A stretch of 61,690 nt of DNA, the filler included, from Basidiobolus ranarum (Eukaryota), in NCBI GenBank assembly GCA_040143965.1. It is 7 parts of 7 records of this genome, joined end to end, with 100 filler letters (N's around TTAATTAATTAA, not from the genome) between each part and the next. Parts side by side here need not be neighbours in the genome. Positions count along the whole stretch, not along the records: positions 1 to 8,739 come from JASJQH010000928.1; 6 more parts are not named here. One strand, written 5' to 3'. Below the pieces are notes generated by a model. It saw only the letters and a program-made list of their open reading frames with translations, was not told the origin of the DNA and made no database searches. How positions within the stretch are numbered: the first letter of the stretch is position 1; the number at the start of each line of letters is the position of its first letter. This document shows, in pieces, positions 1 to 61,690 of this stretch. Position numbers and translations under genes: made by a program.

Positions 1-3000
1 TACAAGCAACTGATTGGCCTTAGACTTTGTGTTCAGATGCAGTCACCATACTCCATATTTTCCTCTTTGGGAATTACTGCTTGTACCACAAGTCACCAGA
101 CTTTCAACACAGTCTGTGTAACTGTTTGGAAGTCAGAGATTAAATATCACAAGATAGTAACTGATTTAGACACTACCAAAGTAAACAGTTTTTTAAAAGT
201 ATATTAACATTTTTACCACATGTTGAATGTGTAACAATCATCATAGCCTCTATAAAATCAGGGGTGAAACATAAGGCATGTTATGAGTACTATGCAGCTC
301 AGAACTAAGAAGGTTTTTAAATTTTGTGGGTTCTGTTGTATGCATTTCCTTTATTTATATAAGTCAGAATAATTTAATTACAAACATATTGCATGTCATA
401 CCACTTTGAAGATTTGTAGCACCCTTGTACTGCACAGGTTAGCTAGCCCAAAAGTTACTTTCAACAACTTTGATGCATTTTTATATATAGATATACATGT
501 AAATAAGTATGCAAATAGTATATAAATACTTATACAGGAAGAATCATTGCAAAAGATTAGCAATCTGTCATTTATTAGTTTCTATACTTTAGACTTATGC
601 AATATTATGATATTGACAAGTTTTACATAATTCTCTATTTGTTTACTTAATATAAATTTTATAAATGTGCAATATCCAAATATCAAGCAAAAAATGAAAG
701 AAGTCAATTAATAATAAAATTGGACATATTCAGAACTTTTGTGCATCATAATGAGGACATGCTGCTTTTTGCTGACTGTAAACTTGATATCTAAATTTTA
801 GCACTGATTACATATGTTTATGTGTACAAGTGTAGGACATAACATGTTTATAGACTAGGTGTATACAGAAATTTTATAAAAACAAAAATATTGAGGAATT
901 TGGAAAAATTAAAACAAACACAGTAATAGGCAATGACTTTGCCACAGTATTAGAAACACTAATTCTTACTCACATGAGTCAAAGGTAAAATTTCTGACCT
1001 TTGGAAAATTTGGGCAAGCCCAATTCTTCCTATATACTAGTAACTTGTGTATGTTGTGAGAGGGGCGCACATTGCATACCCCAGACCCCCTATTTTCTTC
1101 CTTACCCTTACCACAACATCTATACCTTAACCCTACACCACCAATTTTATTACCCGCTAAGTTAGGGAAGTATGGCATCAGTATATTACTGGAATCTCTA
1201 GAGGATGGACAAGTTATTTAACTCAAGTATAGGCCGGAACATAAAGTTGATCCTATACCTTTCGTCCATGTTTTAACTGGTGATTTGACTTCTTTATTGT
1301 ACCAAGTTGAATGGCTTTGACTGCAGTCGATGTAACTTCCATAGTAACACTCCTTAACTGTACAGATGGTGGGGAGGACATACTGCGAATTTATTGATGA
1401 ACGGGATATTAAAAGAGGATTTAATGGGCAGATAACTACAATAAGAGGATTTGAGATGGAGTGCCGAATGCACCTTATGAGATTGGAAGAATTGACTTTG
1501 TAGTAACTCTTGGTGGCATATACTGGTTATATGTACTTGATAGCAAAATAAATTTATATTTCTGCTAGCCACCGTGACATTTATCCACACATCACTAGAG
1601 CGCTACGGATTTCCACTTAAACTAAACCTTTTCATATAGTTATGTTAAATATCAGGTATTGCACAAGATGAAAGTTTATATTTATACATATAATATACGG
1701 AGTATTTATTTAACAATATTCAACCTAGTGAAAATCAATGGATGTTAGAGACATTTTATATGTGAATTATCTTTCATACTTCATAAAAATAGTCAGATAG
1801 TTTAGAAAATTGGAGTATTCATATAGCGGGGTCTTACGCCGCCTCAGAAACACGGACCAAACAATATTCATCATGTTGCGAAAAAATGGAAATACTTTTG
1901 GAAGCGTATCTTACCTATTGTACAGCTGAGAGATGGTTGTGAAGAGTGAATTGGTAATGTTTGCTTCGATTCTTTTTATCATATAGTTTAAGCAGGGAAC
2001 CCTAGTTGGAATACTTGGTTCACAATCAAGACCACCATTGGTTCAAATAGTTTGTTTTTTTAGTGAAAATATTGATAATAGTGATGGCGCAATCACGTGA
2101 GATATGCTGAGTAATTAAACATCCTGGAAGCAAGAATAAAAAAGGAATCAAGAATATTTTTTATACAGATTTTTACTTCATGCCAGAAATATCAATAGTA
2201 ATAAATCATAATGCATAATGCATATATGGGAATTTAAGCAAAGTTGAAAATGCGCTTTCTGATCAGACGATTAATACGATGAAGAAAGTCGAGATAGTGC
2301 ATTAAAGTATTAGACTCTAAGACTATTATCTACCTTCTTGGTCTTGCTCTAAGCTTACAGGTATTTTGGCAAATAGCACATAAACACGCAGTATAGAAAA
2401 AGGTTGATCTTCACTCCTCTTCATTACTAGCCACCAGTCTGTCAAAATCAGGGATAGACTTGCCAATATTAACTAGATCTTCGATAACCAGTGTCTATGT
2501 TGCTATTGAGATCAAATAAGCCAACTTATTCCATCTTGTGTTCAAATATTGATATAAATTCCGTTGGATCCCATTAAATACTTATTCCATATAAAAGAAA
2601 CTCCGATTATTTCCAAGAATTTTGTGAACTAAAATCCAAGCCAACATTAAGTTCGGGATCAGACTATTGTCGTTTCTGGTTCCGCGTTCCCGTTGTCAAG
2701 AGAATCCCGTAACGGGGCCATCCAAGTCTGATAAACTGGTTTGATAGTGTCATGCGTTGCACTTACCATTACGGACTCGGAGTAAATCATATTCCCTTTA
2801 TTTCAAGATAACAGAAACGAATGTCTACTTGCAACAAGCAAATAATCACCACATCCGTGTATAATGAGAAGCGTGACTGAAAAATAACACACATTTCCAG
2901 ATGTGAGCTTAAGCTGAACAACAAGGGAGTTGGATTTGCAAAATAACCTCTATGTTTATCAATGAATAATTAGTACTGTTGCGACTTCTATTAATCTCCT

Positions 3001-3712
3001 TTTAGATATTGCTAGAGCATCAGAAACCAGATGCATTCTGATTAAATGTTCTCAGCAAGATGGCCCAATGGAACATCGCTCATAGTATAACAATCGGCGT
3101 AGCAAGGCCATGCAAACAAGTGCCTCGACTGTTTTATTTAAAAACAAAGGAAAGCTACTTCAGACTCGGTGTTCAACCAAAGTTAGCATTCATATCACCA
3201 AAATTTAGGCTTAAATGGAAAATCCATTGGAATTGCGGTAAAATTGGAATACGCTGTATTATTATAGTACTACCTTGTTGGCCTTATGGCAAGGCTAACA
3301 ATTTCTATCACACAAGCAATACTCTAAAGTGGTATTAAAAAGTATCTTTTTGGAATAATTGGCTTGCCAACATCTCAATGGGATTACTTATAATCACAAC
3401 CACGAGTCCCACGAATGATCATCCAATCCCCCATCGGATTGAATCTTCATTCGTTAGAGTGTTTTGTCAATAAATGAAACCTGAAGTAATGGTAACCATA
3501 CATTGAAATTTACGATAGAAATTCCTCTTATGGTATTAGTAGTCGGTACTTCTTCTAGATTGGAAAAGAGTGGACTGGGGTCTGGCAGTCATATTGAGCG
3601 AATATTATCAAGCGTGGGGAGAGTTAGCAAGAAAATTGTATAAAACGACAGTGGATGTTCAATTATAAATCAGTACTGGATTACTATTAGAAACATACCA
3701 TTAGACATCATC

Positions 3713-4252
3713 ATGGTCAATCTTACATCTGCTTTATCTTGTGTGTTCTTCGCAGCCGCCACTTTCATAGCCTCTTCCGTTGAGGCCTTACCAACTCACA
3801 ATGCAGTCGCGGCTCCTAGTTCCTTAAACCAAACCGAGTTAGCTGGCGCATCTAGTAAACTCGCTAATATCAGTGTGTTGGCCTCTTGTTCTCGCAGTTT
3901 CCGCTTCAATAATGGTCAATGTACCGACTGGGCAGATGCCCGTTACTATGAGCTTACTTGCCAGCATACGGAGTGGTGGGGTGATGCTCGCACCTGGCCC
4001 AACAGTGCCCGCAATGTCAATGGATGGGTTGTCTCTAGTCAACCACGTGTCCCTTCCATCATTGTCATTCAGCCAGGCTATCAAGGCTGTGGATCAACAG
4101 GTCATGTTGCGGTTGTGGAGCGTATAAACAATGATGGAAGCGTGTACACCAGTAACTGGAACTACAAGTTCAACGGACAAGGTGGAGTCTATTCTACATC
4201 TTATGGAAACTTCAATACTGGCAATGGTGTATCCTTCCTCTGGCATCAATAG
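3713..4252 (+). CDS. Secreted CHAP-domain (Cys/His-dependent amidohydrolase/peptidase) protein, copy 1; bacterial-type putative peptidoglycan hydrolase
   Basis: 179-aa intronless ORF. Hydrophobic signal peptide (MVNLTSALSCVFFAAATFIASSVEA). CHAP motifs GQCTDW (catalytic Cys), WGDARTW, P..PSIIV, GHVAVVE (catalytic His), N.DGSVYTSNWNY. TATAAAA at 3639-3645. Confidence 0.9.
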   Translation: MVNLTSALSCVFFAAATFIASSVEALPTHNAVAAPSSLNQTELAGASSKLANISVLASCSRSFRFNNGQCTDWADARYYELTCQHTEWWGDARTWPNSARNVNGWVVSSQPRVPSIIVIQPGYQGCGSTGHVAVVERINNDGSVYTSNWNYKFNGQGGVYSTSYGNFNTGNGVSFLWHQ

Positions 4253-5731
4253 ATTAATAGTTGGCCTGGAAAGAAACTCAGATTAGTAAAAATATCTGAT
4301 ATTAAAATTCCACATCTAAAATATACAAATAATAAATTTCATTCGTATATCAAAATATCATCATCGAATCAAGTGTAATCTAACTCTTACAATGTTCTAA
4401 ATCTACTTCTAGATACCAGCTCACTCTTCTACTTTTGTAGAAGAGTAAATGTACTAGATCGAAATCAAACAAGCTAGGTTTCTTGAATCCTATTGAGATT
4501 CATTAAATTTGTGATTAGATCTAGCCGGATTGATCGCTAATCGCACATGCGGAGGCAGTACAATGTGACCATTTCTATATTCGGTCACAAGTGTACAAAT
4601 CAAGTATATCTTAAATACTCCATTATATCCCTTAGAATGACCCAGGTTAATGGAACAAAGATCGGAGATTTGTATTGGCCAGCCTGCATGGCAATTCCCT
4701 CATTTAATGTTACAAACTTTTAGTGCATAGACAAGTAGTTTTGGATTAATTAATAATTCCTTATTTGTTGAATTGAATTGAATTTTTTTAGTACAATCTG
4801 GCCAGGTGGATCGGGACCTAAACGTGTATAGGCTGAGTGAACTCATTAACATCAGTATGTGAGTTATACCATCGCTGTAAAACGCATAAACATTAGCCAA
4901 AGTGTGTATCGTAGTTTCCAAGAGTAAGCGATAATTCCAACCATTTCCTATGGGATTTTAACATCAATAGTAGTGGCACTCTTTTGGCCTCGTTATACAA
5001 CTGAATTTGTCTACATAAATTAGTTTTCAATGTACGTATAGATATAATTGTTGAAGTTTATGCTATCTTACAGTATATGATCAGCTACATGTAGAAACAT
5101 TCCAAACTTTAACTTGTCCAAATCTCGAAAAAACGATTGTAGTATTCTTCAAAACCCCATCACCAATAAAGTTCCTTTCATTTCTGAAACAATTGAATAA
5201 GCTTAGATTGAATAGGCCATCTATTCAACTTTACTATATTCAGTCTAATTTACAAACGTTGACAAGTATTAGTTACGCATCCATGTGACTTATTCTAGGC
5301 TTGGGAAGTAGACAATAGAAAGTAGTAATGGCTATAACCTTTATTTAGAATCAGATATTAACAATACTGCCATGCTTTAAATTTATTGGACTAATCGATT
5401 CATCGTTAATATAATTGGCTTACATTTGAACGCAACCTATACTTCCGCTAATCGCCTCTCAAAGCCACAACGGATTGAATCTTTATTCGTTAAAATATTT
5501 GTCAATAAATGGAGCGTAGAGTATTGGTAACCATAGAAGTATCTCTTATGGATCTCGAAGTCAGTGCATCTTTCAAAATGGAAAATGGTGGATTGGGATC
5601 TGGAAGTCACGTTGAACGATAGCCAACACACGTGGGGAAGGGAGGCAAGAAAAATGTATAAAAATGAGAGTCGAACTTCAATTAAAAACCAGTACTGGAT
5701 TACTATTAGAAACATACCATTAGACATCATC

Positions 5732-6271
5732 ATGGTCAATCTTACATCTGCTTTATCTTGTGTGTTCTTCGCAGCCGCCACTTTCATAGCCTCTTCCGTT
5801 GAGGCCTTACCAACTCACAATGCAGTCGCGGCTCCTAGTTCCTTAAACCTAACTGAGGTGGTTGGTACATCTAGTAAACTTGCTAATATCAGTGTGTTGG
5901 CCTCTTGCTCTCGCAGTTTCCGCTTCAACAATGGCCAATGTACCGACTGGGCAGATGCCCGTTACTATGAGCTTACTTGCCAGCATACGGAGTGGTGGGG
6001 TGATGCTCGCACCTGGCCCAACAGTGCCCGCAATGTCAATGGATGGGTTGTCTCTAGTCAACCACGTGTCCCTTCCATCATTGTCATTCAGCCAGGCTAT
6101 CAAGGCTGTGGATCAACAGGTCATGTTGCGGTTGTGGAGCGTATAAACAATGATGGAAGCGTGTACACCAGCAACTGGAACTACAAGTTCAACGGACAAG
6201 GTGGAGTCTATTCTACATCTTATGGAAACTTCAATACTGGCAGTGGTGTATCCTTCCTCTGGCATCAATAG
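5732..6271 (+). CDS. Secreted CHAP-domain protein, copy 2
   Basis: Same length (179 aa from ATG 5732) and motifs as copy 1. Differs only in the linker (NLTEVVGT vs NQTELAGA) and one residue near the C-terminus (GSGV vs GNGV). TATAAAA at 5657-5663. Confidence 0.9.
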   Translation: MVNLTSALSCVFFAAATFIASSVEALPTHNAVAAPSSLNLTEVVGTSSKLANISVLASCSRSFRFNNGQCTDWADARYYELTCQHTEWWGDARTWPNSARNVNGWVVSSQPRVPSIIVIQPGYQGCGSTGHVAVVERINNDGSVYTSNWNYKFNGQGGVYSTSYGNFNTGSGVSFLWHQ

Positions 6272-6620
6272 AGCTATTGTTAAATTGAAATGAAAGCCTC
6301 ATAGACATACTATCTGCTGTGCAGATGTTCAAATTCCACGAGTACAAAAGACTTGCAATAAACTAAAAATTATTTAAAAGTATCCTCATCGAATCGAATC
6401 TAACTAAACCTTGATACTTCCATAACTAATTTAACACTTACAAGGTTCTAAAATGTACTTCTTGTACTGGCCCACTCTCGTACACATATATATACTGTAG
6501 AAACTTAATTGCAGTTAATGGAAATTAGGAAATCTAGATTTTTGGAATCCTGAGATTCATTTAGAAGTTTATCATTGACCAGCAAATTATTTGGATTAAT
6601 TGGTGAATCCTTATTTGTAG

Positions 6621-6656
6621 AATTCGATTGAAATTCGATTGAAATTCGATTGAAAT
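6621..6656 (+). repeat. 11-bp tandem repeat (AATTCGATTGA) x3
   Basis: Read directly from the sequence. Confidence 0.85.
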
Positions 6657-6739
6657 ATTTCATGGCAATCGAGATAAGTGGATCGGGGCCTAAAAAAGTA
6701 TAGGCTGAATGAACAAGCGCATGGATTTGCGGTATCGCC

Positions 6740-6926
6740 ATGTAGTTGCTGCGTATCCAGTATCGAGATGAACTAATATGACTAGCGCACCAAGTGATTT
6801 TCTAGTACTAGAGTGGTTGCCTCTGGCTCTCGCGTGTACAAGTTCCACAAACAAGGTGGAATCTATTCTACATCTTATGGAAACTTCAACACTGGAAGTG
6901 GTGTATCTTTCCTATGGCATCAATAG
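6740..6926 (+). pseudogene. Third CHAP copy, internally deleted
   Basis: 6852-6926 encodes QGGIYSTSYGNFNTGSGVSFLWHQ*, the CHAP C-terminus. The upstream gttgcctctggctctcgc matches the ASCSR codons. The catalytic core between them is missing. Confidence 0.85.
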
Positions 6927-7184
6927 AGTTATTGCTAGTACAATAATAAATTTTGCTTGAGAGAAGACATGGAATGATACAATCCATGTAGATAATAATC
7001 CAGTCTTGATCTCAAGTGTATATATGGCTGGAAATAGATATCCGTAATTTGATGACCTGAGTAACGATGCTGTTATTGATACAGATTATCTCAGCGAAAA
7101 CGATTCATACTTTGGCATCTGTGTATGCAAAAAAAAAGAAAATGAGAAGTGTGAATATTGATTGTTTTAATAATAAACATTTAC

Positions 7185-7736
7185 TTAGTTTTTTCCAGGA
7201 ATGGTGAAAATAGTGCAATCGTTGAAAAATTCAGTAAGCCTGGCGGTTGCGTCAAGTGTGTCTGAAATAATCAAGATTTTGAGTTCAGGGCGAGTAACGT
7301 GAGCTTTCTTTAACAATTCAAGCAAATCCTCGGTTTCTTGAGTACGTTCGTGAGCTTGATCAATAACGACGGCCGAGTATGACTTGAAAAGAGGGTCCAA
7401 AGTTGCTTCTCTGAGAAGAGCGCCATCCGTCAAGTACTTGAGACGAGTTGAGCTGTTGGTGCGATCTTCGCCACGAATAGTATAACCAACTACAGTTCCT
7501 AATTCAGTGTTCTGTTCTTCGCTGACTCTTGTAGCAGCTGTAACTGCAGCCTTATGTTTGGTTTGAGTGACACCGATTTTATCCAACTCTGGCATCTCTT
7601 CAAGGATGTATTGAGGGATTTGAGTAGTTTTACCAGAACCTGCTTCACCAGCAATGACCAGAACGCTATATTCTTTTACAGCATCGATGATAGCTTGCTT
7701 ATGCTCGTAAGTAAGGAGAGTTTGTCTTTGGGACAT
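7185..7736 (-). CDS. Truncated DEAH/RHA-family helicase (RecA1 domain only) with degenerate catalytic motifs
   Basis: 183 aa from ATG 7736. Walker A GEAGSGKTTQIPQY; VGYTIRGED; LKYLTDGALLREA. Motif II reads DQAHER, motif Ia TQTKHKAA, motif III ISDT. Ends IPGKN* at the RecA1/RecA2 linker. Confidence 0.85.
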   Translation of the reverse strand: MSQRQTLLTYEHKQAIIDAVKEYSVLVIAGEAGSGKTTQIPQYILEEMPELDKIGVTQTKHKAAVTAATRVSEEQNTELGTVVGYTIRGEDRTNSSTRLKYLTDGALLREATLDPLFKSYSAVVIDQAHERTQETEDLLELLKKAHVTRPELKILIISDTLDATARLTEFFNDCTIFTIPGKN

Positions 7737-8039
7737 TTTGAATGTAAAAAAAGAGTGTAGAGTGAAATCTAATAAATTCTTGCCCTTTGTATATAATTCA
7801 ATCAACCGCAGCTTTGGTCATGCCGCAGCGAATGTGGCACACCCAACGTGTTTAGTCTGGAATTTATTCCCGCAAGCTAATTAAATTACGAGGTTCTCTG
7901 AACTCGCTACAAAACTGCGGACGCACACTACATCCGTATTTTATGCGACTTGTCTAAATGGTAGCCTCTTCCTTTTAATTATGGAAATAAATTGATGCAC
8001 AAGAAGATTATATTGATGAAGATTTCGAAAAGCTGGTAA

Positions 8040-8282
8040 TTATCTGACTATCGGCTGTGCAGGTGTTCAAATTTCACAAATACAAAAGACAAGCAATAAA
8101 TAAATAAATAATAAATTCAACTCTCTTTAAAAACAGTCTCATCGAATTCAACCCTCGTTAAAAACGTAACTTAACTTAGAATGTTGCAAGATCTTCTTAA
8201 TACTGGTTTACTTGCTTGTTATCTATATATACATATAGAAGTGTAAATTCAGTAGATCAAGAACAAACAAGCTAGGTTTCTG
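8040..8282 (+). repeat. Additional copy of the CHAP gene 3' flank
   Basis: gctgtgcaggtgttcaaatttcacaaatacaaaagac resembles 6316-6351. tagatcaagaacaaacaagctaggtttct resembles 4455-4483. Confidence 0.7.
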
Positions 8283-8472
8283 ACTTGCTTTTCTCTCACT
8301 TTGAGGCACTGAACCTAATCTTCACCTACAATTACTTTAACACACTTTCACTAGACAACAAATTAATTCTTCTTGACCGATTCCATTACCACATAATTAT
8401 ATGAATCGAATCAGTAAAAATAGTTTGAAGTATTTCTGTTTATTTAGCCATCCGAGAAGTTATCTACAGATT

Positions 8473-8576
8473 GTTTACTTTTGACCTTTAGATTCTTTGT
8501 TTACTTTCGACCTTTAGATTCTTTGTTTACTTTCGACCTTTAGATTCTTTGTTTACTTTCGACCTTTAGATTCTTT
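8473..8576. repeat. 26-bp tandem repeat x4 (GTTTACTTTCGACCTTTAGATTCTTT) spanning the con-6-like stop codon
   Basis: Units at 8473, 8499, 8525 and 8551, with one mismatch in the first unit. Confidence 0.95.
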
Positions 8577-8735
8577 TTCGATGGAATCTTTGAGTGGCTT
8601 CCCAGTACGCTCTTCATGAATTTCCGATGCTTTATCCAACGACTCCTGTTGCTTTTCAGCTGACACATTCGGATTATGGGCTGCTGCCTTGAGACCTCCT
8701 TCAACATTTCCAGGGTTTTTTCCTTCGTATTCCAT
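8553..8735 (-). CDS. Conidiation protein Con-6-like small hydrophilic protein
   Basis: KNPGNVEGGLKAAAHNPNVS matches the Con-6 motif. The ATG is 4 nt from the contig end, so the start is uncertain. Confidence 0.75.
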   Translation of the reverse strand: MEYEGKNPGNVEGGLKAAAHNPNVSAEKQQESLDKASEIHEERTGKPLKDSIEKESKGRK

Positions 8736-8739
8736 TGTT

Positions 8740-8839
8740 NNNNNNNNNNNNNNNNNNNNNNNNNNNNNNNNNNNNNNNNNNNNTTAATTAATTAANNNNN
8801 NNNNNNNNNNNNNNNNNNNNNNNNNNNNNNNNNNNNNNN
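8740..8839. other. Artificial contig spacer (44N + TTAATTAATTAA + 44N)
   Basis: Identical 100-nt linker with stops in all six frames, repeated six times in the window. Confidence 0.98.
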
Positions 8840-9737
8840 AATATTTTTACCAACTTAGAAGTTCTCAGATATATAGATATTTCAAACTTGTGCTAGAAGC
8901 CCCAAACTTTGCACACATGTTCCTGGGACCTTCCTTAACACATTCAATACGTCAGTTTATTTACATCTTGACAAAACTATAAATGTCAACTTTCTACTCA
9001 ATAAATCAATAAGTGAAAACCACCAATTCCTCTAATTCTCCAAACCACTTCCAACAGGCTCCCAAATACTTCAACAATAACTGCCTACCACACAATTCAT
9101 ATCTTTGAGCATATATCTGCGAGTAGTTGACATTTGTTAGCTATTGTCGCACAACTCCTAGTATATGTACCAACAAAGACAAATTAATATCTAAAGCGCA
9201 TTGGGTAATATGTACTCTACATTATCAGTTGCAAATATGAATACTCAGTGACCATTTTAGGCCTCTAATAGATGAGAGAAAATAGTTAGGGCTGGTTGGT
9301 CTCAGCAAACCCGTGATCGGCTGAGCATTGTTGCAATGCTAATCTAAGTGTGCGCAAGCCATCTTTAAAGATTTATATGACAGTTTTTATTTGGGTGGGA
9401 ATGCACTACTAAACCTCACCGCCATAGCCGAAACGTATGTCCACACATTGCCCATGTGTCATATATCTGACTAAGCAAATATCACACGAGGCTTTTGGGC
9501 CGAATATCCCAATCTGAAATCAAGCATTTCCAAACCTCGGTTATCAGATTCAGTTAATTATAGTAGACAGAAAAAGTGATTACCCATAATCGGTCCGAAC
9601 TCACCAAGATTATCATTTAAAATTACGTAAATGGAAACATACTTGATGCAATTCGTACGGCAAGTACCACCATATATATTTTACTCAAGGTATCACTGTA
9701 AAGTGCATGAAATTTCAGTTTGGCAAATAACCACAAT

Positions 9738-11293
9738 ATGTCTGGACTTCCACCTAACTCACAAACTCCACAACTGAATACTCTTATTGAAAATACCTTG
9801 GATCTGGAAGGTATTCTCCTACTTGAAAAACTTGACTTCAAAGAGATCCTCCTTTGCTTATCTTTCGAAATTAGAGATCGATACCAATCTATATAGAAGT
9901 AAAAACCTATGGATTCCCGTTGGTGCTCGTGGTGTATTTGGTATACTCGACTCTATAGCCCCATCGTTGTTGAATTCGATTTATGCTAAATATTGCCTCA
10001 AATCAGGTGGACAAGTAGTGGCTCAAGCCTTGGCTGCAGCCATGAAGACGGTATCTAAAGAGTACCATGTTCATGTAAGTAGGTTTTGTTTCTCAATTTT
10101 GGTGATCTATCATAACCAACGGTTCATTTCAAGTCGCTTCATTCCTATTTTTTACTTGCGGCCACAAATGCTATTCCTATTCTATATGAAGTTGAACGAG
10201 TTCGTGATGGTAAGCAAGTTGATTTTATTTTGGTTAACTTCATGATATCACTTATATTATATTGTTTAGGAAAGAGCTACGTAACTCGCACAGTATTTGC
10301 AAAGCAGAAAGGCCGTTGTATTTTCACATGTACTTGCAGTTTTCAAAGACCAGAGTCTTCACTACTAAACCATCAATATGAGATGCCAATTGCACCTGAT
10401 CCGGAGACTCTGCCAAGGTAAGATTCTGGAACAGAATTTGAAGTTTGTGTGTCAGTTTAAAATCATGCTGATACGTTTTATTCCCAGTAATGACGAGAGA
10501 TACTCGGCATGGCTTAGAAGAACTGATGTCCCTGATGGCTATAAAAGATACATAAGCGAGGTTCTTGAAGAGGTTGGTTCCGTTAGTTTCCAAGGCGTGC
10601 TGTATGGATTAAATAATTTATTGTTTCCTATGTTATAGCCTATTCCTGTGGACATACGTCGAACCCAGGGACTTAACCCAGAGGACATACTTTATCCAGA
10701 AAAGACCGATCCTTATCAGGTAGATTTCCTTCTTATCCCCACATATTGGGCGCCATGTGAATAGATTTCAGAAAGCTGGTACTGATATATTTGCCGGATT
10801 TTTGAAATGTTCAAATAGTTAATATGGATGAAAGCTAAAGGGAAACTAGGTGAAGATCTTGCATTCCACCAGGTAAAACTCATTTGTCGCTTTGATCTTC
10901 AGCGTGTATACTAACTTGCCAACTATTACAGTGTGTCGCTGCCTATTGCTCTGATCATCACTTTGTTCAAACCACGTTATTATGCCATGGTGTCAATGAA
11001 TTTAGTGATCCTCGACTTGAAATGCTTGTTTCGTTAGATCATACCATCTGGTTCCACGCGCCATTCCGTGCTGATGAATGGCTTCTCTATGAGATGGAGG
11101 TATGTTTTTGACGCTCCCACTCTCTGATCACCTGATCTTTGACACATTGTTTGTATTCTAGTGTCCGCAAACCGGAGGAGGTCGTGGTCTTGTGTTTGGA
11201 AGAGTATACACTGCCGATGGAAAGCTAGTGATGTCGATTGCGCAAGAAGGACTGATCAGAGCTGGCGCAAACCCGAAGAAATCCAAGATATAG
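9738..11293 (+). CDS. TES1: Peroxisomal acyl-CoA thioesterase II (TesB/ACOT8/Tes1 family), multi-exon
   Basis: Spliced reading gives IDTNLYRSKNLWIPVGARGVFG/GQVVAQAL, VH/SLHSYF, VERVRDG/KSYVTRTV, AYCSDH, VSLDHTIWFH, GRGLVFGRVYTADGKLVMSIAQEGLIR. Ends in SKI*, a PTS1-like signal. Confidence 0.9.
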
Positions 11294-12213
11294 GCCACCC
11301 TTGTTGCTCTACGAATATGAATACATTTAGACGTCAGGCTCAGCATGTTGCAATGATATCTACAGCATCTTTACCTTCATTGCATATTTCGCAAATTGTT
11401 TATCTATCACAATCCCTTCATACTTGTCCTGATTAAGATATGAGCAATAGAAGTGCGTGCCTCGAATTTTATGCCTAATAAAGATCCGGCAGTCAGCCTG
11501 GGAGTCTTTCACCTAAGAAATGCGTGGCACTGGCAGCATCACCAAGTAGCAAATAGAATTATCTGAAACGGGTATAATGCACATTTTAGTTTCAGAGTAT
11601 TCGGGCAATGTACAGAGATAATTGATTATCTCAGGGGAGGTTCATTTAAGGATTTTACGCACTGCTATAGCATTTAGATGAATTGATGCATTGTTCACTA
11701 ATGACTTTGAATCATCTACTCCGAACAAAAGCACTAATTGAAATCATCGAATCGTGCAGCGAGAGAATAGCATTGACTGATTTATGAGCAAATATAAACG
11801 CCGCTTGCAGATGCAGGCCAGCAGATGATAGTTCTGAATTGGGAGGCGAGATTTGTGCCATTTGATTGGTAATGTAATTAGTTCGACTTGCTTCTTCATC
11901 TTAAGACACCTCCCCTGCCTCTCTTATTAAAGACATGATGCTCTTCATAATTTTTAGATTTGGAGCTACCACATCTCGAATAACCCCTGATAATCACTCT
12001 CCCTGGTTAGACCCTGCTACTTCTGAGCCATATAACTTCATAGGGCCTCCTCAAACAAACGCATCCTCAACTGTCGTTAACTTTACTGTAAACCCCAGCC
12101 ACAGCCTTTCAACAGTCACACTCGTAAGATCAACACTCGTTTGACTGTGATAATCCTCAATATATCAGGCTATCTTCATATTTGTTGGAACCTCTTAAAC
12201 CAGCCACGCAACA

Positions 12214-12903
12214 ATGAAACGTCTATTCTCTACGCTTGTTCTAATTTCTATGAATTTCCTTCAGGTCAAAAGCACCTCGAATCGGTTTTCAATTGGAAAT
12301 ATCGAAGATACATTTGGTAACATTATTGGAAGCTCAAACGGAAACATACTAGGAAGCATCTTTAGCAAAGATGGCTTTGCAAGTGATATCATTCACCCAT
12401 CCAAACAATGCCAAGATGGAATTCTTCAAGCCTTACTTAAATACACAAGTCTGCATGAATGCTACCAATTGCCTTTGATTTTCGCCACCTTGGACACAGT
12501 CTGCTCACCGAAATGTCTTCCAGATACAGTACTAGGTTCAAAGATCATAAATGACTCATGTTATGACGAAATTACGGAGGATGAAGAGAATGTATTTCGT
12601 AACTGGAGTAATGAGAATGCAGCCAAAAGTGCATGCAGCCTAGATTCTAATGGAACCCGCTGCTTGAGCAAATTATTAACAGCCTCGGTTACAGTGATGA
12701 ATTTGAAGTTTCGACCAGGTAACGATGCAACACCTCAAGAATATCAAAAGGCTCTATGCAACAATTGCTTGAAGACATTATTCGAATCTGTGGATTCACC
12801 CAGCGATATACCAACTCTGTACATGTATAAACTCTTGGATCCAGATGAATTTTTCGCTTTGGGTGTTGAGTATTGCGATTGGAAGCAACCCGTACAAAGC
12901 TGA
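12214..12903 (+). CDS. Secreted cysteine-rich protein of unknown function (229 aa, 10 Cys)
   Basis: Intronless ORF with signal-like N-terminus MKRLFSTLVLISMNFLQVKS, patterned cysteines and ACAATG start context. Confidence 0.75.
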   Translation: MKRLFSTLVLISMNFLQVKSTSNRFSIGNIEDTFGNIIGSSNGNILGSIFSKDGFASDIIHPSKQCQDGILQALLKYTSLHECYQLPLIFATLDTVCSPKCLPDTVLGSKIINDSCYDEITEDEENVFRNWSNENAAKSACSLDSNGTRCLSKLLTASVTVMNLKFRPGNDATPQEYQKALCNNCLKTLFESVDSPSDIPTLYMYKLLDPDEFFALGVEYCDWKQPVQS

Positions 12904-13914
12904 GCCTTATACTATATGTATCCCTTCAGTTTTATACTTGCGTTTCGGCCTACATCATATTCCATTCATCTACATACTCTGATAAACCTGAGTATATCCC
13001 TCTTTTGCTTACCACTTTTCTCTATCTTTGACTTCAAATGTTTTTAGGCAGTTCATGTAAATGAAATTAAATCAATAAATCCAAGTACTACTCGGTATAT
13101 ATATAGTTGAGGTAGAGAGATGTTCACGTATAAAGTCAAACGGTCACCACATCATAGTTGAAGCACTATCTCTAATATCTTAATAGTTCAATTGCCCTTT
13201 ACACCTCGCAGCATAATACGTCACTTCACCTTAACTCCAGTCTTTTCCGTCATTGTTCGTACTGCAAATATGTGTCTGTATTTCTGGGTTAGTGAGGTAG
13301 ATGTAATGAAATCTTAGAACTGTCAGGAAAATCCACACCTTATGAATAGCTGGGTGTAGCACAACTTGTAGAATATTTTATGTTGGTGCAGACTTATAAA
13401 TTGTGAATACTCTCATACGTTTTGACAACGATAGTAGATTTACTCCATTCATGGTTTATATGAATTCTTTAGTTATGTTCAGAGTAAGCTTGCATAACAT
13501 AAACGAAGAAAAAAGGAAAATCTCCAAGTTTGATATTGGTGTCTATTTCCAACTGTAGGCAAATGAATTCTTGAGTCATGCTTACTGCACCATAATTAAT
13601 TCTATAGTAATAAAATCTTTTTCCAATGTTCGATTATTACTTGGATAAGAAATTTTTTATAAACCAAGAAATTTTTGTATGATCATGGTTTTGGGTGTAC
13701 ATTATTGAAAGTCGATTTTATATAATTGGATACCAAATCATTGACTACCAAGCGAAAAAAAAAAAATCATGAACATAACTATTTTTTCAAGAACTAATAT
13801 GAAATGGTATTGATAATTCTTTTTCTCAACATTTACTTGCTCATATTAAATCTGAATTTTCTTATCACTTTTATTACCTTTTCCTTTCTTTGAGTACTCT
13901 AATAATTCACCAAA

Positions 13915-14611
13915 ATGGTCCGTCACTTGAAACATCATGAGAAGAAATTGTTGCGTAAGGTGGACTTTATGCAATGGAAGTCAGTCGATAACGCCAACGA
14001 GATTCAAGTTATGCGTCGTTATCACTTGCAAAAGCGCGAGGATTATGTGAAGTAAGTGATATTTATATGGCCACTTTTTCTTGATCCCTCAAAGGTTATT
14101 TTATTTTGGAACTAATGAAAATATTCCCTTTAGATATAACAAACTGTGTGGTCAGGTGAAAAAGATTGCCAACAAAATTTCCCTTTTGGATCCTAGAGAT
14201 CCGTTCCGTAGTCAGAAAGAGGAGGCCTTGTTAGAAAAATTATACAACATGGGTCTTATCACTACACAGAAAACCTTCTCTCAATGTGATAAAATCACTG
14301 TTTCTGCATTCTGTAGGCAAGTATACATTCTCATATTGTATGGGTTGAGTATTCCTTTACTAACTGTCTATCTTTTAATTAGACGTAGACTTCCTATCAT
14401 GATGTGCCGCTTGAAAATGGCCGAAACCGTAAAGGAAGCCGTAACCTTCGTTGAACAAGGTCATATTCGTGTAGGACCCGAGACAGTTACAGACCCAGCC
14501 TATATGGTAACTCGTAACTTGGAAGATTTCATCACTTGGGTAGATACATCCAAGATCAAGCGCAAGATTCTCAAGTACAACGACAAATTGGACGATTACG
14601 ATTTGTTATAA
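13915..14611 (+). CDS. IMP3: U3 snoRNP protein Imp3 (3 exons)
   Basis: [27 protein letters not shown] after splicing; S4 domain [23 protein letters not shown]-terminus DDYDLL. Confidence 0.95.
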
Positions 14612-15115
14612 AAGAAGTGGCATTGTTGGGAATAAATGATGTATCGTACCACCATCTAATGGAAAGAACGAGGATAACACTTGCTTTCCTAGAGATACTT
14701 TTAACACATTATTTATCCTCATTATGTACCTTCTCTTTTTCATTATTGATTCGATTTGTAGAACGTGACCAAATTGTATTTTACTAGATTATTATCGTTC
14801 TAGATTAGATTTGTATTCACTCGTTTCCCTTGGGGGGTTTTTCTTCTTGAACATGGATCGGTTTCGTTAAAAGAAAATAATTTTGCCGAATAAATGATTT
14901 TCATATGATTTGGGATTCTTCAATGGTGACAACGAATCGACATAGAACGAGGTGAGGGCCTAACAGGCTCATAGCCAGGGCAGTAATTTATTGGACAAGT
15001 GAGTGTTGCTTTTCAACAAATAAAATACAACAAAAAGGGGTTTTGTGTCTACTAATAATATGAACGGTCGACTACTCGAATTCTTAGATCAACCAAGAGT
15101 TGAAGCAATCTAATT

Positions 15116-17576
15116 TTAGGAGTGAGAGGCGGTGGATAAGGACGGAGTATTCACTAAGGAGGGTGATCCTGAGGAGGATCCACTCGAAATGGTCTTCAGC
15201 AATAGTGACATATCTGAGCGTGAACTTTTCTGAGATTTCTTGGAGTGTGTGGTCTGTGAAAGGGTGCGTTTATCGGAGGCATCGGTTTCATGCTCACTAA
15301 TAGAATCCCGGGACAATCGGAGCGCCTCTTTGAGAGTTTCAAACTTGACTGGCTTGTGAGTTCCACTAGTTTTGTTCTCTGACTTGTGTAGTGTGGGAAA
15401 AGTAAATTTAGGGATTAAACCATGCATCACTCTGGAGGTAGAAGTGATGGTACGACTGATCAATTTCTTGGAATCATCAGTAGCAAGGATGAGGTTTTCG
15501 GCAGTCAATCGTTTCTCTAGCTCGGTAAAGCGCTTCTTCAACTCCACTCGATGATTAAGAATATGTAATATCTCTTGGAAAGATAAAGGAATGGACTGGT
15601 AATCTTCAGACTTTAGATCATCTTTGTTTATGTCATCCAAAGATTGTCCCTCTAATTGAATGAAATTGTCTTGGTCGTTACATCCGAACAAAGGGCACCA
15701 TTGATTCACCAGCTTTCGCTGTTCGATAAAGCATTCAGCCTGTTGGATGATCTCTGGAATATTCAACAGCAGTCCAAGGTGAAGTATGTAAAGGTCAACC
15801 AGTTGGTCCAATAATATTCTAACAGCAAAGTCGGCATCCACATTGGATTCGTTATACTTTTGAAGTTTGAACATGACTGGGATTGCGAGCACCAATTCAT
15901 CAAACACATACCTTTCCAACATCTGTTTGAAAATGGAGAAAACAATGGCGAAGTCGATGGGCAAAGCGGCTTTTCCCGTAACACAATCAATAAGCGCTTT
16001 GTGTACTGAGTTTCGAAATTTTAGATCTGGGTTTGAGTTGCGGCGCACTAGCCGGCTATTGATGGTAAGTTTACGAACTGGAATATGGCTAGCTCCGATG
16101 TTCTCATTCTCAAGACATGTAGTCAAAAATATCCCGCATGCTTTTCGGATTTCTGTGGATAGTGGATCAAAGAGTTAAAGATCTATCAATGTATGCGAAC
16201 ACACCTCTATTACAACGAATACTTACTTATCGATTCATTATTTAACAAGGGTAGTGCCAAGGCTACTACTCGAAAAGTGGTCCGTGAGACAATCGAGTTG
16301 TCTGTAGCGGTTGCTTTGTTGTTGCTGACCACGGAAATCAGACACTGCAACATCTTGAGTCGAAATAGAGGTGCGGGAATCCCATCAATCTCTGCGCGCT
16401 TCTCGCCAATTCTCATTTTGCCAAGGATGTAAGACATAATATCCGTAACCTGACCGACATAATAGATGTTGGTAGTCAAAGCGCCGATGGCCTTAGTCAA
16501 ATCAGCTTCGACACTGTTGAAGCTAGTTGTTGGGTTTAAGTTTATACTAGCAAACTTTAGAGAGTCGCTGAAATAGTCTATTAGCACACCAAGGAGTTCC
16601 AAAACCGAAATCCCAGGGGTGACCATGTAATTCAAGAGTAGCGATATGAGTAGCTTTGTAAGAGTGTGCTTCTTGGGTGTTAGATATTCAGTATCGATCC
16701 GTTTGACAATCTCGTTGACCACCATAAATCGATATCTAGGCTTGATGAATTTTGCAATTTCCGGTTAGTTATATTCTACCATAAAGTTGATGCCAAATAA
16801 GATCAACCTCCATGTTATTTAAAATGAAATGGATAATTTCTACGGCGCACTCTTGATGATTCCAGAAATTCGTTTCATCCAAGTATCTAAGAGAGGTTAT
16901 AGATATACGAAGGTTAAAGTGGATCTTACTAGCTAAATCAATGAGAGTGAAATAATGTACCTAAAGAGTTGCTTGCTGATTAGACTGATATTAGCAGCAT
17001 TTGTGCTATTCATTAGACCCTTAAGGCAAGACAATGCGAGTTCACTAAGATCCTCGTTTAGGGTGTCTGTAGAATGTATGCTATGACTATCTCGAGGCTT
17101 GAGGTTCATAAATTTAGCGTTGTTTCTACATTATAATATCAGTGAGTTAGTATGAACATTTCTAGAACCATACAAATATTAGGCTGCATACTCGAATTTC
17201 AGATACTCCACATCAAGTTTAATATTATTAATATTACACAAGAACGAAGGGAGAATGATACTAAGATGCTTTTTGGTAAACGATGATTTTCCAGAGGGAG
17301 AGGTGATGAAGCTGGATAGTGCAGTCAGGCCAAGTATGCGCATGCTTAAGATATGCAATAGTTAGTAAACTAGAAGAAGTACAAGCTGCGATTAAGAGAA
17401 GTTACGTTTTGGTACTTCTCAGAGAAGTGTCTGGACACAGGCACCAGTCGCTATACTTGGTCAATAAATTTTCCAATAAAGACGACAGTTCGCTATCAAT
17501 TCCAAGAGAAGAGCCATCATAATTCGAACAAAATAGAGAAAACTTATCGAGATAAAGAAAAAAATGAGGTTGTTAG
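15116..17576 (-). CDS. EFR3: Efr3-like armadillo-repeat PI4-kinase plasma-membrane adaptor, 5'-truncated by the contig end, multi-exon
   Basis: GISVLELLGVL and AIGALTTNIYYVGQVTDIMSYIL resemble fungal Efr3. C-terminal VKFETLKEAL motif and Ser-rich tail. Confidence 0.7.
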
Positions 17577-17676
17577 NNNNNNNNNNNNNNNNNNNNNNNN
17601 NNNNNNNNNNNNNNNNNNNNTTAATTAATTAANNNNNNNNNNNNNNNNNNNNNNNNNNNNNNNNNNNNNNNNNNNN
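17577..17676. other. Artificial contig spacer
   Basis: 44N + TTAATTAATTAA + 44N. Confidence 0.98.
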
Positions 17677-18508
17677 GTTACTCCCTCCCACTCCACTTAA
17701 CAGTGTCTTAGATTCTACTGACTTAACTTTTCTGCTTTGCAACATTCATACAAATACTCCAGATCTCCATACATTAGTTAAGAAACTTCAAAAGTAGTTA
17801 TGGCTTCTTTGTTTTGTTTGAAATAAAGATTTCACCTTTTGGTGACTGTCTCCCCCCCTAACCCTAACCCTAAGTGCTGACAACAATTACTTCAACTTTG
17901 CTCTTAGAGTTAAGAAAGACAAAGGTTTTAGAACAGTACCACTTAGTTATGACTATTATCTCCATAATTTTGTCATTTGGTAACCTTGAAATACATTATT
18001 GGGCATAATCATTCTAGATATTGCCATCATATGTATCTCGCTACATTATTGGAATGCCAATAATTCATAAGTAAATATTATCACCACATCATCCTCCAGT
18101 ATCCTCCTCAATTCCTGCTATCCTTTTCACACAGGCTCTTTGGCACGTTTCTTTCTTAACCCTTGTTACTGCTTTTAGGTGACATCACTCTAACTGCTCG
18201 TTAACATAGCAGACACTCAAAAGGCACTAAAACAAGAACCAAAATTGCAACAAACACTTACCAAAGCTACTAACGTGCCAATACTATGAAAGCATTGATG
18301 GCACCTTCGGGCTCGTCTTACTTAGCTTATTTACAACTAGAACCAATCAACATCTTAGATCAGCATAGCTATCACTTGCTTGTTCCACAGATACATTCAG
18401 TTTATTGCTCGCTAGTAAAATGACTGATCAGATGGAGGTGACCAGAAAAAGCTAACAGCCAGATATTTCATATCGGATAAATATGAAAGTCAATATATGA
18501 AAAAAAAA

Positions 18509-19996
18509 CTAATACAGCGCTTTAAAATTCATTGTGAGATTTCGAGTCTCCATTAGTCCTAACCCCGGCCTAGTTTTGAGACGTTCGAAATGCACGCTAT
18601 TCATTGGCAACATCCAGGAAAACTTCCTCACTAACATGCTCAACACGATTCTTTGCTCGATCAGTGAGAAATTCATGCCAATACAACGGCGGCTGCCTCC
18701 ACCAAATGGCATCCAAGAGAAAAGATCATGATTAACCGTTTCATCCAAGAATCTCTCTGGCATAAATCGATACGGATTCTCCCACAGATTTGGATTATGA
18801 TGCATAGCGTAGATGTGGATGTTGGTAGGAGTTCCGATCGGAAGCGTAAACTCTCCAAACTGAACAGGCTCGGTAGTGCGACGTGGAATAATTTGTGCAG
18901 CCGATGGATTTAACCTCATGGACTCCTTTATCACTGCTGTGATGAATATAAGTGAATTCTGCTGTTGTTCAAAGGTAGGACAAACATTCTTCGCCTCGTC
19001 ACCCAATACTCTGTTGGCCTCTTCTCGCGCCTTCTGCTGATACTCAGGGTAAAGACCCAAGTAATAGATAGCGGTAGAGAGAGCGTTAGCAGTAGTATCA
19101 TGACCAGCAATGAAAAAGATGATAACATCGTTTCGAATTTCTTCAGGAGTTAGTCTTTCTTTCTCTGATTCACCAGCCTGTATCATGAGTGTCACCAAGT
19201 CAGCACTTTGAGTATCTACAGGCTTTCCGTCGCGAATTTTTTCCAATTTACTATTTATGATGCCCATGATGAATTCATTGAACTTGTTGAGCTCAGTCTG
19301 ATATCCACGGCGACCTACGAGTGGAGCATTCTCCAAGAATGGGAACACTGTATACAACGAGCTACTAATGCCTGTTAGGATAGTATTGTATAGTCTTACC
19401 ATCTCTCCCCCTTGGTTCTCGATGGAATTAAAATCGTAGTCAAAGATCACTTTTCCCAGAGCATCCAGGGTCATTCGCTGCATCAATTCCTTAACAGGCA
19501 CATGTGTACTCGACCTGTCTATTTCTGAAATCAATTTGAATACCAGTTCGCCAAAGATAGAGGTAGTCCAGGTACGATGAAATGCCGGATTAGCAACACG
19601 GCGATGTTTCCTCCACTCCTCACCATTGACGGTAGCGATATTTACACTTAGGAGCTTGGCCTGTAAAGTGTTTGGCTGCTCTCTGCTTAATATGATCTTT
19701 GGGAAGATATCACTCTTCATTAGCATGAATTTGGCATATTCCGGATTGGAGACCATCACGATCCATTTTCCAAACACGAACTGTCGAGCCACCCCTTTTT
19801 CAGTTATCACTGGTAGCACTAGCTTGTCAAAGCATTCCGAGGCATCCAGAAAGTTGATATACGCCCATATGCTTTTCCATAAAGACACTTCTGGGATGTT
19901 CTGCAGGGCTTTCGGGCATTTCACCTTATCATATAGATACCATGATATGGCCACAATAGGTGCAAATACACAGAGTGAAATTGTCAATAAAGTCAT
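18509..19996 (-). CDS. Cytochrome P450, microsomal, intronless
   Basis: N-terminal TM anchor; WRKHRR; AGHDTT; ESMR (ExxR); PERF; PFGGGSRRCIG heme loop. Second Met (19996) preferred because a TATA-like run abuts the upstream ATG at 20059. Confidence 0.95.
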   Translation of the reverse strand: MTLLTISLCVFAPIVAISWYLYDKVKCPKALQNIPEVSLWKSIWAYINFLDASECFDKLVLPVITEKGVARQFVFGKWIVMVSNPEYAKFMLMKSDIFPKIILSREQPNTLQAKLLSVNIATVNGEEWRKHRRVANPAFHRTWTTSIFGELVFKLISEIDRSSTHVPVKELMQRMTLDALGKVIFDYDFNSIENQGGEMVRLYNTILTGISSSLYTVFPFLENAPLVGRRGYQTELNKFNEFIMGIINSKLEKIRDGKPVDTQSADLVTLMIQAGESEKERLTPEEIRNDVIIFFIAGHDTTANALSTAIYYLGLYPEYQQKAREEANRVLGDEAKNVCPTFEQQQNSLIFITAVIKESMRLNPSAAQIIPRRTTEPVQFGEFTLPIGTPTNIHIYAMHHNPNLWENPYRFMPERFLDETVNHDLFSWMPFGGGSRRCIGMNFSLIEQRIVLSMLVRKFSWMLPMNSVHFERLKTRPGLGLMETRNLTMNFKALY

Positions 19997-22900
19997 TGTT
20001 GTGGATGCGAGACTTGAATGGATTGAATTGTTCTGCAGTTGGAGTATGAGAAGGGACATTATATATACACAAATGAAATCCCGATCAGTAGAGAGATTCT
20101 GTGTTTCTTCTCAATTGCTAGACATATGGCTCTATGTAGCTAGGGACAATTCGTGTTAGTTTTTCCTTGAAAGAAGCGGACATCACACGCCGAAGATCCG
20201 ATATGCATATATTACACTCTTGGACTCTCAGTCTTGGAATCAGTAAATAATCACTTCGCGCAGCTGCTTCTAGGTCTACTCTAGATGACTTGAAAGTTAC
20301 AAGAGTCAGGCCATTAAGCCTGATCCTCCATTTCTATTCAATGGTGCATAACTAGTGATGTGACTTCAATATAACTTTATATCGTTAAAACAGCTTTAAG
20401 GACGCTTACTAGCTCATGTTTGCTTGCTGAGAGACTTTGGTGGATAAATCATAATGAGAGAAATGATGGTGACTGATTGATTCATTAGATGGATAATTGG
20501 CTATTTAGTACTATAGTCCTAACGCTAGGCTTACATAGTCTACACTTACAAAATTAGAGCCCCGGTATATCAGCCACTCATTATTCAATTGAAGAATAGC
20601 AACAAAGGCCTACGAGGAACAGTACTTTAGCGCAGTTATACTTCTAGATTGTACGAAAATATTTGCGTCCTCTTGGTACAGTCAGCCAGTACCAGATAAC
20701 ATGTGAAATATCTATTTTGAAGGAGTTGTTTAAAGTGAAATAGATTAAGCTGGATGAAAATTTATCGAATAGATCAAGAATGGAGCTTGAGACAAGGTGA
20801 TTCCTGGTTTGGACATGGGAATGGTGTCCTTTAGTTAAGAACCACTTACCCTCTTTCATTTTATCGAGATAATCCATGAAAGGAGCAAAAAGTACTTTGT
20901 AGTATCGGATTACCTATTATTATGTGGATGGGTATGTAAAGGCCGTGATATGAATTATTCATCTTGCATCCGCAGACGAAGAAGTTACTGCCTGAATTTA
21001 AAATTGATTTCAGCAACCTGAGTGATGTAGCAAGAAACTATCTTAATGACCCATGATGTTTAAGAATGGTCAGTAGTCTTGGAAGATCCCGGTTTGAAAC
21101 CACCGGTACAGATGTGCAAGGGCAGTAGAGATACCATTAGATACTTCACACCTAAGCAGCAGCTCTCGCTGCTCCGCCGTTCAATCACACTGAATCGCAG
21201 CCGAAGGTATCAAATGTTCCATAGTCCAGTGATTTGATGGTAGTTGAAATTTATTTCTTGAACCATGAGTGAAACCACAATTACTTTCATACAGTCAGAT
21301 GTATTGATTGCTGATAATAATTTTGTTTGATATTCACGCTAGTACAAAGCCTCATCATGAATGCAATGCAATACAATGAACAAAGTCACTGTCGTATTGA
21401 TAAGATCTGCGGACTGTGAAATCATCTGAATATTAGTGAAATCAGGATTTATATGCGCTATTGATGGATAGAAACTGATTAGCTAGTCTCTCGACCATGT
21501 TTAAGTATCAATTTCCACCAACAAAATAGTATTTGATCGAGTTTAATTTATTTGAAGTACAGTAGCATATTTTCAAATTACTCACTTGGGGAGTATAGCT
21601 CATAACACAGGCATGAAACTAGTATCATACCTTTACTGCCATGATTAACACTGAACTTTATTCAAATTATATATACAGCTGAAGTTATGAATTCTATACC
21701 AATGTGTATCAATTGCTGTTGGTTTGGCTCGGTTTCAATTAGAGTGAAATATTGGAAATTAGGATGAGTATATACATGAGAAGAACTGGACTCAACTAGA
21801 TAGCAACAGAGATCTTAATTAGCTACTGATGGAGGGTCAGTAGACTCAAGTTCACTAGAGTAGAGGTGGCGTGGCTCAATATACTAATGGAACATACAAT
21901 GAAACTTACTTTTGAAGTATTTAATTAAGGTTACTTTCATTATAAACATTGTTGATGGAAGCTTTTTAACAGTATGGCATAAAAGTGAGCTAGCAATTTT
22001 GGTCATGGCTGGAAAGTATCTTGCATCTATATACATAGAATAGTATTGAAGCTATTCTCTAATTGGAATGCAAAGATCTCAATCGCAATAAAAATGTAGG
22101 AAGCAGCCACCAGCCTTTAAATCTGAATACATATTAGCACTGTGAGATAGCTATATCATATCTATTTGTATGGTTCCATTGCTATTGGATTACAGAGTTT
22201 AGTGACAGTTTCTTAATCGTAGGAATATATTTACTTTCACTATCTTGCTTCAAGCTCAGGTAGAGTTTCCGACAACCATGGTTATATTCCCTTGTTTGTA
22301 TCGGGGTACCAAAGGTCATATATATACATCTATACATACACAAAGACATCCAAGAATGCTTCAATTTATTAAACAAGAGTTAACCATCATAATCATCGTG
22401 ATATGTGCAGCAACCTACGCTTCGATAGCATGGTTGGATATTATTTATTTGTAAATGTAGATATCACTATGCAGTTCATGATCATCGTTCACTTACTTTT
22501 CTATCAAAGTGCAAAAAATCCAACTACCAAATCATGTGATTGAAATATACAAATGTATGCATTAAACCAATAAACTCCAGGTATATCTCCAGAAAATTTC
22601 ATCATGTCGTGAAAGGGTCGGACAAACATGACTATACAGAATCCATATCCTAATACAGTGAGTAGTGAATGTCACTATATTCAGATCAAGTATTACCGAC
22701 ATATATCAATGCATAAAGAGACAATCCTTTGCCAACATATAAATTACTTCATTAAGGTTGGAATAAAATAAATGTATTTTAGTACATAACCATCGTAAAT
22801 ATGAGTGCTTCAAGTGCCCAAGAAGGAAGAACTGAAAAACGAAAGTAGTTGAAATATTCAGTATTGACATGAAATGACCCTAGAGGCCTGATGTAGTGGG

Positions 22901-23071
22901 GGTAATTAGCGAGGAAGAGCAAAAAGTTGAATAGCTAGGCACTTGTTGTATCTAGAGGATTATTAGGTAGATTCAACACCAATTACAATTGCATCCAGAT
23001 TTTTATGTATATAGTTATAATTCAATGTATGTTACATTACGAGAAGGAATAACCATGAGGTGGAATGGTCA

Positions 23072-23315
23072 TTAATACATGTCATCGTCACTATCGAGCC
23101 CATCTAAACCAAGACTAGAGGAATTGACGGTTCTCAAGAGCGAAACACTTGGCTTGTCATTTGTATCATACATGGGTAGTTTATCTACTACATTGGGGGA
23201 TTTACCATGTGGGTTCGAGTTCAACAGAAACACTCCAACAAAGATCGTGAAAAATCCACAAAAGAGGGATACGAGGTTAACGGGGTTGGATTCATTGAAC
23301 CCTTGGAACAGCTCT
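23072..23315 (-). pseudogene. Orphan C-terminal fragment of a NIPA-type Mg2+ transporter
   Basis: Minus-strand translation LFQGFNESNPVNLVSLFCGFFTIFVGVFLLN...DDDMY* resembles the last NIPA TM helices. In-frame stop just upstream and no further NIPA exons recognised. Confidence 0.65.
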
Positions 23316-25882
23316 AGGGTTGCTCCTTAATCCAATCCTTATTGTCTCCAATGGTTGTTGACAATGACCAGATCATGAACAAATCAGAGTGATTGCTCCA
23401 ACCTCCAATAGCAAGCACGCTCTTCCTGACAACGGTAGTCCACTGCCAGTGTGGCTGGCCAACCGATTAAAACTTATCACAGATGGTTCTTCTCTGGTCT
23501 ACCTCTATCCACTAGCCTCATATAACTCCGCCTTATTGGCTGTGGGCCTATTGCACCGAGCGATACGTCAAAGACCTCTTTTACACAAGGATTTTAGATG
23601 GGAAGCCTACCACCCAACTATTCATTCTGGTAGGGATATGTATATCACTTGGTTGTAGAGCAATGTAAGGACAAGATCGTCTTGTGGCTTCCATGAGTCA
23701 CAGTGGTGGCGATAAATATTCTGATGGGGTTTTCATACAAGTTGTAGTGGAGTCACAATCATTCCATCAATCAATGTGTCGACAACTTCCAAATCACTAG
23801 ACAGCAAGAATAGAACAATCATCGTATCCTCATCTAAGGGCGAGTCTCTGGGCGGATCCTATGTGATTTCTCCTGTCATCCTGGTGCCTAGATCTTGATC
23901 AGTTCGATCAATGTAGGTCAAGAAGACCTGGTCTCCTTCTTCAATATGAGTGGGCACCGAATCGAGCCTTGATTACATGCCACCCAAAGTCATCACCATC
24001 GCCTTGATAATCTCATTACCGAAGTCCCACTAGTACTTCCAGCCACTCACTAGTATCACTTTCCATTGACCGTCCGCTCCCATTTTGATGTCCACCGCAA
24101 ACTCATGATGTTAGTCTACCGTATTGACACCATCACTGAAATACAATCGAACTTTGTGAACTTTTCGAGGAAAGTGAAACAAATGAAGGATGAACCAACA
24201 CCTAATATCAACACCCATTCGGAGGTTCCACGGAGTCTTGCTAATGGATTCCTTTTTTGGTGTAAGCATCATGACAAGTCCTACGATTGAATAGGCTCGA
24301 TCACGTGAGCCATTCTCGAATGATTCTGAAAACCCAAGTTGACAAGAGTATCATTTTGAATGAATTGGAGCACGAACCCAACCCTTTCGGCAAGATTTCT
24401 ACCGCCTCGTCTTACCTTGATGTTCGATATTTGTTTTGCTGCATAGATTAGAGAATCCCTCCGTTTGTAACAGTAAGCATACTATAATGGGATAGATTAG
24501 TAGTGCATCTAGTCAATTCAAATATTTATACAGCTTGTATAGCCTTTTACAGGGGAATTAAGGAACTTGAAGTTACTAATCTCGGTGTCAATTGTACAAC
24601 TCAACCTCTCTTCCGGATACTTTTAGAGGCGCACTTTAGGAGGTTGAAGATTTGCCCCCCTGATTTCCTCGAGCTTGGGAGTATATTAAAATCGTTGTTT
24701 GCCAGTTACTTCCTCAGATGACTTATGCCAAGACTCTGCGTATGGTAAGGGAAATGAACACTAATGTTTTGTTAATTTTAACGTGTTCTAGATTTACATC
24801 ATTTTTCTTAAATTTGAAACCAATTGGATGATGGTTACCTCTACCCCGATCCTGAGTTTTAATCCTCCCCGCATTGTTCACACTTCCCCCCAACAGATGG
24901 GATTTTTGGGATGTACAAAGACATCTAGTGATATGAATATATTTGGAGTTAGGATGGATTAAATGAAATAATTGATTTGAATTGGATGATCGATGCGGTG
25001 ACACTATATTACTCCTCTGTTGATAGTAGCCAGTAAATGACCAATGATTGAACAAGACAAGTGTGACTGTGTTAAAAATGAACAAGAATTTACCAGAAAA
25101 ATTGTTCGTATTTTCTCTGGTTGTTGTTGGTACTTTAAGATATGAAAGTTAAGAATTTTATTCGTGTTAACTTGCCAAGTGGGGTTATCACATTGTCAGC
25201 CAACTCCTCAGATAAAACCGTATTATTTAGAAAACATATGGCACTCAAAGTTGCCTAGATTTTTTTCAATATTCTAGTCAAGGTCAGAATCTTGATTTTT
25301 TAACTCTAAGTGCTCTACTTGGTTCGGTGCATTAACACATCATAAAAATAATTGATAGGTTGAATACATAGAGCTAATTACATAGATAGTTGCACAATTT
25401 CATTTGTAGGAGTAATATGCTATATATAAGAAAATTATTTTATTTATATTGGAATTTTCACTTATTGATTAATTGAGTATAAAGTTAACATTTGTGGTTA
25501 TATCAAGATGCAAACAAGTCAGCATGTAGAATATTTAAGAGAAGGTCCCATAAACATGTGTGCCCAGCTTGAGGCTTCATAGGACATTCCATATACCTGT
25601 TTACTTCTAAGTTGGTAAAAATATTCCAAGTGAATTTCAATTGAGATTGGTGAGTGATATCTTGATGGATGTTACATAGCAAAATACTAAGCTATTTATG
25701 ACTTTATAGGTGCTTAGGCTATGCTTACTTTGACAGGGTTTACAAAATAAGTTATAATAGAAAAGTGGTGGTAGTAAGACCTACTGATTATAGCAAGAGT
25801 ATTACACTAGTTAAGATGTAGAGGCTAAAGTAGATGGCTTTTTTGTTTCCAATGTATGCATCATAACAATAGTTAATGATAG

Positions 25883-26409
25883 TGTTTTGGGAGCATGATG
25901 GAAGTGGTTTAGCAAATGAGAGAAATTGGCAGCTTTCACTTGTTGATTTATTAAGTATTCAGTTGACATTTGTAGTTTTGTCAAATTGTAAACAAGCAAG
26001 TATGAACAATGTGCTAAAAAAAAGTCTCAGAAACCTGTGTGCAAAGTTTGAAAAATCTCTTTATCTGAGAACTTCCTCCAAACAGCCCATATTCTTGCAA
26101 TAGGTTATGAGCCCCATGTTCTAATCTCTACAGCATGATCGAAACTACTACTAACACTTTTATCAACTCAAGTGGTGAAAAGCTTGATGGAGAAAACTAC
26201 AATTGCTGGAAGTTTGAGATGCAAATCATGCTGGAAGACAGGGAGCTTTGGGGTGTAGTCTCTGGAGATGAAAAAGAACCTTCTGACCCTACTTTATTGA
26301 AAGCTTACAAGAAAAGAGACAAGAAGGCCTTGAATGTTATTTGTCAAAGTTTGAAGGATTCACAACTTGTGAATATTCAATATGCAAAGACTTCCCATCA
26401 AGCTTGGCC
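25883..26409 (+). mobile_element. 5' end of a Ty1/copia LTR retrotransposon (putative LTR, PBS, gag start), cut by the contig end
   Basis: gag 26135-26409: KLDGENYNCWKFEMQIMLEDRELWGVV...KKRDKKALNVICQSL...AKTSHQAW (DUF4219/Retrotran_gag_2-like). PBS GGTTATGAGCCC at 26103-26114. LTR start is a guess. Confidence 0.85.
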
Positions 26410-26509
26410 NNNNNNNNNNNNNNNNNNNNNNNNNNNNNNNNNNNNNNNNNNNNTTAATTAATTAANNNNNNNNNNNNNNNNNNNNNNNNNNNNNNNNNNN
26501 NNNNNNNNN
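26410..26509. other. Artificial contig spacer
   Basis: 44N + TTAATTAATTAA + 44N. Confidence 0.98.
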
Positions 26510-27219
26510 ATCACAACGAATCTCACATCATGATCCGACTGAACAGATAAGAGCGATGGTAGAATACGCCTGGAGGCAACATAATTCCCACAGCACATTC
26601 CAATACCACTTGAACAATGATACAGGAAAAGTAGACAGTGCCATATCAACCACTAATTCCACCATATCCTGCACACTGCGCCACATGAGCACTTGATCTG
26701 ACCATCCAATCCAGAGCCCATTGATAGAGTATTTATTTCAACATAACCCACCAAGTCATTGGCCCAATACAATAGAGACAGAACCAACTGCTGTGGCCTT
26801 ATCTCCTCACACACCTGTAATATATGGTCTATCTTGCAATCCATCATCATTGAGTTGAACTGGCAATTACTATGGGCTACTATGGAGCGTTGATGTACCC
26901 CTGTATTTGGTGTTTTCTAAAATATTGGTAATCATTTTGTTTATAACCGTAGTTACCTGTTCGCTCCTTGAAGAAACCCATAATCGAGGGCATCTTTCTA
27001 CTAGTTTGAAGATACTAGCCAATTTACATCACCCAAATCCGAATGTTTACTTTTGGTACCAATCTCTGGTTTTGGTGATGTTCAACGTATTTCTCAGCAT
27101 CAACTAGTTGGACTGTGTTTATTCTTATATCAAATATACCGATCCAGCTTAACTAGTTTGATCAAACTAATTATCGATTAATCGAAACTTTCAATCAACC
27201 CTGCACAATTATGTTTGGG

Positions 27220-28434
27220 TCACTAGCAAATATCCCGTTTCGTCGATACTAAATCAGCCAAGTTCATCTTCACTTCCTTAATGGATATCTTTGGTCTAGT
27301 TAGGGTGAAGCATTGGTAATGTGTCTTTGGAAGGTCAAAAATATCAAAGCACAACCCACCTAAAGTTGGATATTCCATCGTCAAACTGGATAACCATATG
27401 TTCTAGAAGCTCTGAATCACGTGCAACCTCGATCTATTGACCCTTTCTGGAATAGTGTATAGACAAACTTCAAATTTCGAACAACCCTGATAGTATATTT
27501 GGAAATGCTAGCTGGCTTTTGTCAAGGGCTAAACTATGTGCCTTGAGAGCACTACCATAAAAAGCGCGGGCAAAAATGAGAATAGTATTTCCAAAACCTC
27601 TCTAAAATGGGAGAAAACATGCGCTTCTACTTCCGAGGATATCACGTGATATGCCTGAACTATGGAACTTTGCTCAATGATGGAATTCAGTGTTGCGTAC
27701 TTTGCACTGAGTGTAGCTGTCTCAAAATCTGCCCCAATTTCTAGAAAAGCCATAAGAGTATTCCAAAACATCTCCAATAATTCAGATCAGAATAGTTGTT
27801 CCTTGTCAGTTGATCGACTCGAGACTTTCCTATTCTGACGGATTCTTCCATACTGCTAGTGATCACGCAAGTAACGGATATGAAACAACACAATGAAACA
27901 CTTCTTGGTGATAGTTTCGAAAAGAATAGGGCAAGGGTAGGCAGAGATAGATGCAAAGGGTATCGATATTTCTGGTAAAGATTTGCTCTGTGTTGTGACA
28001 AAGCGCTTCTGAACACCAATCTGATGACCATGGGATCCAAAGCACTGGAGATATCCTGATGAATCTAGTAACAATACCAGGGCTTTTTCAAGAATAGAAA
28101 GCCAGATGACTTGCTACCAGTTTGTTATTCTATTTGACTCGTAAATATGCACTTTGATCCCGATTTTTCCATCCGATGTCAACCGGATGGAACTAATTTC
28201 CAATTTAGACTTTACAGAATATGTATACATTCACACCATATTTATTATGAAGTTTGTGTGATGCTTGTGTTTACCACTGTAACAATAATTATGTTCTGGT
28301 TTTTGAGTACGAAAAAAATCACCAGCGTTTGCATCTATCGCTTGGATGGAATTTATCAATTGTGAATCGTCCTTGAAAATGGGAACTTCTGCCGTTGCTG
28401 GCTGTTTAGCAATCTTTACACCACACCTGTCCAA
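27220..28434 (-). pseudogene. Possible stop-disrupted gene of unknown family
   Basis: ORFs 28434-28231, 28074-27856 and 27777-27529 share one minus-strand frame, separated by a few scattered stops. No recognisable domain. Confidence 0.3.
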
Positions 28435-28974
28435 GAAGTGTCAAGATATATCTGAACGCGTTGACGCGTCAATGGCGTAAACTATTGGATTTTAGACTCA
28501 AATTAGCTTATCAAATTGTTGATGGTGGTTAAAGCGCTACACAGACTCATGTTGATTGGACCCACATTAAGTTTTTTGCTTGAGAGGTACAAAGTATGAT
28601 TGGACTTTAGGATGACTGCTTTAGTGAACACGACACCAATAACTTGGATTTTTGTGCTTCGAATCTAACGCCGTTATAGGTTTGACTTATCTTTATTACA
28701 ACTTTATTATTGAAAAACTCTATTCACGAAAGGGATCATAGGCAGATTACATCGAAACAACAATCTATTGAAGTATTAACAGGTTGGAAGAAGATTGAAT
28801 GAATACTGGAGTTTTGCAAGGATTAAACAACAAAATACATAAACAGTTCGAGGTCTGGTAAAGAGAGAGGAATACAAGTCAACAAAGTGAAAAATAAAAA
28901 GGAAAACTAATGAATTCAGATCAGAGGTTGATCATTGTATACACATTTCGCGAGAATGCTCACAGAAGATTGCA

Positions 28975-29700
<726 letters not shown>

Positions 29701-30722
29701 TTTGGTGTTTGTCGAGTCCGAATATGATATGGTTGATATGACTTAGTAGCAAGAGTTGTACAATGAGTGAGGCAACGTATCAGTGGTTCTTGTTAAACGC
29801 AGTCAATGATTCTCAAATTAATAGGTAGAGAGATTCGAAATAAGAATTAACAACTGAAGCAAATTGAGGATTGGATGTGAATAAAAAACTGAAAAATTCC
29901 ACTTGAACCACTGACAGGAGCCTACCACTATTTAGCTATTTTGGTAGATACTGTCTCCGAGTAGTTTTTTTATTGATCCAGAAAATATGAATTGAATTGC
30001 TTTGAATCAACACCAGTTATATTGAAATGTGTTATTAAATTTAATAGAAAATGATGATGATAAGAGAGTACGCAAATGTTAACATTAGCTGCTACCAAAA
30101 AGGGCCTAAAATGTCCTGAAGTATAAATTATTTAACTAACGATTCGATATGGTGTGTATGAAGTAATCAAGAGCCATTTCATATAGGATCCAATGCGATC
30201 TCCCAGCTCTGTATATATTAATAACATTTGGATGAAGCTTATAATAAGTATCATAGTCATGGATTGTTCCGTAACTATAGTTCTGGAAAATGTTCAAGAA
30301 TAGTTTACGTCACCCTGGAATTAACTCAATACTCTTGATAAATCAATCTGAATTACAAGGTAACTTCTAGTTCGAGAAAAGCCTGCATGTCGAAATGGAA
30401 TGTTCTGCTATTGAACGGGGTTTCCAAAGAAGTTACGATATTCTGGATCGGAGATCATTCGATACATACGAGTATTGATGCAAGGATGGCTTCGGGATGA
30501 GATGGAAATCCACCAACTATGAAGAAACTACTATTGCTTTAATTTTGTTTGTGAAGAGTCAGTAATGCTGCTTTGAGTCACAACTTCACTCGGTTGAACT
30601 ATGAGATTGATGTGTATTTTAGTCCGATGGCTTCACAAACAGATAGACATGAAAGAATATTTAATGTTTATTTAATTGCTGATATATCAGAGATACATCA
30701 ATTCATGATGTGCCTTAGAAAC

Positions 30723-31484
30723 TCAAGCAAGAAGAGCATCCTTCTTGGCTTGAATACGTTCAGAGCGACGATCACGAGCAGCCTTAGCCTTGACGCGGTG
30801 AGCCTCAGCTTGATCAGCAATGAGTTTAGCTCTAAGCTTCTCAGCCTTGGCCTTGTGGATGAACTCCATCAAGACACGCTTATTCTTGAACACATTACCC
30901 TTGGATTTCATGTAGAGGGAATGGTACAAGTGCTTATCAATCTTGCCAGCTTCACGGTATTTTCTCAACATACGTCTTAAGACACGTTGACGGCGCATCC
31001 AAAGGACTTGGGTGGGCATACGGGCCTCGGCGGTACCTCTACGCTTACCAGTACCGGTATGACGACCCTTACGCTTAGCAGCAAGCTTTTCACGAACTCT
31101 GAAGCGAGAGTGAACGACTTGGGGCTTCTTGATGATCAAGCCATCCTTGATGAGCTTTCTGATATTTTGGCCTGAGTAAAGATTTGTCAATCACATATTG
31201 ACAATAGTTGGGATGATGCGCAAGACTTTGAAATACTTACGAGAGTTGGCATTGCCGATTTCGCTGACTTCATTAGGATCGATCCAAACTTTTCTTTTAC
31301 CGCATTTAAGCACGCTAGCGGCCAAACGTTTTTGACTGCTCAAAGAAACCCTAAATATATGTCGATGAGATGGATGGATCAATTAATCAATGTTGATACT
31401 TCAAAACAATATTCATCTGTTTTCTCTGCATGCATGTCTAACTAAGTATCCAGTTGCTATATCTCATTCTTTAATTACTCACAT
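30723..31484 (-). CDS. RPL19: 60S ribosomal protein eL19 (3 exons; start codon split AT/G by intron 1)
   Basis: [69 protein letters not shown]. Confidence 0.97.
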
Positions 31485-32849
31485 TGTAAGAAGAGTAACC
31501 CGTCAGGTTAAAAGGAAGAGAAAGAAATTCCACAGCTTCAGCGACGTTTTTAATCATTGACGTTCAACCATTAGGAGGGTCCAATCATGAATCGATTGAT
31601 TATATTTTCCTTCCACTTCTCTAATTTCACTATTTTCGATTCTTCCCTCATTAAAAGCACGGTAGTGGGTGATTCCGGCCGCCGAAATATTCGGTGAATA
31701 TTGAAAAAGAGCCGGCCATATCGGAGTATACGAAAACCAAACACTCCCTAATCTCTGATTCAAATAACCAAAACCTATGAGCTTTTTCTGATTTTCCAGG
31801 CGGGGAAAAGGTAGTGATTGAAAATCAACACGACCTGTTTGGAACAATACAAAGAGAGAATTAGAAGCCCTTCGGTGTAGGCTTAGAGTTAGCCGATACG
31901 CATCATGAATAAACCATTGCCTTTGGCCTTGGCTAAGCAAGCGATAGCATGTGGTGTGTGAGGGTCGGGTTTATTGGGCTTTCGAAGATAGCCTTGCTTT
32001 TTTTTATGTATCGAATAATATAGTAATTTGATTCAAGCTAAACAAAAATGAACATGGAGTGAAAATCCACCGAGATTAGCTACTGCGGCTGTGAAGATTA
32101 CTAGCTCGAGATAACCATGCGTATACTTTTTGCGTCATGATAGGCAATCATGGCTAGTCAGCTATGGCTTGAGCTTCAACAGAAAAAATGATCGCTGGGT
32201 TCAATGAGTAAATTGCGATGCTGCGGAGGATGGATCACAAGTGCAAGCTATCCACTAAAAACCAGCTATAGCCCCATGTTACAATGGGGAGGTCACCAAA
32301 AGTCAAGGGTTCACCTACAGTTTTACCCAAGTGTGGCTAGTCACAGCACAAAGTATGGCTGGGTTTGTCAAGATCCAATTCAATTACCTCTCAAGCTCGG
32401 GAGATCACATCAGATTCGCACTATATAATGGGCCTTGATCATATATTGTCCAATTGGTATCAAGTGCCGAGTATGACAAATTTCTCCATGGGGGAATACA
32501 ATTATATTGAACAATAGTATTGTAATCTCAACGGGTTACTAATAGTTAGACGATTGGCTATTATTGTGTAGCACTGAACATAGCCCAATAAAAGTGAAGG
32601 GAAGGGTGATTATATCAAATTAAGTTCATTTCAGCGATTTCCTTGAATTCTTGCTTACTGAGCCTTAGGATATTACTCATCTGAAATTTTCTTATTCGCA
32701 TTTCATATTCTTTTTATTACCCGTTTCTTCTGGCTCGTCACCCTCCTTTAGTTACAGTTACAAACCGAGTTACAAGTTTCGTTGTATTTTATCGAATCTA
32801 TCTCTCTTTAAACCTATTTGGCCACGATTTTTGCTTCCATTTATACACA

Positions 32850-34271
32850 ATGAACGATAGTTTGGCTTACCAGCTTCAAAGTGCACAAAACGATCCAGAA
32901 TTACAAAACCTTCTGGCGGCTGCCATTTCGCATAACCAACTAAGCAAAATGGAAGATTTGTTAAAGAGAAAAAATGACACCGATGTTCAAAAAACCCCAG
33001 CCAAACATAATCGTACGTATAACTAAAGTAAACACTGACACTATGATCAAATGGTGGTTTCTAACTTAAACATTAGATCAACAGGAAAAGGAAGATGATG
33101 ACATTGACTCCCCCGAAGGTATTTTTTAATAACAATTCAATCTTAAAGCTTATTACTTATCTGCCTTATCTTTAGATAATTCCAAGCCTACGCCGAAAAG
33201 GCCTGGTCGAAAGGCGTTAACAACCATGCCGGCTGATGTATGTATATCTGCATATACTTTAATAATGATTAGAACTAGTGGATTGATATTATTTCAAAAT
33301 AGAAACGAAAAGCTCAAAATCGTGCGGCTCAAAGGGCTTTCAGAGAGCGTAAAGACAAATATGTCAAGGAGCTAGAGGATAGAGTGAAGGAGCTGGAAGC
33401 CAATAATGATAAAAACCAGGAAGAAAACGAGAAGCTTCGCAAGCTCTTAGAAGAAGTCAAAACAGAAAATACTTTACTCAAAGGGAATTTCACCTTCCAG
33501 CCACCCAGTAATGCCTTGGATAGTGCACCTACTCTAGTAGATTTGCTTAAGAACAACAATTATCAGACAGATTCGCCATTATTTACCGATGCATTCCCAT
33601 GGACTCCTACTTCAAATGCTGGTGAAATCAGTTATCTAGGCGGGTCTGAATCGCCTGAAAATCAAGGACTGAGCCCAAGTGACGATAAGTCATCCCCATA
33701 CGCATTATCGTCGTATACTGCTACTCCTGAAATGGCTAACACAAGTGCAGCTAACCAACAAAGCACATTGTCTCCGTCACCGTTGCACGAGACTAATTTC
33801 TTTGCCCCTATCGGTGAGATTGTTGGCGATCCTTTAATATCAGCTAATGAAGGATTCCCCACTCCTCATACGTATAATCCCAATGAGCAACATGATCTTG
33901 AATTCTCTGCCGGTTTAACTGACTACAGAGATGTAGCCAATATACTATTCGATGATAGTTTAGTAAGTGGCTTATCTACATTGCCAGCCTATTTAGAAGA
34001 GAGTTGGAATGAGGAGTATGATGCAGATTCTCTATTTAGTCCGTTGCAGACTTCACACAGTGAAATTAATGAACATACAGTTTCCAACGACGGGAAGACG
34101 AACGAAGACAAGTCCGAAGATCATATAAGTTTAGAAGATTGCAAGGTTTTGGAATATGCCAGCCTGCCACTAGATTTTGATATCAATGAACTCTGCGAGG
34201 AATTACGAAAGAAAGCCACTTGTGGACGTATTCGCGCTGCTGAAAAGATTAAACAGGTCGCACAATTATGA
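32850..34271 (+). CDS. YAP1: Yap1/Pap1-type AP-1 bZIP transcription factor, multi-exon
   Basis: KRPGRK...KRKAQNRAAQRAFRERKDKYVKELEDRVKELE basic region and zipper; C-terminal DINELCEELRKKATC (PAP1 c-CRD). Confidence 0.88.
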
Positions 34272-35237
34272 AATCTTAGCTTATGGTTTGTTTTGAAAAG
34301 AGAGGAAACATGTCGAGTCCAGCTTTTAAAGCCCCATAATCTACTCATAGATGCTATGGATCTTATCATGATTTAATATCAAAATTTAGCGTAGTAACAC
34401 CTTCCATCCAAAGTACCTAAATTATTCTTTGACCAGGAAGTATTTCATCATGCACAGTAATGTATGTCACCGGTATGTAAATTCATAACAATCCTTGGAC
34501 TATCTTCTCTCATTTCTTACTTTCGGTTATCGTCATATTCTTGGCTAGTCGTTCACAATCATGTTTAAAGTATTTCATTTGTTCATCCACCACCATGTTG
34601 GTTTTTTCATTTCGTGACTATTTTAATGAGTTTTCATTTCCTTTATTATCCTTCGCTTTTCCTGATAAATTTTTAAATAGCTATTCTTATCACATCAACT
34701 CTATTTGTTGAGAACCTGTTTCAACATTTCCGCAAGTGTTAACTTTAATGAACATTCACAATGATTAAACAGTAACAAAGATTTATAACAATGCTTGGCA
34801 CTCACATTTCGCGTGTATAATTGCCACCTCTATGCCATCTTTCCCTTTTTTACGTAGAACACTAATTGAAGTTGTTAACAATATTACCACTCTTAAATTG
34901 GAATTAGTATGTATAATATATATTGTAGTTGCAAGGGATTCGTTCAATAGAAGAGAGTTCTATATGAGCTGTAGTAATAATTTGATTATTTAATAACGCT
35001 AGAAAAATAAGGAAACTGAAAGAGAAGCAAAGATGTTGATGAAAAGGGGATGAGGAGATATAGAAAAGAATAGAGAAGACGAGACGAGAGAAAAATAATT
35101 TACATTAAGAACTAAAGGTAAGTGATATAGAACTATCTTGAATAATCATAAATCAACAAACACCTTGGCTCGTTTTCTATATAAAAAGCACAAAGTCTGT
35201 TAGAATAGGCATGCTTTGAATTTCTTTTCAAATATAC

Positions 35238-35337
35238 NNNNNNNNNNNNNNNNNNNNNNNNNNNNNNNNNNNNNNNNNNNNTTAATTAATTAANNNNNNN
35301 NNNNNNNNNNNNNNNNNNNNNNNNNNNNNNNNNNNNN
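35238..35337. other. Artificial contig spacer
   Basis: 44N + TTAATTAATTAA + 44N. Confidence 0.98.
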
Positions 35338-36572
35338 TGCATTTGAAGAAGGTGTGGCTAGCCACTTCTTAATCAGTGGATTTCTGCAGTCATTTATTTG
35401 GAGTAGAAATCTTGCCCTGAGTAAAACTACTCTAATATGATATGGGAAAACACGTTACTATAATTTCTATATAAATAAATATTCAGTGAGAATCTTACTT
35501 TATAAAACTTCGAAGACAATCGAAGACCTCCATTTCATTAATACTGAATGGGTCGTTTTGGATTTTTTCAATCGCGTCTTAGAATGAAATAATTTAGAAA
35601 CAAGGAAAAGGAATGAGGTTGTATTTCAGTTATCTAACCATTCAGAAACGTATTGATCGCGGCTTTGCTCAAGTTGGCAATGTCAACTTCATTATCTATT
35701 GAAACTCGGGAATCTTGTAGTTTGGCTAACTCGTCCTGTATGTCAAATTTGTCCATTGTGTTGAAGTGTTGCGCAATAAGAAGAGATACAATATATCTAT
35801 AAAAAAATCTATTTTCTTTAACAAGGTGAATCGAACAACTTCAACTTGAAAACAAGGAACGTTGCAACAACTAAACAATAACAATATTATTTATAGATAT
35901 CCACAACCAGTGCTGTCACAGATTAAGATTTGGTTTTAACACATTCGAGCAACTTTCAATTTGTCATTGTTTACTCTGATCACTGAAAATCAACAAATAT
36001 AAATAGACCAATAAAGGGCATAATATTCTTGAGAATGGCAATCAGGGTTTTTCTGTGAAATAGTTCATATGGAGCCCGGATAGTAAATTAACCTATGCTC
36101 AATGTGTTGCTGAAGAGATATCTCACAACCATAATTGGCATTTAATGATATTGACCAAAGACTCTACATCAGCTGCGGTCTCATTGTTGTCGTTATCCAG
36201 GTATCAATTGGTAATTCACAATAGATTACATTCATCAATTTATTGTCTAGAATATTGCTCTTTGTTTGTCCAAGTGGCGGAATCCGCAATCAGGACACCA
36301 GAAAAAATATCATTTTCGTCGAGGAATAAAATATTGGTTATTGTTACAGAGCTGATCCGCATGATTTTCATAAAGTCAGATCATCGCTATCGGCCACTTG
36401 ATGCGCTTAGCAAATTCTCTGGTTTATTAGTGTCTTGAAAATCAGGCTAAAATTAATCGTGTCACAGGAAAAGGAACATTAATGGTTTATAGTTAAATCC
36501 AATTTACGTGGAAATGGTGAATAAGTAAATATCTTGGGCGATCTAGGTTAATCTCCAGACTAGTTTATGGAG

Positions 36573-37406
36573 TTAGTTGAGATGTAGCTCTTGCATATGT
36601 TTGAAGTACTCATCATGGTCATAATCAAATGAATGATTTCCACCATAGGCAACTTCTAATGTATCTGCTGGAATAATACTAAACGGGCTGGTAGAACCCG
36701 GGTTTTGATTCTTCTTCACAAATTTGATCTTCTCCTTGGTTACTTTGTCCAGGAAAGGTTGGACCATATTGAAGAACATGGAAAAAACCCAAGGCGCATT
36801 AAACATAATAGATAGACCAAGTCGTTCTGGATAGTGGTTGGCTAATGTGTCAATAGTTCGTTTAGCAATACCCAAAGGAACACTTTGACTTTGGCTATAA
36901 AGTGTAAAGTCCATAATCACAACCAATTGATAAACAGTTGGCGGCATAACTTTTATGGCTTGTTCCAAGCTGAAAATCAATAGCTTAAACCCTAGCTCTG
37001 GATCATTCCCTTCGTTTTTATCAGCTACCTTTTTTAAGTAAATGATAGGCCTACCGTTTATGTCAAAGCCATTCATATAGTTACTCTTTCGTGCCGCCTG
37101 GTCTCGGATTGTTTCAAAGGTAATTTCGTGTGGACGAAATGTTTCCCGCCAGTGTTTTGTTTTCTCAAGACGATCAAAAGCATCGTGAATGGACCAGTTA
37201 GTTGCTTTCAGATAGCGATATAGTGAGTAATCATCAAATAAATTCCGTTTTAGATCCTCTGATGGATTCGGAAACGAGTCATCTACTTTCTGACGCAAAC
37301 TAGAGTGTAGCTCTTTATGGTCTTTAGTTAAACTTTCAAGCGGACTAGCTAGGGGTTTGCCCTCGAAAAGTAGGTAGGGAGTGGAAACAGGGCTACTGAC
37401 AGACAT
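36573..37406 (-). CDS. CRAL-TRIO (Sec14-like, Pdr16/Pdr17-type) lipid transfer protein, intronless
   Basis: RYLKATNW..A..RLEKT..WR; GFDINGRPIIY; HYPERLG; NAPWVF; PFLDKVTKEKIKF; YGG...FDYDH. Confidence 0.9.
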   Translation of the reverse strand: MSVSSPVSTPYLLFEGKPLASPLESLTKDHKELHSSLRQKVDDSFPNPSEDLKRNLFDDYSLYRYLKATNWSIHDAFDRLEKTKHWRETFRPHEITFETIRDQAARKSNYMNGFDINGRPIIYLKKVADKNEGNDPELGFKLLIFSLEQAIKVMPPTVYQLVVIMDFTLYSQSQSVPLGIAKRTIDTLANHYPERLGLSIMFNAPWVFSMFFNMVQPFLDKVTKEKIKFVKKNQNPGSTSPFSIIPADTLEVAYGGNHSFDYDHDEYFKHMQELHLN

Positions 37407-37701
37407 GTTCAGTTAAGGAGAATTAACTTGAATACTGTAAAGATTTCGATTGTGTTATTTAAGTTGACTGCACAATAAACAATATTAATAATCAGATAAT
37501 CTACACATTACTACTATTTAATACTACAGTAAATTATCAACTGAATTACAGAATTCCGATTTAGAGAGATTTGCAAGTAATTTATTTACAACTATGAATG
37601 AAGATTATTTGCTTTTGACTTGGGACTAATAAATATCCTAGTAGTTAGCAAGAGGTTACAATGAATGCGTGGGATAATTGAAGAGCCAAACTGTAAGTAG
37701 T

Positions 37702-38112
37702 TTATTCCTCAAGGGAAAAATGCTCCCTAAATGTGACGTAACGGCGTTTGTTCGGTCGGTGATAAATAGCTTCAAACTCTTCGTGCTCTTCGATTACAGC
37801 ATTGGTAACTTCCTCTAGTTCATTACATATATCATCAAAGAGATCCACTTCGGTAATACGAGGCTCAGATAAAAAGGACTCTAACCATTCTTCATCAGAA
37901 TCGTCACTGTCAGAAACATCAGTATACCACTCTTCCCACGAAATATCATAATTGGAGTTCACAGGCTCAATATATCTGTGCTCAATGGCAATCTCTTCAA
38001 TCAAAATCGATCTGTCGAGCATTTCTTCAACTGTCCGTTTTGCGGGAAGAGAAGGCAATCCGGATTTACCTTCAGAAGAGCTAGAGGCTTGGTTTGAGGT
38101 ATGGCCTGACAT
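37702..38112 (-). CDS. Small acidic protein of unknown function (136 aa)
   Basis: Intact ORF with strong D/E bias and a basic NLS-like HRPNKRRY near the C-terminus. Confidence 0.55.
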   Translation of the reverse strand: MSGHTSNQASSSSEGKSGLPSLPAKRTVEEMLDRSILIEEIAIEHRYIEPVNSNYDISWEEWYTDVSDSDDSDEEWLESFLSEPRITEVDLFDDICNELEEVTNAVIEEHEEFEAIYHRPNKRRYVTFREHFSLEE

Positions 38113-40916
38113 ATTATACGCAGAGATTAGGTAGTAAGTGTAGACAAAGTGGAAGAGAGCAACGAACTACAGTTAATGAACAAAGAGTAGGTCTCAGAAG
38201 AATTCCAAATAGCTATACTCAGTGTAACTGTAATTTACGAACGAATAAATTCGATTTATATTCACAGGACCAAAGAAAATGAATTCGTAAACATATCCAA
38301 TCGCATTACTAGATTCGGTAATGTAGCCTGATTTCAGTAAAAGCATCGTCACTACAATGACAAATTGAGTAGATATCTTCATTAGAAACATGCGTGATTG
38401 GCTAAATAGGTAAGATAACATTTTATTGAGTCATGAATATGCTTTTAGTAGCAATATAATCTGATCCAGAATTCTAAAGTCATGTAAATGCACAAATGAT
38501 ATAACGAGAATAGCCAATGCGTATGATTCACGTAAATGTACACCGGGATCTTAGCCGAAATCTAATGATCATGGCCGCAGTCCAATTCAATTGCGATCGG
38601 ATGTTCCGTCACTTGTGTTTCATAACATTTGGTGTGGATTAGCAACACATTCGGTGTAGCCACAAGCATTCCGAAACGGCTTCCTCTATCTATCTAGTTG
38701 TGGTATAGAGGGTTTCGAAATGGTCTACACCTGTACAAACATCATCATCTCGTAATGAGATCTAAGCTACTTAAATAGGCTAAGAATCTAGCCTGATGAA
38801 GTCAGATGTTCTGTTCCGTCGGTGTTATTAGAGATAGGGACAACGTCAGAATATATGAACTCTTCTCTATTATGAAATCCTGAAACGCCTATACACGATC
38901 TCAGGCTTATTCCCTAACATATACATTAACATTCATTTTCTTTGAGAGTACAACCCCAGTTTTCGTTACAATAAATAACTGCACCGTCTACTTTCCGACT
39001 CTCCAAAACACTTCTAACCCTCACACATATTGACAGAAGTATCGTGGTAGACTAAGAGAGGATGGCTTCAGAGATTGGTCACAAGGAGTAAATGCCAGAC
39101 AAATCTAAGGTACTCGCTTGGGAAAGTGGGTTTCTTTTCCTATTACAGCATTACATGTCAAGCCGGAAATTCTATTCTGAGTTTTGTTTGGATTTCGGAT
39201 ACTTGGTTTTCTATTCCTGTAGATGATGCGTGAGAAGATACATTATTTTTGATGTTGGATTCTACTCGCTGGTACTACTAGTGCGGGGGGTTCGCACAAT
39301 TCTCTATTTGGGAGGAGGGGCTAATATGTGCTAAAGTGTGATATTGAAACGCGAATTATTGGATATGTGTGGATGCATAAAGGCTGAGATATCATGTATT
39401 AAGAGGATAAGTTTGCTTTGTTTGGGGGAGTTGCAATGGGTTTAGGGTTGTATGATCCTCATGCTCTCTCGGGTTATTGAGTCACATGGATAGAAAGGCA
39501 TATTGATTGCCAAGACACTTCAATGATGAGAATCCCCACACTAGATTTACTAAACCTGACCCAACAAGTGGATAACAGATCGCATATCTTTGTAATTCCC
39601 GTGTGGAAGTGGAGATTGCTCCAACACTGAGGCTACTCTATTGTCTGTTCTGGTCATAATTATTTGATTGCGGCATACATTTTAGGTCAAACCAGAGCTC
39701 TGTCATTATATCACTTTAGTAAATAGATTTTCAGTTTCGAGTCCGACTCAGTGCCAAAACCAGGACTTATTTGAAAGGCCTTGGTTCTAAGTTAATATGA
39801 TGATGTGTTCGTTAATTCGGACAGGTACAGCATATTCAGGTCTGCTCACGTGCAGCACATATCATTGATGGCATTCAAGATCTGCTTGGCATCCAAATGC
39901 ACCAGGTGGAGTCCTGCTATTCACCTTCTCTCTCCTGGGATCAACTGGGGTGATCTTTGTAATATCTCAATTAGGGCCAAATTGTAGTGGTCTTGGCAAG
40001 ACCTCACCTGCGGATTACGGGTGTGTGCCTTGGTCAGGCCAAGCAGCTGAATGTTGGGCCATTGTAGCACAAGTGTTCAGCAAACGCCGTATATGTCTAC
40101 AGGTTGATTCTAAGGTGTGGTAACAATCAGTCTACTTGGGGATGTCACACGATAAAGGGCGTACGAGAAATCTCACCAAACTGCAAATCTAATATGGTCC
40201 ACTAGCTTCACAATCAATATACCCTGTTTCTGCTTTATTAATCACTTTGCTGGGATCCATAACCAATTGGCTCTCTTTAGCCTTAATCCAAATCTTCGCC
40301 CTATCGAGTCAGTGTTGCCAATTCGAGGAATGTTCTGCGGATTGTTGAAATGTTCAGATCAGCATTCATGCTCTTGGTATATTGAAATAAACAAGGCACA
40401 TAAAAGTTCTTGGTATATTGAAACCCCCAGACAAACAAACAAACTCCGCGGCCACTATTGGCCAGACCGCTGATTGTATATTGTGTTGAGCCTTAGATTG
40501 TGGATTCAACTATTTGTGTGGGCCATTGACAGGAGGAACCAGTAATACAGTTTCGGATCTCTTGTACAACATGTCTGATTAATCCAGCACAAATGCTCCT
40601 TTTCTCTAGCCAAGTTTTTGATAAAAAGCCCCTTTTCCTATGAATCCTCTTATATCATAGTCCGCTAAATCTCTAACCCTCCACTCTTTAAACACACATC
40701 AACGCGCTGAATCACATTCATCCCCCTTTGCTCTCAACACCCCCTTAAATTTATTTCATTTCATATATAGGCCTGTTGCTTTCCTCTTTTTTATTTTTCA
40801 AGACAACCGGCCCAAAGACTGGCCGGTCTGAATTTTTCTGCATTTCTGAAACTTGACGATTGTTTGTGTTTTAAACTATCCAACCCATCCTACTTTACTC
40901 ACTTCCCTTGAACGAT

Positions 40917-41867
40917 ATGAAGTCCGAAAAATCCGCCAAAAGAATCCTGAATTCTGAGGTAGCTCGACTGGTTTATGCTGGAGTTTTCTTAGTCGTAGTT
41001 GCCTATTTTATGACCATATTTCAACAACTATCGGACAAGCGATGGCTGGGAAGTGATACAAAAAACCCTCTTCGAGACTTGGGATTTGAGGCTTTTCCTT
41101 TCCTCTCTACATACTCCGTTGCTGATGCTTTAGTACTGTCTTTACTCGGTATCACCTTGGTTGGTCTAACCATCGCCTCTCGTAGAATTCCTAAAATCAT
41201 TATACTCTGGCGCCGACTATTTTGGTTAACTGGCTTGCTTTATTTCTATCGTTCTTTCACCATTATCACCACTACTCTACCCCCAACCAAGGAATGCGTG
41301 CCAATTGTTGCTAATTCTTTCCGCGAGATGATGGTAATAGGTACTTACATGATAGTGGGAGTAGATAAAGCTTGTACTGACAATATCTACTCTGGACACA
41401 CGATGATCCTCACCTCGTGTGTTATCATGTGGAACGTATATACCCGTATCAAATGGTTCAAAATATATGCCACATTGCACGCGTTAGCGGGTCTCTACGC
41501 CATCATCGCCTCTCGCCTTCATTTTACTGTGGACGTCTTGTTATCTCTTTTCATCACGTACGGCATGTACAGTATATATTTTGCCTTGGTCAGAGCAGCC
41601 ATACTTGAAAGATATCAAGGGGCAATTGGAAATGTTGAAAGTGAACGTGACAACCGATACCAGAGTATTGCATACACCCCACATATTCTGAATCGACATC
41701 TGGTTCGCGTTGTAAGCTGGATGGATGGTTTGGATCTGAGATGTGAGGCCAGAGCTAACGAAATGGTTCTACCAACCACAACAACTATCTCGCAAGTTAG
41801 AGTCAACCTAATCTTTGATATTCCCAACCGTTCTTTTTTCACTTGTCTTTTGATTCAATTTTCATAG
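40917..41867 (+). CDS. Sphingomyelin-synthase-family (PAP2_C) membrane protein; SMS/IPC/EPC-synthase-like
   Basis: PLRDLGF (D1), RSFTIITTTLP (D2), CTDNIYSGHT (D3), HFTVDV (D4) and about 6 TM helices. The 3' end may include a further exon after ~41795. Confidence 0.85.
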   Translation: MKSEKSAKRILNSEVARLVYAGVFLVVVAYFMTIFQQLSDKRWLGSDTKNPLRDLGFEAFPFLSTYSVADALVLSLLGITLVGLTIASRRIPKIIILWRRLFWLTGLLYFYRSFTIITTTLPPTKECVPIVANSFREMMVIGTYMIVGVDKACTDNIYSGHTMILTSCVIMWNVYTRIKWFKIYATLHALAGLYAIIASRLHFTVDVLLSLFITYGMYSIYFALVRAAILERYQGAIGNVESERDNRYQSIAYTPHILNRHLVRVVSWMDGLDLRCEARANEMVLPTTTTISQVRVNLIFDIPNRSFFTCLLIQFS

Positions 41868-44058
41868 AACAGTGAACATCACTTAATAGTTCTCATACAC
41901 TACGAGTGGATCAGCATTACCCTGCTCCTACCTCAATATATATCTAATGGTTACCTGATTAACAAGGTTAATAAAAGCATCAATTTTGCATTCTAACCTG
42001 TGAATGCTGTAGGGGTTCACATTACTCAAAGAGACACTGAAAACAAGTAGACTAGCACGACATTCGCGCCAGTGTAATATCATGATATAGAAATTTCCAT
42101 AAATTATTCAAACCCTGCTATCGTGTGAGAGTCACAATATTTTTGCCAAGAAATCACAGAAAACCTGACTAGATGTTGTAGCTGACTGATATGGTAGAGA
42201 AAAAAAAGGATTATTTTTATCTTCAATAGTGAGTTATGAAACCATCGGTAAATAGCAGTGTTGACATTAAACAAAACCAGTAACCATTCAAGGTACCATC
42301 TGTAGGTAGAGATGAACCAGGATCATTTGACGATTATTCTTCAATGATTCGTTAGCGGTAACATCCAACTGAAATAGGCGTAGAGTTTGGTTCATTCTGT
42401 ATTTCGTTGGGATTCAAACGGGCGTGCTTTTGATACACCATTAGGTAATATACGAATGCTATTGAATAAATCTCATGTGTGCGAAAATGGCTAGGTATAC
42501 CCGATCACTTAACACGAGGATTATACAGCTATCGTAGGGTGTTGAGCTTCACCCGGCCCTTGCTATGATTATATGTTGGTATATGTATAATTAGTGGCTA
42601 CATATGTGACCAGTACTGGTAGTATGAGTAATGGACAGCACATATTCTGTGATATCACTATTCTCATGTCAATTATTAAAAAGCTACTTTAAACTAAAAA
42701 GAGTTTGATCACTTTTATGTCATCTCATCTAAGTAGATTGTCAATTACATATTTTGCTATCAATTAATAGTGAACACTTCCAAGGCTGTTAAGAGCAGGT
42801 CAGCATTATAATATCGCATCAAAGTTAGGGATATGTAAAAGAGCCTATTTAATTGAGTATTTGAGACTTTAGCTACCAACCCATCTGCTGCTCAATTGTT
42901 TGCTCTAAAATCCGTTAGTTACTGCAATCTTACGTCTTGATAGAATGATTAAGGTTCTCCTTAGCAATATCGAGATACCGAATCAAATTTCTGCTCAGTT
43001 CAGATTAATTGATCGATTAAAATAGTTTTACTTGCCTTGTGACTACGCTCTCATGTGCTAACTGTGGCTTGCAGTAGTGTATTGGTAGCTTTATTTAGCC
43101 GTGTAACAATGATTGTTCACCTATCACCTCCACATCAGACACGTTACAGAGTAAACCTAAATTTGAATTTCGTCATTCAACGTATGTCATAGGCGTACCG
43201 CGATGAAAAACTTGCGTGCCCGGCATTATTGTTGACTTTCATCATGATCGAGTTTTCACCTCGTCCCAGTTGTGATGATTACTCGGTTTTCAGATAAATC
43301 GTATCCCACAATGATTTTCAGAAAAATGGGCCTTTTCTAGCAGCTATTTGATAATGCATGCACATCTAGGTGAACACAACCGTCTAGATATGTAATATTT
43401 ACGTTTAGATTTATTAATACAAAGAGAGTGATAAGATCGTGGCGTAGCAACATATGGAATTGCTTACTAGTTCTGCTTGGCTCTCACGAATGTGAACTCT
43501 AGTTGAGGTAATATAAAGTTAGACTGAGAATCTTAATAATATGATATTGTGTTGCAAACATCTCATATGCGCCTGATGCAATAGAAAGATCAAACTGCTA
43601 CTCTGTTGAGACATATTTAACCGTTCAAGTGACGAAGTAGTGGGAACTCACCTGGAAGCTCAGTCACGCTTCTTGGAGGGATTAATTAATTAGTTACTGT
43701 ATGGATCTCTAATCCGCACAGTAGTTTTTTTGTGAACAAGGCACATGTTGTAATAGTATACTATACTGTCGCGACAGTAGGCTACTTCTCCACTGGGAAC
43801 TATTTATTTAAAACTCCCTTGCAACACCGTCTATAGATTGATATCAAGATATGGAAGATATTTCATACGGTTTCATATGTCTCATTAGTAGATAGGTGTC
43901 TGATGGCAAATGTGAGATCAAAATAGTGCAGGTAATCACTCCAAATAACATCATGTCCAGCAGAGAGTAGGTAACTTGAAGTGATAGTTTGACACCTAAA
44001 TTTATTAATGAGAGTGGATTGCTAATACAATGGAATGAATTCCGAATCCAAAAACGCC

Positions 44059-44158
44059 NNNNNNNNNNNNNNNNNNNNNNNNNNNNNNNNNNNNNNNNNN
44101 NNTTAATTAATTAANNNNNNNNNNNNNNNNNNNNNNNNNNNNNNNNNNNNNNNNNNNN
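44059..44158. other. Artificial contig spacer
   Basis: 44N + TTAATTAATTAA + 44N. Confidence 0.98.
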
Positions 44159-45007
44159 GTTTCATCTACGGCAGCTTATTTCTGGGTAAAGAAATGTGAG
44201 ACCATATCACTAACCACGTTTGGAATTGAACTGAGCTGGATAAAAATTGCCATGTCTGAAACCATTACTTCATCGTGAAGCTAACATCATACGAGCTTGC
44301 TCCAGATTCGTTCGCATGGTTTGTGTAGGCTAAATTCTAATTAATGAAAGGTCTATTTACAACCATAGTCAGAGCCTGTCTCATATGTACCCAATAGAAA
44401 CCTAACCCTTCTACTTTCCTTGTAAGCTACTAACGCTAATTAGATTTCAGCGAACATGAAGTACCTTCCTCTCCAGATTGGATTCCATGAAATCACCCAT
44501 TATACATTCCTTGCCTTGCCTGGAATAACATTTCCAACCAACCTAGTTGCAAACCTAGGTGAGAAGTGTTTAGGAATCTAGATAGAATTAGTCCTACCCT
44601 TTCATGCAGCGGTGATATGCCTTGTTCCAGGCTTAAAGATCTCTATATTTGACTTGATTGAAGGTGTTTGAAATCTGCCCGTGTTATCAACAAGCTTTAC
44701 CTAGGTAGGAACGTAATTCACTGTAGCAGCACTGACCAGTGGATCCACAACAGTTGGCTGTAACTCAATAATTATTGGCCAATGTGTGTGTATACAAATG
44801 ATATTCGTAACATGCTATATGCAACGCTATGTGAATATATGTACAATAGACAAAGCAGGCTACAACTAATCAACCTACACAGAATTCCATAATATGATGA
44901 ATCATTGTCGCCCCTTCAACCAATCAAATGAAGCTGTCCTCTAACAATGTATAAAATGGGCACCAATTTATTGGAAACGATTCATTCACTCCTTTAGCAA
45001 GTTCACA

Positions 45008-45434
45008 ATGTATATTCTCTCCATCCTATTACTTGCTACCGCAACGGCCCTTGTTCACGCTCAAGAAAGTTGCCCTTCGGTACCTGATTGCTCAAGAGAC
45101 TGCCCAAAAGATACTGAATGTAGATTTTCTGGGACACTGTCCAACAATTGCCCACAGTCAGTATGCCTAAAAACACTAACTTCAAAAGGTTGTACAATAA
45201 GGAAAGGATCATCATGAATTTGGCTAACTTTAGCTTATATATTTGAAAATAGTTTCTAAAAGTATTCGAAGGACTGGGGCGTGTGTACAATGCTTCGTTG
45301 GCCCAATTTGCCCGGTGTGCGATGATGATGAAATATGTGTCTACGACTACCGGGATTGCACGAAATGCCCCACAGGAAGATGCACCAAACATCACGGAAT
45401 AGGAGATAAGCACAAGCGTTATTCACTCTATTAA
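45008..45434 (+). CDS. Small secreted cysteine-rich protein (120 aa, 14 Cys) with Opy2-like Cys modules; exons 45008-45188 and 45253-45434
   Basis: Signal peptide MYILSILLLATATALVHA. GT-AG intron 45189-45252 with a GCTAAC branch point joins two ORFs in frame. CVQCFVGPICPVCDDDEICVYDYRDCTKCPTGRC. TATAAAA at 44950-44956. Confidence 0.8.
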
Positions 45435-47804
45435 GGCCACCAGATACGTATAATTAACCGAGACTCGAAATAAACACAGCCTTTGTGTAAGTATGTCTTG
45501 TATCAAGAAATAAAGTTACACTGCAGATGATCACGGTAAACAGAAATACCTTCAATAGAAACAATACCAGTTGAAAAAGATTGCTATGGATATACAGATT
45601 TCCAACTACACTCCAATTCATTAGACTTGCAGAGTGTAAGTTTCTTAATCGTAGACAATACAAGCACTCGTGAAATATTCATATAACTTGGTGATACTCC
45701 TGCATTAGCGGAGTTAGTAGTTAGATCGGCATTTTTGTTGTTGATCATTAGGTATATTTATGTAGGAGTATCTTTTTCCGGATCGAGTAGTCAAGCATCT
45801 AGCCAGAAATGTCTGAAATGCTCCATATAATATCTCCTTTCTGGTATTGAGATAGAAGTAGTTGGCCATCCAAATTTGCCAAATCACATCGCCTCTTTTT
45901 GTGGTTTTGGGTGGTATTAATGCGAGCCCAACAAGTGTTGGTTATGGATTTAGAAGAGCTGTATAGAAAGAAATTCTCTCCATTAATCTTTGGTTTAGGA
46001 CTAGCCTTGATATCAAGCAAATCGTCACCACCAACCAGTAAGATGGTAGATAATCTATATATTAAGGCAAGTCACCGGCAATATACAAAACCCTTCTCAA
46101 ATCACTCTAATTGACTGGAAAATCTCGTTCTTAATTTGGAACCTGGAAAGATAAGGGAGCATTTAACAGTCAATTGAACTATAGGTACTATGTGTATATA
46201 CTTGGTATTCTCACTACCCGTCTCCAATTAGGCCTCCGTGAAGAAGAGAGCCTACGTTAGTACGACGTCATTCGCGCGAGCCTAGGTACGATAATCTTCA
46301 AATGGGAATATCCACCCTGAAGTTAATAGAAAATTGCCGACATGGTTTCTTCTTGGCCATCACCCCCCTTCATGTAACAGTTCTAGAACGATTTGGATGG
46401 ATTGAAAATCTTGAATTCTACAACTCTTGCGCACCTTGCTTATTCCTGAAGCAGATTAAGGCCAACTGGAGGATGAATCACTGAAAGGCAATATCATCTG
46501 CGAATTATTTGAACTCGGAAGATATTTGAGGGATTGTTTTTCAAGATCACTTCGTGTAACTTCAATTACATAGTTCTTGCAGAACTCGTTTTTCCAAAAA
46601 GAAATCTCTAAATAATCCCTAAAGGTTGAAGGCTAATTGTCGGTCAAATTAGAGTAGCCATACTCTATATATAACAACTTCAAGGAGTTGATATATGATC
46701 CATATGATAATTTTGTATAGTATGCATGCGTACCAGAAAGTTGTTGAAGGGGGAAAAGTAAATGTGGAACGATCAATTGGATAATTGATCACTCTCTCCT
46801 AACTAGTTGTCACTTGAAAATTGAAATGAGTCAGGATGGAATGAGCACCTTAGTTGCAGTTGCACTTGTAGTTGGTTTCTTGATACACTAACTTGAAGAC
46901 TAAATCTCGTAAGCCAGTACTATGATTCTAAACACTCCTTGTTGAGGGAACGGCACGAGAACTAGGGTTGTAACTCGGGATTTTTCTGGATCCAATGTTT
47001 TAAAAGCGTCAGAAGGTTGAAATCTCTCGGATTGTTAATATGGAGCTAAGGATCTAGCCAGTCTCTCCTTTTACCGACATTTAAGGGCCAAGTATTGTCC
47101 AGTAATTTCGGTCCTGTCTCTAATCAGGTTGGTCTAGCTACTGTTCTCAGTTTATATCCAATTTTGTAGTGTCAAAGCAAAACCTTCAAGGAGCATATTA
47201 AATTGGCATATACTTTTTACTGCTTTAGTTAAGCTTACGAGGAGTACGAGTAACTTTTCTAGAAGGATAAAATTAGCCGATTAAGGAAACTTAAGTAACA
47301 GCTTCATCCTAGAGAAACCCTCCGCTTGGCAGGCTAAACCTATTCAGAATGTTGGTTTCGTTGGTAACTGTATTCTAATTACCCTCTGTCCATTACTTCA
47401 TTAGATACATACAAAAGCTATCTCACTCCAGAGTGAAATGCCTCCAATCCATCAATTATGGCCTCGTAAATACTGAAAACACAGAAGAATCAACAAATCT
47501 ATATTTAATTGAACATTCGCCAATCATATATAAATTGGAATTAGCCCACAAGAAAGAACGTTTAGATAGACCAATGGCAACAGTAAGCTCTCATGACTGC
47601 TAATTAGACAAGTTCAAAGTTCATTTCAATGAAACAATGTCTCTGAGCCCATTTGATTAATGAATAGGAGACATATACTTTCAGACTCCCTAAGGATGTT
47701 TCGTATACGTACTTCATTTAATGAATCCATGCATCCCCTTTCCTTGACTCGCTAGCTGGAGCTCTCGTATCTAAGAAAAAGATACTTTTACTTTCGCAAC
47801 TTCG

Positions 47805-48800
47805 ATGGAAGCCACCCCTTCATCTCCAAAAGAGACTCATAACTTGGACCAACTCAAAGAGCTGGTACTCAAACGCATATCCACTTTCGCTTATTTACAA
47901 CGGGTTCAAAATGGTCAGGCTCATTACTTCAATACAGTTCTATTGACGGGTGATGATCTTGCCCACTTTTTTGACAACACAAGGTTAAGACGAAGGTATA
48001 CTTGACTGGGTAAACTCTCGATATGCTGCCATTCAATACAAACTAAATCGCCCTTATTTTAAACTAACCAAGGTCGTATAACTTGTTTATACTTGGGACG
48101 AGTCTTGGACCGATTCTAGACATTACCAGTACGTCGGATTACATTAAAGCGCTGAATAGTATGACTGTTGAATACGAACACTACGTTAACGAAGGAGGAA
48201 AATCGCGAAAGGTGTGACTTTAGAGGGATCATTGTTGCCTTATCAATCAATATTTACTCACTCTCTTGTAGAGGAATTTCTTTCGTAAATCGAAACCAGG
48301 GGAAGGATTCTCAGCGAATCTTCAAGATGGAGAATACAGATACTTGGATATACCTACCACGGTAACTATGACGAATATTTTATGGAAGATCACTGATGTT
48401 CACATTGAAATGACCTCCTGAATATTGCTCATATGAATTGTAGCCATTTGAATTAGATTATCTTCAAGTGCTCAACACACTATGCGATATATTTGTGGTA
48501 GCTTACAACAAACTAATGGAGAGCATTCAAGAGATTGGCAGAGACTCGTTAAGTGAGATTGTCATGAAGATTGACACCAAGTTCAAGGTAATTCTCTCCT
48601 CAGTGAGCTTTCGCTCTGCCAGCTTGTTACTAACTCATGGCTTGGTCAAGAAAATCGCCGTTATGATGTGTAAAGACTTGGATGTGTTAGTGCACAATGC
48701 CATCAAAGATGAGCTGTTCATGATCGATCCGCTACGCCTGTCTAAAAATGGGCCAGATGCCGCAGAAGAATGGGATACGCTGAATGCGCTTCATATTTAA
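47805..48800 (+). CDS. Conserved fungal protein of unknown function (resembles the YLR407W family), multi-exon
   Basis: KRISTFAYLQRVQNGQAHYFNTV, LFILGTSLGPILD and PFELDYLQVLNTLCDIFVVAYNKL, with GT-AG introns between exons. Confidence 0.7.
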
Positions 48801-49083
48801 CAGCATAGAATTCAATGAAATAATTACCAGTGTAATCAGTAACATTCCAGAGTTGATAGTAAATACCACGATATCAAAGCGAATTCTCAAAGAGGACAAT
48901 TGAGGATTTATTGCAACATTTAAAAATGTCAAGTATAAAATGGTTCGAACTCTGAGGATCGAAGATGAGCTCGTGTTGTTGTAGTAAAGTATGCCAGTAT
49001 GCTGCGGGGAAAGAAATAAAAGAATTGGGAAACCAAATCTCCATGAAACAACCCCAAAAATGTCATTCCATATTCTCCGTTGT

Positions 49084-49688
49084 TTATAAGATTGATAAGT
49101 TTCCGAATTTCTCGTTGTAACCGGGAACGGTCCAGTTACCCTTCTTAACCATGTCCTCAACAATGGTGGGAATTTCAGGCTTGGCCTTGATAACATCATC
49201 AACAGTGAGATCTTCAATGGGTCTAGCGGTTTCAATGTTGGTAATAGTCTGCTTCAAATCAGCAACTTCAGCATCGAGTTGAGCAGCGGTGCTCTTGGCT
49301 TTTTCAACCTATGGGGTTGGAAGATAAGAGATTGTGTTAGTTACCAAATTCAATTATGAAAAGCCATAAAATAGAATCCAAAAGGAATACTTACAGCCTT
49401 GATCTCGAAAGCGTCGATAACCTTGAGTTGAGCAGCCAAGTTATACTTTACTGGAGTAAAAGTGGTGAAAGATTTCTCGGCTTGTTCAACAATTTTCTTG
49501 TTTTTGAGAACAGAACGATAATGAGCGAAATCAACATCAGTCTTTTGCTCCTTCAAGGCGTCAACGGTACGTTTAAGTTCGTCATAACGCTTACGGAAGG
49601 AAGTAAGGGAAGCTTGAGTATCCTTCTTGAGGCCTAAGCTAGCAAGCTTGCTCCAGTCAATGTGAGTAACAGCGGCACGAGCAGACAT
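49084..49688 (-). CDS. ATP7: Mitochondrial ATP synthase subunit d (2 exons)
   Basis: IDWSKLASLGL, VDFAHYRSVLKN, NIETARPIEDLTVDDV, KGNWTVPGYNEKFGNLSIL*. Confidence 0.95.
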
Positions 49689-51871
49689 AATGTTTAAAGT
49701 CGATAGAACAAGCAGGAGTTGAGGCGGGATATTATGCCAGACGAATAAAATTGAAATCTTGAGATTTCTTTGGACAATTTTAAGAAATCTGGGGCAACTA
49801 ATTCAATCATTGCATGGGCGGAAGATCCCGGAAAAGGAAAAGTTTGATATGATAGTTGTCCCCAAACCTCTTCATCCTATAGTTTCAGCAAGCAGTCAAT
49901 CTTTGGGGTATGACTCTATTACCAGTATGCATTCTTATCAGGAAAATTGTACTCTAATCACTGGGCTCATACTCTGAAAGCGATAAAAATTTATCAAATT
50001 TGTTTAAATAAGTCCCAATTTCACTTTAGTTTTCAACGATTAATTGCAACAAGCCAAAGTAGTATAAACACCAAAATTTACATGTTGGTATATTTAACAT
50101 TTCATCTCTGAAAATGGGAATTTAATAGATTGGAATGTTACGACATCAAGCTATGAAGTGGAGAATGAATGATAAGCATTTTACCAAACGTACTTGAACT
50201 AAAAGTTGATGTAGCTGCACCTAACACACCCTCAAAGATTACTATGATAGAGTTCTCAGTATTTTCGTTGGAAATTTAGTGCCTCCAAATGCAGGCTTGC
50301 TAAGCATTTGAATAACTGTGGTAATCTACTTCTGTGATTCGATTCCCAGGGCAATAAATTTAGTATACAATGGCCATCACATCCTCATTGCCTGATGATC
50401 TCTTCCAACTGAAGTCAAGAATGCAACATTCAAACTCGATTGGAGGCACAGCCGGCCATCAAATCGTTGGGTTCATTAAGATTGTCTTTAGTTAACGTAT
50501 CATCCTTGTATCAAAAGTTGCGTTATATTTCTAACTACAAGACGTATTACATTATATATTGTTTTCTTCTACACATAAGATTGAATATGAAAATACCACA
50601 GTAAGAGCATATTATTTATTCAGCATCTCTAACAAAGAAGTCGGTAAATAACTTTCAGTTGATATCATTTTAACACCATGGCTGTGCTAAGAGCTCAAGT
50701 AAATACTCTTCATAGCTTAAATTCACTGTATCGTCTATCGGCTTATTAATCTTTCGCTCAAGTAGCAAGTATCGAATGAGAAATTATTGCATCTCACAAC
50801 CTTATGCAGAGTAAGCTATTAAGAGAAAGGGGGTTGCATTTAAATTTATTACTGTAGGAAGTGAATGCCTACGTAACAGGACTCACTTCACTAGAGAGCT
50901 CAAGACCAAATTGCATTAATGCAAAATGTGGTTACCAATATAATCCCTCCCATTTGCAACACTTCACCAAAGAGTACGCAAAACCAGTCACCCTATATAA
51001 GACCCAGTTTCAAGCTAAGTGGTATTAAATGAAAAAGGAATAGGGTCGACCTAAGCTTCCTGAATAGCGTTAGATCAACAGAATTACAGATCACACAATT
51101 CATGGATGCAGTATAATAGAATTCAATGCCACTTCTCGCTGATCGTGCACTTTCACGTCCAAACTTGATCCAGGCTTGCTTAATCTAATGCACGGAGGGT
51201 TATCCATAGACGCCAATGAAAAGCGTGAACATTTAGTGATTTCATCAGGCACATGATGCCACCATTACAGTTAAGCAGGAGATGCTTCAATGAGACCACC
51301 ATAGCCATCACCTCATAAAGCCCCATTATATTGTGCATTCATCAGTCAATCTCAAACTGCAATCGGTGTGTCCAAGCACATCAAAATACTAGAGATAGTT
51401 AGATCCACAATCCTCTAGTTTCATATCGCAGCTTAGGGCTGCAAATAGTATCTTATTGCCAAGCGGTGTCACTGTGTGAGACAAGACAGTTTTAGATTCT
51501 ACAAAATAGCGCCCCTTCAATGTCATTTACGTCATAGCAGCTGAGTGTTGTCTGGAAAATGACCCACTGATCACTATCGTTTATTAAGGCTACATACTGA
51601 ATAAGTAATGTTTCTCGGCTGACTTTGGCTCGTATCACCAGGCCAACTAGATTCGTGGTAAGCACGTTCACTTCTTTTGACTTGAAAATAGAAGTGTGAC
51701 AGCACTGTGCATGGCCCATCCAGATCAAAGACAGATCAGACAATCCACTTTAACCACGAATTCTGAATCGATACATCTAGATTCAAGACTAAATATCGTT
51801 GCTGGCACCGATATCATCAAATGACTGTTCAAAACATGTTGAAAGAATGTTAACGGCTCTGATGGCTGGCT

Positions 51872-52739
51872 TTAATAGTTCAATTTTGGTGGATGATCGC
51901 GGTTCCACTTGTTGTTCACATGATTCGAACATAAGATCGAAACCACGATCAGAATGAGGCAAGGCAATAGAGAAGAAAATGCACAAACATAGAATATTTG
52001 TAATGTGTACGCACTAAAGCGATAGTATTTTCCCAGGCATCCAGGCAGTAAGCTTCTAGTGAAGCATTTCTTGGATAAGGTTGGCCGGTCTAGTGGTCCC
52101 TGGAATCCGCAGCAATGCAACTATGTTTGGGAGGCAGTCAGTATAGATAACGGTGGAGGGTAAAAAAAACTCACATACATTGTTTTGAATGGTCAATCTC
52201 TCCTGGGACCCAAGGTTCCGCCACTGGCTCCCCAACTTAGCTCGAAGATTCCACAAAGAGCGTTTATAGGCCATATATCCGATAGAAGCGACAAGAGCAA
52301 CCAGTAGCCATTGGGACATTGCCCATATACTCAGAATCTTGCGATTGTTCATGTATGTCCCGTAGTAGCCTAGTAGGGCACTTATGATCATGAGAAATCC
52401 AGTCAGCGTAGTGACAATCAGAATGCCCTTATTACTCACAACGACTACCTCTGCACGGAGATAACCATTTGCCCAGGTAACCAACGAGAGTGTGAATCCT
52501 ACTAACCCAATAAGAAATTGCTGATATGGATATATCGAGTGAGGAAAATGAAATCAAACATTAGGTAAGTTTGAAGAGGTTACCATAGAGTTTGCAAGAA
52601 AGATTAGCCACTTGTACCGATTCCAGGATTGTATTGGTCGGTATGTTACTTTATTCAAGTATCGTGTATTTGCCCGATTGGGGAGTTGGTGAATTCTGCG
52701 AGTATTGAGACCTCCCAGCTCTCTGATTTGAGCTACCAT
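51872..52739 (-). CDS. Fungal tetraspanin, Tsp2 type (3 exons)
   Basis: WNRYKWLIF, four TM segments, large loop NLRAKL..QW...ERLTIQNN/LHCCGF...CFTRSLLPGC, C-terminal ILCSNHV. Confidence 0.85.
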
Positions 52740-52876
52740 GATAGTAAATATGAGAGGGTTTAGACGAAAGATGTTATCGCTAAGATATGTTATGCTTTCA
52801 CAAAAAGTTCACAGGAAAACCGAGCATTACAACTGATACTGTTCAAGAATTATAACCGACAGATAGATGTGAAATA

Positions 52877-52976
52877 NNNNNNNNNNNNNNNNNNNNNNNN
52901 NNNNNNNNNNNNNNNNNNNNTTAATTAATTAANNNNNNNNNNNNNNNNNNNNNNNNNNNNNNNNNNNNNNNNNNNN
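52877..52976. other. Artificial contig spacer
   Basis: 44N + TTAATTAATTAA + 44N. Confidence 0.98.
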
Positions 52977-54273
52977 TGACATTTAGGTCAGGTGTATGCT
53001 CATGAAAACCGTTTCCTGCTCTTTATTGGATGAATTTATCTTAAAACTCCAATGATGAGAGGAAATTAGTTCAACATCTTTATTAAGGCATAGCGAACAA
53101 CACGTTTACCCTGTTTATTTTCTGGTTCACCTACCGTATTATATACTTTTGCTCCTGCTACGTAGTAGGTAACTCATCATGCTTCGAGTATGATGACTGA
53201 TCACCAAGTCATGTACGTGTTCATGAGTATTGAGATTTCATGACTTCTGAAGACCTCTGTATCAATTATGGATTACCTAGGTTTATAACGTTGAGTTTTG
53301 GACTCGCTTAATCCGTAAGAGTTTTAATTGAAGGATGTTTAGAGGTTCCTACTGCAAATTGATTACAACCAAACCCTGGCCTGACTGAGGAAAATAGAAT
53401 TCAGTTAAGATGAACAAAAAAACGGCAGATGATGTTGAACTGAATGCACATTAGTTGTTCATATTAATTGGATATGTGACTGACTCTCCTTAATTACATC
53501 AACAATTAAAAGTGATGAATTTAGCCTCTGAAGACTTAAATCAGCAACCTGATAAAGGATTAGATAAATCGTCAAAACATGATTTTTGCCAGTCACAAGG
53601 TATGTACCCTCAAAGCTACCTCCCAGATTGTGGGGGCAATCTCCCATACAATTGGTATGGATGGATCCTTAGGCTCTGGTGGTGCTTTAGTCTTTCCCTT
53701 TCCAGTCACAACCCACAGTCAAACTTGAAAAGTCCATGTTTCATGCTTAGTTGCCATAATCACTTGGACCTGCTCGTTATGGTCAATCGCTCGGGAAGAC
53801 TCATGTACATACTAAGGCTACTTTGTAATAAGTGTGAATGGGTCAAGTGATATCATATTCACTACAGAAGATTTTAGGGATTGTAATGTAAAGGATATGC
53901 TTTGACTAATTCAATTCTTCAGTGATTCAGTTTTAAATACTCAGTTTCAAAGCGAGTGATGTACTGTAAGCAACTATGATGTGTTGGTAAGTTGCATACT
54001 GCTCCGCAGAAAAATAAAAATGAAATACAAGACTCACAGAATGATTGCTTCAGCCAACCTAAGTTTAACTTAAACCCTGTGAATACTTGGGTAATTTTCC
54101 GACTGGATGGATGTTTTACAAGGATGGCATAATATCCATCATCACATTGGTACAGATAATTAACCAACAGCTATGGAAAATTTTCAATGCAAATCTGTTT
54201 ATTTTCAAAATATTTACAATATAAATTGGAGTCATTAGACTGTTAACTTGATTTGTGGAGGCTCCGAGGATTC

Positions 54274-54912
54274 TCATTGATCAATCTCCATGTTATTTTC
54301 AAGCTCATCGTCGTCCTGAATTTCATAAATAGTGGCATGTCCCGGCTGCTCAAGATTATGCTGGTAATGAAGTGAAGGTTGGTATGGTACTAGTTGCATT
54401 GCACCAAGGTCTAAATTTGACGGAGGTAGTCCAGTGTATGGGCCAAAATTAGCAGGTATGTTAAGTAGTATACGAAGGTTCTCATCAGGAATTGGCAAGG
54501 GTTGTTTGTGACTAACTAAAGCTCTGCTTTGGTCAGTCGAACGAATGTTTGAAGTGCAAGGCCGAGGCGATGTGGATGGTATTTGTTGCAGTACTTCACC
54601 ACTGGTAATGTCGACGATACAAGGTTCTGTCTGGTTGATCATTTTCTCAGAACTCTCGAAGTCACCAAAACGACCACGTTTTGAAGATAAGGGCCCTTGT
54701 AAACAGGGATCTGATTGTGTAAACTCTTCATCATAAGAACGCTTAAACAGACTTGGGTTGGGTGATTCTACTTTGGAATATTCTTGTGAGCGCCTCTTCT
54801 TACGTGAGCCAAAAGAATCCTCCTCATAGAAGCTGCGCTTAAAGTTTAAGCTGTTTTCATTACTGTAAGTGAAGCTACTCTGATTGTTACTAGGATACTG
54901 AGCGGAGAGCAT
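54274..54912 (-). CDS. Disordered, probably nuclear protein of unknown function (212 aa)
   Basis: Intact ORF from ATG 54912. Two repeats of FKRS(F/Y)..E...S.K..R; MQLVPYQP motif; acidic MEIDQ end. Confidence 0.65.
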   Translation of the reverse strand: MLSAQYPSNNQSSFTYSNENSLNFKRSFYEEDSFGSRKKRRSQEYSKVESPNPSLFKRSYDEEFTQSDPCLQGPLSSKRGRFGDFESSEKMINQTEPCIVDITSGEVLQQIPSTSPRPCTSNIRSTDQSRALVSHKQPLPIPDENLRILLNIPANFGPYTGLPPSNLDLGAMQLVPYQPSLHYQHNLEQPGHATIYEIQDDDELENNMEIDQ

Positions 54913-55686
54913 TGTATGCAGTAAGTAATGTGATAGATCTACTGGATCTGGATGTATGTCTAGGTTGTAGGTGTGATCAAAATCTTTGAAACGAGAATCG
55001 GCACTCTTTATAGTGATATCTAACGCGACGCGATATGTCCAACAACTTGTAGGTCTTTCGAGAGGGTTCTCCAACAATCTATTGGATCCGCGATAGAACT
55101 GATTGGGGGATCATTACCCAAGCTTAGTTACCTTCAAACATAAACCTTCTAAATCTGATTCGTAACTAACCCTCATTCTAAAACTATTACTTTCCATATA
55201 AGACAACGCTGTCTGCAAGTGACTCACTGACTCAGTGCTTCGAAAACTAGTTCCCCATTAGTTAACCAATGCTAATTCCTAGAAGCATCTCGATGATTTC
55301 TTTTTTCGTTTCTTAGTTTCATAGCACTCTTAGCATCGTTGGTATCGATTTAGTAATATTAAATATGTACGGCTCAATCAACCACATGATCAATGTATAT
55401 TTGCTCCATCGAACCAAGGCCAGATGGAACAAGTCCAGTTACTTCCATTCTAACCTATAATGATTTAGCTTAAACACAAAGTGATGCAATCATCGTACAT
55501 TCGACTGCCTCTTGTATTGATTGTTGAAAATGTTCAAATATCAATGAAAGGACAGATACTGTTTGCTTTGACTAGTGCTCAGTGTTGTTTATGTATTGAG
55601 TTTTCAGTCTTATTTTATATTTATGGGCTCGTACGTGTAAACAAGTGAGGGAATACAGGAGAGATAACAAAAGTAAACATGTGGAT

Positions 55687-57142
55687 TTATGTAAGTTTGG
55701 CTGCCTTCTCATAGAGTGATTCAACAACTAAACTCATCTGCTTCAAAGTGTCAAGGGATGCTTCATATGTCTTATCCACTGCTGGTTCTTCGAACACAAT
55801 TAGGCAACCAGCTCCCTGATCTAAAATACCGTGGAACACTTTATCGAGAATCATTTGAGATAACTTGGTCTCAACTTGTGCTGTGGGTAGTTTAACCATT
55901 TCAGCGATGTGAGATATCTCCACTTTAGAAAATGGCTCAATGATGCGAACCAAGTTTTGTTCTTGCAGAGTGTCATAAAGGGAAGCCAATTGGGAACGAA
56001 TGATAGGATCCTTTCCAAGCTCTTCGTTGTAAGTAGCCAATGCATGCTCAAATTCTAGAAGAGAACGATTCTTGTGTGCGGTAGCTACAGCCTTCATAGC
56101 ATCTACTTCACGTCCAGCATAACGAAGTGCAAGTTTTCCACTAACGATATTGTGAACATCATCGGCTGAGCCTATCATGATCTTGCATAAAAGCATATAC
56201 TTGAGAGCAAGTACTGCCTTAGGGTGATCGAGAGAAGAATATCCTTCAAATGTCTCATAAAAGTATGAATATGCTGTTTTGTAGTCCTTTTCTTCGGCGT
56301 GAAGAATGCCGGATTGCATATCGAGTGCAGCTTGGAGTAATGGAGGGCAATAGATAGCATTAGCAGAAGTTCTAGCGGATGTTAAAGCGGCTCTAGCTTT
56401 GGGTAAACTTCTTAAGGCGTGACAGACTTGACTTTCGAGTAACTGAACTTCAATCAATACCATCTTGTCATCTAAACGTTTTAATTCTTTTAAAAGAGTA
56501 GAGATCAACTGAAGTGATTCAGTGTACATTTTGTTGTCAAGATATAAAGCAACGAGGCGGGTTTCCAAAGACTGCTTCAAGAAAATACGTTTGTCTTCAA
56601 TGCACCATTGAATGTTTTCTTTGCAAATGGAGATTTGCAAGTCGAGGGAGTTTGGAATGCCAGAGAAACTGTCAACAAGTGTTTTAACTTGATGCAAAGA
56701 GAATATAAGTGGATTGTACTTCAATTATGATAAAGTACTCGAAAGATTACGTACTAAGTTTAGCAGATTTCGCTTTGGGAATAGAAGCTAGGAAGGAACG
56801 TGAATTACGGATCAATTCCGAGAGTTCAGTTGGTAAGCTAGAAAGTAAATTTACAGGTGAACATAATTCATTTTGTTCTGTTCAAATAGGAAATACAATA
56901 TTTACTTGAGTTGTTGGTAAAGCTCCCCTAATTTCAATAAAGATTGCTCCTTTATCTTGACAGATTCTTCCTTGGACACTATCATAGAAAGAGAGTATTA
57001 AGACTCATGAACTTAAATAAAGTAAGCAAAATACTTTAAAACCTGATTCATCAGCAAGAAGGCGTTTGTAAATTTCCACTGCTTTCTCAGGAGAAGTTTG
57101 CGCAGTTTCTCCAGCGAGTCTTAGTTCGTCTTGTACTGACAT
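55687..57142 (-). CDS. RPN6: 26S proteasome lid subunit Rpn6/PSMD11, multi-exon
   Basis: [63 protein letters not shown] domain [18 protein letters not shown]. Confidence 0.97.
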
Positions 57143-57410
57143 TTTGGATTTATTTTGTTAAAGTGAAGTGTTACAACTGATACGACTAAAGGGTGATAAT
57201 AGTACAGTCAATATTCTACCTTTAGCCCACGTTATCAATCCATCCTTATTTTCTCTTGTTAATTGCTCACGTATACTTTGATTACGCAATAATCAATGAA
57301 ATGCATCACGTGATCTTATATTTGCTTTCGTAAAGCATTTTTTGAGTAGGATTCATAACACACTCAATAAAGCTCATACAGCTAACGTATATCTTAGTTG
57401 TATTCGCAAA
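57143..57410. promoter_or_regulatory. Putative bidirectional promoter between RPN6 and RPN7
   Basis: 268 bp between divergent ATGs. CACGT cores at ~57228 and ~57268, palindrome ATCACGTGAT at 57305-57314, ATTACGCAAT at 57281-57290. Confidence 0.6.
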
Positions 57411-58688
57411 ATGTCAGAAGGTCCCATCGCTAAAATTCCCAACTTGGATTTGGCACACTACCGATTCATAATTCATAATGGTTCTGAGGACCTCCGTGAA
57501 GATGCTAAACAAAAACTCTTTGAAGGAATCAAAGAAAACAGTAAGTAGATTGTGACGAATATTTAAGCTATACTTCTTGACCTAACTATTCCTTTCAATA
57601 TATAGACATGGCACCATTCTATCGTCTCATGTGCGAAGAACTGAAAGTATCTATTGATGATTCTTTATTAGAAAGCATGGAAAAGGTCAACGAGGAGGAG
57701 ATTCAAAAGCTTGACGAGAAACTTCAAGATGCCGAGCAGAACGCCGGTGAAACTGAAGTTAGTGATGTACTCTTGGCTAAAGCTGAACTTTATGCAAAGA
57801 TTGGTGACAAGGTATGAAACTCTTTTGGCCTTTTTTTATGTAGATAGTTCTAATTCTTTTTGTTAGGAAAAAGCTTTGAAGGCTTATAAAGTTGCTTATG
57901 AGAAGAATGCCACAGTAGGTTATCGATTGGATATTATATTTGCTTTTATCAGAATCGGACTCTTCTACTCGGATAACGATCTGATCAGTCGCAACATTGA
58001 GAAAGCCAAAGGAATCATTGAAGAGGGGGGTGATTGGGATCGTAGAAATCGTCTTAAGGTTTATAACGCTACCTATTTGATGTCCATTCGTGACTTCAAA
58101 GGAGCATCTGGCCTTTATCTTGACACACTCTCCACTTTTACATCAACTGAACTCATGGAGTACAAGGAATTTGTCAAATATGCCGTATTAACTAGCGCTA
58201 TTAGTTTGAGCCGCGTGGATATGAAGAAAAAGGTCCTCGAAGCACCTGAGGTCTTGGAAGTTCTGCACGAAATCCCAGGATTGGAGGACTATATCACCTC
58301 TCTTTATAACGGCAACTACGCCAAATTCTTCCAATCTCTGGCTTTAATGGAAGAGAAGTACCTCAAAGCATCTCGTTTACTGTTCCCTCATATGAGATTC
58401 TATGTTCGCGAAATGCGCATTATCGCATATGCTCAGTTGTTGGAATCCTATCGCAGTCTTACTATTGAAAGCATGGCCACTGCTTTTGGTGTTAGTGAAG
58501 AATTTATTGACAATGATTTGTCGAAGTTCATTTCTGCTGGTAGACTTAACTGTGTGATTGACAAAGTAAATGGTATTGTAGAGACCAATCGTCCAGATAA
58601 CAAGAATGCTCAATATCAGCAAAGCATCAAGCAAGGTGATTTACTTCTCAATCGGATCCAAAAGCTCAGTCGTGTCATCAACGTCTAA
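57411..58688 (+). CDS. RPN7: 26S proteasome lid subunit Rpn7/PSMD6 (3 exons)
   Basis: [66 protein letters not shown]. Confidence 0.97.
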
Positions 58689-59312
58689 ATCATTCCCCAC
58701 TACTTGCCTTTACGAACCATCAATTTTCCATCGTTCTATAACATTCTTTTTATATATATGTCGTCTGAGTTTTAACCAATAAACCCATTTACTTTGGAAA
58801 TTTGCGAGCACGGTCATATTCTACACCTTACAATAGGCAGCCAGGAAACAGCCTACTGATATGAATGTCAGTGCTATGCTATAATGCAGTCACCTTTGGC
58901 TTCTTAGTTTCAAAGAAGATACGAATATAGTTTGAATGGTTACATATATCTTCACTACATCGCCTTCCATCACGCACCGTAGCCCACCCTCCTCAACTAG
59001 GAACGATATCCGCAGGTCAAAGAGATATTTCTAGCCAATGAATAATAGATAGAATATGATCATTTTCACCACCAAATCACGATGTTAGTACTCCATTAGT
59101 ACGGAATATTATTTGGTTGGTGAATATCTGTGCCATCAACGTGACTGAATTGCGGTGGATTGATGGAACCCAATTTCTTTATAAGTCACATTCCATTGAA
59201 AATTCTCTACACTAAACCGGAGTCTTGGAAGCTCATAGCGTAATCACCACACTCATCAGTGAGGCAACATCCGTACTAACTTTAGCCTTCTATTTCATCT
59301 CTTTTCCTTAAT

Positions 59313-60434
59313 ATGGCTGTTGAAGCAATTGAACTCCCGGTTATCGGCCCCTCTTCATCTGCTCAATCGGCTGTTTATAGTACAGTTGCCCCACCGCTCC
59401 GAGTGCCCAAAACTGGTAAAAAGATCTACTTCCAACGTGACTCTTTGAAGTCAAGGGAGGCGCGCGGCAAAGAAGGTAGTCGTCGTCGGAATCGTTATGA
59501 TAACGGTATGTATCTGAGTTCTTTAGCAGAACTGTCTTATAGTAGCTAGTATTTCTATCAATTATTTCATGTTTACTCGTTATGAAGTCCTAGTAGTTGT
59601 AGGAAAAAGTAGCGAGTACACATTTCCAAGAATATTCGTCATGTAGGCGGTTTATTCTGAATTCTTATACTTTTCTATATATATCTCATTGTTTCCTCTT
59701 CTATCGCATGTTTATCCTTATGCCGGCTGAATCGTGCGTTATAGATCATTTCACTTATCTACCGCAAGCCATACTAAATCCTAAGGACCTGGTTCCTCCT
59801 GGTTATCCGGTTGAGGCACCCCGCTTTCATTTCAAATACGATCGTGCTATGGAACAGCTACTTCAACATAGTTTTATCCATGACATTGATTTGCGTACTA
59901 TAGAAAGATCACCCTCCAAATATCCGGAATCACAACGCTATATAGATCGCTCTATCCGTCGCGAGCTTAAGAAAGCGCATGTATCAGAGGGAGTTGTAGA
60001 AAAATATGAATTCGAGATTATTGAGTTTGTTAAGCAATTAGTAAATACCGAAAATGATCAGTTTGAGATTGTGGACACTCCTGATGATATTAGTGATCAT
60101 GAGAGTGTCGAATCGGATTCCGATGATGACTTGCTGTTACCTAGCTCTCTGGCGAATCAGCATCTCTTCTTGGTGATGGATATTCAAGACAGTCAAATTC
60201 GATTTATTGTTCATGCCATATGCCAATATTATCAGCTGGTATCATTTAGTGAGTCTTGCTCATATTTCTGAAAATTCACACTATTGGACACTAACTCGTT
60301 GAATGCTCATAGGTAATAATACTAAATGTGGTCGTCGTTTGACTTATATATGTCATCCGCGCCTTGTTTTCCCCAACTCCCCCAAAGTACCTGGTATCCG
60401 AGAGCAAACATTTTATCAGTTTGTATTTCTTTAA
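59313..60434 (+). CDS. R3H-associated/R3H domain protein (R3HDM4-like), 3 exons
   Basis: GKEGSRRRNRYDN/DHF (R3H-associated N-terminal motif); IQDSQIRFIVHAICQYYQLVSFS (R-x3-H); stop at 60432-60434 after intron 2. Confidence 0.75.
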
Positions 60435-61690
60435 TGGTCAACTACCTCCCTGTTGATTTATTATAAAATTAGTTCTATGGCAGGTCCTCATGTATACCTC
60501 TCTTTCCATTTGAGATGGGTTGTATCTCAAGATACCATTTATCGTCTATAGACAATGTCGTACCTATAGCGACAACTTCATTGCGATTAATAAACTTTGG
60601 GGGGAGGCATTCCTCTGATAACTAAATTGTGTGGACTTAGTACTTGGTATTTGTGAAGCCCCAGCAGAAGATATTGTTAACTGAAGACCAAGTTAAGTAT
60701 CGTATAGTGAATAGTTGAAGAAAGTGCTGTCCATATACCACAACAACTCTAGCGATCATAATTACCAAATTGGTTTATTTCGATGTTTGTCATGCATTTT
60801 CCACCTTTTCTGCATTCAACAGTACACCCCATTTTTTACTCATTCTACTAGGCTAAAACTCGGCTAATCCTTGTTTTTCTGGTTATAGAGGTACACTGGT
60901 CGATAGTTTACTTTTTTCACTACACTTGCTTACCTAGTATCACCCGACGTACAAGATACAGTGGAGATCGCTTCCCAAATAGCCCTAGGCTTCTTGTTAT
61001 TCTTCACAAGTAGAGCTTAGTTGTAACTGGTGTCAGAATCAGCCCTTGTCATGTAATAATTTTTTTATACATGTACATGAGCCTCATGTCAGCATCGTCT
61101 AGGGAAAGTAACTTGAAGGTCGTTCTATGGCAACACAAGGTCACAAGATTATCATTTAAAGTAGTGCTAGGCTATGACGCAGATCTAATCACTCCTGCAA
61201 ACTCTGACAAGATCGGTACGCACGTGCTCAAACATAATCAACCTTTCCTTTTCAAGTTCCATTTGAGCAAAACAATTGACTGGGTACCGCAGCTTCGTTT
61301 ATCAATGGATTCTACTCGTTAAATCGATACTCACAACCCCAAATCACGTCTGATATAATCTTATATCGTAGGGTAAATAGTTGTTGCTGTTCTCAACTAT
61401 GAGTCAAAACGAATCACTATCAATCAGTTTCCCTTATTCGAGGGTGATTCTTTATTGGAATCTTTGTGTGCTATTGGCCAATTTGAATTAGCTTCTATCA
61501 TTTATTGTCCATCAGTAACACTGGCTTAGCTACAGCCACCCTTCGTTGACTTCGCTTTATCCTTAATACTCTTTCCTTCTTAACAATATGAAATATAGAT
61601 CAACCCGTATTAGTTCTTGAGCAATCCGCTCTTCTTTATCGATTTTTGGCCATTTTTAGGGTTTTTTGACGATTACTCAAAAAACTACCT

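What the first reader, a model, noticed from the sequence alone, without database searches (positions are those of the whole stretch)
3713..6271. Fungal, secreted, intronless CHAP peptidoglycan hydrolases: candidate horizontally acquired antibacterial effector family
Seen in sequence: two intact genes, each with a signal peptide, short linker and single CHAP domain (Cys in GQC, His in GHVAVVE). Both lack introns, have TATA boxes, and share a contig with eukaryotic genes (DEAH-like, con-6-like). Established: CHAP domains are mainly bacterial and phage cell-wall amidases/endopeptidases (SsaA, LysK, PcsB), and fungi have no peptidoglycan. Inference: bacteria-to-fungus transfer, addition of a fungal secretion signal and promoter, and use for killing or feeding on bacteria. 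From memory, WAD.RY, IIVIQPG.QG and SN.N resemble Ktedonobacteria (Chloroflexota) CHAP proteins; this donor guess is unverified.
Basis: partly seen in the sequence, partly recalled or inferred. Interest (0 to 1): 0.85.

Follow-up and report, generated by a model that had tools for sequence, protein, structure and literature searches.

The report
Bacterial-origin secreted cell-wall hydrolase genes in fungus
Two neighbouring, intact genes in a Basidiobolus-like fungus encode small secreted enzymes of a bacterial cell-wall-cutting type (CHAP) whose closest relatives outside this group of fungi are in Ktedonobacteria, so the family most likely entered these fungi by gene transfer from bacteria and then multiplied.

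Summary
Window 3713-4252 and 5732-6271 (+) are two intact, uninterrupted 179-codon genes, 97.6% identical. Each has a hydrophobic N-terminus, a linker of about 33 residues and one CHAP domain (Pfam 58.5 bits against a cut-off of 26). The Cys70 and His131 columns are conserved, and a confident CHAP fold matches staphylococcal and phage peptidoglycan hydrolases.

The surrounding genes are eukaryotic. The best hits are 40 Basidiobolus proteins (up to 83% identity), many apparently in tandem arrays. The closest named non-fungal relatives are all Ktedonobacteria or Chloroflexota, at up to 60% identity over the domain.

New here: the family is also present in Entomophthorales (Conidiobolus, Entomophthora, Massospora). 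The ML tree joins all fungal copies in one clade (100/96) placed inside the Ktedonobacteria.

AU tests do not reject the fungi as sister to Ktedonobacteria, nor two separate transfers. The Entomophthorales placement is unstable when Basidiobolus rows are left out.

The bacterial relatives are membrane-anchored; the fungal ones carry a signal-peptide-like N-terminus instead. Antibacterial or peptidoglycan-degrading function is inferred, not shown, and no expression data could be obtained. This is a new member of a known kind: a horizontally acquired cell-wall hydrolase in a eukaryote.

The parts
3384..4530 (+). Tandem repeat unit 1 (upstream flank, gene, downstream flank), alignable with unit 2 at 5420-6596
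   Evidence: flanks are 66-75% identical and the coding part 92-100% per 100 nt; repeat period 2019 bp.
3639..3644 (+). TATAAA 74 nt upstream of the ATG of copy 1 (possible TATA box)
   Evidence: The position is the same as in copy 2, but the motif is at chance frequency in the window (81 against 79 expected).
3713..4252 (+). CHAP gene copy 1 (P0001, 179 aa plus stop), intronless
3713..3787 (+). Signal-peptide-like N-terminus (aa 1-25). Cleavage after VEA is inferred from the -3/-1 rule.
   Evidence: hydrophobicity 2.27; no dedicated predictor was run.
3788..3886 (+). Linker (aa 26-58) with two N-x-S/T sequons (NQT, NIS). It holds 4 of the 5 amino-acid differences between the copies.
   Evidence: AF2 pLDDT is below 60 for most of it.
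3887..4249 (+). CHAP domain (aa 59-179). Cys70 codon is at 3920-3922 and His131 codon at 4103-4105. Asn148 and Asn150 align with Glu and Asn of the S. aureus CHAP.
4331..4336 (+). AATAAA 79 nt after the stop of copy 1 (possible polyadenylation signal)
   Evidence: Read from the sequence; not tested against chance.
5657..5662 (+). TATAAA 75 nt upstream of the ATG of copy 2
5732..6271 (+). CHAP gene copy 2 (P0002, 179 aa plus stop). An upstream in-frame ATG at 5585 is probably not used.
6357..6362 (+). AATAAA 86 nt after the stop of copy 2
   Evidence: Read from the sequence.
6837..6923 (+). Relic of a third copy: only the last 29 codons (86% aa identity). At DNA level 6837-6937 is 90% identical to 6182-6282.

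Best explanation
The two genes are real, intact tandem paralogues in a Basidiobolus-like (Entomophthoromycotina) fungal genome. Each encodes a small secreted protein made of a cleavable signal peptide, a short glycosylatable linker and one CHAP papain-like cysteine amidase/peptidase domain (Cys70, His131, Asn148/Asn150).

The family descends from the membrane-anchored CHAP cell-wall hydrolases of Ktedonobacteria (filamentous Chloroflexota) or a close relative, by an old bacterium-to-fungus transfer. Most likely there was one transfer before Basidiobolus and the Entomophthorales diverged.

In the fungus the bacterial cytoplasmic tail and transmembrane anchor were replaced by a eukaryotic signal peptide. 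Base composition drifted towards the host's. The gene then multiplied by tandem duplication, to at least 19 and 21 distinct proteins in the two public Basidiobolus proteomes. In this window the two coding regions have been kept alike by gene conversion or a recent re-duplication.

Inferred mechanism: the secreted enzyme cuts the peptide stem, or the amide bond between MurNAc and L-Ala, of bacterial peptidoglycan outside the hypha. This would weaken or lyse neighbouring bacteria in gut, dung and litter, for competition and/or nutrition.

Shown here: gene structure, domain, fold, conserved catalytic columns, fungal context, taxonomic distribution and nearest relatives. Inferred: secretion, substrate, antibacterial role, and the number and timing of transfers.
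For: Domain and fold:
- Pfam CHAP 58.5 bits.
- PDB sequence hits to S. aureus SAOUHSC_02979 CHAP (5t1q, E 2.6e-8) and S. saprophyticus CHAP (2k3a).
- AF2 model with mean pLDDT 82 and the ten-residue blocks from residue 61 on at 92 or more.
- Foldseek top hits are 5t1q (E 5e-7), the phage phi812 lytic CHAP, LysGH15, LysK and PcsB.

Conservation: Cys70 and His131 are invariant in 25 of 25 sequences. Cys70, His131 and Asn150 are at least 90% conserved in 149 sequences.

Constraint: the two copies have pN/pS 0.19 overall and 0.07 in the CHAP part, from small counts of 1 non-synonymous and 4 synonymous differences.

Fungal context: 15 of the 20 ORFs scanned in the window hit Pfam families (E at most 0.001), and none of these families points to a bacterial context. 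They include Con-6, bZIP, EFR3, RPN6/RPN7, L19e and ATP5H. There is no N run between the CHAP genes and the first two neighbours.

Distribution:
- 37 of 50 hits, plus 3, are Basidiobolus proteins. Contig lengths and consecutive locus tags point to tandem arrays.
- Entomophthora (4), Massospora (1) and Conidiobolus (1) proteins were identified.

Nearest bacteria:
- Named hits are Thermogemmatispora, Tengunoibacter, Dictyobacter and Ktedonobacteraceae.
- 74 of 77 genome loci carry Chloroflexota titles, 60 of them Ktedonobacteria.
- The best phage matches reach only 37-38% identity.

Tree: in the careful ML tree (105 rows, 120 columns) all 33 fungal rows form one clade at 100/96. Rooted on Alloscardovia, that clade sits inside the Ktedonobacteria. 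The Basidiobolus placement next to P0060 and P0061 survives removal of the Entomophthorales rows.

Shared derived state: His85 is found in 96% of Basidiobolus rows, 67% of Entomophthorales rows and 0 of 72 bacterial rows.

Architecture change: 0 of 16 bacterial relatives, 31 of 40 Basidiobolus proteins and 5 of 6 named Entomophthorales proteins have a hydrophobic N-terminus. The bacterial proteins have an internal transmembrane segment 70-150 residues in.

Amelioration: gene GC is 0.483 against 0.40-0.43 for neighbouring ORFs, and GC3 of 0.456 is within their range.

Gene conversion: flanks are 66-75% identical against 97.6% in the coding sequence, with pS 0.065.
Against:
- AU tests do not reject named Ktedonobacteria as a clade that excludes the fungi (p 0.46; p 0.37).
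- AU tests do not reject Entomophthorales grouping with the outgroup (p 0.47).
- AU tests do not reject Basidiobolus grouping with P0060/P0061 without the Entomophthorales (lnL 10.75 lower, p 0.31).
- When Basidiobolus rows are left out, the long-branched Entomophthorales clade moves to the base of the tree. The single fungal clade could therefore be helped by long-branch attraction.
- Only 120 alignment columns were available, and the outgroup is two sequences.
- Most of the 150 listed representatives are unnamed.
- The genome scan used patterns derived from this subfamily, which favours Ktedonobacteria.
- The residue aligned with the usual CHAP Glu is Asn148 and varies among relatives (N, D, A, S). 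The exact triad is therefore not settled.
- 9 of 40 Basidiobolus proteins lack a hydrophobic N-terminus. At least P0036 is annotated as partial; the others may be truncated gene models.
Confidence: 0.72

Rival explanations
1. There were two or more independent transfers from Ktedonobacteria-like donors: one into Basidiobolales and another into Entomophthorales. The apparent single fungal clade would then be a long-branch artefact.
For: - Without Basidiobolus rows, the Entomophthorales clade leaves the P0060/P0061 neighbourhood and attaches deep in the tree.
- AU does not reject Basidiobolus plus P0060/P0061 excluding Entomophthorales (p 0.31).
- Entomophthorales rows have long end branches, up to 1.8.
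- Their C-terminal third is divergent: matches end near query residue 150-158.
Against: - The ML tree joins all fungal rows at 100/96 under a site-heterogeneous model, and the constrained tree is 10.75 lnL worse.
- His85 is shared by both fungal groups and absent from 72 of 72 bacterial rows, and both have an acidic residue at position 72.
- Both share the same architecture of signal peptide, linker and C-terminal CHAP.
- The two groups are classed together in Entomophthoromycotina (established taxonomy), which makes one transfer the simpler reading.
Confidence: 0.25
2. The genes are of bacterial origin but the enzymes are not weapons. They may remove or trim peptidoglycan fragments so that an animal host does not sense bacteria or the fungus's companions, or salvage cell-wall peptides as nutrients. 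Alternatively they may act on a non-peptidoglycan amide substrate, as CHAP does in glutathionylspermidine amidase.
For: - Relatives occur in obligate insect pathogens (Entomophthora, Massospora), where dampening peptidoglycan sensing would be useful (inference).
- Foldseek also lists Gsp amidase and trypanothione synthetase-amidase CHAP domains, though weakly (E 0.02-0.06).
- No cell-wall-binding module (SH3b, LysM) was found by Pfam in any of the 12 fungal or bacterial family members scanned.
Against: - The closest solved structures by sequence and fold are peptidoglycan hydrolases.
- An N-terminus of signal-peptide type and expansion to about 20 copies per genome in a fungus that lives among dense bacteria fit an extracellular anti-bacterial or bacteriolytic role (inference).
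- Gsp-type matches are four to five orders of magnitude weaker.
Confidence: 0.2
3. The genes are bacterial contamination or a chimeric assembly rather than part of the fungal genome.
For: The domain is overwhelmingly bacterial, and gene GC (0.483) is higher than the neighbours' (0.40-0.43).
Against: - The genes lie 900-2300 bp from eukaryotic genes with no gap or N between them.
- Their flanks are AT-rich like the rest of the window.
- 40 paralogues occur in two independently sequenced Basidiobolus species on contigs up to 204 kb.
- The best bacterial identity is only about 60%.
- The N-terminus is of eukaryotic signal-peptide type and not the bacterial anchor.
Confidence: 0.01
4. The family is an ancient eukaryotic or fungal gene inherited vertically and lost everywhere except in Entomophthoromycotina. 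The Ktedonobacteria would be the recipients.
For: In the unrooted tree, fungi and bacteria are the two sides of one branch. Direction therefore depends on the root.
Against: - CHAP is a large bacterial and phage family (established; Pfam PF05257).
- Ktedonobacteria carry several deeply diverged paralogues per genome, for example six loci in Ktedonobacter robiniae, spanning several genera including Thermogemmatispora, Ktedonobacter and Dictyobacter.
- Rooting on Actinomycetota CHAP puts the fungi inside them.
- No named eukaryote outside Entomophthoromycotina appeared among the hits.
Confidence: 0.02

Closest known systems
Ktedonobacteria membrane-anchored CHAP proteins (e.g. Thermogemmatispora P0041, Dictyobacter vulcani P0058, Ktedonobacteraceae MAG P0061)
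   Same: The C-terminal CHAP domain is up to 60% identical over residues 64-178, including GQCT.WA, GHVAVVE.IN.DGSVYTSN.N and the GVSF.WH end. They are the nearest non-fungal relatives in every search.
   Different: The bacterial proteins are 270-410 aa. They have a cytoplasmic N-terminal region, one transmembrane helix and a conserved ATATAV.QDGYD stretch before the CHAP domain. The fungal proteins replace all of this with a signal-like peptide and a variable linker. They have His85 and Asp/Glu72 where bacteria have Trp and Tyr/Trp.
Staphylococcal and phage CHAP peptidoglycan hydrolases (S. aureus SAOUHSC_02979 5t1q, S. saprophyticus 2k3a, phi812 hub CHAP 9eum, LysK CHAPk 4csh, LysGH15 4olk, PcsB 4cgk)
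   Same: Same fold and the same Cys and His positions. These are the functional models for amidase or endopeptidase action on peptidoglycan.
   Different: Only 17-29% identical. They usually carry cell-wall-binding or other catalytic modules, whereas here there is a single domain. The residue aligned with their Glu is Asn148 here.
Secreted CHAP family of the oomycete Saprolegnia parasitica (Jiang et al. 2013, PMC3681718; passages read)
   Same: It is a eukaryote with a secreted, duplicated (7 genes) CHAP family that the authors consider acquired from bacteria.
   Different: It is a different eukaryotic kingdom. No donor is named there, and its relationship to the present subfamily was not tested here.
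Other horizontally acquired bacterial cell-wall hydrolases in eukaryotes: Trichomonas vaginalis NlpC/P60 (PMC6299479), ladybird beetle cell-wall hydrolases (PMC7807722), bivalve phage-type lysozymes (PMC5303276). Only the search listing and the start of each abstract were seen. Tick/mite Dae amidases and GH25 lysozymes are recalled from memory.
   Same: Same logic: a bacterial or phage peptidoglycan hydrolase is captured by a eukaryote, given a secretion signal, duplicated, and used against bacteria where tested (listing).
   Different: The enzyme families and recipients differ. In those cases activity was shown experimentally, according to the abstracts; here it was not.
Bulk horizontal gene transfer into Basidiobolus (Tabima et al. 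2020, PMC7466969; passages read)
   Same: The paper reports 806 HGT candidates (5% of genes) in B. meristosporus CBS 931.73, 61% of them intronless, with composition like host genes. The CHAP genes fit that profile.
   Different: The main text does not mention CHAP, peptidoglycan, Chloroflexi or Ktedonobacteria. It stresses gut-associated donor phyla and secondary metabolism. Its Tables S4 and S5, which may list these genes, could not be seen.

Membership tests
CHAP domain (Pfam PF05257; MEROPS peptidase family C51) | Profile match above the curated threshold | tested here: met
   58.5 bits against a cut-off of 26, E 1e-15, profile positions 6-79 of 81, for both copies.
CHAP domain (Pfam PF05257; MEROPS peptidase family C51) | Catalytic Cys at the start of the first helix and catalytic His in a beta-strand | tested here: met
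   Cys70 (GQC) and His131 (GHVAVV) are invariant in 25 of 25 sequences and at least 90% conserved in 149. They align with the same positions of 5t1q and 2k3a. The model has helix 70-82 and strand 131-138.
CHAP domain (Pfam PF05257; MEROPS peptidase family C51) | Third and fourth polar residues (Glu/Asp and Asn) 17-19 residues after the His | tested here: inconclusive
   Asn148 and Asn150 align with Glu and Asn of the 5t1q 'SESN' motif. Asn150 is at least 90% conserved. Position 148 varies among relatives (N, D, A, S).
CHAP domain (Pfam PF05257; MEROPS peptidase family C51) | Papain-like alpha+beta fold | tested here: met
   In the AF2 model the ten-residue blocks from residue 61 on average 92 or more in pLDDT. 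19 PDB matches at E<=0.001 are CHAP domains as far as listed.
CHAP domain (Pfam PF05257; MEROPS peptidase family C51) | Amidase or endopeptidase activity on peptidoglycan | not testable with these tools
   Needs zymogram and muropeptide analysis.
Horizontally transferred gene (bacterium to fungus) | Patchy distribution in the recipient kingdom | tested here: met
   Named eukaryotic hits are only Basidiobolus, Conidiobolus, Entomophthora and Massospora. Caveat: many representatives are unnamed, and only the best 150 of 962 were listed.
Horizontally transferred gene (bacterium to fungus) | Recipient sequences nested within a donor clade with statistical support | tested here: inconclusive
   The fungi are nested in the ML tree (nodes 97/78, 97/78, 48/82). 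AU does not reject Ktedonobacteria as a clade that excludes the fungi (p 0.46 and 0.37).
Horizontally transferred gene (bacterium to fungus) | Physical integration among host genes, not contamination | tested here: met
   There are eukaryotic genes on the same uninterrupted sequence, and paralogues in two other sequenced species. Read-level checks were not possible.
Secreted fungal protein | Cleavable N-terminal signal peptide | tested here: inconclusive
   The n-h-c pattern, the hydrophobicity score and the family-wide pattern (31 of 40) fit. No SignalP-type predictor was run and there is no proteomic evidence.

The most novel reading that the evidence does not exclude
A single ancient transfer of a Ktedonobacteria cell-wall hydrolase into the common ancestor of Basidiobolus and the Entomophthorales. 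This would be a rare genomic change that ties the debated Basidiobolus lineage to the insect-destroying fungi. It was then re-tooled from a membrane-anchored autolysin into a secreted enzyme. In Basidiobolus it expanded by tandem duplication and gene conversion to about 20 or more copies, as an enzymatic antibacterial arsenal that helps this fungus shape reptile and amphibian gut communities. In Entomophthora and Massospora it would help control bacteria inside insect hosts.
Probability: 0.3. Interest if true: 0.7.

Novelty: new member of a known kind. Interest (0 to 1): 0.55.

Why it matters
Fungi have no peptidoglycan, so a large secreted family of peptidoglycan-type hydrolases points to direct enzymatic interaction with bacteria.

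Basidiobolus is a regular gut inhabitant of amphibians and reptiles and an occasional human pathogen. Its known bacterial acquisitions are mostly secondary-metabolite genes (PMC7466969). An enzyme arsenal would be a second, protein-based route for shaping its bacterial surroundings.

The donor lineage is unusual. Ktedonobacteria are, from general knowledge, soil and litter dwelling filamentous Chloroflexota, whereas the earlier survey emphasised gut-associated phyla.

The presence of the family in Conidiobolus, Entomophthora and Massospora offers a possible shared marker for Entomophthoromycotina. It also offers candidate factors in insect-pathogen biology.

Small, single-domain, probably disulfide-stabilised and glycosylated CHAP enzymes made by a eukaryote could also interest enzybiotic research.

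Tried and rejected
- Own-genome search: no genome is held for this window.
I dropped the question.
- First genome-contig scan with the single protein found no relative. The alignment-based scan worked.
- Earlier findings of this scan: nothing on this genome or sequence.
- Protein atlas: only generic bacterial CHAP clusters at 0.87-0.88, below the 0.9 lead level, and no structure search. It added nothing.
- Phage donor: the best phage matches are Staphylococcus phages at 37-38% identity over about half the protein. I rejected them as the closest source within that collection.
- Accessory domains: Pfam found only CHAP in 10 longer fungal and bacterial relatives.
- Naming of the N-terminal-CHAP clade: 0 of 10 had names.
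- Search with Conidiobolus P0119 gave only 4 hits: itself, two proteins from a Conidiobolus-like metagenome contig, and one weak hit. The range within Entomophthorales is therefore still poorly sampled.
- Literature:
  - 'CHAP' (whole word) plus 'Basidiobolus' gave 0 papers.
  - 'Basidiobolus' + 'horizontal gene transfer' + 'peptidoglycan' gave 3 papers, 2 of them listed; by their titles and the passages read in one (PMC8778642) they do not concern CHAP.
  - 'Ktedonobacter' + 'Zoopagomycota' gave only community surveys.
  - The main texts of PMC7466969, PMC11291939, PMC11105155 and bioRxiv 2025.03.31.646025 do not mention CHAP or peptidoglycan.
  - Supplements were closed.
- TATA boxes as evidence of a promoter: rejected as not above chance.


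Full report
**What is in the sequence**

Window 3713-4252 and 5732-6271 (+ strand) are two open reading frames of 179 codons each.
- They lie 2019 bp apart as a direct repeat.
- They differ at 13 of 540 nucleotides and 5 of 179 residues. Four of the five amino-acid changes fall in codons 40-46 of the linker.
- Copy 2 has an in-frame ATG further upstream at 5585. This extension would bury the hydrophobic N-terminus and has no counterpart in copy 1, so 5732 is the likely start.
- A third, truncated copy survives only as the last 29 codons at 6837-6923 (86% amino-acid identity).
- No other copy was found in the window by tblastn.

Duplication and gene conversion:
- In the alignment of the two repeat units, the flanks are only 66-75% identical: about 330 bp upstream and about 250 bp downstream. 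The coding part is 92-100% identical per 100 nt.
- The proportion of synonymous differences is 0.065, far below the flank divergence.
- I read this as an old tandem duplication whose coding regions were later homogenised by gene conversion, or re-duplicated. This is an inference.
- pN/pS is 0.19 overall and 0.07 in the CHAP part. The counts are small (1 non-synonymous and 4 synonymous differences) but fit constraint on the domain.

**Domain, fold and catalytic residues**

- Both proteins match Pfam CHAP (PF05257) at 58.5 bits against a cut-off of 26.
- By sequence they match solved CHAP domains of S. aureus SAOUHSC_02979 (5t1q, E 2.6e-8) and S. saprophyticus (2k3a).
- An AlphaFold2 model built on a 149-sequence alignment has mean pLDDT 82, and the ten-residue blocks from residue 61 on average 92 or more. 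Residues 1-42 are disordered, and a helix at 44-58 precedes the domain.
- Foldseek against the PDB gives 5t1q first (E 5e-7). Next come the lytic CHAP of phage phi812, LysGH15, LysK CHAPk and PcsB. Glutathionylspermidine amidase-type CHAP domains appear only at E 0.02-0.06.
- Cys70 (GQC) and His131 (GHVAVVE) are invariant in 25 of 25 relatives.
- Cys70, His131 and Asn150 are at least 90% conserved in 149 sequences.
- The position that aligns with the catalytic Glu of the staphylococcal enzymes is Asn148 here, and it varies among relatives. The exact triad is therefore open. I could not inspect model coordinates.

**Secretion signal**

The N-terminus (MVNLTSALSCVFFAAATFIASSVEA | LP...) has a hydrophobic core and small residues at -3 and -1.
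- No signal-peptide predictor was available, so this is a heuristic reading.
- Counting proteins with a 12-residue Kyte-Doolittle mean of at least 1.7 in the first 35 residues gives 31 of 40 Basidiobolus proteins, 5 of 6 named Entomophthorales proteins and 0 of 16 bacterial relatives.
- The nine Basidiobolus exceptions include at least one annotated partial (P0036); the others may be truncated gene models.
- The bacterial relatives instead have one strongly hydrophobic segment 70-150 residues from the N-terminus, followed by a conserved ATATAV.QDGYD stretch and the C-terminal CHAP domain.
- So the architecture changed from membrane-anchored, CHAP outside, to soluble and secreted (inferred).

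**Promoter and 3' signals**

- TATAAA lies 74-75 nt before both ATGs. The hexamer is no more frequent in this AT-rich window than in shuffles (81 against 79.3 expected), so it is weak evidence.
- AATAAA lies 79 and 86 nt after the two stops (read; not tested against chance).

**Genomic context**

The window is about 38% GC throughout.

15 of the 20 ORFs scanned in the window hit Pfam families (E at most 0.001), and none of these families points to a bacterial context:
- a DEAD/DEAH-type helicase fragment at 7188-7817(-), just under 1 kb from copy 2
- Con-6 at 8553-8738(-)
- ribosomal S4/S9 (uS4), EFR3, a P450, a bZIP factor and CRAL-TRIO
- proteasome RPN6 and RPN7, ribosomal L19e and mitochondrial ATP synthase subunit D

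The twelve N runs are 44 bases each, in pairs at regular intervals of about 8.8 kb. I take them for masking and not for assembly gaps. None lies between the CHAP genes and the first two neighbours.

The CHAP genes have GC 0.483 against 0.40-0.43 for ten neighbouring ORFs. Their GC3 of 0.456 is within the neighbours' range of 0.36-0.46. This fits an old, largely ameliorated acquisition.

**Relatives in fungi**

The word-indexed search returned 50 proteins.
- 37 are from Basidiobolus meristosporus CBS 931.73 (19) and B. ranarum (18), at 83% down to about 57% identity.
- Three more B. ranarum proteins came from the exhaustive search.
- Consecutive locus tags and equal contig lengths suggest tandem arrays in those genomes too.
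- The window's organism is therefore a Basidiobolus-like fungus whose protein set is not identical to either public one.

The exhaustive HMMER search over 1.84 billion representatives gave 962 hits at E<=1e-3 and 13 at E<=1e-30.
- Twelve of those 13 are Basidiobolus proteins.
- The thirteenth (P0040) is an unnamed metagenome protein nearly identical to a Thermogemmatispora protein.

In a first tree, the sister group of the Basidiobolus clade was nine long-branched proteins.
- A look-up named six of them: Entomophthora muscae (4), Massospora cicadina (1) and Conidiobolus coronatus (1).
The two are 82% and 78% identical to the Conidiobolus protein.
- So the family spans Entomophthoromycotina.
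- No named eukaryote outside that subphylum appeared in any search. Many representatives are unnamed, however, and only the best 150 of 962 were listed.

**Relatives in bacteria**

Every named non-fungal protein near the query is from Ktedonobacteria or unclassified Chloroflexota: Thermogemmatispora, Tengunoibacter, Dictyobacter vulcani, Ktedonobacteraceae MAGs and strain brp13.
- A pattern scan of one genome per prokaryotic species found 441 confirmed stretches. Of the best 77 loci, 74 carry Chloroflexota titles (60 Ktedonobacteria, 12 'uncultured Chloroflexia' MAGs, 2 Chloroflexota). Two are Alloscardovia and one is a MAG labelled proteobacterium.
- That scan used motifs from this subfamily, so it is biased towards it. 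The unbiased ranking agrees as far as names exist.
- Ktedonobacteria carry several diverged paralogues per genome, for example six loci in Ktedonobacter robiniae.
- In Thermogemmatispora carboxidivorans the gene sits in a tandem CHAP pair next to a malate/lactate dehydrogenase gene. That is chromosomal housekeeping context and not a prophage.
- The best matches among 50,697 phage records are two Staphylococcus phages at 37-38% identity.

**Phylogeny, with results for and against**

I extracted CHAP domains with an HMM built from the first alignment. Nine fragmentary rows and seven extra members of the P0059 and P0061 clusters were dropped. Of 141 selected rows, 105 were kept after thinning Basidiobolus and bacterial rows at 85% identity.

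The careful IQ-TREE tree (LG+C20+F+G4 PMSF; 105 rows, 120 columns) gave:
- all 33 fungal rows (2 window, 22 Basidiobolus, 9 Entomophthorales-type) as one clade at 100/96
- Entomophthorales-type rows as a clade at 100/98
- Basidiobolus plus window at 61/86

The bootstrap had not fully converged (correlation 0.964).

Rooted on the two Alloscardovia sequences, the fungal clade is nested among Ktedonobacteria. Its successive sisters are an unnamed metagenome protein P0060 (97/78), the Ktedonobacteraceae MAG protein P0061 (97/78) and a Dictyobacter group (48/82).

Leaving out the Entomophthorales rows leaves Basidiobolus in the same place.

Against this:
- Leaving out Basidiobolus sends the Entomophthorales clade to the base of the tree, or between deep paralogue groups. 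This is the behaviour expected of a long branch.
- AU tests reject none of the alternatives I set up:
  - named Ktedonobacteria held as a clade against fungi plus outgroup: p 0.46, and p 0.37 with three more named rows
  - Entomophthorales with the outgroup: p 0.47
  - Basidiobolus with P0060/P0061 but without Entomophthorales: 10.75 lnL worse, p 0.31. This group was defined after seeing the tree.
- One column supports common ancestry of the fungal copies. His85 is present in 96% of Basidiobolus rows and 67% of Entomophthorales rows, and in none of 72 bacterial rows. Both fungal groups also have an acidic residue at position 72, where bacteria mostly have Tyr or Trp.

My reading: a bacterial origin from the Ktedonobacteria lineage or its immediate kin is well supported. 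One old transfer is more likely than two. Neither the exact donor node nor the number of transfers is settled with 120 columns.

**Mechanism**

By homology with characterised CHAP enzymes (named families above), the fungal proteins should act as cysteine amidases or endopeptidases on the peptide part of peptidoglycan.

Three features fit action on neighbouring bacteria, for competition, nutrition or both:
- the signal-peptide-type N-terminus, which would send the enzyme outside a cell that has no peptidoglycan of its own
- expansion to about 20 distinct proteins per Basidiobolus genome
- the life of Basidiobolus in gut, dung and litter (general knowledge and PMC7466969)

Scavenging of immunostimulatory peptidoglycan fragments in animal hosts is a reasonable alternative, especially for the insect pathogens.

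None of this was tested. No expression data could be reached.

**Comparison with what is known**

- Horizontally acquired bacterial cell-wall hydrolases are known in several eukaryotes: Trichomonas NlpC/P60, ladybird beetles and bivalves (search listing and starts of abstracts only). Tick Dae amidases and GH25 lysozymes are recalled from memory.
- A secreted, duplicated CHAP family of suspected bacterial origin was reported in the oomycete Saprolegnia parasitica (passages read).
- Massive HGT into Basidiobolus is published: 806 candidates in B. meristosporus, 61% of them intronless, with host-like composition (passages read). The main text says nothing about CHAP, peptidoglycan or Chloroflexi.
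- No paper in the held library contains both 'CHAP' as a whole word and 'Basidiobolus'.
- The proteins themselves are already in public databases as uncharacterised 'Peptidase C51 domain-containing protein'.

**Verdict**

This is a real feature, correctly read by the first stage in most respects. It is a new member of a known kind.

Three points are worth following up:
- the Ktedonobacteria source
- the Entomophthoromycotina-wide distribution
- the size of the Basidiobolus expansion

Interest 0.55.

Noticed in passing
window 6837-6923 (+): Relic of a third CHAP copy. Only the last 29 codons plus the stop remain, just after the 3' flank of copy 2. This suggests the tandem array was once longer or was broken by unequal crossing-over.
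   Followed up: partly
window 3384-3682 / 5420-5701 and 4283-4530 / 6302-6596: The flanks of the two copies are only 66-75% identical, while the coding sequences are 97.6% identical with pS 0.065. This is a signature of gene conversion or concerted evolution limited to the gene.
   Followed up: partly
window 7188-7817 (-): A 210-aa open frame holds only the N-terminal Walker A / DEAH-like (DQAHE) part of a helicase. Its Pfam DEAD score of 25.7 is just under the cut-off of 26. It may be one exon of a longer gene or a fragment.
   Followed up: no
window 18512-20110 (-): A cytochrome P450 is encoded as one uninterrupted 533-aa frame. It is intronless in a genome where neighbouring genes appear split. 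Its origin was not examined.
   Followed up: no
window 8740-8839, 17577-17676, 26410-26509, 35238-35337, 44059-44158, 52877-52976: Twelve runs of exactly 44 N occur in pairs at a regular spacing of about 8.8 kb. They look like deliberate masking and not assembly gaps. The first pair cuts into the Con-6-like gene region.
   Followed up: partly
Basidiobolus proteins P0016, P0023, P0024, P0026 (N-terminal 25-70 residues): A subgroup of paralogues carries a Cys-rich module (C-P-x-G-N-G-L-Y-C-G ... L-Y-x-C) between the signal peptide and the linker. The two of the four that were scanned (P0016, P0024) show no Pfam match beyond CHAP. It may be a binding module.
   Followed up: partly
P0001-P0008 subgroup, residues 59, 83 and 126 of P0001: The 179-aa subgroup to which the window genes belong has three extra cysteines (C59, C83, C126). 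They are absent from other Basidiobolus paralogues and from bacteria. Possible disulfides in a secreted protein were not checked in the model.
   Followed up: no
L003 841-1890 and 2413-3339 (+): Thermogemmatispora carboxidivorans has two CHAP genes in tandem. Tandem duplication of this gene therefore also occurs in the presumed donor lineage.
   Followed up: partly
Alignment A1, bacterial rows, between the transmembrane segment and the CHAP domain: A conserved motif of the form A-T-A-T-A-V-x-Q-D-G-Y-D is shared by the Ktedonobacteria proteins and missing from all fungal ones. Its function is unknown.
   Followed up: no
L077 (MAG labelled 'uncultured proteobacterium'): This is the only non-Chloroflexota, non-outgroup locus among the 77, at 52% identity to the query. 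It comes from the same sample series as several Chloroflexia MAGs, so mis-binning is possible. It was dropped from the trees because the match is partial.
   Followed up: no
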